From the NCBI GenBank assembly GCA_963841915.1, contig CAWJEN010000006.1:192001-256000 (forward strand): a stretch of DNA of 64,000 bases. Direction: 5' to 3'. The notes under the pieces are model-generated. The model was given only the letters and a program-made list of their open reading frames with translations. It was not told the origin of the DNA and ran no database searches. The stretch comes from an uncultured Planctomycetota bacterium (lineage in GTDB: Bacteria; Planctomycetota; Phycisphaerae; Tepidisphaerales; Tepidisphaeraceae). Every line of letters starts with the position of its first letter. Positions within the stretch are counted from its first letter, which is position 1. This document shows positions 1 to 64,000 of the stretch, piece by piece. The position numbers were made by a program, and so were the translations under genes.

Positions 1-54
1 GCCCGTCGGCTGGCCCGGATACTGCAACTGCTGTGGCTGATACGGATCCGTCAT
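1..54 (-). CDS. 5' end of a gene running off the window (MTDPYQPQQLQYPGQPTG...)
   Basis: ATG at 54 on the minus strand, open to the window edge; divergent from ilvA; only 18 codons visible. Confidence 0.35.
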   Translation of the reverse strand, partial: MTDPYQPQQLQYPGQPTG

Positions 55-222
55 GCCCGCATTCTACCGCGCCGCCGCAGCCTTCAGCCGGTCTTTCGTC
101 ACGCCCGCCGCATGCCCCTTCGCCATGCCCGGTGCGGGCGAGAAACCGGCAGACGTCACCGGCAACATCTTTGAGCTGCGCCGCGACGATGGAGAGACGA
201 AGCCACGTGCTCCTGCTGTACC

Positions 223-1437
223 ATGCCTGCGATGGTCACCGCAGACGACGTCACCCGCGCCGCCGACCGCTTGGCCGACGGCATCAGGCGGACGCCCTGC
301 GATCGTGCCCCGACCCTCGACGCCCTCTGCGGCGAGGCCGTCGTCTACGTCAAACGCGAGTACCTTCACCCGACCGGCAGTTTCAAGGAACGCGGCGCCC
401 GCAACGCCCTGCTGCAACTCTCGGCCGACGCTCAAGCGGCCGGCGTCATCGCCGCCAGTGCCGGCAACCACGCCCAGGCCCTGGCCTATCACGGCCGTGA
501 CCTCGGCATCGCCGTCAGCGTCGTCATGCCCCGCTGGGCACCGCTCGTGAAGGTCAACAACTGCCGCAGACTCGGGGCCGACGTGACGCTCAGCGGCGAC
601 AGCTTCGAAGACGCCCGCCGACTCGCCGTCGACCTCGCCGCCAGCGACGGCATGACCTACGTCCACGGCTTCAACGACGACGCCGTTATCGCCGGCGCAG
701 GCACCGTGGCCATCGAAGTGCTCGACGACGTGCCGGACGTGGAGGTCGTCATCATTCCCGTCGGCGGGGGCGGCCTGATCGCGGGCATGGCGACGTACAT
801 CAAGGACAAGCGACCCGACTGCCGAGTCGTGGGTGTCGAGACCGAAGCCGCACCGACCCTCTCACAAGCCCTCGCCGCTGGCCAACCCGTCGACGTCGAG
901 ACGGCCACCAGCATTGCCGACGGCCTGGCGATCGGCCGCCTCGGCGACAACTGTTTTGCCCCGTGCCGCGAATACGTCGACGAGGTCGTGACGGTCAGCG
1001 AAGCCGAAGCCGCCCGTGCGGTGCTGCGGCTACTCGAAGGTGAAAAGGCGGTCGTCGAAGGGGCAGGCGCCGCCAGCCTCGCGGCGGCGACGGGTCCGTT
1101 GAAGAAGGATCTGGCCGGGAAGAAGGTGGCGCTCATCCTGTGCGGCGGCAACATCGACGTGCAGACGCTCGGCCGCGTCATCGAACGCGGCCTCGCCGCC
1201 GACGGACGACTCTGCCGCATCGCCTGCCGCACCAGCGACCGCCCCGGCAGCCTCGCCAAACTCCTCGACCTCGTCGGCAAGCTCGGCGCAGGGGTCAAGG
1301 AGGTGCATCACGACCGAAGTTTCGGCAGCGGCGACATCGGCCGGGTGGATATCGAACTCGTGCTGGAAACCGATGACAAAGCACATGCCGCCCGCGTCCG
1401 GGAGGCGGTGCTCGAGGCGGGCTATCTCTCGTCGTGA
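223..1437 (+). CDS. ilvA: Threonine ammonia-lyase (dehydratase), short form with C-terminal ACT domain
   Basis: PLP lysine motif TGSFKERG, SAGNHAQ, PVGGGGL, CGGNID, and ACT-like DRPGSLAKLL; start may be 232. Confidence 0.9.
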   Translation: MPAMVTADDVTRAADRLADGIRRTPCDRAPTLDALCGEAVVYVKREYLHPTGSFKERGARNALLQLSADAQAAGVIAASAGNHAQALAYHGRDLGIAVSVVMPRWAPLVKVNNCRRLGADVTLSGDSFEDARRLAVDLAASDGMTYVHGFNDDAVIAGAGTVAIEVLDDVPDVEVVIIPVGGGGLIAGMATYIKDKRPDCRVVGVETEAAPTLSQALAAGQPVDVETATSIADGLAIGRLGDNCFAPCREYVDEVVTVSEAEAARAVLRLLEGEKAVVEGAGAASLAAATGPLKKDLAGKKVALILCGGNIDVQTLGRVIERGLAADGRLCRIACRTSDRPGSLAKLLDLVGKLGAGVKEVHHDRSFGSGDIGRVDIELVLETDDKAHAARVREAVLEAGYLSS

Positions 1438-1630
1438 AGCCGAGATGCCGGTCGCCCTGGTCCTTATCCGTGCGCGATGGCGGCCGCCGCGGCGCAACCG
1501 ATCTTGATGCGCAGGGGGTACGGAACGCACCCGAATCTACCGCAGCGGCGACGCAGGCGGCGGACGGTCCGCGACCTCACAAATCCATCACGGCCGACGA
1601 CCCGCCGACGCACTCGGCGACGCTCAATGG

Positions 1631-1646
1631 TGTTCCACGTGGAACA
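1631..1646. promoter_or_regulatory. parS centromere site
   Basis: Perfect palindrome TGTTCCACGTGGAACA matching the universal chromosomal parS consensus. Confidence 0.9.
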
Positions 1647-1703
1647 TTTCGGGTCCGCCTCGACCTCCAAACCCCGTTGGCGACGCGTGGCGACGGTCGA
1701 GAA

Positions 1704-1719
1704 TGTTCCACGTGGAACA
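1704..1719. promoter_or_regulatory. parS centromere site
   Basis: Perfect palindrome TGTTCCACGTGGAACA. Confidence 0.9.
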
Positions 1720-1824
1720 ATCGAGCCCCGCCGCCAATCGCCGCCCCCCATTCGGCCGCCGCGGCGCAACAGCTTTGCGTCGCTTCGAGCGCCAAGGACC
1801 CTGACAAGGCGTGAGACGGGCGGG

Positions 1825-3900
1825 CTACTTCGCGGTGAGCAGCGAGCGGTTGTTGCGCTCTTCAACGAGGCGGGCGACGGCTTCGTCGAGGGTGACGACG
1901 CCGAGGTCGCCTGTGGTTCTGCCGCGGAGGCTGACGGTGCCGGCCTCGGCTTCCTTGCCGCCGCAGACGAGCATGTACGGAACCTTCCGCTCGGTCGCGA
2001 GGCGGATCTTGGAGCCGACCTTGTCGTTGCCGTCGTCGAGCGTCGCCCGCAGACCTGCCGCTTTGCACGCGTCGACGACTTTGTGCCCGTAGTCGTTGAA
2101 TTTCTCACTGATCGGCAGCACCCGTACCTGCTCGGGGGCCAGCCACAACGGGAAAGCGCCGGCAAAGTGTTCGATGAGGACGCCGACGAACCGCTCCATC
2201 GAGCCGAAGGGCGCGCGGTGGATCATGACCGGACGGTGGTCGGTGTTGTCGCTGCCGACGTAGCTGAGGTCGAACCGCTGGGGCAACTGGTAGTCGACCT
2301 GCACCGTACCGAGCTGCCACTCGCGGCCGATGACGTCTTTCACCACAAAGTCGATCTTCGGCCCATAGAAAGCGGCCTCGCCCGGCTCGGTCGTGAAGGC
2401 GACGCCGAGCGTTTTGGCGGCCTCCGTGCAGGCGGCTTCGGCCTGGTCCCATTGCTTGGCATCGCCGACGAACTTGTCGGCGTCAGGGTCACGCAGGCCG
2501 ACGCGTACGCGATAGTCGTTCATGCCGAGCGTGCCGAGGACGATCTTGACCAGTTCCAGGCAACCCAGCACTTCGGCAGCGACCTGTTCTTCGGTACAGA
2601 AGATGTGCGCGTCGTCCTGCGTGAAGCCGCGGACGCGGGTCATGCCGCCGAGCTCGCCGGATTGCTCCCAGCGGTAGACGGTGCCGAACTCTGCGAGTCT
2701 TACCGGAAGATCGCGATAACTGTGCGGGTCCGACGCGTAGATGCGGATGTGGTGCGGGCAGTTCATGGGCTTGAGCATGAAGCCCTCGATTTCGCCTTCT
2801 CCGAGCTTGTTGGCCAGTTCGCCGCAGGTGCAGCCTTCCTTGGCGAGCAGCTCGACCGTCTCTTTCTCGATCAGCGGCGGGAACTGGCTGTCGCTGTAGT
2901 ACGGGTAGTGGCCGCTGGTTCGGTAGAGGTCGAGCTTGCCGATGTGCGGCGTGAAAACCTGCTTGTAGCCCTGCCGTTGGAGGTGCTCTCCGATGAAGTT
3001 CTGCAGCTCTTGGCGGACGACCGCGCCGTTGGGCTTCCAGAGGACAAGGCCCTGGCCGACCTTGTCGTCGATCGTGTACAGACCGAGGGCGGGCCCGAGG
3101 ACACGGTGGTCGCGTTTTTTGGCTTCTGCAAGGGATTCTAGGTGTGCGTCGAGGTCGCCCTGGGTGTAGAAGGCCGTGCCGTAGATGCGTTGGAAGCGGT
3201 CGCTGGTGACATCGCCGTGCCAGTGGGAGCTGGCGGTGCTGGTGAGCTTGTACGCCCCGATGCGGCCGGTCGATGGAACGTGCGGGCCTTGGCAGAGGTC
3301 TTCCCAGTTCTGATCCTTTTGCCCGGTGACGTACCACGAGAGCGTCGTCGCCCCGCCTGCGATGGCCCGATCGGCGTTGTCGAGTTTGTACTTGTTTCCT
3401 TCAGTCTTCAGCCGCTCGACGCCAGCCTCGGTCGGCAGGTCGTACCGGGTAAACGGACGATCCTCGCCGACGACGGCTGCCATTTCCGCCTCGATCTTCT
3501 CGAAGTCGTCGGAGCTGATCGGCGGCTCGATCGCGATGTCGTAGTAAAAGCCGGTCTCCAGCGGTGGTCCGTAGGCGAGAACCGCGTCCGGTCGAACCTT
3601 TTGGATCGCCTCTGCCATCACGTGTGCCGTCGAGTGCCGGAGCAGGTAGAGGGCGTCTTTCTCATGCTGTTCGTCACGCCATTTGCTGCGATCCTTCTTG
3701 TCGACGCGCGGGCCGGTGACGAGGGCAACGTCGTGCTCGCCTTCGGGCAGCGGGCGATGGAGGTCGACGAGCACATGGTCGACGCGGGCACCGACGGCGG
3801 CGGCGGCGAGCTTCTCGCCGATGGTCACGGCCAGGTCGTAAGGCGTGCTGCCGTCGGGCAGGTCGCGGCGGGAACCATCGGGCAGGATCGCGGTGGGCAT
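1825..3900 (-). CDS. thrS: Threonine--tRNA ligase
   Basis: TGS domain, RHSTAH, DLCQGPH editing motif, KPMNCPHH, EAAFYGPK, HRAPFGSMERF; ATG at 3900. Confidence 0.97.
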   Translation of the reverse strand: MPTAILPDGSRRDLPDGSTPYDLAVTIGEKLAAAAVGARVDHVLVDLHRPLPEGEHDVALVTGPRVDKKDRSKWRDEQHEKDALYLLRHSTAHVMAEAIQKVRPDAVLAYGPPLETGFYYDIAIEPPISSDDFEKIEAEMAAVVGEDRPFTRYDLPTEAGVERLKTEGNKYKLDNADRAIAGGATTLSWYVTGQKDQNWEDLCQGPHVPSTGRIGAYKLTSTASSHWHGDVTSDRFQRIYGTAFYTQGDLDAHLESLAEAKKRDHRVLGPALGLYTIDDKVGQGLVLWKPNGAVVRQELQNFIGEHLQRQGYKQVFTPHIGKLDLYRTSGHYPYYSDSQFPPLIEKETVELLAKEGCTCGELANKLGEGEIEGFMLKPMNCPHHIRIYASDPHSYRDLPVRLAEFGTVYRWEQSGELGGMTRVRGFTQDDAHIFCTEEQVAAEVLGCLELVKIVLGTLGMNDYRVRVGLRDPDADKFVGDAKQWDQAEAACTEAAKTLGVAFTTEPGEAAFYGPKIDFVVKDVIGREWQLGTVQVDYQLPQRFDLSYVGSDNTDHRPVMIHRAPFGSMERFVGVLIEHFAGAFPLWLAPEQVRVLPISEKFNDYGHKVVDACKAAGLRATLDDGNDKVGSKIRLATERKVPYMLVCGGKEAEAGTVSLRGRTTGDLGVVTLDEAVARLVEERNNRSLLTAK

Positions 3901-3916
3901 GGTCGTTGGAAGGAGC

Positions 3917-3947
3917 AAACAAAAGCCGCCCGGTTGAGCGGGCGGCT
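3917..3947 (-). terminator. Intrinsic terminator (attenuator) just upstream of thrS
   Basis: Minus strand AGCCGCCCG-CTCAAC-CGGGCGGCT followed by TTTGTTT, ending about 16 nt before the thrS ATG. Confidence 0.8.
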
Positions 3948-3976
3948 GCGTCAGGGTGGACGAGAACCGGCCCGCG

Positions 3977-4024
3977 TTACAGCGGCGTGGTCGAAGTGGT
4001 CGCGGTCGTCGTCGTGAAGGTCAC
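3977..4024 (-). CDS. Threonine-rich leader peptide (MTFTTTTATTSTTPL)
   Basis: GTG ACC TTC ACG ACG ACG ACC GCG ACC ACT TCG ACC ACG CCG CTG TAA; 9 Thr in 15 codons; directly upstream of the thrS terminator; alternative ATG starts at 4042 and 4054. Confidence 0.8.
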   Translation of the reverse strand: MTFTTTTATTSTTPL

Positions 4025-4030
4025 GGCCCA

Positions 4031-4058
4031 ACCATAGATCATGCCGCCGCTCATGCAA
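4031..4058 (-). promoter_or_regulatory. Putative sigma70 promoter for the thrS leader
   Basis: TTGCAT-N16-TATGGT on the minus strand; the GTG start lies 6 nt after the -10 (leaderless geometry). Confidence 0.5.
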
Positions 4059-4415
4059 CCGCTCCTCCTGAGACCGGTCGCCGTGACGCTGGATCCGACA
4101 TTCGTCGTGGCCAACGTCATCGAGGCCGGGCTTTGGGTGGTCGTCGCGATCATCGTCCTGGCGAAGTGGAAGCACAAGACGGCAGCGATCGTGCTCGTCG
4201 CATTCGGCATCAGCGACCTCGTCGAGACACAGACGGGTGCGTGGTGGAAGCCGTGGTGGCTACTCGCCTGGAAGGCACTGTGCGTGATCGCGCTGCTGGT
4301 GATCGTCGGTTCCACGTGGAAGTCGTCGGTTCCACGTGGAACAGGCGACGTCAAGATTTGGATGAGGCGCACCAAAAGACCGGCGCCCTGGAGGAGGAGG
4401 GGACGCCGGCCTTAG
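4041..4415 (+). CDS. Small hypothetical membrane protein
   Basis: Hydrophobic segments and Trp-rich motif FGISDLVETQTGAWWKPWWLLAWK; 3' end overlaps two parS sites and the first hairpin of the array. Confidence 0.65.
   Translation: MPPLMQPLLLRPVAVTLDPTFVVANVIEAGLWVVVAIIVLAKWKHKTAAIVLVAFGISDLVETQTGAWWKPWWLLAWKALCVIALLVIVGSTWKSSVPRGTGDVKIWMRRTKRPAPWRRRGRRP
4308..4343. promoter_or_regulatory. Tandem parS-like sites
   Basis: GGTTCCACGTGGAAGT (4308-4323) and GGTTCCACGTGGAACA (4328-4343), within a 20-bp tandem duplication TCGTCGGTTCCACGTGGAA. Confidence 0.7.
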
Positions 4416-4921
4416 AGGAGGCTCGAAAACGGATGCCGGCCGGAGGAGGAGAAGCCGGCACCCGTGGAGGAGGATCAAAAGCCGACGCTGGAGGAGGAGG
4501 AGAACCAGCGTCGGCTGCGGAGGAGGTCTAAAACCGACGTCGAGGGAGGAGGAAACTCGACGCCGGTTGGAGGAGGCTCGAAACCCGGCACCGGGGGAGG
4601 AGGAAACCCGATGCCGGATGGAGGAGGTCCTGAGGGCTGGCCAGTTGGCCTAGTGGCATTGGCGTCCGCATCGCCAAGGCCCTGCCCGTGTTCTAAAAGC
4701 CGATGCGGGCGGAGGAGGAGAACCCGCACCGGCTGGAGGAGGTTTAAAACGGGCACCGGCCGGAGGAGGAGAAGCCGATGCCCGTGGAGGAGGTTTGTGT
4801 GGTCGCTGCGTTCTCCGACGCTGAAGGCCCTTTCGGGCTGGTGCGGGCTTCGCGACGGTCGCGTCAGCTCCGCTGTGTTCTAAAACCGGTGCCGGCCGAA
4901 GGTTGTCCTCCGGCACCGGTT
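4374..4921 (-). ncRNA. Putative structured ncRNA array: 8 hairpins with CCUCCUCC (anti-SD) loops and linkers
   Basis: ~52-nt period; stems differ in sequence but keep pairing; all six internal stem mismatches are A-C on + (G-U on -); a U-tract follows each stem on -. Confidence 0.75.
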
Positions 4922-4993
4922 GCGGGTCGGGCCCTCGCCCGGATTCCGCGTCTCTCCCTCGCCCCGAGGGTTGCATTTTCCCCCACGGATTCT

Positions 4994-5290
4994 CTAAGGC
5001 ATCCCGTCGTCATCTCGTTCATAGAACGAGGCGAAGAGGCCCGTGATCAGCACAGAACCGGCTGCGGCGACGCACATCAGTGGCGTCACGAGCCCGCCTT
5101 CCCGAACCAGCTCACCGTTCGCCAGCCACAGCAGGCCGGCAGCGACAAGAATGGCAACGAGTGGCAGCAGGAGCCGTCCGACGCGACGAACCAGGTGGTT
5201 CGCCTGGGCCACCCGCCAGTCGATGTAGTCGAGGGACGGGGACACGCGGTGAGTCGCAAGATCAGCGACATGCCGGAGGGCGTGGTTCAT
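4994..5290 (-). CDS. Small two-TM membrane protein upstream of the RNA array
   Basis: GGAGA RBS 5 nt before ATG (MNHALRH...); two hydrophobic stretches; alternative start at 5302. Confidence 0.55.
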   Translation of the reverse strand: MNHALRHVADLATHRVSPSLDYIDWRVAQANHLVRRVGRLLLPLVAILVAAGLLWLANGELVREGGLVTPLMCVAAAGSVLITGLFASFYERDDDGMP

Positions 5291-5937
5291 TGTGATCTCC
5301 ATCGCAATCGGCGGCCTTGCCTGCTGCGAAGAGGGGTTGAGTCGTTCTGAGCCGTCGCTTCTTGCGACGGGGTCGTGTCCGCCTCACCTGCCGACGGCAC
5401 CGTGCCGTCGTCTTGTGCAGGTTTGCGTCACGTTGAACCCTTTAGAGAAGTTCGTGCCACCCGACGCAGATCGAGGAAAAAAAACGCTGCGGGCGATGGG
5501 CAGGGAGCGTGAAAAGGCCGCTGATCGCTCGTATGGCTTGATTCGACGCTTCAAGTTTGTGACTTTATCTTCTGCGGCCTTTCGGACCTTCATCTACTGC
5601 TTACAGAACACTGCCTGCGGACTGGGCAATGTGGTGGGGAAGCGCGCAGTTGCATGCCAGTGCAGCGACGCCCGCCGCCGATGCCGCCAGACCTTTAAGT
5701 AAGACGTCGCGGAGTAGATGGCGACCCGAGGCTTATCGCTGCGTGTGCCATTCGCACCACAGGATGATTCGCGTCGTACGGTGCATTGACACGCGCAGGA
5801 AAAGTCTGCGCAATTCCAGTGGGACAGGCGGGTTCGTCCGCCTACACTGGCGGCCCGGCCGGTGGGTACGCGCTTGCGTCCCGCAACGGTTCGGTTCGGT
5901 TCGAAGGTACACGTGCGGCTCCGGCCGCGGGAGCGTT

Positions 5938-8900
5938 ATGGCTAAAGGTATTCGCGTCAGCTCACTGGCTAAGGAATTGGGAGTCAAGAGCAAGGACGTT
6001 CTGGCCAAGCTCCGCGAGGAGGGCTTGGGCGAGAAGGTGCCCAACCACCAGAGCACCGTCGGTCCGGGTTTGGAAGCCTCCATCCGCGATTGGTTCCCAG
6101 GAGCCGATGCAGGCGGTGGTGGAACTGCCACCGCCACCAAGACCACCAAGAAGGCCGTAAAGAAGACGACCAAGAAGGTCGCCAAGGCGGTGACCAAGAA
6201 TGCTCCCGCAGACGATGCGTCGGCTGCGCCCGCTGAGGAGGCTGAGACGTCTAAGGCCGCTCCACCGCCGCCTCCACCGCCTGCGGCACCGACGCCGCCG
6301 CCTGCGGCGCCGGTTGCACCTGCGGCGGTGGTTGCTGAGACGCCCCAAGCCGCCCCGCCTCCGCCGCCGCCCCGTCCGGCCCCGCCGGCCAACTCGCGTC
6401 CGACGCCGCCTGCGCCGCGTCCGCCCGTTGCTGCGCCTCAACCGCCGCTGCGTCCTGCTGCCACGATTTCGGGTCCGTCACCGTCGCTGGGTCGTCGCGA
6501 CCCCAAGACCGGCCGCCTGATCCCGCCGCCGGCACCGCCGGCGCCACCCAAGCCGCAGGCTCCGGTCGCGCCGCAGCGTCCTGCCGTGCGACCCGCCGCA
6601 CAAGCCCCGGGTCAGCCCGGTCGTCCGATGCCCCGGCCGGCCCCGCCGTCCGATGGTCGTCGCCCCGCCCCGCCGCAGCGTCCGGGTCAGCCCGGCCTGC
6701 CCGCCGGTGGCACCGTCAACCCCAACACGGGCGTTGCCGAGCAGCCGATGCGGCCGACGATTACGCTTGCCGATAAGCAAAAAGAGCTTCAAGAGCGGAT
6801 CAAGGTCGAGCGAGAAGCCAAACGCGCTGCCGAAGGTCCCGTCAAAGCCGCCCCACAGCTTTCGGAGCTGAAGAAGGCTGAGGTCAGCGGGCCCAAGGTC
6901 GTTCGCGTCGAAGCGCCCGACCACGTGCCTGCCCCACGTCGTCGCGACGCCTCGCGTCCGGGTGGACCGGCTCGCATTCCGACCGGACCCATCGCCAAAG
7001 GTGGTGGCGGCGTTAAGGTGCGTGACCCCAACGCAGCCGGCGCGCCAGGTACCGGAACCGGTGCCGCGGGTGATCGTGGCAGCCTGTCGGGTCGCCGTCG
7101 CACCGATGGTCGGCGTGGTGAGGCGCTTGAGAAGCTTCGCGAGTTCACCGACGCCGACATCATTGCTCGGCGCGATGCGCTCAATGCAGCCAAGGCCAAT
7201 CGGAACCTGCTGGATCGTCAGATGCAGCGGACCGCCCAGCGTGGTCGCGGTTTCCGCGCCCCCACGCCTTCGCAGTCGGACGGCCCGGTCATCGTCAAAG
7301 AGCCGATCACCGTCAAGAGCTTGTCGAACGATCTCGGCGTCCGCTCCAACTCGCTGCTTCGCACGCTGTTCGTCAAGCATGGCGCACGCGGCGTGAGCAT
7401 CAATAGCAGCCTCGATGCTGAACAGGCAGAGGCGTTGGCGATGGAGTTCGGGATCGACGTCGCTATCGAGCGTGAGCCGTCTGCCGAAGAGAAGCTCATC
7501 GAGCGGTTCATCGACATCGATGCCGCCATGGCCCCGGAGGATCTGACCTCCAGACCGCCCGTCGTGACCATCCTCGGCCACGTCGACCACGGCAAGACGA
7601 GCCTGCTGGACAAGATTCGCAACACCAATGTCGTCGCCGGCGAGAGTGGCGGCATCACGCAGCACGTTGCCGCCTTCGATGTCAGCATCGAGCGTGATGG
7701 CGAGACCAAGCAGGTCACATTTATCGACACGCCCGGCCACCAGGCCTTCACGGCCATGCGTGCCCGTGGTGCGCAGGTAACGGACATCGTCGTGCTGGTG
7801 ATCGATGCCGCCCAAGGCATTCAGCCGCAAACGACTGAGAGTATCAACCACGCCAAGGCCGCCGGCGTGCCGATCGTGGTCGCGCTCAACAAGATCGACC
7901 GTCCCGACGCCAATCCCGACAAGGTGCTTGGCGAACTAGCGGCTGCCGACCTGAACCCGGCCGAATGGGGTGGCGACACTGAAGTCGTCCGCACCAGTGC
8001 GATGACCGGCCAAGGGATCGACGATCTTCTGGAGATTCTCGACATTCAGGCCGAGATTCTCGAACTCCGGGCCGCGCCGCAGACGGCAGCCCGTGGCCGT
8101 GTGATCGAGGCGCGTCAAGCCCAGGGCCTTGGCCCGGTCGCGACAATCCTCGTGCAGCAAGGCACGCTCCGTGTCGGCGATGTCATTCTCGCCGGTGTCG
8201 GCTGGGGCCGCGTGCGTGCCCTGCAGAAGGCTGACGGCAAGAACCACAAGGAAGCCCCGCCCAGCACGCCCGTGCTCGTCAGCGGCTTCAATGAGGTTCC
8301 GTCGGCCGGTGACGCATTCTTCGTCATGAGCGACCTCGACGAAGCCGTCGCCGTCGCCGAAGAGCGTCGGTCGGAGCAGCGCCAGGAAGACCTTGCCCTC
8401 AAGAACAAGGTCAGTCTCGAGAACCTGTTCGACACCGTGGCCGAGGGCCAAATTAAGACGATCAACCTCATCCTCAAGGGCGACGTCAAGGGGTCGGTCG
8501 AGACGCTCCAAGCGACGGTCGGCCAGCACAACAACCAGGAAGTGCAGGTCAAGATCATCCACAGCGCTGTCGGTGCTGTGAATGAGAGTGATGTGGAGCT
8601 CGCCGACGCATCGGAGGCCGTCGTCATCGGCTTCCACGTCGCCATCGATGAGGGTGCCCGCCACCTCGCCGAGCAGCGTGGCGTCGAGATCCGGACGTAC
8701 AACGTCATCTACGAGATCTACGACGACATCAAGCTGGCCTTGAGCGGCCTGCTCACGCCCGACATCGAAGAGCGGTACCGTGGCACCTGCGAGGTGCGGC
8801 AGACGTTCCGCTCGAGCCGTCTGGGCACGATTGCCGGTTGCTACGTCACCGATGGCACGATCAGTCGCGATGCGTTCGTCCGCCTGCTGCGGGACGGCCG

Positions 8901-9069
8901 CATCGTGCAGGAAGAGCTTCGTGTCGACAGCCTCCGCCGCATCAAGGACGACGCCCGTGAGGTCAAGCAAGGCCTTGAGTGTGGTCTGAACCTGCAGAAC
9001 TACGACGACGTGAAGGACGGCGACAAGCTAGAGTTTTACGTCCGTGAAGAAGTCGCGCGGTCTCTTTAA
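5938..9069 (+). CDS. infB: Translation initiation factor IF-2
   Basis: N-terminal [29 protein letters not shown]-terminal EVKQGLECG; long Pro-rich linker. Confidence 0.97.
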
Positions 9070-9099
9070 AACGCCACGGGACGCGGAGCAAGAACGCAG

Positions 9100-9131
9100 A
9101 AAGCGGCGGCTCGCTGAGCCGCCGCTTTTTC
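9100..9131 (+). terminator. Intrinsic terminator after infB
   Basis: AAAGCGGCGGCTC-GCT-GAGCCGCCGCTTTTT. Confidence 0.8.
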
Positions 9132-9205
9132 GCAATGGCGATGCCGAGGACGAATAGCACATCGCGCCTTGTGCCAGATCGTCTCTGCCGTGACAATGTC
9201 CGTCC

Positions 9206-9670
9206 GTGTCTGACACCCCGCCGCAGCTTCCTCTCGTCGCCGGTTGGAAGGAAAAGGCGGCGTTCCCCGAGTGGCACGTGCGGCGGCTGACGGTCAAGCT
9301 CGATACAGGAGCCGCAACCGGGGCCATCGACTGTGCAGAAATTGAAGATCTTGATGACGGCAACGTTCGCTTCGTCATCCGCCTGCACCGCCGAAACGGC
9401 GACATCTCGCGTGAAGTTGTCTGCCCAGTAAGCCGTCACAGCCATGTGCGATCGGCCAGTGGCCACGGGCAGAACCGGCTGTTCGTCCAGACGAAACTCT
9501 CGATGGGCGGCGTGCTGCGTCAGGTTGAGCTCTCACTGAGTAGCCGACACAAGATGCTCCACCGCGTGTTGCTGGGCCGTCGCGCCTTGGCCGACGCCTT
9601 CCTCGTTGACAGCGCGCAAGCGTTTCTCCTTCCCAAACCGAGCCGCACAACGCGGAACCAATCCCTGTGA
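9206..9670 (+). CDS. RimK-associated retropepsin-like protein (annotated as putative ATP-dependent zinc protease; RimB-like)
   Basis: GWKE, KLDTGA, VRSASG, LLGRRAL motifs; overlaps the rimK start. Confidence 0.8.
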   Translation: MSDTPPQLPLVAGWKEKAAFPEWHVRRLTVKLDTGAATGAIDCAEIEDLDDGNVRFVIRLHRRNGDISREVVCPVSRHSHVRSASGHGQNRLFVQTKLSMGGVLRQVELSLSSRHKMLHRVLLGRRALADAFLVDSAQAFLLPKPSRTTRNQSL

Positions 9671-10836
9671 AACTCTGCATCCTGTCCCGCGGCCCGAAGT
9701 CCTACTCCACCCGTCGCCTCCGTGAAGCCGCCGCCGAGCGAGGCCACAACGTCAAGGTTCTGGACCACATGCGGTTCTCGATCCACGTCGAGCAGCAGGA
9801 CCCGTCACTCCACTTCCGCGGCAAGGAACTCAGCAGCTACGACGCGGTCATCCCGCGCATCGGGGCCAGCGTCACCTTCTACGGCACGGCCGTCGTGCGC
9901 CAGTTCGAGCAGATGGGCGTCTTCTGCGTCAACGGCTCTGCCGCCATCAGCGTCAGCCGTGACAAGCTCCGGTCGCTGCAGATCCTGGCTCGTCACGACA
10001 TCGGCCTGCCCTCCACCGCCTTTGTCAGTCACCGCGACGACATCCTTCGCGGCATCAACGCAGTCGGCGGAGCACCCGTCATCATCAAGATGCTCGAAGG
10101 CACGCAAGGCGTCGGCGTTATTCTCGCCGAAAGCGAGAAAGTCGCCGAGGCCATCATCGAAGCCTTCAGCGGCCTTCGGCAGAACGTGCTCATCCAGAAG
10201 TTCGTTGCCGAGAGCAAAGGCAAAGACGTTCGCGCGTTCGTCGTCGGTGATAAGGTCGTCGGCGCGATGCGCCGCAGCGCCGTCGGCACCGAGTTCCGCA
10301 GCAACGTCCACCGCGGCGGCACGACGGAGGCCATCGAACTCACGCCCGAGTTCGAGAGAACGGCGGTCCACGCCGCGCAAGTGCTCGGGCTGCGCGTCGC
10401 GGGCGTCGATATGCTCGAAGCGACTGACGGGCCGCAGGTGATGGAAGTGAATTCGTCACCGGGGCTCGAAGGCATTGAAGGCGCGACCGGCCTCGACATC
10501 GCTGGCGAAATCATCAAGCTGTGCGAGCGCGAGGTGAAGTTCCCCGACGTCGATATCCGTCAGCGGCTCACGCTCAAGAGCGGCTACACGGTTGCCGAAG
10601 TGCCCGTCGCGGCCGAGAGTGACCTGGTCGGCCAGACGATAGCAGAGACGAAACTGCGTGACCGCGACGTGCTCGTGCTGAGCATCATTCGCCAGAACCT
10701 GACCATTCCCAACCCACGCGGCAGCCGCGAAATCATGGCAGGCGACACACTCGTCTGCTTCGGCAAACAGATGACGCTCGAGACGCTTGTACCTGTCAAG
10801 CAGCCCAAAAAGCCCAGAAGGCCGGCCAAGGCCTGA
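9667..10836 (+). CDS. rimK: RimK-family alpha-L-glutamate ligase with C-terminal TrkA-C (RCK_C) domain
   Basis: YSTRRL, GTQGVGV, FRSNVHRGG, EVNSSPGLEGIE; C-terminal VGQTI...VLSIIR...AGDTLVCFG. Confidence 0.9.
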   Translation: MKLCILSRGPKSYSTRRLREAAAERGHNVKVLDHMRFSIHVEQQDPSLHFRGKELSSYDAVIPRIGASVTFYGTAVVRQFEQMGVFCVNGSAAISVSRDKLRSLQILARHDIGLPSTAFVSHRDDILRGINAVGGAPVIIKMLEGTQGVGVILAESEKVAEAIIEAFSGLRQNVLIQKFVAESKGKDVRAFVVGDKVVGAMRRSAVGTEFRSNVHRGGTTEAIELTPEFERTAVHAAQVLGLRVAGVDMLEATDGPQVMEVNSSPGLEGIEGATGLDIAGEIIKLCEREVKFPDVDIRQRLTLKSGYTVAEVPVAAESDLVGQTIAETKLRDRDVLVLSIIRQNLTIPNPRGSREIMAGDTLVCFGKQMTLETLVPVKQPKKPRRPAKA

Positions 10837-10858
10837 CGAGCGATCGGCGATGCTTTTA

Positions 10859-11380
10859 TTATTTGCCCTTCTTCGCAGCCAGCGCACGGAAGAGCACCCC
10901 TTGCGTCGGGTCGGCGCCGTCATGCTCCATCACCTGGCGGATCTGGCCCATCAGCTCGTCAACTGTTGCAAAGCGGTGGTAGACGCTGGCAAAGCGGACG
11001 TAAGCGACCTCGTCAAGTTCCCGTAGACGGCTCATGACCTTGTCGCCGATCCAGCCGCTGGGCACTTCGCGGTCGAAGACGCGTTGGGCCTCGTCTTCGA
11101 CGTCCTCTGCGATCTTCTCGAGTGCCGCTTCGGGAATGGCCCGTTTGTAGCAGGCACGTTCGAGGCCGACGACGATCTTTTGCCGGTCCCAAGGGCTTCG
11201 GCGACCGTCCTGTTTTACCACCGTCAGCTTTACCGCGAGTTCAATTCGCTCATACGTCGTAAATCGCTTCTCGCATCGCAGGCACTCGCGGCGTCGGCGA
11301 ATTGCTTCGCCACCCTCGGCGCTGCGGGAGTCGATGACCTTGAGTTGGTCTTTGTGGGCACCACAGAACGGACAGATCAT
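10859..11380 (-). CDS. nrdR: Transcriptional repressor NrdR
   Basis: CPFC, VIDSR, RRRREC..C..RFTTYE, ATP cone, AYVRFASVY. Confidence 0.95.
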   Translation of the reverse strand: MICPFCGAHKDQLKVIDSRSAEGGEAIRRRRECLRCEKRFTTYERIELAVKLTVVKQDGRRSPWDRQKIVVGLERACYKRAIPEAALEKIAEDVEDEAQRVFDREVPSGWIGDKVMSRLRELDEVAYVRFASVYHRFATVDELMGQIRQVMEHDGADPTQGVLFRALAAKKGK

Positions 11381-11444
11381 CGACGGTCAGCTTACGCGAC
11401 GGAGCGGGTGTCGGGAGCTTGCCGCAACGGCCGATAATGAGAAG

Positions 11445-12605
11445 GTGAACGCACTGGCCCGACTGTTTCGCCGCCGACCCGGGCGCTCTCGCGTCGCCAT
11501 CGCCAGCGATCCGCTGCGTGACCTGCCCGCGTTGCTCGGCCGGCCGACGGTCAACCTCGACACGCCCGAGATCCAACGCTTCATCGCCGGCCGTCGCGTG
11601 CTCGTCACCGGCGCCGGTGGTTCGATCGGCAGCGAATTGTGCCGTCAGATCGTCCGCTTTTGCCCCAAGCGGCTCACGCTTGTGGACCGCAGCGAGTTCG
11701 GCCTGTTCGAAACGCACCGCGAGCTACAAAGCCGTTGGATCGGCAGTGACCTGCGGGCCTGCGTGGCTGACGTACGCGACCGCAGGCGTTTGCGTGACGT
11801 GCTCGCCGATGAGCGGCCGCACGTGCTGTTCCATGCCGCGGCCCATAAGCACGTCGGGCTCATGGAAGACAACCCGGGCGAAGCGGTGAAGGTTAATGTG
11901 CTCGGCACTGCCGCTTTGGCCGATGCCGCCATTGATGCCAAGGTTGGCAAGTTCGTCTTCATTTCCACCGACAAGGCCGTTAATCCGGCCGGTGTCATGG
12001 GAGCGACGAAGCGGGCGGCAGAACTCGTGATCCGCCGCCGACAGGACGAGGCACGGCACACACGCTTCTGCTGCGTCCGCTTCGGCAACGTCCTCGGCTC
12101 GTCGGGCAGCGTCGTGCCGATCTTCGCCAAGCAGATCGCAGAGGGCGGGCCGGTCACGGTGACGCACCCGGCCATGAAGCGATTCCTCATGACGATTCCA
12201 GAGGCCGCGGGCTTGGTCATGCAGGCCGGCGCGACGGCTGAAGGTGGTGAGGTATTTGTCCTGGAGATGGGCGAGCCGGTGGCCATCGTCGAGCTTGCCC
12301 ACGCGATGATTCGTCGCGCCGGGTACGAGCCGGGGCGTGACATCTCGATCCGCTACACCGGCGCTCGGCCTGGCGAAAAGCTCGAAGAAGAGCTCGACGA
12401 CGGCGGCGGCGGGACCATCGGCACCGCGCACGAGAAGATCCGCATCTGGAACCTGCCGGACGTGGTTCACGTGGATCCTGCCATTGCGTTGGCCCGTTGC
12501 ATCGACGCGCCGGGCGATGTCGTCCGCCGCGCCTTGTCGGCCGTGGTCGCCGAGTACGAGCCCTTCGGCCGGTTACAGCAGACGCCCCTGCGACTGGCGG
12601 CATGA
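11445..12605 (+). CDS. CapD/PglF-like nucleotide-sugar 4,6-dehydratase (catalytic domain only)
   Basis: VTGAGGSIGSELC, HAAAHKHV, STDKAVNP, RFGNVLGSSGSV, RPGEKL; no N-terminal TM region; start uncertain (GTG 11445). Confidence 0.85.
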   Translation: MNALARLFRRRPGRSRVAIASDPLRDLPALLGRPTVNLDTPEIQRFIAGRRVLVTGAGGSIGSELCRQIVRFCPKRLTLVDRSEFGLFETHRELQSRWIGSDLRACVADVRDRRRLRDVLADERPHVLFHAAAHKHVGLMEDNPGEAVKVNVLGTAALADAAIDAKVGKFVFISTDKAVNPAGVMGATKRAAELVIRRRQDEARHTRFCCVRFGNVLGSSGSVVPIFAKQIAEGGPVTVTHPAMKRFLMTIPEAAGLVMQAGATAEGGEVFVLEMGEPVAIVELAHAMIRRAGYEPGRDISIRYTGARPGEKLEEELDDGGGGTIGTAHEKIRIWNLPDVVHVDPAIALARCIDAPGDVVRRALSAVVAEYEPFGRLQQTPLRLAA

Positions 12606-12736
12606 TGCCTTTTTCATCGTCGTCACGACAGTCATTACAGGAACCAGTGGCCAACGGCCGATATTGCACGTGTCAACGGGGGTGACACTGCACACGTTTT
12701 CGGACGCTCATCCACACGCTGTAACAGACGCCCACT

Positions 12737-14035
12737 ATGCGGACACTTGCGATCATCAACCAAAAGGGCGGCTGCGGTAAGACCACCGTCGCCATCAATC
12801 TCGCCGCATGTCTCGCCAAGTTGGGCCACAAGACACTGCTCGTCGACATGGACCCCCAGGGGCACTGTGCAACGGGCCTTGCTGTTCCCGATGACCAGAT
12901 CGAGCGGACCGTGCTCGACGCCCTGCTCGAAACCGGCGACCTCGGCTCAACCGGCCCTGTCTCAATCAAGGACATGGTCTGGCAGATCGCAAGCGGCTTC
13001 GACCTGGCTCCGAGCGACCTGAAGCTCGCTGGCTTCGAGCAGCTCTTCGCCGGTAGATCGGGTCGCGAGAAGCGCCTCGAGTCAGCCTTGGCCGAAGTGG
13101 CAGACGGTTACGAGTGGTGCATCCTCGACTGCCCACCCGGTGTCGGCCTGCTGACCTTCAACGCGCTTGTCGCCTGCGACGAAGCGATTGTGCCGGTCGA
13201 GACAGGTTACTTCAGCCTGCACGGTCTGGCCCGCATGGTCGAGACGCTTGAAGAGCTCAAAGAACAAGCAGGCAAGACGACGAACATTCGCGTCCTGCCG
13301 ACGCTGTACGACACGCGGACCAAGCTCGCTCGCGAAGTACTGGCCGAGCTGCGTGGCCGGTTCAGCGACGTGCTCATGCGGTCGTGCGTGAACTTCAACT
13401 CAAAGCTCAAAGAGGCCGCCAGCTTCGGGCAGCCGATCACCGAGTACGACCCCGGCAGCCGTGGGTACAAAGATTTTGTCGATCTGGCCCGCGAGTTGAT
13501 GGGTCAACCGGAAGTGGCCGTTGTCCCCGGTGCCACGGACGGCCCACTGAGCCGTCCGGCCGAGCTGGTACACCGCGCCCGGCAGCTCGCTCAATTTTCG
13601 GCCAAGAGCTTCGGCCGCGAGGCCAAGCGGGTGCCGGCCGTCGAGGCCGAAGCCACGCCGCCCGCATCCACGCCGGGCTTCACGTTCGGCACCCGTCAGA
13701 ACGGTCAGTACGTCGACTGCATTGTCAGCTTCCCGGGTGCTCGAAGCGTGCAGGTCGCTGGCGACTTCAACGACTGGAACCCGTCGACCGGTCGCCTGAC
13801 GAAGCTCGACGCCGACGGTGACGCCTGGCATTGCCGCCTGCCGGCCAAGGGTGGCCGACACCGTTACCGCTACGTCGTCGACGGCGAATGGCTTAATGAC
13901 CCGCACGGCGGTGAGATCGAGCGCAACGAGTTCGGCGAGTACAACAACATTCTCATCGTCAAGCACGCCCAGCCGCAGCCGAGTCAGGCACGGCCGGCCA
14001 CCTCGCAACCCGCCCGCCAAGCCGTCGCGGCCTGA
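12737..14035 (+). CDS. ParA/Soj-family ATPase fused to a C-terminal CBM48 (AMPK-beta-type glycogen-binding) domain
   Basis: NQKGGCGKTT deviant Walker A, DMDPQG, LDCPP; C-terminal VAGDFNDW...YRYVVDGEW..DP...NEFGEYNN. Confidence 0.88.
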   Translation: MRTLAIINQKGGCGKTTVAINLAACLAKLGHKTLLVDMDPQGHCATGLAVPDDQIERTVLDALLETGDLGSTGPVSIKDMVWQIASGFDLAPSDLKLAGFEQLFAGRSGREKRLESALAEVADGYEWCILDCPPGVGLLTFNALVACDEAIVPVETGYFSLHGLARMVETLEELKEQAGKTTNIRVLPTLYDTRTKLAREVLAELRGRFSDVLMRSCVNFNSKLKEAASFGQPITEYDPGSRGYKDFVDLARELMGQPEVAVVPGATDGPLSRPAELVHRARQLAQFSAKSFGREAKRVPAVEAEATPPASTPGFTFGTRQNGQYVDCIVSFPGARSVQVAGDFNDWNPSTGRLTKLDADGDAWHCRLPAKGGRHRYRYVVDGEWLNDPHGGEIERNEFGEYNNILIVKHAQPQPSQARPATSQPARQAVAA

Positions 14036-14062
14036 ACACTTCCCGTTCCCAAGGAGACACGG

Positions 14063-15559
14063 ATGTCACACGACACGAACGGCACCCCGCACCGCGATCA
14101 CCGCCTCGACGGCCAAGCCCGCCTTAACGGTGACAGCGGCAGACCGCTCAGCGCGATCAGCCACCTGTTCCTCAGCGACCACCGCGGTCGCGAGAACAAA
14201 CCATCGCCCGTCCGCCATCCACCGGCACAGCAGCCGATGGTCGAGGTGGTCGAGCAGCTTCCGCTGGCTGTCATCGGCACGGGACTCGACGCCGACTTCG
14301 ACCGCCGCGCCGCGGCCGTCGCTGCGTCGCTTATGGACGATGACGTCGCCCGCGTCGGCTTGGCCATCGTCGACGCCGACGGCCTGCGACTGCTCTCCAT
14401 CGAGACCGACGCAGCAGAGACATTTGACGCTTACGAGACCGATGACCCACGCCAAGCCGCCGCCCATGTGGCCGAGCTGGCAGGCGACGTCGATGCCTGG
14501 GTGATCGCCCTGCCCGACGCGCGATTGCCGCGTGCCGCACGGTTCCTGGCGTTGGCCGACCGGTGGACGCTTGTCACCAGCGCTGACCACGAAGGCGTCG
14601 TTGCCGGTTACCGCACGCTCAAAGGGTTGTGCGACCGGGCTGGCCTGACGGATCACGAGCCGACGGTGACGCTTGCGCTACCCGACGCAGACCACTCTGC
14701 CGATGCCGAGCGCGCCGCCCGCAAGCTCGTCGGCGTGTGCCGCCAATTCCTCGATGTCGGCGTCGACGGCATGGCCGAGACGACTTCGACACCAATCGCC
14801 TGGTCGTCGCACGTCGTGCTGCACGCCCTCTGGCGCAGCGGCATTGACGCTTCACCGGCGTGGGACGCGCTGGCCCGCCACCTTGCAGGCGACGTTGCAG
14901 AGACCACCGAACCGACCTTCACAGAACAGCCGATGCGTATCGCCCCGCCCGCCAACACTCGTCAGCCTGTTTCGCCTGCCACGCCGGCTGGTGGAGACTT
15001 CGGCGACATTCCATTCGTCGACGATTCGTCGATCCCGGCGATGGCCCGCCCGATGCCGACGCAGCCACCGGTGGCCGCTTCGCCGACACCTGAAGCCTCG
15101 GCGCCCGCGCCTGCGGCTGTGTTTGCTCAGAACGCGTCGTCGTGCGACGAGGTGATCGACCTGCCGATGGGTGCGTGCGTTGCCGACATCTTGATCAGTC
15201 GCGAGCCAGGCCTAGCCGCCACCGCCGTGAAGCCGCCGATGTTGCCGAGCGGTCGGGTGGCGGTGGATCGCGACGGACGACTCGTACTTGTTGCCGCCGC
15301 AGCGCCGGGCCTGGCCGATCTGGCCAGGATTGGCGAGGCCGTGGCGTGGATCGCCCAGAACCGCCAGCTGCTGTCGATGGCGTTGGGCCAGTTCCGTCTC
15401 GACGACGCATTTGCCGTGCAGACGCGTCTGCTTGTTTCCCATGCCGACGCCGGGGCCGACGCGTTACGTCCGCTGCTCGGTAGCGATGAGGTCAAGGTCC
15501 ACGCCTACCGCCGCCTGACCTGGGGTGGCCGCACCGGCCTGCTCCTCGACGCGGCTTAA
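14063..15559 (+). CDS. Hypothetical protein with degenerate MinD/FlhG-like segment, Pro-rich linker and C-terminal domain
   Basis: AISHLFLS N-terminal motif; ADRWTLVTSADHEGVVAGYRTLK resembles the MinD/FlhG C-terminal half; no Walker A; AGGAG RBS. Confidence 0.6.
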   Translation: MSHDTNGTPHRDHRLDGQARLNGDSGRPLSAISHLFLSDHRGRENKPSPVRHPPAQQPMVEVVEQLPLAVIGTGLDADFDRRAAAVAASLMDDDVARVGLAIVDADGLRLLSIETDAAETFDAYETDDPRQAAAHVAELAGDVDAWVIALPDARLPRAARFLALADRWTLVTSADHEGVVAGYRTLKGLCDRAGLTDHEPTVTLALPDADHSADAERAARKLVGVCRQFLDVGVDGMAETTSTPIAWSSHVVLHALWRSGIDASPAWDALARHLAGDVAETTEPTFTEQPMRIAPPANTRQPVSPATPAGGDFGDIPFVDDSSIPAMARPMPTQPPVAASPTPEASAPAPAAVFAQNASSCDEVIDLPMGACVADILISREPGLAATAVKPPMLPSGRVAVDRDGRLVLVAAAAPGLADLARIGEAVAWIAQNRQLLSMALGQFRLDDAFAVQTRLLVSHADAGADALRPLLGSDEVKVHAYRRLTWGGRTGLLLDAA

Positions 15560-15595
15560 GTCAGTCGCTTGGCTGGTCGGCGTAGACTGTTCGTG

Positions 15596-16480
15596 ATGAC
15601 CGGTCGCGGCTACAAGTTGTTCACGCTGCTGGGTATTCCTGTTCACGTCGACTGGACGTTCTTCGTCATCGTCCCGGTCTTCGCCTACCTCATCAGCGGC
15701 AATCTGATGATGTACGCCACCTGGGTCGGCCTCGGCAAAGAGGCGGCAGAGCTCGTTCAGCTCGGTGCCAATGACGCAGGCGACGTTGTCGTCAACCGAC
15801 CGTGGATCGGCTACGTCTTCGGCGGGCTCATGACGGTCGGCCTCTACGCCAGCGTCCTCGTCCACGAGTTCGGCCACTCGCTGACCGGTCGCATCTTCGG
15901 CGTGCAGACGAAGAAGATCACGCTCTGGTTCCTCGGCGGCGTCGCGGGCTTCGAGCGGATGCCCCGGCAACCCGGGGCCGAAGCCGTCGTCGCCATCGTC
16001 GGGCCGCTGACGAGTTACGCCATCGCCGGACTGTTGGCGGTTGCGTTTGTGCTGGTGCCGGACGATTTTCTGCTGACGCGCCTGACGATCGGGGCGCTCT
16101 CGATCCTGAACATCATCCTGGCGACCTTCAATCTGCTGCCGGCCATGCCTTTGGACGGCGGGAGGGTGGTGCGGTCGGTGTTGGCGTTGTTCCTGTCTTA
16201 CCTGACGGCCACGCGTATCGCTGCCGTGCTGTCGAAAGCACTGGCCATCTTGCTTGTCGTATGGGCAGTCTGGGGCGGTGGTGGTGTGATGATGTTCATG
16301 GTGGCCCTCTTCGTCTGGACTGCCGCAGGTGCCGAGCTCCGGGCGGCCGTGCTGCAGTCGATGTTGGACAAGCAGTTGCAGGGCGGCAGTCCGATGCGGC
16401 CTGTGATGTCTGGGGTGGTCGAACCGGCCGGCTTCGTGTTTGAGCCGTACCAAGCTCCGGCCCCGCCACCGCATCGTTGA
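15596..16480 (+). CDS. Site-2 protease, M50 family (SpoIVFB-like)
   Basis: HEFGH, AIVGP, FNLLPAMPLDGGR, multiple TM segments. Confidence 0.9.
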   Translation: MTGRGYKLFTLLGIPVHVDWTFFVIVPVFAYLISGNLMMYATWVGLGKEAAELVQLGANDAGDVVVNRPWIGYVFGGLMTVGLYASVLVHEFGHSLTGRIFGVQTKKITLWFLGGVAGFERMPRQPGAEAVVAIVGPLTSYAIAGLLAVAFVLVPDDFLLTRLTIGALSILNIILATFNLLPAMPLDGGRVVRSVLALFLSYLTATRIAAVLSKALAILLVVWAVWGGGGVMMFMVALFVWTAAGAELRAAVLQSMLDKQLQGGSPMRPVMSGVVEPAGFVFEPYQAPAPPPHR

Positions 16481-16554
16481 ACCTGTTGCCGCTTCGTGGC
16501 GAACATTGGGGCAGCAACTCCACACAATCGTCCGACTCTTTCAATCCTGAATAC

Positions 16555-18138
16555 ATGACATTCAGCCCTGCCTCCCGTTTCGCCGTCGCTTCTGCCGCCC
16601 TTCTCGCCAGCGTGAATGTGGCACAAGCCTGCACCGTTTGCGGCTGGGGCGATTCGGTTCACCCTTCTGACGGCGGTGCCGAGGTCGCCGCCGCCCGAAT
16701 CGCTCAGTACAACGCGAATCTGGCTCCCGGACAGGCGGCTTTGGTCGAAGGTGTCACATTCGGTCAAGCGAACGCGCAGATCGGTCGTCTTGACCCCAGT
16801 GGCGGCACACAACGTGTGTTCCTCGACTTCAGCCAAGCAGTCGGCGGTGTCTACAACGCGAGCGAGCGCCAGCAGATCGTCGACGGCCTGTCCGACCTCT
16901 ACCGCGGCTTCGACATCGAGTTCACGCAGTCGCTGCCCAGCGGCGACTTTACCCGCCTGACCTATGACGGTGACGGCCTTGGCGGAGTGGCCATCACCGG
17001 CATCGACTTCCGCAACACCGCCTCCAACGACCTGGCCTTCGTCGGCACCGACGGCCTGCAGTTCGAGTCGTCGACGCGGCAGGTCAACTACTCCGTCAAC
17101 GTCGGTGCCCACGAAATCGGCCACACCCTGGGCCTGCGGCACTACGACAGCTTCGGCCCCATCGGCAGCGGTGTGGCCGACGCCTCGAGCGGGTTCAGCG
17201 GACCGCTTGCCCAGAGGTTCCTGCCCGACTTCAGCGGCCCCCGCGACGGCAACGAGTTCTTCGAGAACACCATGTCGACGCCCGCCTTCGGCGGCAGCTT
17301 CGAAGGCTTCATCGGCGGCCGCAGCGCGCTCAGCGAGCGGTCGCTCATCAAGGTGCAGTACGCCCAGGAAGGTATTCTGCAAGCCGAAAGCGGCAGCTTC
17401 AACAACACGGTCGGTTCTGCCGAGACGCTTACGCTCGACTACCTGGACGTCCTGAACACTCGCCCCGCCGGCAGCCAAGCTGCAATATCTGGTGATCCAT
17501 ATCTGCCGGCCCGGGCGGGCGCGATCTCCGGCACGATCAACAACGCCGATCCGATCGACGTCTTCGCGGTCGACGCTTTCGCCGGCGACTTCTTGAGCGT
17601 TGAACTCCTGAGCCTCGTCCTCGACGAGCGGATCTCCAACGGTGTCGACGCGGCCGTTACCGTCACCGACGCCAACGGCACTCCTCTCAACTACTACGGC
17701 CAGGACGCTTTCAACGAGGACGAGATCGAGACGTTCGACGCTTGGATTCTCGACCTGGAGATCCCGAGCGACGGCACGTACTTCATCAGTGTTGACAGCA
17801 ACTTCAACAACAACAGCGGCGACTACGAATTGTTCGTCACCAGCTACGGCACCGGACGCCTTCCCGGCGACGCCAACGGCGACGGAACGGTCAGCATTCT
17901 CGACTTCGCCATCCTGCGGGCGAACTTTGGTGGCGAGGCCCGCTTCTCAGGCGGTGACTTTAACGGTGACCTGATGGTCACCATTCTCGACTTCGCCGTC
18001 CTGCGGGCCAACTTCGGCGGCTCGACCGCGGATGCCGCAACGATCGACGCATGGTACGCCACCGTCGTACCGGAACCGACGACGCTCGGTCTTGCGGGAT
18101 TGGCCGGCCTCGGACTGCTGCGTCGCCGCCGCGTCTGA
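16555..18138 (+). CDS. Secreted PEP-CTERM protein with metzincin zinc motif, PPC-like and dockerin-like domains
   Basis: Signal peptide, HEIGHTLGLRH, GDANGDGTVSILDF duplicated motif, VPEPTT...LLRRRRV. Confidence 0.85.
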   Translation: MTFSPASRFAVASAALLASVNVAQACTVCGWGDSVHPSDGGAEVAAARIAQYNANLAPGQAALVEGVTFGQANAQIGRLDPSGGTQRVFLDFSQAVGGVYNASERQQIVDGLSDLYRGFDIEFTQSLPSGDFTRLTYDGDGLGGVAITGIDFRNTASNDLAFVGTDGLQFESSTRQVNYSVNVGAHEIGHTLGLRHYDSFGPIGSGVADASSGFSGPLAQRFLPDFSGPRDGNEFFENTMSTPAFGGSFEGFIGGRSALSERSLIKVQYAQEGILQAESGSFNNTVGSAETLTLDYLDVLNTRPAGSQAAISGDPYLPARAGAISGTINNADPIDVFAVDAFAGDFLSVELLSLVLDERISNGVDAAVTVTDANGTPLNYYGQDAFNEDEIETFDAWILDLEIPSDGTYFISVDSNFNNNSGDYELFVTSYGTGRLPGDANGDGTVSILDFAILRANFGGEARFSGGDFNGDLMVTILDFAVLRANFGGSTADAATIDAWYATVVPEPTTLGLAGLAGLGLLRRRRV

Positions 18139-18174
18139 ATGTGTCAGTATCTGCCGACCGGAGGATCGGCGCCC

Positions 18175-18201
18175 GGCCCACCCGCTCTGCGGGTGGGCCT
18201 T
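18175..18201 (+). terminator. Hairpin, possible terminator
   Basis: GGCCCACCCGC-TCT-GCGGGTGGGCC-TT after the stop codon. Confidence 0.5.
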
Positions 18202-18413
18202 GTCGTTGAAGCGGCAGCCATCTGCCAAATCGGCAATCACCATGCGATCGACTGCCGGGCATGGCAGCCCGATCGGCAGGCGTCTTTCCGGCGCCCGATA
18301 TAAACCTTTGGTCTTCAACGCATTCGATCGAAGCGTTGGCTTGGCACGCTCGTTGTTCTGAGGCAAGGCAACCCGCCGCGGTCTTTGCACCGGGGCGAAT
18401 CAACGCAAGCTAG

Positions 18414-20078
<1,665 letters not shown>

Positions 20079-20369
20079 TTGAGCGGGTAGAACCCTGAGC
20101 CTTCGATGAGGGAAGCCGCAGCGGGAAGTCCTTCAAGTCCAGTTCCGGATGAAGCATGCCGGCTGTCGCGACCTTCTACAAAAGCGGACCGTGATGCTCT
20201 CCTGAGCCGGACAGCAACTGTGCCGATCGCGTCTTGGCCCCGACTAATCTGCACTCGACATCGGCATGAGGCCTCACCACGCTTCGCTCAAAGATGCAAC
20301 TGACGCACGCCGTCGTCACAACAACGTTGCCGCAGCACGCGGCTGATACACACTGTTCACTACTACAGC

Positions 20370-21125
20370 ATGAAGCTCCAGAAACTCGCCAAGCCGTTCG
20401 CCCTTGTTGCCGCCTGTGCGGTTGCCATCGGGTGTGCCACCACCGCCTCCGCTGACCACCACGAAAAGGGTGAAGTCAAGTCCGGCAGCGACGCGTTGAC
20501 CCGTCTCATGGAGGGCAACGGCCGCTTCGTCGCGGGTGAAGCCACCGCAGTCATGAGCATTGACGAGCGGGCTGAGCTGGCCAACGGCCAGTCGCCCTAC
20601 GCGATCATCGTCTCGTGCGCCGACAGCCGGGTTGCTCCGGAGCTTGCCTTCGACGCCAACCCTGGCGATCTGTTCGTCATCCGCGTCGCCGGCAACATTG
20701 TCGACGACTACGAGCTGGCCAGCATCGAGTACGCCGTTGCCGTCCTGAAGTCGCCGCTGCTGGTGGTCATGGGGCACGAGTCTTGCGGTGCCGTCGGCGC
20801 AGCCGTCAAGAGCGAGAAGGACGGCGAGAACTACCCGGGTCACATCCACGACCTCGTCGAGGCCATTCGCCCCGCCGTCCGTAAGGCCATGGATCACACG
20901 AAGGGTGACGATCTGCTCGATGTCGCCGTTCAGGAGAACGTCCGTTTGGTCGTCGATCAGATGGAGAACAGCCAGCCGATCATCGGTCCGGCCATCAAGG
21001 GTGGCAACCTCAAGGTTGTTCCGGCCCGCTACGACCTCAACACGGGCGAAGTCACCGTCGTCTCCATGGACGATGCCGACCACCACGAGGGTCACGACCA
21101 CGCCGACCACAAGCACGGCAACTGA
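20370..21125 (+). CDS. Beta-class carbonic anhydrase, exported
   Basis: CADSRV and GHESCGAV zinc ligands, RVAGN; N-terminal signal or lipobox-like sequence; His-rich tail. Confidence 0.9.
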   Translation: MKLQKLAKPFALVAACAVAIGCATTASADHHEKGEVKSGSDALTRLMEGNGRFVAGEATAVMSIDERAELANGQSPYAIIVSCADSRVAPELAFDANPGDLFVIRVAGNIVDDYELASIEYAVAVLKSPLLVVMGHESCGAVGAAVKSEKDGENYPGHIHDLVEAIRPAVRKAMDHTKGDDLLDVAVQENVRLVVDQMENSQPIIGPAIKGGNLKVVPARYDLNTGEVTVVSMDDADHHEGHDHADHKHGN

Positions 21126-21249
21126 CAGCGCCATCAGGCAAAGCCACTTCAGTGGCCTTGTCCGGCCGAGCACCATCTCGCGCGTGACCAACCCGTCCGC
21201 GTGAGACTTCGACCCACAACCGGGTCCCACACCAACACCAACGACACCA

Positions 21250-21540
21250 ATGCCCAGCCTCAACCCCCTCAACGACCGCATCGTCGTCCGCCAACTTGAA
21301 GCCGAAGAAGTGACCAAGAGCGGCATCGTGCTTCCCGACGCAGCCAAGGAAAAGCCCACCCGCGGCACCGTCATCGCCACCGGCCCCGGCAAGTCCGACG
21401 ACAACGGCAAGCGGACTGCTGTCGGTGTCAAAGAAGGCGAAGTCGTCGTCTACGGCAAGTACAGCGGCACCGAGATCGAGCTCGACGGTGACAAGTTCGT
21501 CCTGCTCCGCGAGAGCGACCTGCTCGGCGTGCTCGAATAA
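21250..21540 (+). CDS. groS: Co-chaperonin GroES
   Basis: PLNDRIVV, TKSGIVLPD, KYSGTE. Confidence 0.97.
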   Translation: MPSLNPLNDRIVVRQLEAEEVTKSGIVLPDAAKEKPTRGTVIATGPGKSDDNGKRTAVGVKEGEVVVYGKYSGTEIELDGDKFVLLRESDLLGVLE

Positions 21541-21640
21541 GCACACCGTTTCCAATACACGCTTTCCAATACACGCTGCCGTTTGCTAACGCGGGCGGCG
21601 ACGCTTCTGCGACCGACACTCCAACCACTGCAATAAAATC

Positions 21641-23266
<1,626 letters not shown>

Positions 23267-23372
23267 GTGATTAAATGCGACTCCGAGCGGCACGAGGCCG
23301 ACCGCCTCGTGCCGCTCTTTTGCCGGCGACGTTTTGGCGAACCGCCGGGCCTGACCGAAGTAAGACTGCTCC

Positions 23373-24566
23373 ATGTCCTCCGCCACCAGCACCAAGCGCG
23401 ACTACTACGAGGTTCTCAGCGTCGACCGATCGGCGACTGTGGTCGAGATCAAGAAGTCGTACCGCCGGCTTGCAATGAAGTTCCACCCGGACCGCAATGG
23501 TGGCGACGCAGAGGCCGACACGAAGTTTCGCGAGTGTGCCGAGGCGTACGAGGTGCTCTCCGACGACCAGAAACGCGCCCGCTACGACCGCTTCGGCCAT
23601 GAAGGCGTTAAGGGCCAGGCACACGACTTCCGCCATGCCGACGTCTCGGACATCTTCGACGCGTTCGGCGACATTTTCGGCTTCAGCGGCATGGGCGGGG
23701 GCGGACGACGAGGCGGACGCCAAGGCCCACGTGCCGGAGCAGACCTTGAAACAACCGTCGAGCTCACGCTTGAGGAAGTTGCCGTCGGCGTCGAAAAGAC
23801 GCTGGAGTTCGACCGACGCGAGATCTGCGAAAGGTGCGAAGGCAACGGCCTCAAAGAAGGCGCATCGCCGTCGACGTGCTCGACCTGCAACGGCCAGGGT
23901 CGTGTAGCCCAGCAAGGGCTTGGCGGCATGTTTCGGATGGTCGTCGCCTGCCCCGCCTGCCGCGGTCGAGGCGTAAAGGCCGACCCGAGCGACGCTTGCC
24001 CCAAGTGCGACGGAGACGGTCGAACGACCGAAACCCGCAAAGTCAGCGTCAAAGTTCCCGCAGGCGTCCACGAAGGCCAAGCCGTCCGCATCGGCGGCGA
24101 GGGTGAGCCCGGCTCGACCCGCGAAGCGCCGTCCGGTGACCTCATCTGCTACATCAGCGTCGCCAACCACCCGGTCTTCACGCGGCACGATCGCGACCTT
24201 GTTTGTCAGGTGCCCGTCAGCTTCACGACAGCCGCCCTGGGTGGTCGGCTCGATGTACCGACGCTTGCCGAGCCGTCGAACAACGGTCGCCAAACGCTCG
24301 GCCAAGGCAGCCTCGACATCGACGCCGGTACGCAACACGGCGAGGTGTTCAAGATGCGCAGCAAGGGCCTGCCCGACGTCAGGGGCGGCCGCCGAGGCGA
24401 TCTGATGGTCCAGGTGCTCGTCGAGATTCCCAAGCAGCTCGACGACAAGCAGCGTGACCTGCTGAACCAATTCGCCGAGACCGAAGACGACAACCACAAC
24501 CGCCACGCGATGCCGCAGCGCAAGGGCTTTTTGAAAAAGCTCAAGACGATGCTCGCCGGCGACTAG
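23373..24566 (+). CDS. dnaJ: Chaperone DnaJ
   Basis: J domain with HPD, G/F region, four CxxCxGxG repeats. Confidence 0.96.
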   Translation: MSSATSTKRDYYEVLSVDRSATVVEIKKSYRRLAMKFHPDRNGGDAEADTKFRECAEAYEVLSDDQKRARYDRFGHEGVKGQAHDFRHADVSDIFDAFGDIFGFSGMGGGGRRGGRQGPRAGADLETTVELTLEEVAVGVEKTLEFDRREICERCEGNGLKEGASPSTCSTCNGQGRVAQQGLGGMFRMVVACPACRGRGVKADPSDACPKCDGDGRTTETRKVSVKVPAGVHEGQAVRIGGEGEPGSTREAPSGDLICYISVANHPVFTRHDRDLVCQVPVSFTTAALGGRLDVPTLAEPSNNGRQTLGQGSLDIDAGTQHGEVFKMRSKGLPDVRGGRRGDLMVQVLVEIPKQLDDKQRDLLNQFAETEDDNHNRHAMPQRKGFLKKLKTMLAGD

Positions 24567-24606
24567 ATCGCGACGCCCGCTACTTCTCCGCACACCACGA
24601 CTTCCC

Positions 24607-25164
24607 ATGAGCGACCCGAACCCGCAGGCGACCCCGGAACTGAACGACTACGTCGAAGACGCCGACGCCGAGACGTCGCAGAACACGCCGGCCGAAGAAG
24701 AAGCTGTCGACGAGCTGGAGCTGCTCCGCCAGGAGAATGGCGAGCTGCGCAACATGCTCGCCCGCAAGCAGGCCGACTACCAGAACAGTCAGCGGCGGCT
24801 CGAAAAGGACGCGTCGCAACGCCTCAAGGTCGCCGCAGGCCAACTCGTGCGCGAGTTCCTGCCCGTCGTCGACAACCTCGAGCGGGCGCTGGACGTGCCC
24901 GACACAGTCGACGTCGCGACCGTGCTTAATGGCGTCCGCGGCACCTACACGCAGCTCGTCGATGTGCTCAAGACGAATGGCGTTGAATCCATCGCCCCGG
25001 AGGTCGACGAGCCGTTCAATCCCGAGCATCACGAGGCGCTCATGCAGGAGCCGCGTAATCCAGCACCCGACACGCAGGTCGTAACGCGTGTCCTGCAAAA
25101 GGGCTACAGCTTCGACGGTCGGGTCATCCGTCCGGCTCAGGTTGCGGTCAGTGCCTCTGCCTGA
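24607..25164 (+). CDS. grpE: Nucleotide exchange factor GrpE
   Basis: ADYQN, LPVVDNLERAL, FNPEHHEAL, QKGY...RPAQVAV. Confidence 0.95.
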   Translation: MSDPNPQATPELNDYVEDADAETSQNTPAEEEAVDELELLRQENGELRNMLARKQADYQNSQRRLEKDASQRLKVAAGQLVREFLPVVDNLERALDVPDTVDVATVLNGVRGTYTQLVDVLKTNGVESIAPEVDEPFNPEHHEALMQEPRNPAPDTQVVTRVLQKGYSFDGRVIRPAQVAVSASA

Positions 25165-25572
25165 CCCCAGACGTACGGCAGCTCGGATATCGGTAAGCCC
25201 CTGGAGCTTTGCCACACCGGCAGCGGCCCTGTAATGCGGGATCTAGTATTGACACAGACGTAACTTGTAGTAACTTACGCCTTAGAGGAGGCGCTGCGGC
25301 CTGCGCTGTGCAGGTTTGCGAGGCGCGTCGCAGAGGCGCTTCAGGAGGCAATGAGCGGTCAACGAGGGTAGAGCGTCACCTGTTTTTGCAGAGGCGTAGA
25401 GCCGGTGTCGCACCTGATGAGGTGCCGTCCCGGCAGATGCGCCATGCGTTACAGGCCAAGCACGGCTTGGCAGCAGATGCGTCGACACCTTGCAACCCGC
25501 TGTTGTTTCACCGAAGGCCTACGTCGACTTATCACATTGAGCGCTTTGCTCACCACAACATTCGGAGGAATC

Positions 25573-26622
25573 ATGCAACTAAACCTAACCGTCGCCACCA
25601 CCACGATCGCCGCCCTCGCTCTTGCCGCCAGCGCGACGAGTGCTCAGCTTACGTTCAACGACGACTTCACCGCCGGCGCGACGCTGGCCGACAACTACAC
25701 CTACTTCGTCCTCGACAACGACTTCGCCACTGCCGGCAATCAGAACCTGCCAGGCGGCGGGACGAACACGCTCTCGGAGACCGGCGGCGCGTTCAACCTC
25801 ACCGCGTCCGGCGTTGACCTCACGAGCAGCTCCGGCGGCGCCTTTAACTTCACCCGCCTGACCCGCAGCGAAAGTCCTGACTCGGCCTTTGACCTCACGC
25901 AGCCTTCGTCGCTGACCATCGACGTCGCCAACCTTGACAACCTCTTCTTCGACGCCATCCAGCGGCCCGTCGTCTTTGGATTCGGCGACACCGTCCCGGC
26001 CATCAATGTTCAGGTTCAGGCCCGCTTCAACGGCGGCATGGTTCAGTCGATCATCGACGTCCTCGACAGCGACGGCAACATGCTCGCGCCGCGCACGACG
26101 ACCGTGCTCAACCCCAACAACAACCTGCTCACGCTCAATCTCGATGACGACAGCTTCAGCGTCGACTTCGGCACTGCCACCGTCATCGGCGACACGCTTC
26201 ACAACCTCACTTTTGACTCGGCCAACGACGGCAAGCCTTTCTTCGAAGCCCGCACCGTCTTTGGCGGCGACACGGCTAACTTCCTCGTCCAAAGCTTCTC
26301 CGGCAGCGGCTTTGCCGTCATCGACGACATGCGCCTGCCCGGCGACGCTAACGGTGACGGCACCGTCTCCATCCTCGACTTCGCCATCCTGCGGGCCAAC
26401 TTCGGCAGCAACATGGGCACCTTCGAGACCGGCGACTTCAACGAAGACGGCCTTGTTTCCATCCTCGACTTCGCCATCCTTCGCGCCAACTTCGGCACGA
26501 GCCTGACGCCGGCACAACTGGCAACGGTCGACGCCTGGTACGCCAGCGTGGTCCCCGAGCCGACGACCGCCGCCCTGTTCGCCCTTGGCGGACTGGCGAT
26601 GCTGCGTCGTCGCCGCGCTTGA
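25573..26622 (+). CDS. Secreted PEP-CTERM protein with dockerin-like domain
   Basis: GGAGG RBS, signal peptide, duplicated SILDFAILRANFG, VPEPTT...LRRRRA. Confidence 0.85.
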   Translation: MQLNLTVATTTIAALALAASATSAQLTFNDDFTAGATLADNYTYFVLDNDFATAGNQNLPGGGTNTLSETGGAFNLTASGVDLTSSSGGAFNFTRLTRSESPDSAFDLTQPSSLTIDVANLDNLFFDAIQRPVVFGFGDTVPAINVQVQARFNGGMVQSIIDVLDSDGNMLAPRTTTVLNPNNNLLTLNLDDDSFSVDFGTATVIGDTLHNLTFDSANDGKPFFEARTVFGGDTANFLVQSFSGSGFAVIDDMRLPGDANGDGTVSILDFAILRANFGSNMGTFETGDFNEDGLVSILDFAILRANFGTSLTPAQLATVDAWYASVVPEPTTAALFALGGLAMLRRRRA

Positions 26623-26742
26623 GCAAGACGATGCCGTCTTGAGAGAACTTAATCGGCTATACGGCCTACCGCTCTGCCTCCTCCCGCCCCGCCGCAGGCT
26701 CATCGTCTGCGGCGGGGCGTTCTTCTGCGTGGCGGGCGACGG

Positions 26743-28032
26743 TCATCGTTCAGCGGCGAGCCGCTCGGCGATGCGTCGCCTGACGTCGCTCACGGTCACC
26801 CCTGACGCCAAATCCGAGGCAGCGGTTTCAAGGGCGAGGCCGAGCGTGGCAGCACCCTCGAGAAAGTCTGCATCGTGCGGCGGCAGATCGACGTGTGGCG
26901 CGAGCTGCCGAAATAACACCCGCGGCGGGCCGGTGACGTAGTACGGATCTGACGCAGGCTCGACCGCCAGCTCGAGCAACGGCGGCACGATGTCGGTCGC
27001 CGCCGATCGTGCACCGACAGCTTCCGGCGATGCGGCGATATACGTCAGCAACGCGATGGCCGCATCGACGTTGGGCGTGCCCGCGGGAACGGCCAGCATT
27101 GTCGCGCCCCAACCGGCCGTCGGCGGACCGTCGAGCGTCCAGCGCGGCAGCGGCATCAAGGCGACCTTCCCGGCCAGCTGCGGGGCCGACAAACGCAAAT
27201 AGGCCGATCGCCAGTCGGGAAGCCAAAGCGTCGCCACATCCCCGGCGGCAAAGTCGGCCGCCCACCTGCCGTGCCCTGCGGCCGTCGGTTTGGCCGCACC
27301 GTCGGCCAGCAGATCGGCAAGCAGCATCACTGAGTCAACAACGGCAGGCGTGTCGAGCGGACCGTCAAAGTCGTGCTGCGCCTGCTGGAGCAGCAGCGTC
27401 AGATGATCACTCTTCGTGAGCGTCGCCTCAAGAGCTGCCATGTGCGGCTCGCCGCGTGCCGCCCGTTTCGCCTTGTAATCTCGGCAAAGCTGGGAAAACT
27501 GTGCCCACGTCGCCGCTTGCGTCGGGTCGAGGCCGACCTCTTGCCAGAGGTCGACGCGATACGCCAAGGCCACTGGGTGGACGTCGATCGGCAGGCCGTA
27601 CATAACGCCGTCGCGTTGCCAGAGCCGCAGCCGGCTCTGCAGGAATCGCTGCATCACATCCCCGCTGATGAAGTCGTCGAGCGGCACGAACGGCCGATCC
27701 TGACCGAGCAGCCGCGTGGCCGACACAACGTCAAGCTGCACGACATCGGGCAGGCCGGACGGGTCACCCGACCACATCGTGCCTAGTCGCACGTCCATCG
27801 CCCGTCGATCGAGAACCTGAGCCGCAACGGTGCGGCCGGTTACCTGCTCGAAGCTGTCGAGCGGCGACGGGTCGCCCTGCCGAAGGGCATCGGCACTGGT
27901 TTGGGCAAAGGTCCAGAATTGCTGATCCGCCTTCGGTGGCGACGGCAACATCGCCAGCGTCGCTCCCGCCAGAAGGGTGACCGCCAGCAACAGCGTCGCC
28001 GGGAGCCCGAGCCGGTCGATCAGGGAACGCAC
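26743..28032 (-). CDS. ABC transporter (sugar-type) substrate-binding protein
   Basis: N-terminal TM, LPDVVQL, YGLPIDVHPVALAYRVDL, GWGATML; start uncertain. Confidence 0.75.
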   Translation of the reverse strand: MRSLIDRLGLPATLLLAVTLLAGATLAMLPSPPKADQQFWTFAQTSADALRQGDPSPLDSFEQVTGRTVAAQVLDRRAMDVRLGTMWSGDPSGLPDVVQLDVVSATRLLGQDRPFVPLDDFISGDVMQRFLQSRLRLWQRDGVMYGLPIDVHPVALAYRVDLWQEVGLDPTQAATWAQFSQLCRDYKAKRAARGEPHMAALEATLTKSDHLTLLLQQAQHDFDGPLDTPAVVDSVMLLADLLADGAAKPTAAGHGRWAADFAAGDVATLWLPDWRSAYLRLSAPQLAGKVALMPLPRWTLDGPPTAGWGATMLAVPAGTPNVDAAIALLTYIAASPEAVGARSAATDIVPPLLELAVEPASDPYYVTGPPRVLFRQLAPHVDLPPHDADFLEGAATLGLALETAASDLASGVTVSDVRRRIAERLAAER

Positions 28033-28068
28033 AGCCGAAGCGTACGGCGTGATCAGGAGGGACCATGG

Positions 28069-28095
28069 GAGTGGTGGTCCCACGGACCGCGGCTC
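28069..28095. repeat. REP-like palindrome (degenerate copy)
   Basis: GTGGTCCCACGGACCGCGGCTC, same family as 29913, 32533, 32665 and 58116. Confidence 0.65.
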
Positions 28096-28171
28096 TAGGC
28101 ACATCTTGTCTGTCACGACGCTCCGTCTCCTCAGTTCCCCTCATTGTCAGTCGGCCCCTTACCCTCACCCC

Positions 28172-28699
28172 GTGTCTGACGCAGAGCCGATCCCGCACAA
28201 GCCCAAGCCGCTGGCGACACTCGACCATCTGCCGCGGCTGCCGGTGGGGGATGATCCGATCCGCCCCTTCGCACCAGCCTGTGCGACGTTCCGCACGTTT
28301 CTCCGCAAGCAGGGGTTGAAGTTCACGCCTGAGCGGGCGGCGATTCTGGATGCGGTGCTGAAGCACGAGGCTTTGTTTCACGCCGATTCCATCGTCGCGG
28401 CGCTGCGTGACGGCGAGGCGCGTGGCAGCCGGGCGACGGTGTACCGCACGCTCGCCCACCTGCAGGACGCCGGCCTGTTGCGGCAGGTCGCCTTTGATGG
28501 TGCGCGGCAGGGCTACTTCGAAGTCGTCACGGGGCGCCGGGGGCCGCGTGATTATCTTGTCGACGCCGAGACGGGCGAGGTGATTCAGCTCATCGACGAC
28601 GACCTGCTGGCCGCCCGCGATGCCGCCTGCCGCAAGCTCGGATACGAGCCTGTTCGGCACCACTTCCACGTCTTTGCACGCAAGCGAGCGGCGACTTGA
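28172..28699 (+). CDS. Fur-family transcriptional regulator (atypical metal site)
   Basis: GLKFTPERAAIL, SRATVYRTL, LVDAETGEVIQ. Confidence 0.8.
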   Translation: MSDAEPIPHKPKPLATLDHLPRLPVGDDPIRPFAPACATFRTFLRKQGLKFTPERAAILDAVLKHEALFHADSIVAALRDGEARGSRATVYRTLAHLQDAGLLRQVAFDGARQGYFEVVTGRRGPRDYLVDAETGEVIQLIDDDLLAARDAACRKLGYEPVRHHFHVFARKRAAT

Positions 28700-28744
28700 A
28701 CCACCTGACTTGTCGCGCGTGTTCTATGAGGCGACGATGCCGGT

Positions 28745-29914
28745 ATGGCCGACGCTTCTGACCGACCGCTCCGCGTCGTCCACATCATCACGAGGCTCAT
28801 CGTCGGCGGTGCGCAGGAGAACACACTGCTCACCTGCGAAGGTCTGCACGACCGCGGCCACGAGGTCACACTGCTCAGCGGCCCGAGCCTCGGCCCCGAA
28901 GGCACCCTCGAAGACCGCGCTCGATCGCACGGCTATCGCTTCGAAACGATTGACCCGCTCCGCCGCAGCATTCTTCCGCGGAAGGATTGGGCGTCTTACC
29001 ACGCGCTTCGCCACCGCATTGCCGAGCTCAAACCCGATGTCGTCCACACGCACAGCAGCAAAGCCGGCATCATCGGGCGATTGGCGGCGTGGGACGAGCA
29101 TGTGCCGCACGTCATCCACACGGTGCACGGCTTGAGCTTTACTGCCAGCACGCGACGCGTCGTCAATGCCGCCTACATCCAGCTCGAGCGACTCGCTGCC
29201 AAGCGGTGTCACACAATTGTCGGCGTCGCAGACGCCATGAACCGCGAGATGCTTGACCGACATATCGGCACCGCCGACCAGTATGAGACGGTTTACAGCG
29301 GCATGGACACGCGGGCTTTTGTCGAGGCGACCCGTGAGCGGGAGGCCACCCGCAGCGACCTCGGCCTTGCTGCCGATGATGTTGCCGTCGTGACGGTCGC
29401 CCGGCTGTTTGATATGAAAGGTCATGACGATCTGCTCGCCGCTGCGCCAAAGCTGTGCGAGAACCCAAACATCAAGTTTGTTTGGGTCGGCGACGGCTCG
29501 CGACGCGGCGACTTCGAACAAGAGATCGAGCGGCTGGGCCTGAAGGACCGCTTCATCCTCGTCGGCCTTGTCGACCCGGCGGCAGTGCCGAATTACGTGG
29601 CGGCCAGTGACGTGCTGGCCCACCCGTCGCGTCGCGAGGGCCTGGCCCGTGCCCTGCCGCAGGCGGCGTTGTGCGGGTTGCCGGTCGTTTGCTACGACAT
29701 CGACGGCAACATCGAAGGTCTCGTCCAAGGCGAGAGCGGCTACGCGGTGGCGGCATTCGACACGGCGGCGTTTACCGATCGAGTCGGCGAGTTGGTGAGT
29801 GATGCCGGCAAGCGACAGCAGATGGGCGGGATCGGCCAGCAATTCGCCACCGAGCGATTTGCGAAGGAGACGATGGTCGACGCTCTGGAGCGAATCTACC
29901 GCAAGCGTCCTTGA
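28745..29914 (+). CDS. Glycosyltransferase family 4
   Basis: GGAQEN, HTHSSKAG, KGHDD, REGLARALPQA. Confidence 0.9.
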   Translation: MADASDRPLRVVHIITRLIVGGAQENTLLTCEGLHDRGHEVTLLSGPSLGPEGTLEDRARSHGYRFETIDPLRRSILPRKDWASYHALRHRIAELKPDVVHTHSSKAGIIGRLAAWDEHVPHVIHTVHGLSFTASTRRVVNAAYIQLERLAAKRCHTIVGVADAMNREMLDRHIGTADQYETVYSGMDTRAFVEATREREATRSDLGLAADDVAVVTVARLFDMKGHDDLLAAAPKLCENPNIKFVWVGDGSRRGDFEQEIERLGLKDRFILVGLVDPAAVPNYVAASDVLAHPSRREGLARALPQAALCGLPVVCYDIDGNIEGLVQGESGYAVAAFDTAAFTDRVGELVSDAGKRQQMGGIGQQFATERFAKETMVDALERIYRKRP

Positions 29915-29939
29915 GCCGCGGTCCCACGGACCGCGGCTC
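29913..29939. repeat. REP-like palindrome
   Basis: GAGCCGCGGTCC-CAC-GGACCGCGGCTC perfect hairpin. Confidence 0.8.
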
Positions 29940-30025
29940 GGGAACGTTGCACCAGAACGTGCTTCCCGGCCGCGCGCCGGATCAGACATTGGTTCGGCCC
30001 CGCGTGACGCGTACCGTCGTCGTCT

Positions 30026-32524
30026 ATGGCGAAGCGACGGCCGAAAGTGGCAAAGAAGCCCGACGAACCCACCCTTGAGGCCGAAACGGTCGACCAATCT
30101 GCCGGTCCTGTCACCGTAACGGGCCGCCCAACTGTGAGTGTCGCCGGAGGGCCACAGCAGATCGTGATCCCCGAGACGCTGCCGATTTTGCCGCTGCGCA
30201 ACCTCGTCGTCTTCCCCGGCACCGTCATGCCGCTCAACATCGGGCGGCCCAAGAGCAAGGCGCTGCTCGAAGAAGTCATGAGCGGTGAGCCCAAGATGAT
30301 CGGGGTCGTCGCCCAGCGCGACGTCGATGAAGAAGACCCCGACGCTTCCGGCCTGCACGCCATCGGCACCGTCTGCATGATCCTCAAGCTCTTCCGCCTG
30401 CCCGACGGCAATCAGTCGATTATCGTCCACGGCCACAACCGCTTCAAGCTCGACTCCATCGCCCAGACCGATCCGTTCCACATCGGCCATGTCGAACCGC
30501 TCGTCGACCACGATCCGGACGATGACGAGAGTCTGGCCCTCGTGGCCGGGATCCGTGAGCAAGCCAAGCGGCTCATCGAGCTGTCGCCCAATACGCCCGA
30601 AGAGGCGCAGCAGGTTCTGGAAAACATCCAGACGCCCGGCGCTTTAGCCGACTTTCTTGCCGCCAACTTGCCCGGTGAAGCCGACGAACGGCAGGAAGTT
30701 CTTGAAACGCTCAAGGTGCCCAAGCGTCTGCACCTTGTGGCCGAACGACTCGCGCGGCAGCTCGATGTGCTCGAGCTGCAGGACAAGATCCAGACGCAGG
30801 TCAAGAGCAATATCGACAAGACGCAGCGTCGCTTCTTCCTGCAGGAACAGATGAAGGCCATCCGCAAGGAGATGGGCGATATCGAAGAAGGTCCCGGCAA
30901 CGAAGCTGACGAGCTACGCGAACGACTCGAAGCGGCCGAACTTCCAGAGGCCGTCATGAAGGAGGCCAACCGCGAGCTGTCGCGGATGGAAACCATCCCG
31001 CAAGCCTCGCCGGAGTACGGCGTGATCCGCACGTACCTCGACATCCTCGCCGAGCTGCCTTGGAACAAGGCGACGGACGATCAGATCGATCTGACGCTGG
31101 CCCGAAAGCAGCTCGACAGCGATCACTATGGCCTGGACAAGGTCAAGAAGCGCATTCTCGAGTACCTGGCCGTCCGCAAGCTCAAGCCCGACGGTGGCGG
31201 CGCGATCCTTTGCTTCCTGGGCCCGCCCGGTGTCGGAAAAACGTCGCTCGGCAAAAGCATCGCCGAAGCGACCGGCCGCAACTTCATCCGCGTTGCGCTG
31301 GGCGGCGTCCGCGACGAATCTGAGATTCGCGGGCACAGGCGGACCTACATCGGCTCCATGCCCGGCCGCATCATCTCCGAGCTTCGCAAGGGGCAGACGA
31401 ACAACCCCGTCATGATGCTCGACGAGATCGACAAAGTCGGCAGCGACTTCCGCGGCGACCCGGCGTCGGCTTTGCTCGAAGTGCTCGACCCGGCACAGAA
31501 CCACGCCTTTACCGACCACTACCTTGACGTGCCTTTTGATTTGAGCAAGACGCTCTTCATCGCCACGGCCAACACGATGGACACCGTGCCCGGGCCGCTG
31601 CGGGACCGCATGGAGGTCATCGATATTCCCGGCTACACGCAGGCCGACAAGTTCCACATCGGCAAGACGTATCTCGTCCCACGCCAGCTTGCGAATAACG
31701 GGCTCAAGAAGTCACAAGCTCGCTTCAGCGATAAGGCGCTCCGCCTCATCATCGACGGCTACACCCGCGAAGCTGGCGTACGCAACCTTGAGCGGTCCAT
31801 TGGCAGCGTGATCCGATCCATTGCCGCAGAAATCGTCGGCGGCGAGTCGAAGAAGGTCACGGTCGACGAAGCGTACGTTGAAAAAGCCTTAGGGCCCGTC
31901 AAGTTCGAGGACGAGCTGGCCGCCCGAACCAGCGTGCCGGGTGTCGCGACAGGACTCGCCTACACGCCCTACGGCGGTGAAATTCTGTTCATCGAAGCCA
32001 CTGCCATGGTCGGCAAAGGTGCGATCACCGTCACGGGCCAGCTCGGTGACGTCATGAAGGAGTCGGCGACGGCCGCGTTCAGCCTTGTCCGCAGCCGCGC
32101 GGACCTGCTCGGCATCGACGGCGACGAACTGGCCAAAAGCGACATCCACATCCACGTCCCCGCCGGTGCCATTCCCAAAGACGGCCCGAGTGCAGGCGTG
32201 GCGATGTACACCGCCCTTGCGAGTTTGCTCTTGAAGCAGCCGGTCCGCAAAGACGTCGCCATGACCGGCGAAATCACCTTACGCGGCCTGGTCCTGCCCA
32301 TCGGCGGGCTGAAAGAAAAAGCCCTCGCCGCCAAGCGGGCCGGCATCAAGGACTGCATCATTCCCAAGCGAAACGAGAAAGATCTGGTCGACGTGCCTGA
32401 CGAGGTGAAGAAGGCCCTGCGATTCCACCCGGTCGAGCACGTCGACGAGGTGCTGGAGCTTGCTCTTGAAAAGCCGAAGGCAAAGAAGGCCGCCAAGAAG
32501 ACCGTAGAACGCACGAAACGCTAG
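30026..32524 (+). CDS. lon: ATP-dependent protease La
   Basis: LON_N domain, [28 protein letters not shown]. Confidence 0.97.
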
Positions 32525-32532
32525 TGACCCCT

Positions 32533-32691
32533 AGCCGCGGTCCCATGGACCGCCGGTCTGACGATGCGAGCAGCACCCACCGCTTGTCCTCCAGGCGGAG
32601 ACTTCACATCTGCGAAACAGCCGCCCTGTGAGGAAGCCACGAAGGCAGTGCTTCGACTCCCGGTGATCGGCAGTCCGTGGGACCGCGGCTC
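32533..32691. repeat. Inverted pair of REP-like palindromes (BIME-like)
   Basis: AGCCGCGGTCCCATGGACCGCC at 32533 and opposite-orientation GGCAGTCCGTGGGACCGCGGCTC ending at 32691. Confidence 0.7.
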
Positions 32692-32732
32692 TTGGGTCGC
32701 TGCAAATGCAAGGGTGCTTACGGTACTCGACC

Positions 32733-33623
32733 TTGTCGTCTCATGATCCTTATCTTGCCGCCCGGGACGTGACGCGGCGGCATGCGCGGTCATTTTACTT
32801 TGCCAGCCCGTTTCTGCCGCGGAACAAGCGGCGGCACGCCTTTGCCGTCTACGCGCTATGCCGACGGCTTGACGATGCCGTCGATGAAGCTCCGAACCCG
32901 CTCGCGGCACAGGCGGCGGTGGCGACGTTCGAGGCGATGCTCGACGATGTCTACGCCGACAGGTCGCTCGACGACGACGTGCTCGAAGCTGCTCGCCAAA
33001 CCGTCGCCGAATGCGACATCAGCCGCGAGCTCTTTGTCGACCTCGCCCGCGGCGTCGAGGCGGACCTGACCGTCGACCGGTACGGCGACTGGCAGATGCT
33101 CGAGCGATACTGCTACCTGGTGGCAGGTGTTGTCGGCCTCATGATGTGCGGCGTCTTTGACGTCCGTGATCCCGCCGCCCGGCCCCACGCGCTGGCGATG
33201 GGCAATGCGATGCAGCTGACGAACATCCTGCGAGACGTCAAAGAAGACTGGCAACGCGGCCGGCTGTACTTGCCGGCGGAGGATCTGCAACGTTTCGGCG
33301 TGACACGTGGCGACATCGACGCGATGACGAGCGGCCGCCCGGTCACGGACGGCTTCAGAAGGCTCATGACGTTCGAGATCAGCCGCGCCCGCAAGCTCTA
33401 CGCCGACGGCTATGCGGGCCTGGGGTACATCAAGCCTGACGGTGGCAGGCAGACGGCCGCGGTCATGGCCCATGTCTACGGCGGCATCCTCGACGCCATT
33501 GAACGCGGCGGTTACGACGTCTTTGCCAGCCGCAGACGCCTGCCATTCCCGCGAAAGCTACTACGCGTCCCTGCCGCCCTAATAATGAGTCGAGCAGCAG
33601 TCAATTCGGACGGTGCATCTTGA
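32733..33623 (+). CDS. Phytoene/squalene synthase family protein (CrtB/HpnD-like)
   Basis: ARSFYFAS, CRRLDDAVD, YCYLVAGVVG, QLTNILRDVKED, GRLYLP; start uncertain. Confidence 0.9.
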   Translation: MSSHDPYLAARDVTRRHARSFYFASPFLPRNKRRHAFAVYALCRRLDDAVDEAPNPLAAQAAVATFEAMLDDVYADRSLDDDVLEAARQTVAECDISRELFVDLARGVEADLTVDRYGDWQMLERYCYLVAGVVGLMMCGVFDVRDPAARPHALAMGNAMQLTNILRDVKEDWQRGRLYLPAEDLQRFGVTRGDIDAMTSGRPVTDGFRRLMTFEISRARKLYADGYAGLGYIKPDGGRQTAAVMAHVYGGILDAIERGGYDVFASRRRLPFPRKLLRVPAALIMSRAAVNSDGAS

Positions 33624-33660
33624 GTCGAGTCGCTGGAGCGACCTGCTAGCCGTTGATGTC

Positions 33661-34668
33661 CTAGCGGCGGCTTAGCATTGTGCTGAATTGGCTGGAGACG
33701 GCGTCGTAGCCCTCGACCGGACGGGCGATGTCGACGGTGCGGGCGGCCGGGGCAACTTTGCCGCGAGGAGCGGCGTCGTAACCGACAGCCAGCAGCCAAC
33801 GGCACGCAGGCCGCAGCGGGTCGAACCGGCTGCCGTCCGGCAGCACCCGCAAATCGCGATCGGCGGACGGCATCGACTCGAGAATGGCCAAGGCTAACGG
33901 GGGTGAGATGTCGGCATTGGTTACGGCCGTCCCGCCGTGGCCCACGCCCCACGCCGCCACTCGAGCTGCATCGACGGTCGGCCTGCCCCGCACGTGCTCC
34001 ACGGCCGCGGCAACGTCGAGCGACTCGGTCGCCCCAAACGTCATCGGTGACGCCTCATCCGGCTTGGCAGATCGAGTTTGCAGGACCAGGACGTGCGAGC
34101 CACCTTCATGCAGTCGCCGAGCGAGCGGCATCGTTTGACGTTCGTCGTGACCGGCGTCGTGGACGAGCACGACTGCGGGCCGGCGTTCGTGCAGGCCACC
34201 ACGGGCAAGATGGGCCGCATCGCGAGCGGCCGTCGCCGGAATCCAGACGGCAGAGATCGACACGCCGTCGACAGCTTCGAGTTCGATTCGCTCTGCGTAG
34301 AGCCCGGCCGGTCGGGCCGGCTCCGTCAGCGTCGTCAGGTCCGGCGGCTGAACTGCCAGGTACGTCGAGGCGGCAGAGACGGCCAGCAGCCCCGGCACGA
34401 TCCAGCCGATCTGGTAGCACGCCCGCTTCATCAGCTTGCCCGCCGACATCGGCCCGCCCGGCACGTCGCCCCAGGGCGTTGCCAGCACGGGCCAAAGCCT
34501 GCGACCGACTGCTGCCGTAGATCGACCAACGGCCGAGCAGGCGACAAGACCGAGGTGCATTGACCAGGCCGGCACTTTGCGCAGCGGTGGGACGAGGTAC
34601 GTCCACCAATGGTGCACCGGCCGCTCGAAGTCGCTGTGCGTGATCGGGGTAAGGCTGACTCGGTGCAT
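33661..34668 (-). CDS. Membrane-anchored alpha/beta-hydrolase-like protein, nucleophile apparently lost
   Basis: PAVVLVH, TFGATESLDVAAAV, elbow AWGVGHGG where GxSxG is expected. Confidence 0.6.
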   Translation of the reverse strand: MHRVSLTPITHSDFERPVHHWWTYLVPPLRKVPAWSMHLGLVACSAVGRSTAAVGRRLWPVLATPWGDVPGGPMSAGKLMKRACYQIGWIVPGLLAVSAASTYLAVQPPDLTTLTEPARPAGLYAERIELEAVDGVSISAVWIPATAARDAAHLARGGLHERRPAVVLVHDAGHDERQTMPLARRLHEGGSHVLVLQTRSAKPDEASPMTFGATESLDVAAAVEHVRGRPTVDAARVAAWGVGHGGTAVTNADISPPLALAILESMPSADRDLRVLPDGSRFDPLRPACRWLLAVGYDAAPRGKVAPAARTVDIARPVEGYDAVSSQFSTMLSRR

Positions 34669-34861
34669 GGGAACAACTCCGGTGTTGGGGAACTCGATGA
34701 CACGGGATCCGTCGCGTGGCGTCCCCATGACGTCGCATCCAAAGCCAAGCTGGGCAAGGTGGCCGGTTTGACCGGCGGACGCTGGTCCGATAGTTTGCGG
34801 GGCGACGGAACGGGCACGATGCCCTTCTGCACAAATCCTCCTCTTGCGAAGGACGGTCAGG

Positions 34862-35617
34862 ATGACCCGACCCGCGAAATCTGGCGGCAAGCTCGCCCTC
34901 TTCGAAGTACTCAACAACAGCCGCGACGCTGCCGCACCCTCTCCCGCGGCGGCCAAGCCGCAGCCCGAACGTCAACCGACGCGTCAAAGCGTTACCGGCG
35001 ACGACGGCTCGTCCTTCCCATTCGGCAAAGCCCTGCTTGCGACCACTGCGGTCGCAGCCATCGTGGGCGCTGCGTTCTTCGTCGGCCGCATGTCAGCCGC
35101 ATCGGACAACACAGCCGTCGCGGCATCGGGCGATGTTCGGCCTGACGTGCTGGACGTCGACCCCATTGCCAACGTCGACGACCGCCTGCTCCCGACTGCT
35201 CGCCTGGCCGGTGGCAGCACCGTTGTTGCCACATCTCCCGTCACGCTCGGCCCACGCGGCACGCCCGGTGCGGCTGCGACCGTCGCCACTGCGCCACCTG
35301 CGGTCACGCCGGCAGACGTGGAGCGGATCGACGGCCTCAACTATCTGCTGATACAAAGCTACCACCCGAGCGAGCGCGACCGGGCCGACGCGACCGCCGC
35401 CGCCCTCATCGACGCCGGCATTGGTGCGACTGTCGAGACCAAGATCCGCGGCTGGGGCAACTACTGGTGCGTCGTCGGCACCGAGTCGTTCAAGCGTCGC
35501 ACGCGTAACCCGGACCTCGACGCGTACAAGAATCGCGTGATGGCCGTCGGCCGTGACGCGAGCAAGAGCCGGCTCATCAAAGCCTTCGACCCGCAACTCG
35601 TTCAATGGGGCCGCTGA
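34862..35617 (+). CDS. Single-pass membrane protein with possible C-terminal SPOR-like domain
   Basis: LALFEVL N-terminus, one TM, low-complexity linker, YLLIQSY...YWCVVG domain. Confidence 0.55.
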   Translation: MTRPAKSGGKLALFEVLNNSRDAAAPSPAAAKPQPERQPTRQSVTGDDGSSFPFGKALLATTAVAAIVGAAFFVGRMSAASDNTAVAASGDVRPDVLDVDPIANVDDRLLPTARLAGGSTVVATSPVTLGPRGTPGAAATVATAPPAVTPADVERIDGLNYLLIQSYHPSERDRADATAAALIDAGIGATVETKIRGWGNYWCVVGTESFKRRTRNPDLDAYKNRVMAVGRDASKSRLIKAFDPQLVQWGR

Positions 35618-35624
35618 GGCGATC

Positions 35625-36077
35625 TCACTCACCTGTCTGCAGCAGTTCCGTCGCCCGGCGGAGCAGCTTCTCGAGGCTGGCGGGTTTGTGGAAGTAGTCG
35701 TTGACGCCGCGGGCTTCTGCGTACTGCTGGTGCCGAACGCCTTCATTGCCGGTGAGCATGATGATGAACGGCTTCTCGCTCGGCAGGCGGTCACCCTTGA
35801 GCCGCTCGAGCACGAGGAAGCCGCTTCGGCCCGGCAACATCATGTCGAGCACGAGCAGGTCGACCTTTTCGCTGCTGGCAATGTCGACCGCGCGGTTGCC
35901 GTTGCGGGCAGTAAAGAGGCGGCAGCCCGTCGGCTCGAACGCGGCCTCGAGCGTCTGCAGCACGTCGACATCGTCATCGACCAGCAAGACGGTGAAGCCC
36001 GACAATGGCCCTGCTTCGTCCGCGCCTTCGTGCTGGTCGTTATCGTTCTGCTGAGCTTCGAGCTGTTCGGTCGACAT
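35625..36077 (-). CDS. Single-domain response regulator (receiver)
   Basis: VLLVDDD, LLVLDMMLPG, IIMLTG, YFHKP. Confidence 0.9.
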   Translation of the reverse strand: MSTEQLEAQQNDNDQHEGADEAGPLSGFTVLLVDDDVDVLQTLEAAFEPTGCRLFTARNGNRAVDIASSEKVDLLVLDMMLPGRSGFLVLERLKGDRLPSEKPFIIMLTGNEGVRHQQYAEARGVNDYFHKPASLEKLLRRATELLQTGE

Positions 36078-36235
36078 GAGTCCGCATTGTCCGCGTGCAG
36101 GACCATATAAGTCAAGGTACAACGCTTGAAGTTAGCCAATTGAGCCCGCATGGCCGATAAGACAACGGTCGGAGCCACCACGAATGGAGGCGACCGGCAC
36201 CAAGACCCGACAATCCCCGCGCAAGGACCGCGCCT

Positions 36236-37240
36236 GTGCCCCTGATTTTCAACGACACGCCTGCCTCGCCCTCCGCACACGCCCCACGCCTGGCCGACAT
36301 GTTCGGCGGGCGAGGCGATCGCTTCGCCGGACCTTTCGGCGGAGACGCGGACGACCCGATCCTGCTGCTCGACAGCGGCCTGGGTGGCATGACCGTGGCC
36401 AAGGCCATCCGCCAGCGACTGCCACGCGAGCGGCTCGTCTACGTCGGTGACACCGCCCGCGTGCCGTATGGGTCCAAGAGCCCGGCCGCCATTCGGGCGG
36501 CCGCGTGCGGCGTGCTTCGGGCGGCCCTGTCACGCCTCAGCGAAACCGGCCGCCGACCCAAGCACGTCGTCGTCGCGTGCAACTCGGCCAGCGCCAACGC
36601 CCTTGAAGCGCTTCGCGACACGGCCGGTGACGCATTCGGCGTGACGGGTGTCATTCAGAGCGGCGTCCGCACCGCCTGCGCCGCAGGTGGCAGCAAGACC
36701 CGCCCCACAATTGGTGTCATCGCCACTGAGGCGACCATCCGCAGCCGGGCGTATGACACTGCAATCGCCCTACGTCGGCCGCGCGCGCACCTGCTGCTGC
36801 GTGCGACGCCGATGCTTGTGCCCATTGTCGAAGAAGGCCGCAAGGCCGGTGACCCGCTGGTCGACTTGGCGTTGCGTCAGTACCTGACGCCGATGCTTCG
36901 CCGGGCAAAGGAGCTTGCCGAAGGCCTCGACGTGCTCGTCCTCGGCTGCACGCACTACCCAGCCCTGCTCGACGCTATCCGCAAGGTCGTCGGCGAAGAG
37001 ACGACCATCGTCGACTCGGCAGGCGAATGCGCCGCAGACGTGGCCGAACGCCTCGACCGCGCGGGCCTGCTCCGGGCGATGGGTGACCCCGCACCTGTCC
37101 GTGTGATGGCGACCGATGTCACCAGTCGATTCAGCAAGCTCGCCTGCCGCCTCCTAGGCGAGACAATCGAGGCTGCTGAGCTGTTGACGGTCGAAGACGG
37201 AGCGGCGCAGGACGCAGAGCCGATGCTGATGCGGGCTTGA
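36236..37240 (+). CDS. murI: Glutamate racemase
   Basis: DSGLGG, PYGSKS, VACNSA, LGCTHYP; start uncertain. Confidence 0.92.
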   Translation: MPLIFNDTPASPSAHAPRLADMFGGRGDRFAGPFGGDADDPILLLDSGLGGMTVAKAIRQRLPRERLVYVGDTARVPYGSKSPAAIRAAACGVLRAALSRLSETGRRPKHVVVACNSASANALEALRDTAGDAFGVTGVIQSGVRTACAAGGSKTRPTIGVIATEATIRSRAYDTAIALRRPRAHLLLRATPMLVPIVEEGRKAGDPLVDLALRQYLTPMLRRAKELAEGLDVLVLGCTHYPALLDAIRKVVGEETTIVDSAGECAADVAERLDRAGLLRAMGDPAPVRVMATDVTSRFSKLACRLLGETIEAAELLTVEDGAAQDAEPMLMRA

Positions 37241-37321
37241 GGATGGTTGAGGGTTACCTGTTCAAAGCCACGGAAGTGGCTTTGCCGGGTGTTGTGTTGG
37301 CTCGCGTTCTAGTGTGGTGCG

Positions 37322-38062
37322 ATGCGTTGCAAGGCTTTGATTCTGCTGTCGGGGCTGCTGCTGGTCGGGTGCAGCACGTCGCCGGACCGCGAGCCGTTTA
37401 CGGCAGACGATCCGAACCTTCGCGTGCAGCCGACGTTGGCTGCTGCGTTCACGGGCGTGGCCGGAACGATGGAGGCCGGGCTCGAAGCCGTCGGCCTGTT
37501 CCTCCGCACGCCGCCCAAGCAATTTGCCCAGACGCTTGTCGATGAGACCGCAACAGCCGACGCTCGTCGCAACGCGATCAACGGCCTTGTCCGTCGACCT
37601 GCCGGCCAATCCGACACCTACGTCGCCGCCTACGCCGCCATCGCCGCCGACACGTCGGGCGAGGATGCACTTGTCCGCGCGGTGGCCGTTCGGGCGCTGA
37701 ACCGATCGGAGGCAGATCGCAGCGAGCTTTACATCAGCCTGCTCACCGATCGTGACGAGCGTGTCCGCCTTGAGGCGGCCAAGGCGTTGTCGAAGGTGCC
37801 CGCCGACGACGCCGTCGCCCCGCTTCTGGCGATGGCGACCGACAGCACCGAAGACCTCGACGTTCGCCTTGCCGCCGTCTACGCGTTGCGGCATTACGCG
37901 CAGCCGGAAGTCGTCGAGCGGCTCGTCGCGTTGCTCGACGCCCAACCGTTTGCCGTCGCCTTCCAGGCGAGGACGGCGTTGGTTCGCATGCTTGGCATCG
38001 ATCGCGGCTACGATCGCGACGCCTGGCTTTCGCCCCAGAGCACACCCACCGGGGCCGGCTGA
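37322..38062 (+). CDS. HEAT-repeat lipoprotein
   Basis: Lipobox LVGC; repeated VRxxAxxAL motifs. Confidence 0.8.
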   Translation: MRCKALILLSGLLLVGCSTSPDREPFTADDPNLRVQPTLAAAFTGVAGTMEAGLEAVGLFLRTPPKQFAQTLVDETATADARRNAINGLVRRPAGQSDTYVAAYAAIAADTSGEDALVRAVAVRALNRSEADRSELYISLLTDRDERVRLEAAKALSKVPADDAVAPLLAMATDSTEDLDVRLAAVYALRHYAQPEVVERLVALLDAQPFAVAFQARTALVRMLGIDRGYDRDAWLSPQSTPTGAG

Positions 38063-39030
38063 TGCGTGCGCTCGTCTTCAGCGACAAGCTCAAACTCGAC
38101 AACGCCCGCCCGACGCCGACGCGTGGGGCCGGCGAAGCGCTGCTGCGCCTCCGCATGGCAGGTGTTTGTGCGACCGACCTCGAGATTGTCCGCGGATACA
38201 TGGGCTTCCAAGGGACGCTCGGGCACGAATTCGTCGCAACCGTCGAGGCGGCGGACGACGCGTCGCTCGTCGGTCTGCGTGTCGTCGGTGACATCAACTG
38301 CGTGTGCGGCACCTGCGACCTGTGCCAACGCGGCTTGAGCAGCCACTGCCGACACCGCACGGTGCTCGGCATCCTCGGCCGTGACGGCTGCTTTGCCGAC
38401 CTATTCGCGCTGCCGGAAGCGAACCTGCACGTCGTCCCTGACAACGTCAGCGATGAGGAGGCCGTCTTCGTCGAACCGCTCGCCGCAGCCGTACAGGTGC
38501 GGCAGCAACTCGGTGCGGCTTTGACGCCCAAGACGTGGATCACCGTGCTCGGCGACGGCCGATTGGGGCTGCTCGTGGCCCAAGTCCTACACGCGACAGG
38601 CGCTCCCGTTCGTGTCGTCGGGCGGCACGCGTCAAAACTGGCATTATGCGAACGGTGGGGCATCAAAGCACGCCATCTGCGCGAGATTCAGCCGCGGCAC
38701 GATCAGGATGTCGTCGTCGATTGCACCGGCAGCGCATCTGGACTTTCCATCGCGGCGGCCATGTGTCGGCCGCGTGGGACGCTCGTGCTGAAGTCGACCG
38801 TCGCCCCGTCGCCGGGTGGTCAGCCGATCGATCTGGCGCCGATCGTCATCGACGAGATCACGGTCGTCGGCAGCCGCTGCGGCCCGTTTCGGCCGGCCTT
38901 GCAACTGCTCAGTGAAGCCCGCGTCGATGTCGCCAGCCTGATCACCCGCCGCATGAAACTTGCCGACGGCGTCGAGGCGGTGAAGGCAGCCGACAAGCCG
39001 GGCGTGCTGAAGGTCTTGCTGGAGCCTTGA
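38062..39030 (+). CDS. Zinc-dependent MDR alcohol dehydrogenase family protein
   Basis: GVCATD, GHEF, CxxCxxC..HC, GDGRLG. Confidence 0.9.
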   Translation: MRALVFSDKLKLDNARPTPTRGAGEALLRLRMAGVCATDLEIVRGYMGFQGTLGHEFVATVEAADDASLVGLRVVGDINCVCGTCDLCQRGLSSHCRHRTVLGILGRDGCFADLFALPEANLHVVPDNVSDEEAVFVEPLAAAVQVRQQLGAALTPKTWITVLGDGRLGLLVAQVLHATGAPVRVVGRHASKLALCERWGIKARHLREIQPRHDQDVVVDCTGSASGLSIAAAMCRPRGTLVLKSTVAPSPGGQPIDLAPIVIDEITVVGSRCGPFRPALQLLSEARVDVASLITRRMKLADGVEAVKAADKPGVLKVLLEP

Positions 39031-39036
39031 GGCCGC

Positions 39037-39206
39037 CGGATGAACGCGAAGGGGCGAAGAAGCGAAGGTCCGCGAAGGAGGAGGAAAGAGAATCACAGCT
39101 CAGTCAGCAGGATGAATACTTGCAGTTCTCGTCACAAGCGTGAACCCCTGCTTCTCGCATCTGACCTTCGCGGACCTTCGCCCCTTTGCCCCTTCGCGTT
39201 CATCCG
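39037..39206. repeat. MITE-like element with 42-bp imperfect terminal inverted repeats
   Basis: CGGATGAACGCGAAGGGGCGAAGAAGCGAAGGTCCGCGAAGG (39037-39078) mirrored at 39165-39206; between convergent genes. Confidence 0.7.
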
Positions 39207-39217
39207 TCTGTCGAGGG

Positions 39218-40986
39218 TTACATCCGCTCGGGATGTTCGATGCCCAGCAGATCCAGCGCCTTGGCCAGCGTGCGGCCGGTCAGATCGGCCAGGGCCAATC
39301 GGCTCGTGCGGACGTCGCCCTCGCTCTTGAGGATCGGGCAGGCATCGTAGAAACGGCTGAACTTCTTCGACAGATCGTACAAGTACGCACACAAGACGTG
39401 CGGCCGAAGGTCGCGGGCGACCTGCTCGATCACGTCACCAAAGCTCAGCAGCTCTTTCGCCAACGCCAGTTCGGCGTCTTCATTGAGGACGGTGACCGCG
39501 CCACCTAGCTCAATGCCCGCCTCGGCCGCCTTGCGAAGGACGGACCGGACGCGGGCGTGAGCGTATTGCATGTACGGCCCGCTGTTGCCGTCGAGACGCA
39601 GCATGTCGTCAAAGCTGAACACGTAGTCGCTGCTGCGGTCCTTGCTCAGGTCGGCGTACTTGACGGCACCGATGCCGACGGCTTTGGCGAGGCGCTGCTT
39701 CTCGTCTTCGGGCAGATTCGGCGATGCGACTTCGACCACCGTCATCGCCCGCTGCTCGGCCTCGTCGAGCAGGTCGGCTCAGCTGAATCGTCTTGCCGGC
39801 ACGCGTCTTGAACGGCTTGCCGTCTTCGCCGAGCACCGCACCGAATGCCGCGTGGACGTACTCGCACGTGCCGGGCCAGTCGGCCTTCTCCACCGCCTCG
39901 GCGTAGGTGGCAAAGACCTGGCGAAAATGCTGAGTCTGACGGGCGTCGACGAGGTAGACGCTGCGATCGGCGTGCAAGCTCGCTCGCCCTGAACTTGCAC
40001 GCGGCAAGGTCGGTCGTGCCGTACCCGTAACCGCCGTCGCTCTTGCGGATCATGAGCGGGCTCTCGAAGCCACCGGCAAAGCTGACGACGGCCCCTTCGC
40101 TTTCGACGGCAACGCCGGCGTCGAGTAAGTCGCCGACCACGCCCGGCAGCTTGTCGTTGTAGAACGACTCACCACGCTCGTCGCCGCGCTCGAGCAGCAC
40201 GCCAAGGCGGCCGTAGAGCGGCTCGTAGTGGCGGCGGGTCTCATCGATGAACCGCTGCCATGCCTCGACGACCTCTTCGTCGCCACGTTGCAGAGCGACG
40301 ACCGTCTCTCGGGCGATCTGCTTGAAGTCGTCGTCTTCGTCGAAGCGTTGCTTGGCCTGTTTGTAGAACGACTCGAGGTCACCGATGTCGGCCGTCTGCA
40401 GGCCGCCTGCTTCGCGGAGCCGAGCGATCAGCATGCCGAACTGCGTGCCCCAGTCGCCGACGTGGTTCTGGCGGATGACGCTGTGGCCGGCGAAGGTGCT
40501 GGCGCGGGCGACGCTGTCGCCGAGAATCGTCGCGCGGAAGTGACCGACGTGCAGCTGCTTGGCGATGTTGGGGCTGCTGTACTCGATGACGACCGTTTGC
40601 GGCTGGGCGACGACGGGCACGCCGATGCGGTCGTCGACCAGCGCTGCCGACGCCTGTCTGGCGACCCAATCGGGCGAGAGGCGGAAATTGACGAAGCCCG
40701 GCCCGGCCACGTCCGGGGCCGCGGCGAGCAGGTCACCCACCTCCAGCTTGGCTGCGACGTCCGTCGCGAGCTGTCGCGGATTGACCTTTTCGCCCCGCTC
40801 CTTCTTGAGCCGACCGGCCACGCCCATGGCGGCGTTGGACTGATAATCGCCCATCTGCGGGTTTCCGCAGGGAGCAACAAGCGGGTCGACGTGCTCCAGG
40901 CCGGTCGCTAGCTCGAAAGCCTCGGCGACGGCTTGGGCGAGCAGGCGGAGCGGGGTCGGGAACGTGGGCGAAGTGGTCGATGACAT
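39218..40986 (-). CDS. argS: Arginine--tRNA ligase, split by two +1 frameshifts (~39976, ~39779)
   Basis: EYSSPNIAKQLHVGH, NHVGDWGTQFG, KPFKTR, VKYADLS, GPYMQYAHAR spread over three frames. Confidence 0.92.
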
Positions 40987-41104
40987 AAGCAGCGGTTGGC
41001 AGCACCGTAGTGAGGCGGCCCTGAGCGGCTGCAACCTTGGCGGCCGTGGATCGTATAACGTTTGTCCTGCCGTCTTGAGGCATTAGCTAGCGAAGGAACC
41101 GCCC

Positions 41105-43515
41105 ATGAAGTTGATTCGTCCCGCCGCCCGTCTTCGTCTGATCGCCGCCGTTGCCGTGACTGTGGCTGCTGTCACCGGCGCGTGCACCGCTCTGCCGATG
41201 CACAGCCGCGGGCGGTCGCGGGTCCGATGCTCGCCGGCACGTCGAACGCGGTGATGGCCGAGGCCCTCGCCATGGCCGACGGGGAGCTGATGAACGCTGA
41301 GGAGCTCAAGCGTCAGGCCATCGCTGCCAGTCGCACGGGTGATTTTGTCAAGAGCGAGTCGCTACTCGAGCAGGCGATCAAGGAACGCCCCGACGACCCG
41401 GCGTTGCACCGCATGGACGCCTGGGTCGCCCGCTTCATCCAGCAGCGGGCCGACTTCGACAGCGAACGGCAGAAGGCGTACGACCAGCAGGTTCTGGACG
41501 TGCAACTGCTTCGTGACAACGGCTACCGCTCGCACGCGTTACGCGCCGCCCATGCCGCCTCGACGCTCGCCGCCGACCGCGAGGCTTACACGTCGCTGCC
41601 TTGGGTAGCCGAGCTGATCGACGACGGCGCAAAGCGTGCTGCCGAGTACGAGGAGAACGGGCAGTGGCTCAAGGCCATGCGGGTGTACGGTGACCTGGCC
41701 GGTTTAGAGCCGCTTGATGTCGAGTGGAACGCCAAGTTCAAGGCCGCTCAGCGCCGCGTGCGGCTGCTGGCGACGTACGTCCCAGGCCACTTCGACGGAT
41801 TGCGCGAAGAAGCGCTCGAAGAAGTGCAGGCGGTCGACAAGCTGCTGGCCGAGAGTCGCAAGATCGGCAACGCCGAGGCCGGTGACCCGATCGACGACCC
41901 GGACCTATCCGACGGCGAAGCGAGTGACGCCATCGACGGCGAACCGGCCACCCAGCCGAGCACACAACCGGCCGTTGATGATTTTGCCCCGCTGGCCGAG
42001 GAGTTCAAAAGCGATTGGCACGACGCGCTCGAAGGCGTGTCAATGACGATGCTCCGTGACGCCCTCGAAGACGCCCGGCAGTACCACGTCCGCACGGTCG
42101 CCCTGAAGGAAATGCTCACCGGTGGCCTGGAAGCGACGCTCGCCGTGGCCACGACGCCCGGCATGGAGGCCACTTTCCCCACGCTCGACGACGAGGTTGC
42201 ACGCACGCGATTTATCGAAGGACTCAATGCCGAAATGGCCGCCTTGTCGGGCAACGCTGAGGCCGACCGCAACACGGCCGGTCGACTGCTTCGCACGATC
42301 TCGGCCTTGAACAAGCGGACGCTGAAGCTGCCTGAAGAGGTGCTCGCCGCCGAGTTTGCCGACGGTGCGTTAACGAAGCTCGACCCGTTCACAGCCATGA
42401 TCTGGCCGAGCCAGGTCGACGAGTTCAAGAAGAGCACACAAGGCAACTTCGTTGGCGTCGGCATCAAGATCCGGGCCGAAGACTCCGGCGACCTGCGCGT
42501 TATCAGCCCGCTGCCCGGCGGGCCTGCCATCGAAAATGGCATCCGCTACGGCGACGTTATCACCCACATCGACGGTAAAAGCGCCCACGGCATCAGCGAC
42601 ACCGACGCCGTCAAGGTCATTACCGGAGAACCCGGATCCGATGTCACCCTTACCATCCGCAGCCTCGACGGCACCGTCGTCGAGCACACCCTGACCCGCC
42701 GCCAGATCGATGTCCGAAGCGTCACCGGCTGGCAGCAGCTCGACGACGGCAAGTGGGACTGGATCGCCGACGACGAGACAGGCGTTGCCTACCTGAAGGT
42801 TACGAACTTTCAGGCATCGACGGGCGAGGAGCTTGAAAAGGCCCTTATTGATGCCCAGGAGCAAGGGGCCAAGGGCATTGTCCTCGACCTCCGCTACAAC
42901 CCGGGCGGTCTGCTCAAGAGCGCTGTAGAAGTCAGCGACCGCTTCCTGACCGGCCGCGAAGGTAACGGCCAGATCGTCTCGACCCGCGGCGAACGCCAGG
43001 GCGGGCCACGGAACACGTTCCGCGCCAACCGACAACGCGGCGACATCGACCTGCCGATGGTCGTGCTCGTCAACGGTTACAGCGCCAGTGCCAGTGAAAT
43101 CGTCAGCGGTGCCCTCAAGGACAACAGCCGCGCCCTCGTCGTCGGCGAACGCACCTTCGGCAAGGGCAGCGTGCAAATGCTCTTCGACCTCGCCGGTCGC
43201 GGAGGCGACGCGTGGCTCAAGCTCACCACGAGCCACTACTACCTGCCCAGCGGCCGAAACATTCACAAGGAAGAGTTCGATACGGAATGGGGTGTCGACC
43301 CCGATGTGACTGTCCCCATGACGCTGCGGCAAAGCTCTGACGCCATCCAGGCTCGCCAGGCACTCGACGTGCTTCGTGACGACGGCACGTCGGCAACGAT
43401 CAAGGTCGAGAACGCCGATGTCGACGCCGAAGAGGCGTTGCTCGACAACGACGCCCAGCTGTCTGCGGGCATTCTGCTGCTCCGCATGGAGCTGACCGGC
43501 GAGTCGGTGCTCTGA
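41105..43515 (+). CDS. S41 family C-terminal processing protease with PDZ domain; frameshift near 41188
   Basis: DLRYNPGG, SASASEI, TFGKGSVQ; the RBS plus signal peptide MKLIRPAARLRLIAAVAV...GAC at 41105 is in a different frame from the main ORF. Confidence 0.88.
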
Positions 43516-43675
43516 GCGGCGCGCAGGCGTTGTGTTATCTCAGCAGGCGATTATTTGCAACGCGGGTTGCAGGAGGCGATCAGGTGGCGCATAATGGGCC
43601 ACATTCATCCCGCGCAAGCGTCTGTGCCCGCTGTGGGCACGGACAAGCGGAAATCGCCTGCTGAGGAGAAGCACT

Positions 43676-44476
43676 ATGCCCACTACGAAACTCATCCCCC
43701 TGCTCGCCGCCACCGCCGCGGTTGCCGTATCTGCCCTGCCGTCGTCAGCCGCTGTTGTGCTGAGCGAAGACTTCGAAACCGATTTCGGAGTGTTCACAAA
43801 CAGGACGAGGAGCTTCCTCACCACGAACGGCGGTACTAACGCAAATGTTTCTGGAGCTGGTGCTCAATACGCTCGTATCAACGACAACCGCCCCGGCCCT
43901 GGTTTCCCCAATGCCGAGTCGGGATTACTAAGCACTAATCTCGACGGGACCGGCTTCTCTGAGCCAATCGAAGGATCCGTCTTCTCGATCGATTTCCTGT
44001 TCTACGAAGAGAGCATCGCCGGGCAGACAGATCCGATGTACGTACGAACCGGATCTTCTAACGCCAGCGGCAGTTCCGAAGTGGACGTTCGACTGGACGA
44101 TGGAACGATTTCTGCTTATCTCACATCAGATTCAGTCACGACATCGGCTGTGACCTACTCCTTGGGCGCCGCAAACAATCTTCGCATCGTTGCAAACGAT
44201 TCGACGGATGCTGTCGTCTACGACGGCGTCAACAGTCTCCTTCCCAACACCTACGACGTCTTCCTGACGAATTCTCTTGGTGTCACGGCGCTGGCACTGG
44301 ACAACGTTCCCTATCGGAGCACGCAGACCACCAACCTTTTTGCGTTCCAATCATTCTCCAACGACAGGCAAACGCTCATTGTCGACAACGTCTTGATTCA
44401 GACGGTCGTCCCCGAGCCGTCCTCGGTCGCGGCCCTGTCGCTGCTGAGCCTCGTCGGCCTGCGGCGTCGTCGCTGA
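43676..44476 (+). CDS. Secreted PEP-CTERM protein
   Basis: GAGGAG RBS, signal peptide, VPEPSS...LRRRR. Confidence 0.85.
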   Translation: MPTTKLIPLLAATAAVAVSALPSSAAVVLSEDFETDFGVFTNRTRSFLTTNGGTNANVSGAGAQYARINDNRPGPGFPNAESGLLSTNLDGTGFSEPIEGSVFSIDFLFYEESIAGQTDPMYVRTGSSNASGSSEVDVRLDDGTISAYLTSDSVTTSAVTYSLGAANNLRIVANDSTDAVVYDGVNSLLPNTYDVFLTNSLGVTALALDNVPYRSTQTTNLFAFQSFSNDRQTLIVDNVLIQTVVPEPSSVAALSLLSLVGLRRRR

Positions 44477-44522
44477 TCCTGACAACAATCCTCCGCCTGA
44501 ACGGCCTGAGTCGCAACGCGAC

Positions 44523-44915
44523 TCAGGCCTTTGTCGTTGATAACCGCTCACGCCGCATTGCGGTGACGATCAACGTCGCCCACCCCGCCATCAGCAACAG
44601 GCCACCGATGGGTGTGACCGCACCGAGCCGCCGCTGACCCGTGATCGCCAGCGCGTACAACGTGCCGGCGAAGATCACCGTGCCGACCGCAAACAGCCAC
44701 ACCGCCACGCCGCCGGCCTTGCCGAGGCGGTCGATGAAGCCGCACATCGCCAGAATGGCCAACGCGTGGTAGGCGTGATACCGGGCCCCGGTCTCGAAAA
44801 CCGCAATGAGATCCGGCTCGACGCGATCCTTCAGCACGTGTGCCCCAAATGTGCCCGCCGCGACGGCCGTGAGGCCGAGCGTGGCCGCAATGGTCAGTGT
44901 GGTGCGGAACTGCAT
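44523..44915 (-). CDS. DUF423 (YgdD/TMEM256) membrane protein
   Basis: GTFGAH, YHAYHA, IFAGTLY, VTPIGG. Confidence 0.85.
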   Translation of the reverse strand: MQFRTTLTIAATLGLTAVAAGTFGAHVLKDRVEPDLIAVFETGARYHAYHALAILAMCGFIDRLGKAGGVAVWLFAVGTVIFAGTLYALAITGQRRLGAVTPIGGLLLMAGWATLIVTAMRRERLSTTKA

Positions 44916-45874
44916 CAGACGGCCGCGTGGCTGTGTACTTGCTGCTCGGCGTGGTAGCTCGATCGCACCAGCGGGCCGCTCTCGACGTGCCGCAGGCCCT
45001 TGGCCTCGCCGCGATACTTCCACTCGGCGAACTCGTCGGGGTGAACCCAGCGGTCGACCGGCAGATGTCGTTGCGTCGGTTGCAGGTACTGGCCCAGCGT
45101 GAGGATGTCGCAGCCGATGCTGACGAGGTCGTCGATGACGAGGTCGACCTCGTGCTCCTCTTCGCCGATGCCGAGCATCAGGCCGGTTTTCGTCAGCATG
45201 CCTTGCTGCTTGCACCGCTGCAGCAGATCGAGGCTGCGGCGGTACTTGGCCTGCGGGCGAACCTTGTAGTAGATCCGCGGAACGCTCTCGAGGTTGTGGT
45301 TCAGGATGTCCGGGGCGGCATTGATGACGAGTTGCAAGGCGTCCCAGTTGCCCTCGAAGTCGGGGATCAGCACCTCGACGCTCGTGCCCGGCGACTGCTT
45401 CCGGATCTCATTGATCGTGTCGGCCCAGACCTGTGCCCCGCCGTCGGGCAGTTCGTCACGGTTGACGCTCGTGATGACGGCGTGGCCGAGGCCCATCGTG
45501 GCCACCGCGTCGCCGACGCGTCGTGGCTCGTCGGGGTCGTTCCACGTCGGCCGACCAGTCTTGATGTTGCAGAAGCCGCAGGCGCGGGTGCAGGTGTCGC
45601 CCAGGATCATCAGTGTCGCCGTGCCGCCACCCGAAGCGTTCCAGCATTCGCCGATGTTGGGGCACTTGGCCTCTTCGCAGACGGTGTGCAGGTTCTGCTC
45701 GCGGACGAGCTGCTTGAGCCGCCCATACCCCTTGCCGGCGGGCATTTTCATCTTGAGCCACGAGGGCTTGCGGCCGTTGAGCAGCGACCGCTCGGCCACA
45801 CCCATTCCACCCGCCGCCCCGCCACATGCGGGTCCGGTCGGCTTCTCATCAACGACGGTCAGGGCAAGCTTCAT
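44915..45874 (-). CDS. lipA: Lipoyl synthase
   Basis: [27 protein letters not shown]. Confidence 0.96.
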
Positions 45875-45928
45875 CGGCACAAGAGTCTACGAGTCGCCGC
45901 AGCCGTGAGTTTCGCGATAAGGTGCGAC

Positions 45929-46654
45929 ATGCCGCAAATCCCGCTCGGTCCTGGTCACGAACCTGCCACGCTCCACTGGATGCCGGTCGAGGGTGCGAAG
46001 GACGCCGTCGTCGTCCTGCCCGGCGGCGGGTACTCGTTCTGCAGCGACCGAGAGGCCGAGAACGTCGGCGCCTGGCTCAACGGCCTTGGCCTCTCGGCGT
46101 CCATCCTGCGTTATCGCGTCGCGCCGCACCGCCAGCCGGCACCACTCGAGGACGCCCTCGAAGCCGTCCGCCAAACACGTGCCCACGACGGTGTCGACCG
46201 GGTCGGCGTCATCGGCTTCTCCGCCGGCGGTCACCTTGCCGGCTGGACGTCGTGCGTCGGCACCGGTGACGCCCGGCCTGACGTGGCCTTGCTCTGCTAC
46301 CCCGTCGTCTCTCTCCAGCCGCCCTACGCCCACGGTGGCTCTCGCGACAACCTCCTCGGCAAAGACGCCCACGAAGAACCCATCAAGAACCTGTCGCTCG
46401 AGACGATGCTCCACGCCGAGGTGCCGCCGATGTTCCTGTGGCACACCACCGAGGACAAACCGGTGCCGTCACAGAACTCGATGCTGATCGCGATGAAGCT
46501 GGCCGACTTCAACGTGCCGTACGAGTTGCACATCTACGAACGCGGCAAACACGGCCTGGGCCTACTCGATGATGACGACACCGCACCACGCGAGGTCGCC
46601 AGCTGGATGGACCACGCCGCCGAGTTTTTGAGGCGACGCGGGTTCGGCTCCTGA
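45929..46654 (+). CDS. Alpha/beta hydrolase (esterase)
   Basis: PGGGY, GFSAGG, D..V, G.HG catalytic motifs. Confidence 0.88.
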   Translation: MPQIPLGPGHEPATLHWMPVEGAKDAVVVLPGGGYSFCSDREAENVGAWLNGLGLSASILRYRVAPHRQPAPLEDALEAVRQTRAHDGVDRVGVIGFSAGGHLAGWTSCVGTGDARPDVALLCYPVVSLQPPYAHGGSRDNLLGKDAHEEPIKNLSLETMLHAEVPPMFLWHTTEDKPVPSQNSMLIAMKLADFNVPYELHIYERGKHGLGLLDDDDTAPREVASWMDHAAEFLRRRGFGS

Positions 46655-46659
46655 ATGGT

Positions 46660-47490
46660 TCAGAAGGCTGCTGAATCCGCTTCATGGTCCGGACACGCGT
46701 CTTTTGCACCGGGCTCCGTGCAGAGGCGGACAACGGTCCCGCCGTAGGCGTCTTTGCAGCGGACGCAGACTTCGCTCGGCCCGCCGCTGGCGACGACCTT
46801 GCCGTGTCGCATGACGCTGATGTCGTCGGCACAGACCATCGCCTCGCGTGGGTCGTGTGTGACCATCAGCACCGCCACGCCTGCCGACCGAAGCACGTCG
46901 AGCGTGTCGTCTCGAACGCGGTCGCGCAGCGTCTGGTCGAGGCCGCTGAACGGCTCATCGAGGAGCATCACCTTCGGGTCGCGGGCCAAAGCGCGGGCGA
47001 GGGCGACGCGTTGCTGCTGGCCGCCTGAGAGCGTGTGCGGCATCGCCTTGGCGTAGCCGCTCATGCCGACGCGGGCGAGCAGGACGTCTGCCGCGGCAAC
47101 GTTGTCACGCCTCCTGCCGTTCATGCCGAACGTCACGTTTTTCCGCACGTTGAGGTGTGGGAACAGGGCGTAATCCTGGAAGACGAAGCCGACGGGCCGA
47201 TGCTCGGGCGGCATGAAGTGTCGGCCGGCCACGCACTGACCGTTGATCGTGATGCAGCCGCTCGAGGGCCTTTCGAAGCCGGCGACGAGTCGCAGCAGCG
47301 TTGTCTTGCCGCTGCCCGAGTCGCCGAGCAGGCAATGGACGCGACCGGGTGTGAGTTCGAGGTCGACGCCGTCGACGACAACCGGCCCGCGGCTGTAGCT
47401 GTGGCGGAGCTGCTTGACGCGAACCACCGGCTCACGATCAAGTCGTTGCCCGCGACGCAGCTGAACGAGTTTGGGCGGCGGGACGGTCAT
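46660..47490 (-). CDS. Fe3+ ABC transporter ATP-binding subunit (FbpC-like)
   Basis: GDSGSGKT, FQDYALFPH, LSGGQQQR, LLDEPF. Confidence 0.88.
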   Translation of the reverse strand: MTVPPPKLVQLRRGQRLDREPVVRVKQLRHSYSRGPVVVDGVDLELTPGRVHCLLGDSGSGKTTLLRLVAGFERPSSGCITINGQCVAGRHFMPPEHRPVGFVFQDYALFPHLNVRKNVTFGMNGRRRDNVAAADVLLARVGMSGYAKAMPHTLSGGQQQRVALARALARDPKVMLLDEPFSGLDQTLRDRVRDDTLDVLRSAGVAVLMVTHDPREAMVCADDISVMRHGKVVASGGPSEVCVRCKDAYGGTVVRLCTEPGAKDACPDHEADSAAF

Positions 47491-47545
47491 ACGACGGTCA
47501 CCACGTTAGCAGCTTGAACCTGCCCGTTGCGACGGAGTGTCAACA

Positions 47546-49223
47546 TCAACGCGTCGGGTCGGCCGGTTGCACGACTGCCGGCTTGCGGCGGCCGGTCGCG
47601 TCCAGCAGCGTCGACAGCACCACCACTGGCACCAGCCCGACCGCCATGATGGCCAAGGCTCCGAAGCTCGCCTCTTCGAGCCGTTCGTCGCCCGCCAGCT
47701 GGTGGACGCGAACCGCAAGCGTGTCGAAATCGAACGGCCGCAACATCAGCGTCGCCGGTAGTTCCTTGGCCACGTCGACGAAGACCAGCAGCATTGCCGC
47801 CAGCACGCTCGCCCGCAGCATCGGCACGTGGACCCGCACGAGCAACCGCAGCCCGCTTGTGCCGAGGCTGCGGGCCGCGTCGTCGACGCTGGGCTTGATC
47901 CGAGTCAGCCCGCCTTCGACCATCGCCAATGCGACCCCGAGAAAGCGAGTCTGGTAGCCGATGACGACGGCCACGATGCTGCCTGTCAGCACGAGGCCCG
48001 GCGTCCAATCGAACCATGCCCGCGTCATGTCGTTCATCCGAAAATCCAGCCACGCCAGCGGCGTCAGCAGGCCCAACGCGATCACCGTGCCCGGCACCGC
48101 GTAACCGACGCCCGCAACGCGTCCGGCGAGCTTCGTCGACAGTCGCCGCGACATGCGGCGGCCGTAGGCGACGACGCAGCGCCAGTGCTGTCGCGATGAC
48201 GCACGCGATGGCGGCGAGCGTCACGGTGTTGCGGCCGAACGTCGTAGCGACCTCGACGGCTCGGGCGTCGCCGACCGTGAGCGCCATGTGCGTGAACAGG
48301 CCGGCCGGGATACCAAAGCCGATCAGCACCGGAATCAGGCAGACAACGACGCAGGCGACAGCCGCCAGCGGACCGACGTCGAATCGCGGCGGCACCGGGT
48401 GACGGCCGCCGACCGCGTGGTGCCTGCCGCCTCGTCGGGCCAGCTTCTCGACGGCCACAAGCACTACGACCACCGTCAGCAGCATCGTCGCCAGCCCTGC
48501 GGCAGCGCCGGGTGCTTCGTAGTCACGCCACGCTCGGAAGACGCCGGTGGCAAAGGTGTCAAAGCCGCAGTAGTCGGCAACGCCGAAGTCGGCCAGCGTT
48601 TCCATGACGACCAGCGTCGCCCCGGCCGCAACGGGTGGCCGGGCCAGCGGCAGGGCCACGCGAAAGAACGACGGCCAGGGCCCGCGACCCAGCGATCGTC
48701 CGACCTCCATGGCCGCCCCGGCGTGTTCATGAAAGGCCGTACGGGCGGCGAGGTAGACGTACGGATAAAGAGAAAAGCCCAGCAGCACCGCCGCCCCGCC
48801 GACCGAGTCGATCGGCGGGAACCAGTAGTCTCGGCGGCCCCAGTCGAATGTCTCACGCAGCAGCGTCTGCACCGGACCCGTAAAGCGGAGCAGATCGACG
48901 TACGCGTAGGCCGACACGTACGCCGGCACCGCCAGCGGCAGGAGCAACGCCCACCGAAGCGTGCGCCTGCCCGGAAAATTGCAGGTCGTCACAAGCCAGG
49001 CCGTTGCGACTCCGACGACGACGGCAATGGCCACGACGCCGACGGCAAGCAAAGCCGTGTTGAGTGCGTAGTCGCTCAGCCGCGTCTCGACAAGGTGCGG
49101 CCACTCCGGGGATGCCACACCGCCGACGGCCTCGATCAGGACCGTCACGATCGGCACCGCGACCAAGGCAGACACGGCAACGCACGCGATCGGCCAAGGG
49201 TTGAAGGAGCGGAGACGTGGCAC
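47546..49223 (-). CDS. Fe3+ ABC transporter permease (FbpB-like), +1 frameshift at ~48176
   Basis: LPLAVPAYV, METLADFG, GYAVPGTV, KELPATL split over two frames. Confidence 0.88.
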
Positions 49224-49284
49224 AGTGCTGCAGTGTTGTCACGTCTCAGTAGAAGTCGCCGCTCCAGCGAAGGCCGCGTGTTGC

Positions 49285-50293
49285 TTATCTCCAGCCGGCG
49301 CGATCCATAATGCGAACGGCTTCCTTGTTGTTGTCGCCCAGCTCTGCCGCGTTGAGCGCATCTTCCTTGAAATCGCCGAAGTTTTTCAAGACGTCCGGCA
49401 GCTCGACGCCGTCGACGACCGGGTACTCGTAGTTGTCGACGGCATAGATCGCCTGCGCTTCGGGAGTCGCCAGGAACTCCAGCAACTTCACGGCGTTTTC
49501 GCGGTTGGGCGCATGCTTGGCGATTCCGGCACCACTGACGTTGACGTGCGCGCCGCGGCCATCCTGGTTCGGGAAGATCAGCTTGAGCTTCGAGGCCGCC
49601 TCGCGGTCGCCGGCGTCATCGCCGTCGAGCATGCGGGCGAAGTAGTAGTGGTTCGAGATGGCGATTTCGCCCTCACCGGCCGCAACGCCGCGAATCTGGT
49701 CGCGGTCACCGCCGCGTGGGGCACGGGCCAGATTTTCGACGACGCCCTCACACCACGCCGTTGCCGCGTCGACGCCGTCGTTGGCGATCAGGCTGGCGAC
49801 GAGGCTCTGGTTGTAGATGTTCGAGCTCGACCGCACGAGCAGCCCACCCTCGGGCTTGTCGCCGGCAAGGTCCTCGTACGTCTTGATCAGGCCGTCCGGC
49901 AGGTCGGGCGAGACGATGATCACACGCACCCGCTTGCTGAAGCCGTACCAAAGTCCCTCAGGATGTCGCAGGTTCTGGGGAATAACGCCCAAAGCTTCGC
50001 TTGCGAACGGCTGCAGCACGTCGGCCTCGACTGCTTTGTGCAGACGGCCGGCGTCGACCGCAATGAACACGTCGGCCGGGCTCAGTTCGCCTTCCCGCGT
50101 CATCCGCTCGAGCAACTGGTCGGCGTCGCCTTCGATGCGATTGACGGCGATGCCCGTCTTCTCGAGTGAACAGCTCGTACATCGCGTCGTCGGTGTCGTA
50201 GTGCCGAGACGTGTAGACGTTCACCTCTCCCGCCGCAGCGGCAGAGCCAGCGACGGCGAGGAGTCCGGCAAGACAGTGGAGAACCTTGAACAT
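49285..50293 (-). CDS. Fe3+ ABC transporter substrate-binding protein (FutA/FbpA-like), +1 frameshift at ~50164
   Basis: Signal peptide, VNVYTSRHY, SPADVF, NIYNQSL, NHYY, HVNVSG. Confidence 0.9.
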
Positions 50294-50316
50294 GATCCCG
50301 CCACTGTAGCGCGTTG

Positions 50317-50335
50317 GTTGATCCTGAGTCTCAAC
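50317..50335. promoter_or_regulatory. Putative Fur-box-like operator
   Basis: GTTGA-TCCTGAGTC-TCAAC 19-bp inverted repeat, about 24 nt upstream of the Fe3+ binding-protein start. Confidence 0.5.
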
Positions 50336-50389
50336 AACGCGATGCAGCAGGAACCGACGCGTGGGGGCAGTTCCCGCTACCATGCCGCG

Positions 50390-50677
50390 GTGCCCGATCC
50401 ATCCCCAGAGCCACCCACAGAAGACTTCGTCGCCCGCTACCGTCGCGAGGAGCGCGACACCAAGATGCGACAAAGCGCAACGGGTGTCGGCATCGAGTTC
50501 GCCACCACCGTCGCCATGACCTGCCTGCTCGGCTGGGGCTTTGACGCCTGGCGGGACACGTCGCCGATCGGCCTGTTGGTCGGCCTGTTCGTCGGGCTCG
50601 GGGTGGCCTTCTACCGCCTCGTCCTCGTCGCCAACGGCATGACGAAGGCCAACATCAAGAAGAAAGGCGATGCGTGA
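50390..50677 (+). CDS. AtpZ/AtpI-family protein
   Basis: GIEFA...LGWGFDAW..TSPIGLLVG pattern; first gene of the atp cluster; start uncertain. Confidence 0.75.
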   Translation: MPDPSPEPPTEDFVARYRREERDTKMRQSATGVGIEFATTVAMTCLLGWGFDAWRDTSPIGLLVGLFVGLGVAFYRLVLVANGMTKANIKKKGDA

Positions 50678-51120
50678 CCCCGAGCGGCCCCGCCTCGGTC
50701 TATCGGCCGACGATTCTGACGCTCGTGCTCGCAGTCACCGTGCTGGCTGGGGTGGTGGCGTTGTTCGGGCGTGACGGCTGGTGGCAGGCTTTTGCCGCGG
50801 CGTCAGTGGCAGCGATTGTCGCAACGGCCGTGACGTTGCCGTTGCTGGCAAGCTCGCTACGGTTGCCGCCCGACCTGGCCGGCCCGCGTGTGCTGGCGGT
50901 CGGGATGCTGCGGGCGATGGTCACGTTGGGCGTGGCCGGGGCCGCCGTTCTGGTCGCCGAGACGCCGATGCGTCCGACGGCCTTGATGGCAGTCGGCCTC
51001 TACTTCGCCCTGCTCACCGCCGAGACGCTCGCCGCTAGCCGCGTCGTCGCCACCCAGCCGCCTCCCACTTTGCCCGACGCTTCGTCCAACAGCGACGCTT
51101 CCCCCGAACCGCAAGCCTGA
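50674..51120 (+). CDS. AtpI-like membrane protein
   Basis: About four TM segments; translationally coupled to atpB. Confidence 0.6.
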   Translation: MTPSGPASVYRPTILTLVLAVTVLAGVVALFGRDGWWQAFAAASVAAIVATAVTLPLLASSLRLPPDLAGPRVLAVGMLRAMVTLGVAGAAVLVAETPMRPTALMAVGLYFALLTAETLAASRVVATQPPPTLPDASSNSDASPEPQA

Positions 51121-52049
51121 TGATGAGCCTGCCAATCCTGCTACCTCTGGCGGCCGACAACCCGCTGACGCACGTCGTTGACCACGTCCGCTGGGCCACC
51201 GACGGCGGCTTGGCGCTCGTGACGAACCACATGATCATGATGGTCATCGCGGCCGTCATCATGCTGCTGGTTCTGCCGATCGTCACCCGCAAGTACCAGT
51301 CGGGCGACATCGTCCTCACCGGTAAGGGTGCCAACTTCCTCGAGGCGATGATGCTCTTCGTCCGTGACGAGGTGGCCAAGCCCGTCCTCGGGCACGACAC
51401 GCACAAGTACATCGGCTTCCTCTGGACGCTGTTCTTCTTCATCCTGACCTGCAACCTGCTGGGCCTGCTGCCGCTCGACGCGCTGCAGGCACCGCTGACC
51501 CGCACCGGCTACTACCCGATCTACGGCACCGCCACCGCCAACATCGCCGTGACGGCCGTTCTGGCGAGCTTCGCCTTCATCTACTGGAACCTGGCCGGCC
51601 TCAAGGCGACCGGCATCGGCCCGTGGGCCGCCCACTTCACCGGCGGCGCTCCGTGGTACATGTGGCCGATCATGATCCCGGTCGAGATCCTGGGCCTCTT
51701 CGTCAAGCCCTTCGCCCTGGCCATCCGCCTGTTCGCCAACATGACCGCCGGTCACGTGCTGGTGGCGGTGCTGGTCAGCTTCACGCTCGACGGCTTCAAC
51801 GCCGGCGGCATCGGTGCTGCCATCGGCCTGGGCGTACCGGTCGTCCTGGGCACGGTCGCCATCATGCTGCTGGAGCTGTTCGTCGCCTTCCTGCAGGCGT
51901 ACATCTTCACGTTCCTGACCTGCGTCTTCATCGGCCAGCTCGTCAGCCACCACGGCGAAGACCACCACGCCGAGCATGATGCCGACCACACCCGCAACAT
52001 GGAAGCCAACAGCATGCCCGAGCACGCCATCGGCGCCGGCGCGGTGTGA
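51120..52049 (+). CDS. atpB: F0F1 ATP synthase subunit a
   Basis: KPFALAIRLFANMTAGH, LQAYIF. Confidence 0.95.
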   Translation: MMSLPILLPLAADNPLTHVVDHVRWATDGGLALVTNHMIMMVIAAVIMLLVLPIVTRKYQSGDIVLTGKGANFLEAMMLFVRDEVAKPVLGHDTHKYIGFLWTLFFFILTCNLLGLLPLDALQAPLTRTGYYPIYGTATANIAVTAVLASFAFIYWNLAGLKATGIGPWAAHFTGGAPWYMWPIMIPVEILGLFVKPFALAIRLFANMTAGHVLVAVLVSFTLDGFNAGGIGAAIGLGVPVVLGTVAIMLLELFVAFLQAYIFTFLTCVFIGQLVSHHGEDHHAEHDADHTRNMEANSMPEHAIGAGAV

Positions 52050-52240
52050 GACGCAGTCTGCGGTGTAAGACACAATTTTCGGCTCTGACGCACGCGGTGC
52101 GGGTTGGCGTCCATGAGGGATTAGTCCGTGAGCCATCTTCAGGCCCGACCGCACCGGGCCGGGGTCCGATCGACCCGCTTCACCGAAAGCAACGATCGCG
52201 GGACGTCGCCACCCGACAAGCGACACCACACCCACACACC

Positions 52241-52591
52241 ATGAACATCAAGAAGCACCTCCTGGTTGCCTTGGCCGTCGCCTTCGGCGCGATTCTCTTC
52301 ACCGCCGACACCGCTAGCGCTCAGGCGTTGACGGCCGAGCAGCAGATCGAAGTCGCCGAGGCCACCGCGGCCTTCGGCAGCAACGGTCTGGCCGCCCTGG
52401 GCAAGGCCATCGGCCTTGGCCTCATCATCATCGGTGCCGGTAAGGGCATCGGCATGATCGGCAGCCACAGCGTCGACGCCACCGCCCGTCAGCCCGAGGC
52501 CGCCGGCAACATCTTCCAGAGCAGCATCATCCTGGCCGCCCTCATCGAAGGTGCGACGCTGTTCGCCATCGTCGTCGTGCTGATCGCCTGA
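52241..52591 (+). CDS. atpE: F0F1 ATP synthase subunit c with N-terminal signal-like extension
   Basis: GAGKGIG, ARQPE, AALIEG. Confidence 0.92.
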   Translation: MNIKKHLLVALAVAFGAILFTADTASAQALTAEQQIEVAEATAAFGSNGLAALGKAIGLGLIIIGAGKGIGMIGSHSVDATARQPEAAGNIFQSSIILAALIEGATLFAIVVVLIA

Positions 52592-52691
52592 GCGATCACG
52601 CCACGCCCGAACTGTCACGCCCCGCGTGTGACAACCGCCCGGCGGGGGCGTAACTTTCCCCGCCCGGCTTTACTCGCTACTGCACCACCTC

Positions 52692-53380
52692 ATGACCGTC
52701 GCCCGCCCCAGCCGCTTCATCGTCGCCGTCGCCCTCCTGAGCGTGCCGCTCCTGTCCGCGCTGGCCTCGGCAGCGGAGACCGCTCACTCAGACGACACCC
52801 ATGTCGTTGCTGCCGACGGTCACGGCGACAACGGACACGGCGACGCAGGACACGGCGATCCGAGCGTCATCCCGCCGCTGTCGCCGCCGCCTTCATCCCG
52901 GCGCTGACAACGCTGCTCATCTTCGGCGGCCTCGTGCTCGTCCTGGGCAAGACCGCCTGGGGCCCGGTCGCAGCCGGCCTGCAGAAGCGTGAAGACAAGA
53001 TCCGCGGCGACGTCGAAGCCGCCGAGGCCGCCCGTCGCGAGGCCGAGGAAGCCCGCGAGCAGTACCGCCAGGAGATGGCCGGTGCCGAGGCACGTGTTCG
53101 TGACCTGATGGCCCAGGCTCAGGCTGATGGCCAGCAGCTGGCGACCCGCATCAAGATGCAGGCCCAGGAAGACTCCGAAGAGATCAAGGAGCGGGCCAAC
53201 CGCGAAATCGAGCAGACGCGTCGCGACGCGATCGAAGACGTCCGCCGCGAAGCCGCCGTGCTGGCGACGGCCGTTGCCGAGAAGATTCTGCGTCGCGAAA
53301 TCACCGCTGAGGACCAGCAGGCCCTTGTCGACGCCAGTCTCGACGAGCTCGAGAAGAACCGTGAGACGGTGGATGCATGA
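52692..53380 (+). CDS. atpF: F0F1 ATP synthase subunit b, frameshift at ~52882
   Basis: AWGPV..GLQKREDKI and coiled coil; N-terminal signal plus His-rich segment is in another frame. Confidence 0.88.
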
Positions 53381-53465
53381 GGGTGAAGAGCAGGAGGAGG
53401 CGACGCGTCGCCACTCCCGACTTTTGCCTCGTCATTCGAACCTCACTCCTCTTTCCTGATTTGTC

Positions 53466-54005
53466 ATGATCCAGCAGCCCACGCCCGAAGCCCACGCCTA
53501 CGCCGCCGCCCTTGCGGAGCTGGCCGAGGAGAACAACGCCGTCGAGCCCGTCGCCAACGACGCCGGCGCGTTGCGCGAGGCCCTGTCGGACAATCCCGAG
53601 TTCGCCGACTTCCTGAAGAACCCGTCGATCGAGGAAAGCGAAAAGCAGACCGTCCTCGACAACGCCCTTTCCGACGCTCACCAGCTTGTCAAGAACTTCG
53701 TCGGCCTGATGAACTCGCGTGGCCGTCTCGGCATCCTGCCTGAGACGCTCGAAGCCTTCGAAGTCCTTCTCGACGAGAAGCTCGGCAAGGTCGAAGCCGA
53801 CCTGACGGTCGCCCAGAAACTCGACGACGACGCCCTCGAACGCGTCCGCAGCCGCGTCGGCAAAGCCTTCGGCCGCGACGCCGTCGTTCACCAGTACGTC
53901 GACCCCGAAATCATCGGCGGCCTCGTCCTCAAGGTCGGTGACCAGGTCATCGACGCCAGCGTCCGACGCCAGCTCGAAGCGATGCGCGAACGCCTGCTGA
54001 AGTAG
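53466..54005 (+). CDS. atpH: F0F1 ATP synthase subunit delta
   Basis: [19 protein letters not shown]. Confidence 0.93.
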
Positions 54006-54064
54006 TTTCCGCTTTCTTTCGCCGCACCGCCTGTCACCGACTCCGCTCCGCCCCCACCCAGATC

Positions 54065-55598
54065 ATGGCCATCAACGTTTCCGAAATCACCAGCGTCCTC
54101 AAGCGCGAAATCGCCGGCTTCGAAGACCGGCTCAGCGTCAGCGAAGTCGGCACCGTCATCGAAGTCGGTGACGGCATCGCCCGCGTCTACGGCCTCAAGA
54201 ATGCCATGGCCGGCGAACTCCTCGAGTTCGAAGGCGGCGTCATCGGCCAGGTCTTCAACCTCGAAGAAGACTCCATCGGTGCCGTCATCTACGGCAACTA
54301 CCTCGAGCTCAAGGAAGGCGACAGCGTCAAGTCGACCGGTCGACTCCTCGAAGTGCCCGTCGGTGACGAACTCATCGGCCGCGTCGTCAACCCGCTGGGC
54401 ATCGCCCTCGACGGCAAGGGCGACATCCGCACCGGCCAGACCCGCAAGATGGACATCGTCGCGCCCGGCATCGCCGCCCGGCAGCCGGTGAGCCGAGCCG
54501 ATGGCCACCGGCATCAAGGCCGTCGACGCCATGATCCCGATCGGTCGCGGCCAACGCGAACTCATCATCGGCGACCGCAAGACCGGCAAAACCGCCGTCG
54601 CCATCGACGCCATCATCGCCCAAAAGGGCCAGGGCGTGAAGTGCTTCTACGTGGCCGTCGGTGCCAAGGAAAGCTCCGTGGCCAGCGTCGTCGACGTGCT
54701 GACGCGTGAAGGTGCGATGGAGTACACGACCGTCGTCTGTGCCAGCGCCGCCGACCCGGCCCCGCTGCAGTTCATCGCCCCCTACGCCGGCACCGCGATG
54801 GCCGAGCACTTCATGTGGCAGGGCGAAGCGACGCTCGTCGTCTACGACGACCTTTCGAAGCAGGCCGCCGCCTACCGCCAGCTGTCGCTCCTGCTCCGCC
54901 GCCCGCCCGGCCGCGAAGCGTTCCCGGGTGACGTCTTCTACTTACACTCGCGTCTCCTGGAGCGGGCCGTCAAGCTCAGCGACGCCAACGGCGGCGGATC
55001 GCTCACCGCCCTGCCCATCATCGAAACGCAGGAAGGTGAAGTCTCGGCCTACATCCCGACGAACGTCATCTCCATCACCGACGGCCAGATCTACCTCGAG
55101 CCCGACTTGTTCTTCGCAGGCGTGCGGCCGGCCATCAACGTCGGTATCTCCGTCTCTCGCGTCGGTGGCTCTGCCCAGACGAAGGCCATGAAAAAGGTCG
55201 CCGGCTCGCTGCGACTCGACCTCGCCGCCTACCGCGAACTCGAAGCCTTTGCCCAGCTCGGCACCGAGCTCGACCCGGCGACGCAGAAGCAGCTCGACCG
55301 CGGTGCCCGCCTCGTCGAACTGCTCAAGCAGCCGCAGTACAACCCGATGCCGTTCGAGCAGCAGGTCATGGTCATCTGGTCGGCCACCAACGGCCACCTC
55401 GACAACGTCCCCGTCGACCGCGTCGCCGAGTGGGAAAAGGGGTTCCTCGACTTCATCGACCAAAGCCACAGCGAGATCCGCACGAAGATGGTCGACACCA
55501 AGGCCCTCGGCGACGATGTCGTCGAAGGTCTCGAAAAGGCCGTCGCCGAGTTCAACGACAAGGTCTTCGTCCACCGCAACGAAGCCGTCGCCGCCTGA
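54065..55598 (+). CDS. atpA: F0F1 ATP synthase subunit alpha, +1 frameshift at ~54494
   Basis: [42 protein letters not shown] junction. Confidence 0.94.
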
Positions 55599-55843
55599 GC
55601 GGGGTGCGGTAGCTTACACAGACTTAAGGCGGCGAGTTTCGGCTCGCCGCCTTGTTTCGTTGGGGCCAACACCCGAGCACCGCGATGCGCAACGGCGGCC
55701 GCCACGGCGCACGAGTCACAGTGCGCCATCCACCACTACCGCCTTCGCAGTTTCACCCATTACGTCCGCACCTGACGAACGGACCACGACGCAGAAACAC
55801 ATTGCCGCCGACGACCCGCCGACGTACTTTAGAACGCCGCCGA

Positions 55844-55859
55844 TGTTCCACGTGGAACA
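55844..55859. promoter_or_regulatory. parS centromere site
   Basis: Perfect TGTTCCACGTGGAACA. Confidence 0.9.
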
Positions 55860-55918
55860 TTCTGCCCCTCGGCAAGACACCCAAACCCCCGCCGCCGACC
55901 GCCAGCCGGGTCGGCGAA

Positions 55919-55934
55919 TGTTCCACGTGGAACA
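55919..55934. promoter_or_regulatory. parS centromere site
   Basis: Perfect TGTTCCACGTGGAACA. Confidence 0.9.
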
Positions 55935-55941
55935 ATGAGCC

Positions 55942-56331
55942 TCAAACGCCTTCGCCCCCGCCCGATCGGCCGCCGCTGCGCAGCGCCTTATCGACGAGTT
56001 CGCCGAGCCTTCGTCGATAATCTTCCAACGGCCAGGTCTTGTGCCGGCGCGGCACGATGACGAGATCGACTGTCGGCAGCGTGTGTCGCTCGTGCCGATA
56101 CGCCTCGCGGAGCAGCCGTTTGAGGGCGACACGTTCGTGTGCCTTACCGACCCGCCGCGAAACCGTCAGTCCCAGCCGCGGATGACCCAGATCGTTCGGC
56201 CGCACATAGACCGTCAGCGGCCCACGCGATGCCTTGAGCTTCGCGTCGAAAACGGCCCGGAACGCGTTGGCACCCGACAGCCGATGCGACCGCGGGAAGG
56301 TGAGGCGAGATTGCGGGAGGACGTCGTCCAC
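55942..56331 (-). CDS. rnpA: Ribonuclease P protein component
   Basis: FPRSHRL, RLGLTVSRRVGKAHERVALKRLLRE; start uncertain. Confidence 0.88.
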   Translation of the reverse strand: MDDVLPQSRLTFPRSHRLSGANAFRAVFDAKLKASRGPLTVYVRPNDLGHPRLGLTVSRRVGKAHERVALKRLLREAYRHERHTLPTVDLVIVPRRHKTWPLEDYRRRLGELVDKALRSGGRSGGGEGV

Positions 56332-56388
56332 GGTGAAGCATCTATAGCCGCGGCTCTGGCTACACAGCCCACCTGATGTCACTCCGCT

Positions 56389-57372
56389 TCAGTCTTCGCC
56401 CTTGGCGACCAAAAACCGCTCGGCATCCAACGCCGCCTTGCAACCCATGCCGGCGGCGGTGACCGCTTGCTTGTAGTGCGGGTCGGCCACGTCGCCGGCG
56501 GCAAAGACGCCCTCGACACTCGTGTACGTCTGCTCCGGCTGCGTCAGCTTCACGAAGCCGGCGTCGTCCGTTTTTAACTGGCCGGCGAGGAACTTGGTGT
56601 TGGGCCGGTGGCCGATGGCGACGAACATGCCGACGCAGTCGATCGTTTTCTGCTCGCCAGTGTCGGTGCTCTCGACGAGCACACCCGTCACGCCGTCGGC
56701 TTCGGTGCCGAGCACTTCGACGGGCTTGGTGTGCCAGTGGATCTTGATCTTCTCATGTTCGAGCACGCGTTGCTGCATGACCTTGCTGGCCCGCATCTCG
56801 CCGCGACGGACGACGAGGTGGACGACGTCGGCAAACTTGGTTAGGTACGTCGCCTCCTCCGCGGCCGAGTCGCCACCACCGACGACGACGAGGCTTTTGC
56901 CGCGGAAGCGTGGCAACGCACCGTCGCAGATCGCACACGCGCTGACACCCTTGTTGGCAAACTCGGCTTCTCCGGGGATCTTGAGATATTTTGCGCTGGC
57001 CCCGGTGGCGATGATGACGGTGTTGCTCTTCCACTCTTTGCCGTCGGAGCCCTTGAGCTTGAATGGCCGCTCGCTGAGGTCGAGTTCGACGACGTCCTGC
57101 GTGACGATGCGGGTGCCGCAGGTGACGGCCTGTTCGCGCATCTTCAGCATGAGGTCAGGCCCCTGCACACCGCTCGGAAAGCCGGGAAAGTTCTCCACTT
57201 CTGTCGTCCAGTTGAGCTGCCCCAGCGGCAACGTGCCGGCCAGACGGTTCTCTTCGCTGATGGCTCCCTCGTACTCGAGCGGCTTGAGATTGGCCCGGGC
57301 GGCGTAGATGGCAGCGGTAAAGGCAGCAGGCCCGCTGCCGATGATGGTGACGGCTTCGACTTCGTGTTCCAC
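56389..57372 (-). CDS. trxB: Thioredoxin reductase
   Basis: [33 protein letters not shown]. Confidence 0.95.
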
Positions 57373-57380
57373 GTGGAACC
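57365..57380. promoter_or_regulatory. parS site overlapping the trxB start
   Basis: TGTTCCACGTGGAACC (15/16 match). Confidence 0.8.
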
Positions 57381-57438
57381 ATATACGGCCGCCGGCGGTA
57401 TCGGGTTGGCATCGTCACGCGACCGCTACCGTGGTCGC

Positions 57439-58086
57439 ATGTTCGGTGGATTCATCACGCTTCTGCAGTCGAACCCGCCTTACTACGCGGCGGCGGTCAT
57501 GACGATCATCGTCTCGATCACCCTCCACGAGCTTGCCCACGGCTTTGCCGCGATCAAGCTCGGCGATGACACGCCCGAGTACAGCGGGCACATGACGTGG
57601 AACCCGATCACGCACATGGGTCCGTTCAGCATCGCCGCGGCGTTCCTGGCGGGCATTGCGTGGGGCTCAATGCCGGTCGACCCGACGCGGCTCAAGGGCA
57701 GATACGCCGAGGCCATTGTCGCCGCGGCCGGACCGGCGGTGAACTTGCTGCTGGCGATCCTGGCCTTTACCTCGCTGGGCCTATGGATGCGGTACGGCGG
57801 CCCGATCGGGCCTGCAGACTACCGCACCGAGAACGGCCACATGGTTCTTGAAGTCGTAGGCAGATTCAACCTGCTGTTGTGCGTCTTTAACCTGCTGCCG
57901 GTGCCGCCTCTGGACGGGTCGAAGATCCTGGCGAACTTCAACCGTCCGTATGCCGAATGGACGGGCGATCCTGAAAACCAGGGCATCACCGTCATGCTGT
58001 TCGTGATCTCGTTCCTGATAGCGGGTTATCTGCTGAACCCGCTCATGGTCGTGGCAGGCGGGTACGTCGGGCTGCTTGCGGGGTGA
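57439..58086 (+). CDS. Site-2 protease, M50 family
   Basis: HELAHG, AAAGP, FNLLPVPPLDGS. Confidence 0.9.
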   Translation: MFGGFITLLQSNPPYYAAAVMTIIVSITLHELAHGFAAIKLGDDTPEYSGHMTWNPITHMGPFSIAAAFLAGIAWGSMPVDPTRLKGRYAEAIVAAAGPAVNLLLAILAFTSLGLWMRYGGPIGPADYRTENGHMVLEVVGRFNLLLCVFNLLPVPPLDGSKILANFNRPYAEWTGDPENQGITVMLFVISFLIAGYLLNPLMVVAGGYVGLLAG

Positions 58087-58115
58087 TATGACAATTGACG
58101 TGACGAGCGACGTGA

Positions 58116-58141
58116 AGCCGCAGTCCGTGGGACCGCGGCTC
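58116..58141. repeat. REP-like palindrome
   Basis: AGCCGCAGTCCGTGGGACCGCGGCTC between convergent genes. Confidence 0.75.
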
Positions 58142-58172
58142 ATGGGACGCTGCGTCGTTGAGCGACTTCTTC

Positions 58173-59234
58173 TTACGAACCGCCCCAGAAGTTGGCGGCG
58201 TCCTCGTCGAACGCACGCTCCGGTGCCGGCTCGACGTACGACCACTCCCCCAGCCACGTCTTGAGCCACGCGGGTGGCGTGACGTACGGCGACACATCGG
58301 CGACGACGAGAATTAACGCGACGCCGATCGAGCCGACGACGCCGCTGAGCACGACACCCGCCCACGCCTTCGGCAGACGCGGCACGATCACGGCCAGCGT
58401 GCCCGCGACGGTCGGGATGACGAGCGGGATCGCGTTGAGCTTGCCGAGGTCGAAGCTGACATACCACGAAATCAATGCCGGCGGCAACATCGCAATCGGC
58501 AGCACGAACGCGCCGGCGGCAACCGCTTGGCGAACCTCCGTGAACCGCTCGCCTCGCAGCAGGAACAACACCACGGCAGACCCGAGCGTCGCCGCGACGA
58601 TCGGCAGGAACAGGACGACTGCCCCGTGAAACTCTGCTAAACCGATCAATGGCACGGCAAACATCCCGGCGATGCCCAGGCCAATGAGGTCGCCCGCGCC
58701 GCCGTCGCGACGTCTCGCCGCCCAGTACAACACAACCGCCAGGAGCGTCGACGCGATCGGCACGAGAAAGCCATAAGCGATCGGTTGCCCACGCGTGTCG
58801 CCAAACCGGCTCGGCCACAACACGAAGCCCACACACCCGATCACGATTGCGGCCACGGGCAGCGCCCACGCCTTTCGCGGCAACATCAACGCCGCCGGCC
58901 ACGCCACCAGGAGCAGCAACAACGTCGGCAACAGCCACATCCAACGCGTCCAGCTGAACGCATCGACCGATGAGCCCTCGGCGTCCAACGTCCACGCCTG
59001 CCAGGTCGCAGCAATCGCGTCACGACCCGTGTCGAACGAGCCCGGCTCTGAGACGGCGTGGAGCGGCTGCACAAAGCACACCGCCACGCCAATCAAAGCC
59101 GCGACCGGAACCGCGAAGCAGGCAAGCCGCTCTCGCTTGAGCAGCAACGCAACAAGAGCAATGACCAACCCCAGCCCGGCCGGAATGGCCAGGCCGTAGA
59201 TCGCCCGCTGGAGCATCGGGTCGTTGAGGTCCAT
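58173..59234 (-). CDS. Hypothetical polytopic membrane protein
   Basis: About 10 hydrophobic segments; co-oriented just downstream of the YceI gene. Confidence 0.7.
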   Translation of the reverse strand: MDLNDPMLQRAIYGLAIPAGLGLVIALVALLLKRERLACFAVPVAALIGVAVCFVQPLHAVSEPGSFDTGRDAIAATWQAWTLDAEGSSVDAFSWTRWMWLLPTLLLLLVAWPAALMLPRKAWALPVAAIVIGCVGFVLWPSRFGDTRGQPIAYGFLVPIASTLLAVVLYWAARRRDGGAGDLIGLGIAGMFAVPLIGLAEFHGAVVLFLPIVAATLGSAVVLFLLRGERFTEVRQAVAAGAFVLPIAMLPPALISWYVSFDLGKLNAIPLVIPTVAGTLAVIVPRLPKAWAGVVLSGVVGSIGVALILVVADVSPYVTPPAWLKTWLGEWSYVEPAPERAFDEDAANFWGGS

Positions 59235-59243
59235 CGGCAGAGG

Positions 59244-59870
59244 CTACTTCGCGACGCCCTGAATGCCGAAGTGGAGCGTGATCTCGTCGCTGATGCCACT
59301 GTCGCCCATCATGGTGTTGACGCCGAAGTCACTGCGCTTGATGGTGAAGGTGCCACCGATGCCCATGCGATCACCGCGTGGCGTTTGACCTGAGGCCAGT
59401 TGCTTGAGCGTGACCGCAATCGGCTTGGTTTCACCGGCCAGCGTCAGCTCGCCCTGCATGGTCATCGTGCCGTCACCGTTGTCGCTGGCACCGCTGCCGA
59501 CGAAGCGAACCGTCGGGTACTCGGCGGCCTTGAACCAGTCGGGTGCCTTGAGGTGGCCGTCCCGCTGTTCGTTGTGCGTGTCGATCGACTCCATTGGCGC
59601 GACAACGTCGACCTCGAGCGACGCCGGGTCGCTGCCGTCGTAGCTCAGCGAGCCGCTGTACTGCGTGAACATACCGAAGAATGGGCTTTGGCCCATGTAT
59701 ATCGCGCTGAAGACGATCGTTGAGTGGACCGGGTCGACGGCGTAGCCCTTGGCTTCCTGCAGGACGGCGGCCTCGGCGGCGCGCGGCTGCGGGAACAGCG
59801 TAACGCCCGCCACGCCGACGGCGAGCAGGCTGGTGACGACAACGCGGGAGACGAGGGCTTTGGAATTCAT
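59244..59870 (-). CDS. YceI-family lipid/polyisoprenoid-binding protein
   Basis: VDPVHS, SIDTHNEQRDGHL, GELTL, IKRSDFG; signal peptide. Confidence 0.9.
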   Translation of the reverse strand: MNSKALVSRVVVTSLLAVGVAGVTLFPQPRAAEAAVLQEAKGYAVDPVHSTIVFSAIYMGQSPFFGMFTQYSGSLSYDGSDPASLEVDVVAPMESIDTHNEQRDGHLKAPDWFKAAEYPTVRFVGSGASDNGDGTMTMQGELTLAGETKPIAVTLKQLASGQTPRGDRMGIGGTFTIKRSDFGVNTMMGDSGISDEITLHFGIQGVAK

Positions 59871-60097
59871 AGCTGTGACTTGCGGGATTATCAATGACGC
59901 CGAAGCTTCGACGCCGATCTATGCAGCCTACTGACGAATCGGCAAGTCGACAACGCACGTTCACCACCAATCGCCGCAGTACCACGAAGGCCCGTCAAGT
60001 TGGTCCAGGCGTGTGTAGAGCTCAGCGGGTGTCACGCGTTGCTATGGCAGTGTTCGCCGGCTTGGCCTTGGCCGAGGCGGCTGGTAGGGTCGATTTG

Positions 60098-60640
60098 ATG
60101 ATCTTCGAGGTGCGTGGTGCGGACAGACAAACGGGTAAGAACCGCATCGCACGCGTCGAGGCTGTCGACGCCGATACGGCAGAGCGACGCGCAGTCGAGG
60201 CCGGCCTTGTCGTGACGGATGTGCAAATGCTCGAACCCGAGCCGATCGAGGAACACGACGAGTCGCCGGACGATGTGGTGCCGGGCTTTGACTTTGCAGC
60301 GCCCGCGGCGACGGCAGCGCCGAAGTCGCTTGGCTACGCGGACAGCGTCGCGTCGGGCGGCGGACGCGTACCCGAGTTTGCGGCCTTGAAGTACTGGTCG
60401 GGCGTGCTGCGCATCGTGGCGATCGCCCTTCTGGTGATCGGCGGGTTCATGGTCCTGGCCGGGCTGCTTTCGTCGCTCGACACGTTGCAGCGTCGTGGCC
60501 TGTCCTTCGACGCCCTGCTCAGGGTGCTCGGCTCGCTGTTCGCAGGCCTCTCTGTGGTCGTCGCCGCCGCGCCGGTGGCGACGCTGGGCTACGCCGCCGC
60601 GGCCTTCCGCGAGCATGTCCGCCGGCATTGGAACGACTGA
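60098..60640 (+). CDS. Hypothetical membrane protein
   Basis: N-terminal FEVRGADRQTG domain, two C-terminal TM segments. Confidence 0.6.
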   Translation: MIFEVRGADRQTGKNRIARVEAVDADTAERRAVEAGLVVTDVQMLEPEPIEEHDESPDDVVPGFDFAAPAATAAPKSLGYADSVASGGGRVPEFAALKYWSGVLRIVAIALLVIGGFMVLAGLLSSLDTLQRRGLSFDALLRVLGSLFAGLSVVVAAAPVATLGYAAAAFREHVRRHWND

Positions 60641-60641
60641 C

Positions 60642-63212
60642 TCACTGCCCTTCGATCGCCTTCTCCCGACGCTCGGCCCGCTCGGCTTCGATGCCGGCCT
60701 CCAGCTCATCGACGCGATCGCGTAGCTCACGGAGCATCGCCGGCTCACTGTCACCGCTGCGGATCTGCTGGATGGCGGCGCGGGCGGTCTCCTTGAGCTC
60801 ATCGTCGGCCGCAGAGTCGGCGAGGCGCTGAAGCGGCTCGACGGCCTCTGTATCGAGCGTGTCGCCCAATGCCCGAACCGCCGCTGATCGATAGCGCGGC
60901 ATCGGGTCGTCGAATCGACTCACCAGAAAGTCGCGAACCCGTTCCTTTGCGTCGTCTTCAAGAGTCGGATAGAGCGTGGCCAGAGCGACGAAGCCGTTAC
61001 GTCGGGCGCGGAAGCTCGTGCCGTAGTCGGCCAGAGCCAGCGACGGCTCGAGCGCTTCGGGCACGCCGAGCTTTGCGAGAGATTCGACGGCAGCCGAGCG
61101 GACGCGGAGGCCGTGGCCGGTGTCGCTCGTTTCGTCCATCAGCAAGGTGACGATGGGATTTGTCGGCTTCTGGTTGCCAAGCCCGCTAAGAGCGGCAGCC
61201 TCGACGTAGAGCGATTCATCCTGCGTCGCGTAGGGCACGAGTGCTTCGGCTGCGGCGACGTGCTTGTATTCGCCGAGTGCCGACACCAGGTTCTGCCGGG
61301 CCATCGGGTGATCGACCGTCGCGTCGACCAGCGCCTGCCGGGCGGCGGCAGTGTCCATGCGGCCCAGCGAGCGGGCCGCCTCGGACCGCTGGCCCCAGTG
61401 CCGATCGTTGTTGTTGAGGATCATGGCGAGCGTCTCGACGGCGCGATCGTCGTCGACGCCGCCCAGCCGATCTATGGCAGCAAGGCGGGCGAAAGGTGTC
61501 GGCCCGTCCGTTGCCTGTTTCAGCGTCATTGCCAGCGGCGGGCTGAAGTCGACGAGGCTGATGAGCGAGTTGTTCGGGTCGACGATCACCATCACCGGCT
61601 CCTCACCGGTGGCGAGCGTTGCGTTGTTCCGCTTTCCATCAAGAGTGACGGTGAACTGGCGGACGTCGCCGTTCTCCATGACGCACCAGACCGGCAGATC
61701 GTGGGCAAAAGCGGGCGTGGCGTTGCTGATGTCCTGCGTCTGGCGGACCGTGAGTGCGACCACACCTGCGTCGGCGTCGTAGCTGTAGCCGATGTCGAGC
61801 TTGGGCGTACCCGGCCGGTAGACCCACTGCTGCCAGAACTGCTCGAAGTCGCGGCCGGTCACTTCTTCGAAGCACTGACGCAACTGGTCGCTTTCGACGC
61901 TGCTCAGGCCGTAGCGGCTCTGGAAGAGCTTGAGCGACTCCCAGAAAGCGTCGTCATCACCGACGGCTTCTCGGAGCATGTGGATGACGGCACTGCCCTT
62001 GCCGTACGGGTTGCAGACGCCACGACGGAAGGTGTCGCCGGGTTGCTCGTAGTAAGGCCAAACCAGCCCGTTGCCTGCGGCAACGTCGTCGGCCTCGGCG
62101 TTGCGACGCATGTTCGTAAAGACCTCGTAGGCGTACTCGTCGCGGCCGTAGTAACTCTCGTGCCAGGCATGGTCGAGGAAGGTGGCAAAGCCTTCGTTGA
62201 GCCAGAGGTGTGCCCAGGTTTTGCAGGTCGTGTGGTCGCCGAACCACTGGTGGGCGAGTTCGTGAGCGACGAGGCCGTCGAGCGTGGAGCCGACGGCGGC
62301 ACGTTCGTTGACGATGCAGTCCTGGTACATGGTGGTGACGGTCGTGTTCTCCATGCCACCAGAGCCGAAGAGGTAGACGACGCTCTGGCTGTAGGCCTCC
62401 CACGGGTATTGGCCGAGTTTGTCGGAGAAGAACTCGAGCATGTGTTGCGTGCGGCCGAACGTGCGTTCGGCGTCGGCGGCACGGCCCGGGGGCACCCAGT
62501 ACTCGATCCGCTTACCACGCCAGTCGTCGGCCCGGACGATGTCGAAATCACCGACCACGAGTGACATCAGGTAGCTGACATGCGGCTTCTGCATGCGGTA
62601 GTGCCACACGCCATTCTCGCCCTCGGCCAATCGCTCACCGTTGGCCAGAACGGACAAGCCGTCCGGCACAGCCACCTTCATCTCGGTCGTCATCCGGTCA
62701 TTCGGATAGTCATGGCAAATCACCCAGTAGCGGTTGCTCTCGGGCTGCCCCTGCGTGTGGACCATCAACGGCCGATCGGGATAGGCAGCGTCGGGCAGAG
62801 CGAACGTCATGCCGTCCGTCGGGTCGACCACCTCGTAGTCGAAGACCAGCGTGTGCTTGCTCCGCGGCGCGAGCGGCTCGGCGAAGCGGACGGTCAGCGT
62901 CTCGTCGTCGTAGCGGTAGTCGACGTCGTTACCGTCCGCGTCCGTGACGCTGAAGATCGTCATGCCGACGGCGTCGAGGTCGAGCGACCGCAGCGGCAGG
63001 GCCAGCGTCGTGAAGTCGAGTCGCTCGGTCGCCCGGAACCGCCTGGCCGTCGGCACCATCGCGATATCGAGGGCTAGGTGCGTGAAGTCGACCTGCGGAC
63101 TCGGCGGAATCTGCCGCGTCGACGCTCCGGTGGCCGGGTCGACGCCTTGGGCAGCAACAACGGAAACTGAGCCCAGCAGGCCCATCAAGACGCAAAGAAC
63201 AACACGCTTCAT
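60642..63212 (-). CDS. M1 family aminopeptidase with C-terminal HEAT repeats, exported
   Basis: GGMEN, HELAHQWFG...WLNEG, YGKG; signal peptide; HEAT repeats. Confidence 0.92.
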   Translation of the reverse strand: MKRVVLCVLMGLLGSVSVVAAQGVDPATGASTRQIPPSPQVDFTHLALDIAMVPTARRFRATERLDFTTLALPLRSLDLDAVGMTIFSVTDADGNDVDYRYDDETLTVRFAEPLAPRSKHTLVFDYEVVDPTDGMTFALPDAAYPDRPLMVHTQGQPESNRYWVICHDYPNDRMTTEMKVAVPDGLSVLANGERLAEGENGVWHYRMQKPHVSYLMSLVVGDFDIVRADDWRGKRIEYWVPPGRAADAERTFGRTQHMLEFFSDKLGQYPWEAYSQSVVYLFGSGGMENTTVTTMYQDCIVNERAAVGSTLDGLVAHELAHQWFGDHTTCKTWAHLWLNEGFATFLDHAWHESYYGRDEYAYEVFTNMRRNAEADDVAAGNGLVWPYYEQPGDTFRRGVCNPYGKGSAVIHMLREAVGDDDAFWESLKLFQSRYGLSSVESDQLRQCFEEVTGRDFEQFWQQWVYRPGTPKLDIGYSYDADAGVVALTVRQTQDISNATPAFAHDLPVWCVMENGDVRQFTVTLDGKRNNATLATGEEPVMVIVDPNNSLISLVDFSPPLAMTLKQATDGPTPFARLAAIDRLGGVDDDRAVETLAMILNNNDRHWGQRSEAARSLGRMDTAAARQALVDATVDHPMARQNLVSALGEYKHVAAAEALVPYATQDESLYVEAAALSGLGNQKPTNPIVTLLMDETSDTGHGLRVRSAAVESLAKLGVPEALEPSLALADYGTSFRARRNGFVALATLYPTLEDDAKERVRDFLVSRFDDPMPRYRSAAVRALGDTLDTEAVEPLQRLADSAADDELKETARAAIQQIRSGDSEPAMLRELRDRVDELEAGIEAERAERREKAIEGQ

Positions 63213-63334
63213 CAGTCCGCAGCCTAGCGGCATCGCTATCTGTGGAGCAGCGTCGTGTCGAGCCGCACGTGACTTCGCTAACGTCGCGACGCCACCAACC
63301 GCGTCGGTGCGGCTGCCATCGCTCAAGATCAATT

Positions 63335-64000
63335 ATGCTTCGCCTGACCGGGATCCATCTTCCGCTCGATCATCCGCCCGAATCCATTGCCGAGGCTGCG
63401 CTGGGCCGCATGCGTATTCCGGCAACCCGGCTCGTCTCCTGCACGATTGCCCGCCGCGCCCACGACGCCCGTAAGAAGTCGGCCATCCTGTTGGTCTACT
63501 CGCTCGATGTGGTCGTCAAGGACGAAGCTGAGGTGCTGGGCCGGTTCGTCGGCGATGCGAGTGTCAAGCCCACGCCCGATACCAGGTACCACTTCGTCGC
63601 CCGCGCGACGTCCGCCACGTCGGTTCGGCCGGTCGTCATCGGTGCCGGCCCGTGCGGCCTGTTCGCCGCCCTGCTGCTGGCGCAGATGGGGTTTCGGCCG
63701 ATCATTCTCGAGCGTGGCAAGGAAGTTCGCGAGCGGACCAAAGACACGTGGGGCCTGTGGCGAAAATCGGTACTCAAACCCGAATCCAACGTGCAGTACG
63801 GCGAAGGAGGAGCCGGCACATTCTCCGACGGCAAGCTTTGGAGCCAGATCAAAGACCGCCGCCATCTGGGCAGGAAGGTGCTGACGGAGTTTGTCAAGGC
63901 CGGTGCACCACCGGAGATCCTGACCGAAGCCCACCCGCACATCGGCACGTTCCGCCTCGTCAAGATGGTCGAGAACATGCGAGCCACCATCGAGTCGCTC
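63335..64000 (+). CDS. FAD-dependent oxidoreductase (COG2509-like), truncated by the window end
   Basis: MLRLTGIHLPLDH..., VIGAGPCG, ILERGK, GEGGAGTFSDGKL; open to the window edge. Confidence 0.85.
   Translation, partial: MLRLTGIHLPLDHPPESIAEAALGRMRIPATRLVSCTIARRAHDARKKSAILLVYSLDVVVKDEAEVLGRFVGDASVKPTPDTRYHFVARATSATSVRPVVIGAGPCGLFAALLLAQMGFRPIILERGKEVRERTKDTWGLWRKSVLKPESNVQYGEGGAGTFSDGKLWSQIKDRRHLGRKVLTEFVKAGAPPEILTEAHPHIGTFRLVKMVENMRATIESL

Follow-up and report, generated by a model that had tools for sequence, protein, structure and literature searches.

A conserved threonine-codon leader and terminator upstream of thrS in Phycisphaerae, a probable leaderless ribosome-mediated attenuator

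We find that a short upstream open reading frame (uORF) with a run of Thr codons, followed by a terminator, is a real and conserved feature in front of thrS in the class Phycisphaerae. Based on comparative sequence evidence and computed RNA folds, we consider it very likely that this leader places thrS under ribosome-mediated transcription attenuation that senses charged tRNA-Thr, with a uORF that is probably leaderless. The window under study is a stretch of 64,000 nt from an uncultured bacterium of the Tepidisphaeraceae (GenBank assembly GCA_963841915.1, contig CAWJEN010000006.1, positions 192,001 to 256,000), and coordinates refer to this window unless stated otherwise. An earlier sequence-only reading had proposed a Thr-rich uORF and a terminator ahead of thrS, and the anatomy of the window reads as described there. 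The respective features, in the direction of transcription, are:

4053..4058, minus strand: possible -35 hexamer TTGCAT, weak (3/6 consensus bases)
4031..4036, minus strand: -10 hexamer TATGGT, 16-nt spacer from TTGCAT, 6 nt before the GTG of the uORF
3977..4024, minus strand: leader uORF encoding MTFTTTTATTSTTPL, GTG start at 4024-4022, TAA ending at 3977, probably leaderless
3965..3975, minus strand: predicted antiterminator 5' strand, starting 13 nt downstream of the last Thr codon's first base
3949..3962, minus strand: predicted 4-bp hairpin that closes the antiterminator on its inner side (3962-3959 pairs with 3952-3949)
3924..3947, minus strand: intrinsic terminator hairpin of 9 bp (8 G-C) with a 6-nt loop, stem 3947-3939/3932-3924
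3917..3923, minus strand: terminator U tract, with its end 16 nt upstream of the thrS ATG
1825..3900, minus strand: thrS, threonine-tRNA ligase (ThrRS), 691 aa from ATG 3900

The whole leader spans about 125 nt. The identity of ThrRS is confirmed by TIGR00418 (635.6 bits vs. a cut-off of 383.65), and this is the sole full thrS match in the window's genome. The uORF has 15 codons, and Thr is encoded by codons 2, 4-7, 9, 10, 12 and 13. The terminator hairpin is predicted at -19 kcal/mol (z -3.67; 1/200 shuffles equally stable), and its 5' arm is common to the antiterminator pairing. With a cognate-codon uORF (9/15 Thr) and an intrinsic terminator between uORF and thrS, the leader shows, on sequence and predicted folds, those hallmarks of leader-peptide attenuators in the broad sense that can be assessed in silico. 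Regarding the promoter, TATGGT is kept in 4 of the 6 aligned close loci and is out of frame with the uORF in one of them (L031). TTGCAT overlaps a Met codon of a divergent plus-strand ORF and is absent in close relatives of the window's genome, and a promoter scan of the window's thrS leader gave no site at the scan threshold.

The proposed mechanism is as follows. Transcription would start at GTG 4024 or only a few bases away, and a ribosome would initiate on the leaderless uORF. When Thr-tRNA is plentiful, the ribosome should reach the stop codon and cover 3975-3965, such that, according to the computed fold, the terminator forms and transcription would end at about 3917. When Thr-tRNA is short, the ribosome would stall on codons 2-13 and leave 3975-3965 free, which is then computed to pair with the 5' arm of the terminator before the 3' arm is made. 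With the antiterminator paired, the polymerase would be expected to read into thrS.

As a check of this proposal, the sequence-only reading had named the comparison of thrS upstream regions across Phycisphaerae, and its outcome is positive for uORF and terminator alike. We collected 140 thrS loci and left out 1 without an N-terminal match, 3 with short upstream DNA and 10 duplicates (e.g., L033, which equals the same-genus L004, and L064, which equals the same-family L006). The remaining 126 distinct loci include the window and are mostly from Phycisphaerae; they are the best matches to the query and not an even sample. The non-carrier L017 and the cimA carrier L251 (see below) are from an unpublished genome (G006), and no conclusion rests on them. 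A locus was counted as a carrier when a stop-terminated frame with 5 or more Thr per 8 codons was found at most 300 nt from thrS. This holds for 48/126 loci, compared to 1/126 on the antisense strand and 12/2520 shuffles. When the same test is applied to other amino acids on the sense strand, at most 8/126 loci pass (Arg). On the antisense strand of the 126 loci, the counts of Val (16), Gly (13) and Arg (13) are, we infer, largely a mirror of the ACN run. For the terminator we required -10 kcal/mol or better downstream of the uORF, which is found for 46/48 carriers vs. 12/78 non-carriers. By eye, 7 of these 12 non-carriers have weaker Thr uORFs, including Fontivita pretiosa B-254 (L070).

These counts bear directly on the reading that a low-complexity ACG/ACC repeat stands by chance beside an unrelated terminator. 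High-GC genomes do give Thr-rich shadow frames, and L075, L086 and L088 (4/8 Thr, no stop) resemble them. Given the contrast to shuffles and antisense as well as the tight link to the terminator, however, a chance repeat is effectively refuted and we regard it as extremely improbable.

The leader is patchy within the class. From 121 evenly drawn genomes, 78 were fetched (30 top-scoring, 40 hand-picked across families, 8 overlapping the first set), and 22/77 orientable loci pass the Thr-run test. Per family, carriers amount to 8/16 (f1), 5/6 (f12), 6/8 (f2), 2/5 (f7) and 1/4 (f15), and 0/38 in the other 14 families. Thr runs of 5-8/8 codons span four or more families. Among other Planctomycetota classes, for which 60 of 140 matching genomes were fetched, 1/59 usable loci passes and is without terminator.

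Two variants deserve description. In the close relatives L016 and L031, the -10 box, stop, antiterminator and terminator are kept with fewer Thr codons, and no ATG, GTG or TTG is found just after the -10 box; these leaders are possibly decaying or using another start. In the genome of L016, thrS itself is frameshifted, where an assembly error is possible. A distinct subtype of the thrS leader, seen in family f2 (L014, L019, L232, L235, L236, L237), has its Thr run at the end of the uORF, followed by Cys-stop. Its leaders show alternative hairpins, mostly without a U-tract terminator, and may act via thrS translation or Rho.

When the nascent RNA is folded, i.e., the transcript as far as the terminator loop, the predicted structure (-21.6 kcal/mol, probability 0.98) has a 10-bp helix with one bulge between 3975-3965 and 3947-3938, and 0/30 spacer shuffles are equally stable. 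The antiterminator between 3965-3975 and the terminator's 5' arm, which had been proposed from the letters, is therefore the predicted nascent-RNA fold. Assuming a ribosome footprint of 12 nt 3' of the A-site codon, the probability that the 5' arm is sequestered in the window is 0.98 for ribosomes at codons 2-13, then 0.86, 0.53 and finally 0.18 at the stop. In the set of 37 loci for which start and terminator could both be called, the arm is sequestered (P>0.5) in 36/37 when the ribosome stalls on Thr and in 7/37 when it sits on the stop codon, where the drop is partly built in because masking removes partners. In silico, the two structures are thus mutually exclusive, with an antiterminator that is free on stall and covered at the stop. 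In the untranslated nascent RNA, the antiterminator is predicted in 32/37 loci (0.97 in the window), and this result is the same whether the RNA begins at the predicted start or 30 nt before the first Thr.

The position of the pairing partner is in line with this. Over 46 loci, complementarity to the 5' arm is highest (-10.0 kcal/mol) in sequence windows that begin 9 nt downstream of the last Thr codon, compared to about -3 kcal/mol within the Thr run. The mean energy of the real nascent folds is -24.0, that of spacer shuffles -17.6, and for 31/46 loci no more than 1 of 30 shuffles is equally stable; at the same time, 70% of the spacer shuffles too sequester the GC-rich 5' arm. At equilibrium, the full leader favours the terminator even with a late-run stall (0.95-0.97 in the window), and therefore the switch must be kinetic.

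Tests for specific base pairing gave no covariation signal. When antiterminator strands were swapped between loci, the outcome was close to null: cognate duplexes reached -17.7 vs. -16.5 for non-cognate ones and 0/46 ranked first, and the window's duplex alone is not better than shuffles (p 0.4). Within the six close loci, 84% of the cells are paired in the antiterminator, 91% in the terminator and 74% in the inner hairpin, and the pair counts for antiterminator and terminator are not above shuffles (68-133 of 500). Two antiterminator pairs changed on both sides in these six loci, which is again not above shuffles, and none did so in the terminator. A MAFFT alignment of 42 leaders has 42% identity and is too poor between subfamilies for pair counting.

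The trpL/thrL-type architecture claimed earlier stands in part: uORF, antiterminator and terminator are supported, and the 1:2 protector of a four-segment design is not. The 1:2 helix had been placed at a CCGCG within the Thr codons; it forms 5 bp on paper, occurs in neither predicted fold and is not conserved in the closest relatives. Neither did we find another protector or pause hairpin as in the classical four-segment scheme, since the untranslated RNA is predicted to be antiterminated; a transient pause hairpin is possible. The full-length fold with terminator is the only one to show a longer pairing of the Thr run, together with a 4-bp hairpin spanning the stop codon. Because the 1:2 helix is unsupported, the predicted fold looks like a three-segment design with antitermination as the untranslated default. 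As no strong protector hairpin is predicted, an untranslated leader should read through too.

The non-significant antiterminator covariation would also suit a constitutive leaky terminator or a protein-bound RNA in which the frame is untranslated, e.g., ThrRS on ACN-rich RNA. We consider this highly unlikely: all four Thr codons occur in the runs (ACC 188, ACG 155, ACT 35, ACA 13), such that ACN third positions vary freely but frame, start and stop of the leaders are kept, the partner segment is separated from the last Thr codon by about the length of a ribosome footprint, and ThrRS binds anticodon-like loops and is not known to bind codons. What speaks for a bound protein in addition is that E. 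coli ThrRS autoregulates by RNA binding (PMC2965389; this and all other articles cited by identifier were available to us in part, and statements on them refer to those parts).

We now turn to the start of the uORF. An in-frame start codon lies 4-11 nt after a TANNNT box in 39/48 carriers (34 ATG, 3 GTG, 2 TTG; mode 6). As a background, the same spacing is found for 11/1420 starts inside thrS, with 1.6 candidate starts per uORF. Of the 39 carriers, one has an SD-like motif and only 17 have -35 matches of at least 4/6. Because of this spacing, leaderless initiation of the uORF is likely, in agreement with the earlier assumption of a probably leaderless frame. In the window's genome, TANNNT is found 5, 6, 7, 8 and 9 nt before the first ATG in 59, 133, 45, 56 and 40 of 2398 long ORFs, respectively (333 counts), compared to 2-15 per distance at 12-59 nt, and due to this peak leaderless genes look common there. 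The start of thrS itself has a TANNNT box in 15/78 loci without uORF vs. 3/48 with uORF. Our literature search for leaderless transcription in Planctomycetes found no paper.

Alternatively, the same attenuator could use a uORF that starts at ATG 4054 or 4042 (25- or 21-codon peptide) behind a promoter further upstream, i.e., it would not be leaderless. Both ATGs are in frame, a strong SD-like GGAGGAG (4068-4062) lies 7 nt before 4054, and L003 likewise has an in-frame ATG there. L002, however, is without any in-frame start 5' of its GTG, both ATGs overlap complements of Met codons in the divergent ORF (4041-4415), and class-wide 39/48 uORFs show the -10 spacing but only 1/39 an SD. We thus hold an upstream start to be unlikely; it alters the start, not the sensing, and overlaps with our preferred explanation.

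As an internal control, the window's genome was scanned without bias for leaderless uORFs with terminator, which comprised 667 candidates at 1066 terminator-like sites. Among 9 matches, by eye only the leaders of thrS and cimA are sensible. The latter is an Ile-rich uORF with terminator on the minus strand of contig C3 (about 24894-25110; L141 1895-2193; L242), whose frame can start at a TTG (19 codons) or at an ATG about 70 codons upstream. Citramalate synthase, the cimA product, feeds isoleucine synthesis. Before cimA, at least 3 Ile in 8 codons are found in 15/27 loci, 12 of these 15 with -10 spacing, and the Thr-run threshold of 5 in 8 codons is reached in 0/27. Before thrS, the Ile test is passed by 12/126 loci. 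That the codon run follows the function of the gene is, on sequence grounds, the best comparative indication that the leaders sense an amino acid. For a cimA leader, the literature search found no paper.

This swap also weighs against a general translation-coupling sensor (whiB7-like), whose input would be leaderless initiation or overall ribosome activity with Thr as one cue. Such a sensor would fit the folding of the untranslated RNA into the antiterminator in 32/37 loci, since failed initiation should then give read-through, as well as the loci L016, L031, L010 and L026, in which uORF and terminator are retained although Thr codons are few. The Thr runs of 5-8/8 codons kept in four or more families and their replacement by Ile before cimA, in contrast, point to amino-acid specificity, and we therefore rate this sensor as very unlikely. 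Attenuation of thrS by Thr-tRNA sensing, as first put forward from the sequence, is in turn favoured by conservation, by the partner at footprint distance and by the Ile-for-Thr exchange at cimA.

Elsewhere, thrS is controlled by T-boxes in Firmicutes and by translational autorepression in E. coli, i.e., the same gene and signal (ThrRS need) with a different mechanism. A synthetase operon under a leader peptide is known from the E. coli pheM-pheST attenuator, and the E. coli thrL peptide contains Thr and Ile codons. The planctomycete leader shares with both the cognate-codon run in a short uORF, the alternative antiterminator and the intrinsic terminator. It differs from them in being probably leaderless rather than SD-led, in its use of Thr only, in the lack of a predicted competitive 1:2 protector and in its target thrS. 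Lopatovskaya et al. (2010) reportedly include thrS in the genes for which they predict attenuators, without naming Planctomycetes.

Leader-peptide attenuation itself is textbook knowledge (PMC1183508). The earlier reading had named autorepression and T-boxes as known controls of thrS; it is to be corrected in that synthetase leader peptides, including one for thrS, have precedent (PMC8079986, PMC2965389). In Streptomyces lividans, leaderless leader peptides are described for leuL2-leuS, trpL2-trpS and thrL-thrS (PMC8079986). As in our case, a leaderless uORF precedes a synthetase gene and a thrL stands before thrS; leuL2 also has a hairpin and a U stretch downstream. The S. lividans thrL, however, devotes 2 of its 18 codons to Thr and lacks a U tract, and termination is called unclear (PMC8079986); the planctomycete leader has 9/15 Thr, a clear terminator and class-wide conservation. 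In bacilli, histidine leader peptides precede hisS paralogues, and the authors argue that such leaders arise convergently (PMC2965389). Here too a leader peptide replaces other controls before a synthetase-family gene; amino acid, phylum and sequence are different. The mycobacterial whiB7 uORF likewise yields a terminator when translated and an antiterminator when poorly translated, but responds to many amino acids and drugs (PMC10274678). Mycobacterial polycysteine sORFs are leaderless homopolymer uORFs that sense their own amino acid, and differ in freeing a downstream ribosome-binding site, with no terminator (bioRxiv 10.1101/834739).

The window's leader is matched by no Rfam family. The E. 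coli thr operon leader thrL corresponds to the Rfam Thr leader RF00506 (PMC3766115), and neither RF00506 nor the T-box RF00230 matches the window between 3000 and 5000 at E<=5. At the gathering threshold, no Rfam family is found in 13 thrS and cimA loci. The thrS leader belongs neither to RF00506 nor to the T-boxes and, on its predicted fold, is not classed as four-segment. Our literature search, which took in few subscription journals and left supplements outside, found no Planctomycetota thrS or cimA leader; leaders from Planctomycetes could be among those in the supplements of PMC2965389 and PMC4833913. The available part of PMC4833913 covers Planctomycetes leader genes only as distance statistics, that of PMC3766115 mentions neither thrS nor Planctomycetes, and in that of PMC6614838 thrS appears only in a reference.

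Although the mechanism itself is textbook material, the leader would extend leader-peptide attenuation to the Planctomycetota, a phylum for which we found no earlier report, and add a third mode of thrS control beside T-boxes and autorepression. The thrS and cimA leaders would constitute two unmodelled cis-regulatory RNA families. The former offers a clear way to probe the coupling between leaderless initiation and termination, and is testable because a version of it is present in Fontivita pretiosa B-254, which is in culture. More tentatively, and with less than even confidence, Phycisphaerae may have evolved their own leaderless, protector-less three-segment attenuators (Thr/thrS, Ile/cimA, perhaps more) with read-through as the untranslated default and a terminator-less version in family f2. 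If true, this set would integrate cognate tRNA charging and leaderless initiation efficiency, opposite to trp-type super-attenuation.

Some neighbouring features were observed as well. A threonine ammonia-lyase gene (223-1437, plus strand; TIGR01127 above cut-off) converges on the 3' end of thrS. The divergent ORF on the plus strand (4041-4415) encodes a hydrophobic protein of 124 aa with no NCBIfam match; its start codon sits in the spacer of the proposed thrS promoter, and by eye it is also found in L003, L016 and L031. Further upstream, the minus strand holds seven GC-rich hairpins (4372-4800), whose loops and linkers contain CCUCCUCC, with 15 matches to this motif. The triple-motif pattern of this array was not found in 120 other genomes of the class. 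The array is present upstream of thrS in L002, L003, L016 and L031, and not in L004 or L032. It resembles alphaproteobacterial cuckoo sRNAs, with 35.2 bits for Rfam ar14 and hence below the gathering threshold of 58.8; the part of PMC4615179 available to us makes no mention of Planctomycetes. The array is possibly a lineage-specific anti-SD RNA array.

Follow-up and report, generated by a model that had tools for sequence, protein, structure and literature searches.

The window, the whole 64,000-nt stretch analyzed here, comes from the 3.63-Mb genome of an uncultured planctomycete of the family Tepidisphaeraceae (G000) and contains, on the minus strand between 4374 and 4793, seven tandem modules. 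Each consists of a single-stranded CCUCCUCC seed, a hairpin (stem of 12-13 bp, loop of 11-13 nt on the minus strand) that carries CCUCCUCC a second time in its loop, and a run of U3-4. Following the minus strand, module 1 (4746-4793; seed 4786-4793, loop motif 4762-4769, U4) and module 2 (4695-4742; seed 4735-4742, loop motif 4711-4718, U4) are separated by a structured spacer without motif (4628-4694) from module 3 (4581-4627; seed 4620-4627, loop motif 4596-4603, U3), which is followed by module 4 (4530-4576; seed 4569-4576, loop motif 4545-4552), module 5 (4477-4526; loop motif 4490-4500), whose seed at 4519-4526, CCUCCUCCGC, has the family consensus form, and module 6 (4426-4473; seed 4466-4473, loop motif 4442-4449). 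Module 7 (4374-4421; seed CCUCCUCU at 4414-4421, loop motif 4390-4400) is the last and presumably the final terminator, its counterparts in the related genomes G001, G003 and G004 ending in U5. Ahead of module 1 lies a plain hairpin of 14 bp followed by U4 (4882-4921, minus strand), with the loop GGACAACCUUC and no anti-Shine-Dalgarno (anti-SD) motif.

The original prediction, which had drawn attention to this locus, described eight motif-bearing units with 14 anti-SD motifs. The eight A-tracts by which it delimited the units on the plus strand are present at the positions it gave, the one at 4581 comprising three A, and the stems that it quoted are correct; seven units carry motifs, while the eighth is the plain hairpin at 4882-4921. 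The total of 14 motifs holds as well, except that 13 are exact copies of CCUCCUCC and one, at 4414-4421, is CCUCCUCU. Matches to GGAGGAGG number 19 in the window, against a chance expectation of 2.4 +/- 1.4 (none of 100 shuffles reached 19), and 15 of them fall inside the array, where they form 13 separate sites (4390-4793) that are joined by one AGAGGAGG. The array is the sole GGAGGAGG cluster of this kind in the genome. Given that the 16S rRNA tail of the same genome is GAUCACCUCCUUUCU, the array motif corresponds to the anti-SD extended by one CCU, which bears out the anti-SD identity first assigned to it.

Upstream of the array, at 5444-5459 on the minus strand, lies a sigma-54-type promoter sequence, TGGCACGAACTTCTCT, which keeps the GG of the -24 element and has TC for GC at -12; its predicted start is near 5432. 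It is followed by a small ORF of 102 aa (4994-5302, minus strand) encoding a putative membrane protein with two hydrophobic helices, so that by position the array is the 3′ UTR of this ORF. The protein has no Pfam or NCBIfam family and no atlas match at 0.9 or above. Between the ORF and the plain hairpin, a leader motif, CGGGGCGAGGG(n)GAGA (4951-4966, minus strand), is conserved in G000, G001, G003 and G004 and occurs as a variant in G053. On the other side, a convergent ORF for a small membrane protein (4041-4415, plus strand) adjoins thrS and overlaps module 7 with its 3′ end. The order of promoter, 102-aa ORF, leader, plain hairpin, modules and convergent gene is kept in G001, G003, G004 and G053. 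Upstream of thrS, on the minus strand at 3924-4054, we also observed a Thr-rich leader peptide ending FTTTTATTSTTPL and a terminator (3947-3924), by appearance a ribosome-mediated attenuator; poly-Thr leaders of a like kind precede thrS in many relatives.

The convergent ORF terminates in another frame than its homologues do; these cross module 7 as K-T/A-G-A-x-E-E-E. Two parS-like palindromes are found just before the frame shift (4309-4345). The palindrome, TTCCACGTGGAA, matches the parS consensus. It has 155 copies genome-wide (134 in a longer form), scattered over four-fifths of the contigs and along the full length of the two large ones, and most copies are paired at a spacing of about 70 nt; the sites in the window are at 1633, 1706, 4310, 4330, 55846, 55921 and 57367. 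parS sites are usually few and origin-proximal, far below 155. A ParA-like ORF lies at 12737-14035.

Stem pairs were counted with a strand-neutral score, in which G-U and A-C were treated alike, for 54 modules from 24 loci in the window's genome and its relatives. The results show 620 Watson-Crick pairs, 23 G-U, no A-C and no other pair on the CCUCC strand, a count to which related modules contribute, so that the 54 modules do not represent 54 independent cases. Among 45 distinct hairpins, each of the first 10 stem positions is occupied by several pair types. In the window array, read on the minus strand, internal G-U pairs occur in six of the seven stems and A-C pairs in none; the original prediction had reported the six stems correctly but allowed a single mismatch in each, whereas two stems have two, giving eight G-U pairs in total. 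The folding z-score is -10.2 on the minus and -4.3 on the plus strand, the mean computed accessibility of the motif on the minus strand is 0.88, and many single modules end in U5-8. The G-U asymmetry of 23:0, the U-tracts and the side on which the promoter lies support an RNA that would be made from the minus strand, as was first proposed.

A promoter-like element is a recurrent feature of these loci. The pattern TGGCAY-N5-T-Y-K-Y, which fits the sigma-54 consensus in its -24 part and more loosely in its -12 part, is found at 23 of 28 loci, within 720 nt upstream and on the same strand, compared with a chance rate of 0.011 per 720-nt window, the pattern having been loosened only after these loci had been seen; on the antisense side it occurs at 0 of 28 (five windows being shorter). 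Its -12 element reads TCTC in the window's genus and in G053, and TCGC, TCGT, TTGC, TTGT or TTTC elsewhere. From the element to the first module the distance is 598-687 nt in G001, G003, G004 and G053 and 91 nt in G060, where transposase-like ORFs, recognized by eye, were seen just upstream of the promoter of the three-module RNA (L042, about 5900-6900). The genome of the window contains rpoN; it shows no genome-wide enrichment of the sigma-54 motif, and no sigma-70-type site was found at 3800-6000 of the window. A second TGGCAC-N5-TCTCT, near-identical to the array promoter, was noticed on the minus strand of contig C6 of G000, 169 nt before a gene that by eye looks like Sua5/TsaC. As for the 102-aa protein, it is matched in 33 of 141 family genomes. 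At the best 30 loci of its gene, modules follow the gene in 14 and are absent in 16, indicating that gene and module are separable; many of the module-free loci run straight into the thrS leader.

A lack of similar arrays in relatives had been named as evidence against the original prediction. Such arrays exist: the module is present in at least 24 of 141 Tepidisphaeraceae genomes, a lower bound pooled from patterns, a rough covariance model and the upstream-protein search. Eight of these genomes have arrays of three to eight modules (seven in G000, five in G001, G003 and G123, eight in G004, six in G053, three in G060 and G113), and 16 have a single module (G019, G041-G045, G057, G061, G085, G091, G095, G106, G110, G116, G130 and G155). 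Patterns and folding were preferred over the covariance model, R1, which kept 8 pairs and scored 40 candidates per genome; its 38 of 141 therefore includes chance matches and misses members. The genome G006 enters denominators only (5 of the 4166 prepilin matches mentioned below), and no positive claim rests on it. A DNA search detected the array in three of four congeners; 36 further relatives gave no match. In the class outside the family, 1 of 337 genomes matched, by a Glu-rich false match, and an earlier, stricter pattern had given 5 of 337, none module-like by eye. A loose pattern found at least 119 stretches in viral contigs, none folding into a module, and at least 119 in a genome collection, where, among the matches listed, multi-module hairpin arrays with U-tracts occurred only in Tepidisphaeraceae loci; the remaining matches of that collection were set aside as Glu/Ala/Arg coding repeats by their look. 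A metagenome scan yielded 14 stretches, of which 0 passed as a module. The named records with such arrays (L273, L242) are Tepidisphaeraceae/Tepidisphaerales metagenome-assembled genomes, in line with the non-proteobacterial lineage proposed from the start.

The single-module forms look like ordinary sRNA ends, with a seed and a terminator. Stand-alone forms, with the promoter-like site 91-132 nt before the seed, are found in G019 (twice), G061, G085, G110 and G060. A quick IF2 tree, covering 70 of the 141 genomes, groups seven of the eight array genomes in one clade (SH-aLRT 93) and places G113 elsewhere, a pattern that takes two changes or more. On this comparative evidence, the simplest history seems to be the tandem duplication of a sigma-54 sRNA end found across the family, in which a seed precedes a terminator whose loop holds a second motif.

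Related arrangements were seen at other places. At L389, L390, L391 and L395 (G041, G045, G057 and G130), a sigma-54-type site, a conserved GCGCGGUUGGUUCCC stretch, a long hairpin and one module follow each other; this RNA gene of about 250-300 nt has another conserved 5′ domain, and the two loci scanned gave no Rfam match. A version of the module with one seed stands in the window at 26622-26730 on the plus strand, where CCUCCUCC and a terminator hairpin come after a PEP-CTERM gene. On contig C6 of G000 (about 919200-919400, plus strand), a gene that by eye resembles glutamine synthetase has CUCCUU and CUCUCCCCUC in its 3′ UTR before the terminator, which makes this UTR a candidate 3′-UTR sRNA; the opposite strand carries a GGGGCGAGGG motif as in the array leader.

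Nothing in the array reached the gathering threshold of Rfam, so that the membership in cuckoo/CcsR or CsrB/Rsm families raised at the outset was not borne out. The best sub-threshold matches, all on the minus strand, are ar14 (RF02344/RF02791, cuckoo set; 35.2 vs 58.8 bits), CcsR1 (21.3 vs 65.3) and LhrC (22.3 vs 110), and they agree with the cuckoo-like character suggested earlier; in five relatives' loci, only tRNAs matched at gathering. The array would work like the cuckoo RNAs (CcsR1-4 of Rhodobacter sphaeroides, ar14/NfeR1 of Sinorhizobium meliloti; RF02791, RF02344) without being a member. The cuckoo definition, as given in a genome survey, requires adjacent hairpins at most 10 unpaired nt apart with one motif per hairpin (PMC4615179), whereas the array linkers are at least 12 nt long and each hairpin is accompanied by a U-tract and by a further motif in the unpaired linker. 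All seven array loops carry CCUCCUCC on variable stems, and the array motif is CCUCCUCC(G/U/A); the cuckoo loop motif, as the exact 9-mer CCUCCUCCC, occurs in 2 of 14. Unlike the cuckoo RNAs, which use RpoH/sigma-70 promoters and belong to alphaproteobacteria, the array has a putative sigma-54-type promoter and a planctomycete host, and its upstream gene encodes a two-helix membrane protein rather than DUF1127 (PF06568, neighbor of the cuckoo CIN1 subgroup), for which G000 (94% complete) gave no match. The same survey reports cuckoo RNAs only in Alphaproteobacteria among 2,689 genomes and treats similar C-rich RNAs elsewhere as analogues (PMC4615179).

LhrC1-5 of Listeria monocytogenes (RF00616) resemble one module: these multicopy RNAs bind SDs through redundant C-rich motifs, placed both in a single-stranded stretch and in the loop of the terminator, and they do not need Hfq for regulation (PMC4132741). 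They differ in their UCCC motif, their near-identical copies of 111-114 nt, their induction by LisRK and their occurrence in Firmicutes (PMC4132741), whereas the array modules are about 52 nt long, have divergent stems and share one promoter. The Vibrio Qrr1-5 are likewise redundant translation-repressing sRNAs under sigma-54 control, yet they are separate genes and form no anti-SD array. Qrr RNAs use a target-specific seed and depend on Hfq. In the literature covered, which includes few subscription journals, no paper linked planctomycetes, small RNA and anti-Shine-Dalgarno, or Phycisphaerae and sRNA, and among ten papers listed on sigma-54 sRNAs none names Tepidisphaera. The element thus apparently represents an uncatalogued family without Rfam entry, and calling it a new ncRNA system is fair at the family level; its mechanism class, the multivalent anti-SD sRNA, is already known.

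Strand, structure, conservation, a promoter-like site and complementarity to GGAGG-type SDs are established at the level of comparative sequence, and from these we consider it probable, though by no means certain, that the array is a source of multivalent anti-SD sRNAs, which as a whole transcript or as released modules would base-pair in trans with G-rich SDs and prevent initiation. In this model, the promoter at 5444-5459 would drive a minus-strand transcript of about 1,060 nt, in which the ORF for the small membrane protein is followed by a long 3′ UTR with the seven modules, when a sigma-54 activator fires. Leaky termination at the U3-4 runs, cleavage by RNase E/G in the U/A-rich linkers, or both, could then generate nested or approximately 52-nt seed-hairpin RNAs, the genome having an RNase E/G gene. 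The 14 exposed CCUCCUC motifs would pair with mRNA SDs and prevent 30S loading without Hfq, which was not found in the genome. Precedents are NfeR1, whose redundant anti-SD seeds occlude the ntrB ribosome-binding site independently of Hfq (PMC10746234), CcsR1-4, which RNase E cuts out of the 3′ UTR belonging to the small-protein gene ccaF1 (PMC8034643), and the motif placement of LhrC (PMC4132741). As a tandem amplification of a single-module sRNA present across the family, the array would raise the seed dose per transcript.

The modules might instead act in cis, as stacked terminators or stabilizers of the membrane-protein mRNA whose C-rich motifs shield what lies downstream, such as the thrS attenuator, from read-through or mask a downstream SD. 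Every module does have the form of a terminator, and a C-rich stretch (CCTCCT or CTCCTCC at most 90 nt past the stop codon) is found in 8 of 98 PEP-CTERM genes compared with 73 of 3005 genes (p=0.004). In G110, at L480 (C114:3104-3251), a PEP-CTERM gene is followed by a seed and hairpin and, 34 nt on, by a prepilin-type gene with a GAGGAGG SD, a possible case of cis control, and CT-rich insulation of a downstream ribosome-binding site has been reported for sigma-54 promoters in a preprint (bioRxiv 10.1101/086108). Termination, however, requires conservation of neither the loop motif nor the seed; genes made of promoter and module exist on their own, with no conserved upstream ORF, G060 having three modules 91 nt behind the promoter; and thrS, the next gene on the same strand, starts about 470 nt away with no GGAGG before its ATG. 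We regard a purely local role as unlikely.

A protein sponge or scaffold, in which the 14 single-stranded C/U motifs would titrate a C-rich-RNA-binding protein (e.g., Rho or a KH/S1-type protein), appears improbable as well. Rho prefers YC. The regular multivalent display, with an invariant motif on freely varying stems, and the absence of added pairing by the flanks are what such a sponge would lead one to expect, but the motif is exactly the SD complement plus one CCU, the commoner form is a single-module gene with just two motifs, and no gene for a candidate protein is linked to the loci.

It is very improbable that a plus-strand RNA of the CsrB/RsmZ type, with GGA in loops and linkers, or a 30S decoy is encoded here: the plus strand has 39 GGA in 427 nt and the genome two CsrA homologues, yet CANGGANG, the CsrA-type consensus, occurs 0 times and ANGGA three times, all 23 non-Watson-Crick pairs would become A-C, the U-tracts would turn into 5′ A-tracts, the promoter-like site is missing on that side, and no Csr/Rsm family appears among Rfam matches to E=10, so the low rank that the original prediction gave this option was justified. 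A DNA-level repeat (REP/BIME-, attC- or CRISPR-like) or a low-complexity coding repeat is just as hard to sustain, despite tandem units of near-constant period in one to eight copies, since there is one locus in the genome and no dispersal, the variable part is the self-complementary stem and no CRISPR family is among the Rfam matches, no reading frame is kept through units 51-59 nt long, the ORFs that overlap the array vary from one relative to another, Pfam gives no match for the plus-strand ORF 4464-4883, and promoter and terminator logic suits an RNA; the original exclusion of CRISPR is supported, as is a noncoding nature.

If the array does give rise to trans-acting anti-SD RNAs, the repressed set would be small, because few genes in the host have any SD. 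Among 3103 genes from our own rough gene calling, in which gene starts depend on the caller, an SD peak at -13 to -8 is seen in a minority; GGAG or GAGG lies at -17 to -4 in 377, compared with 196 in a control window. A low SD fraction has been noted for Planctomycetes (PMC5397173). With one rule applied to all genes, GAGGAGG precedes ATG in 24 genes, of which 10 belong to the 40 prepilin-type genes and 14 to the 3063 others (p=6.5e-14); the perfect 16S match, AAGGAGG, is found in 1 of the 40. The prepilin-type genes with a GAGGAGG SD share CC(U/C)GAGGAGG in UTRs that are otherwise 30% alike. Among the 20 proteins scanned were eight prepilins with this SD, all of which match N_methyl, four of them also DUF1559 below the cut-off; products of other GAGGAGG-SD genes have glycan-binding or sortilin-like domains or are regulators. 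Calculated duplexes with the seeds (-15.9 to -22.1 kcal/mol) are more stable than those with the 16S tail (-11.5 to -14.1 kcal/mol) at nine of nine sites, an advantage favored by taking the best of several seeds. The CCU/CCC extension conserved in the targets is unpaired with the CCUCCUCC of G000, leaving a 7-bp core, and CCUCCUCAG is confined to the modules of some relatives. The idea that variable seed flanks match different targets was rejected, the pairing extension being at chance (44 vs 43.8).

Across the family, prepilin-type genes are present in 141 of 141 genomes (4166 motif matches). A GAGGAGG SD precedes 29 of 232 (12.5%) in array genomes, or 20 of 199 without G000, compared with 6 of 485 where the genome has a single module and 21 of 3449 (0.6%) in the remainder then classed as module-free; moving G019, G061 and G085, later found to have single modules, changes the last two shares, counted by hand, to 8 of 552 and 19 of 3382, and the numerator pattern throughout sees only leaders of about 5-15 residues. 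As seven of the eight array genomes belong to one IF2 clade, this co-occurrence of SD and array is close to one event. In G113, the separate array, 0 of 15 prepilin-type genes have the GAGGAGG SD, and the SD is present where no array was found in G002 (same genus, 89% complete; 2 of 16) and in G046 (4 of 42). The genome-wide density of CYGAGGAGG-ATG is mixed, being high also in genomes in which no array was found. GAGGAGG can also be read simply as a strong SD, and prepilin-type genes as a target class are for now a lead from sequence rather than a result.

Taken together, these observations suggest that the array RNA probably dampens translation of selected mRNAs, possibly including those of pilin-like surface proteins; the leading candidates for repression would be prepilin-type (N_methyl, DUF1559-like) and some secreted glycan-active proteins with a C(U/C)GAGGAGG SD. 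In this family-wide sRNA, the stages between one module at a terminator end and an array of eight can be seen; next to cuckoo and LhrC, it offers what looks like an independent third way to multivalent anti-SD RNAs, and it yields a concrete prediction on which mRNAs are repressed. We put forward, tentatively and with more doubt than conviction, that C(U/C)GAGGAGG may serve as a shared address of paralogous prepilin-type/DUF1559-like and secreted-protein mRNAs, through which a sigma-54-driven RNA of one to eight modules in the same clade would switch the family off together. If true, this would be an instance in which the dose of an sRNA grows as its target set becomes larger, and a first handle would be gained on the regulation of the large family of pilin-like genes in planctomycetes.
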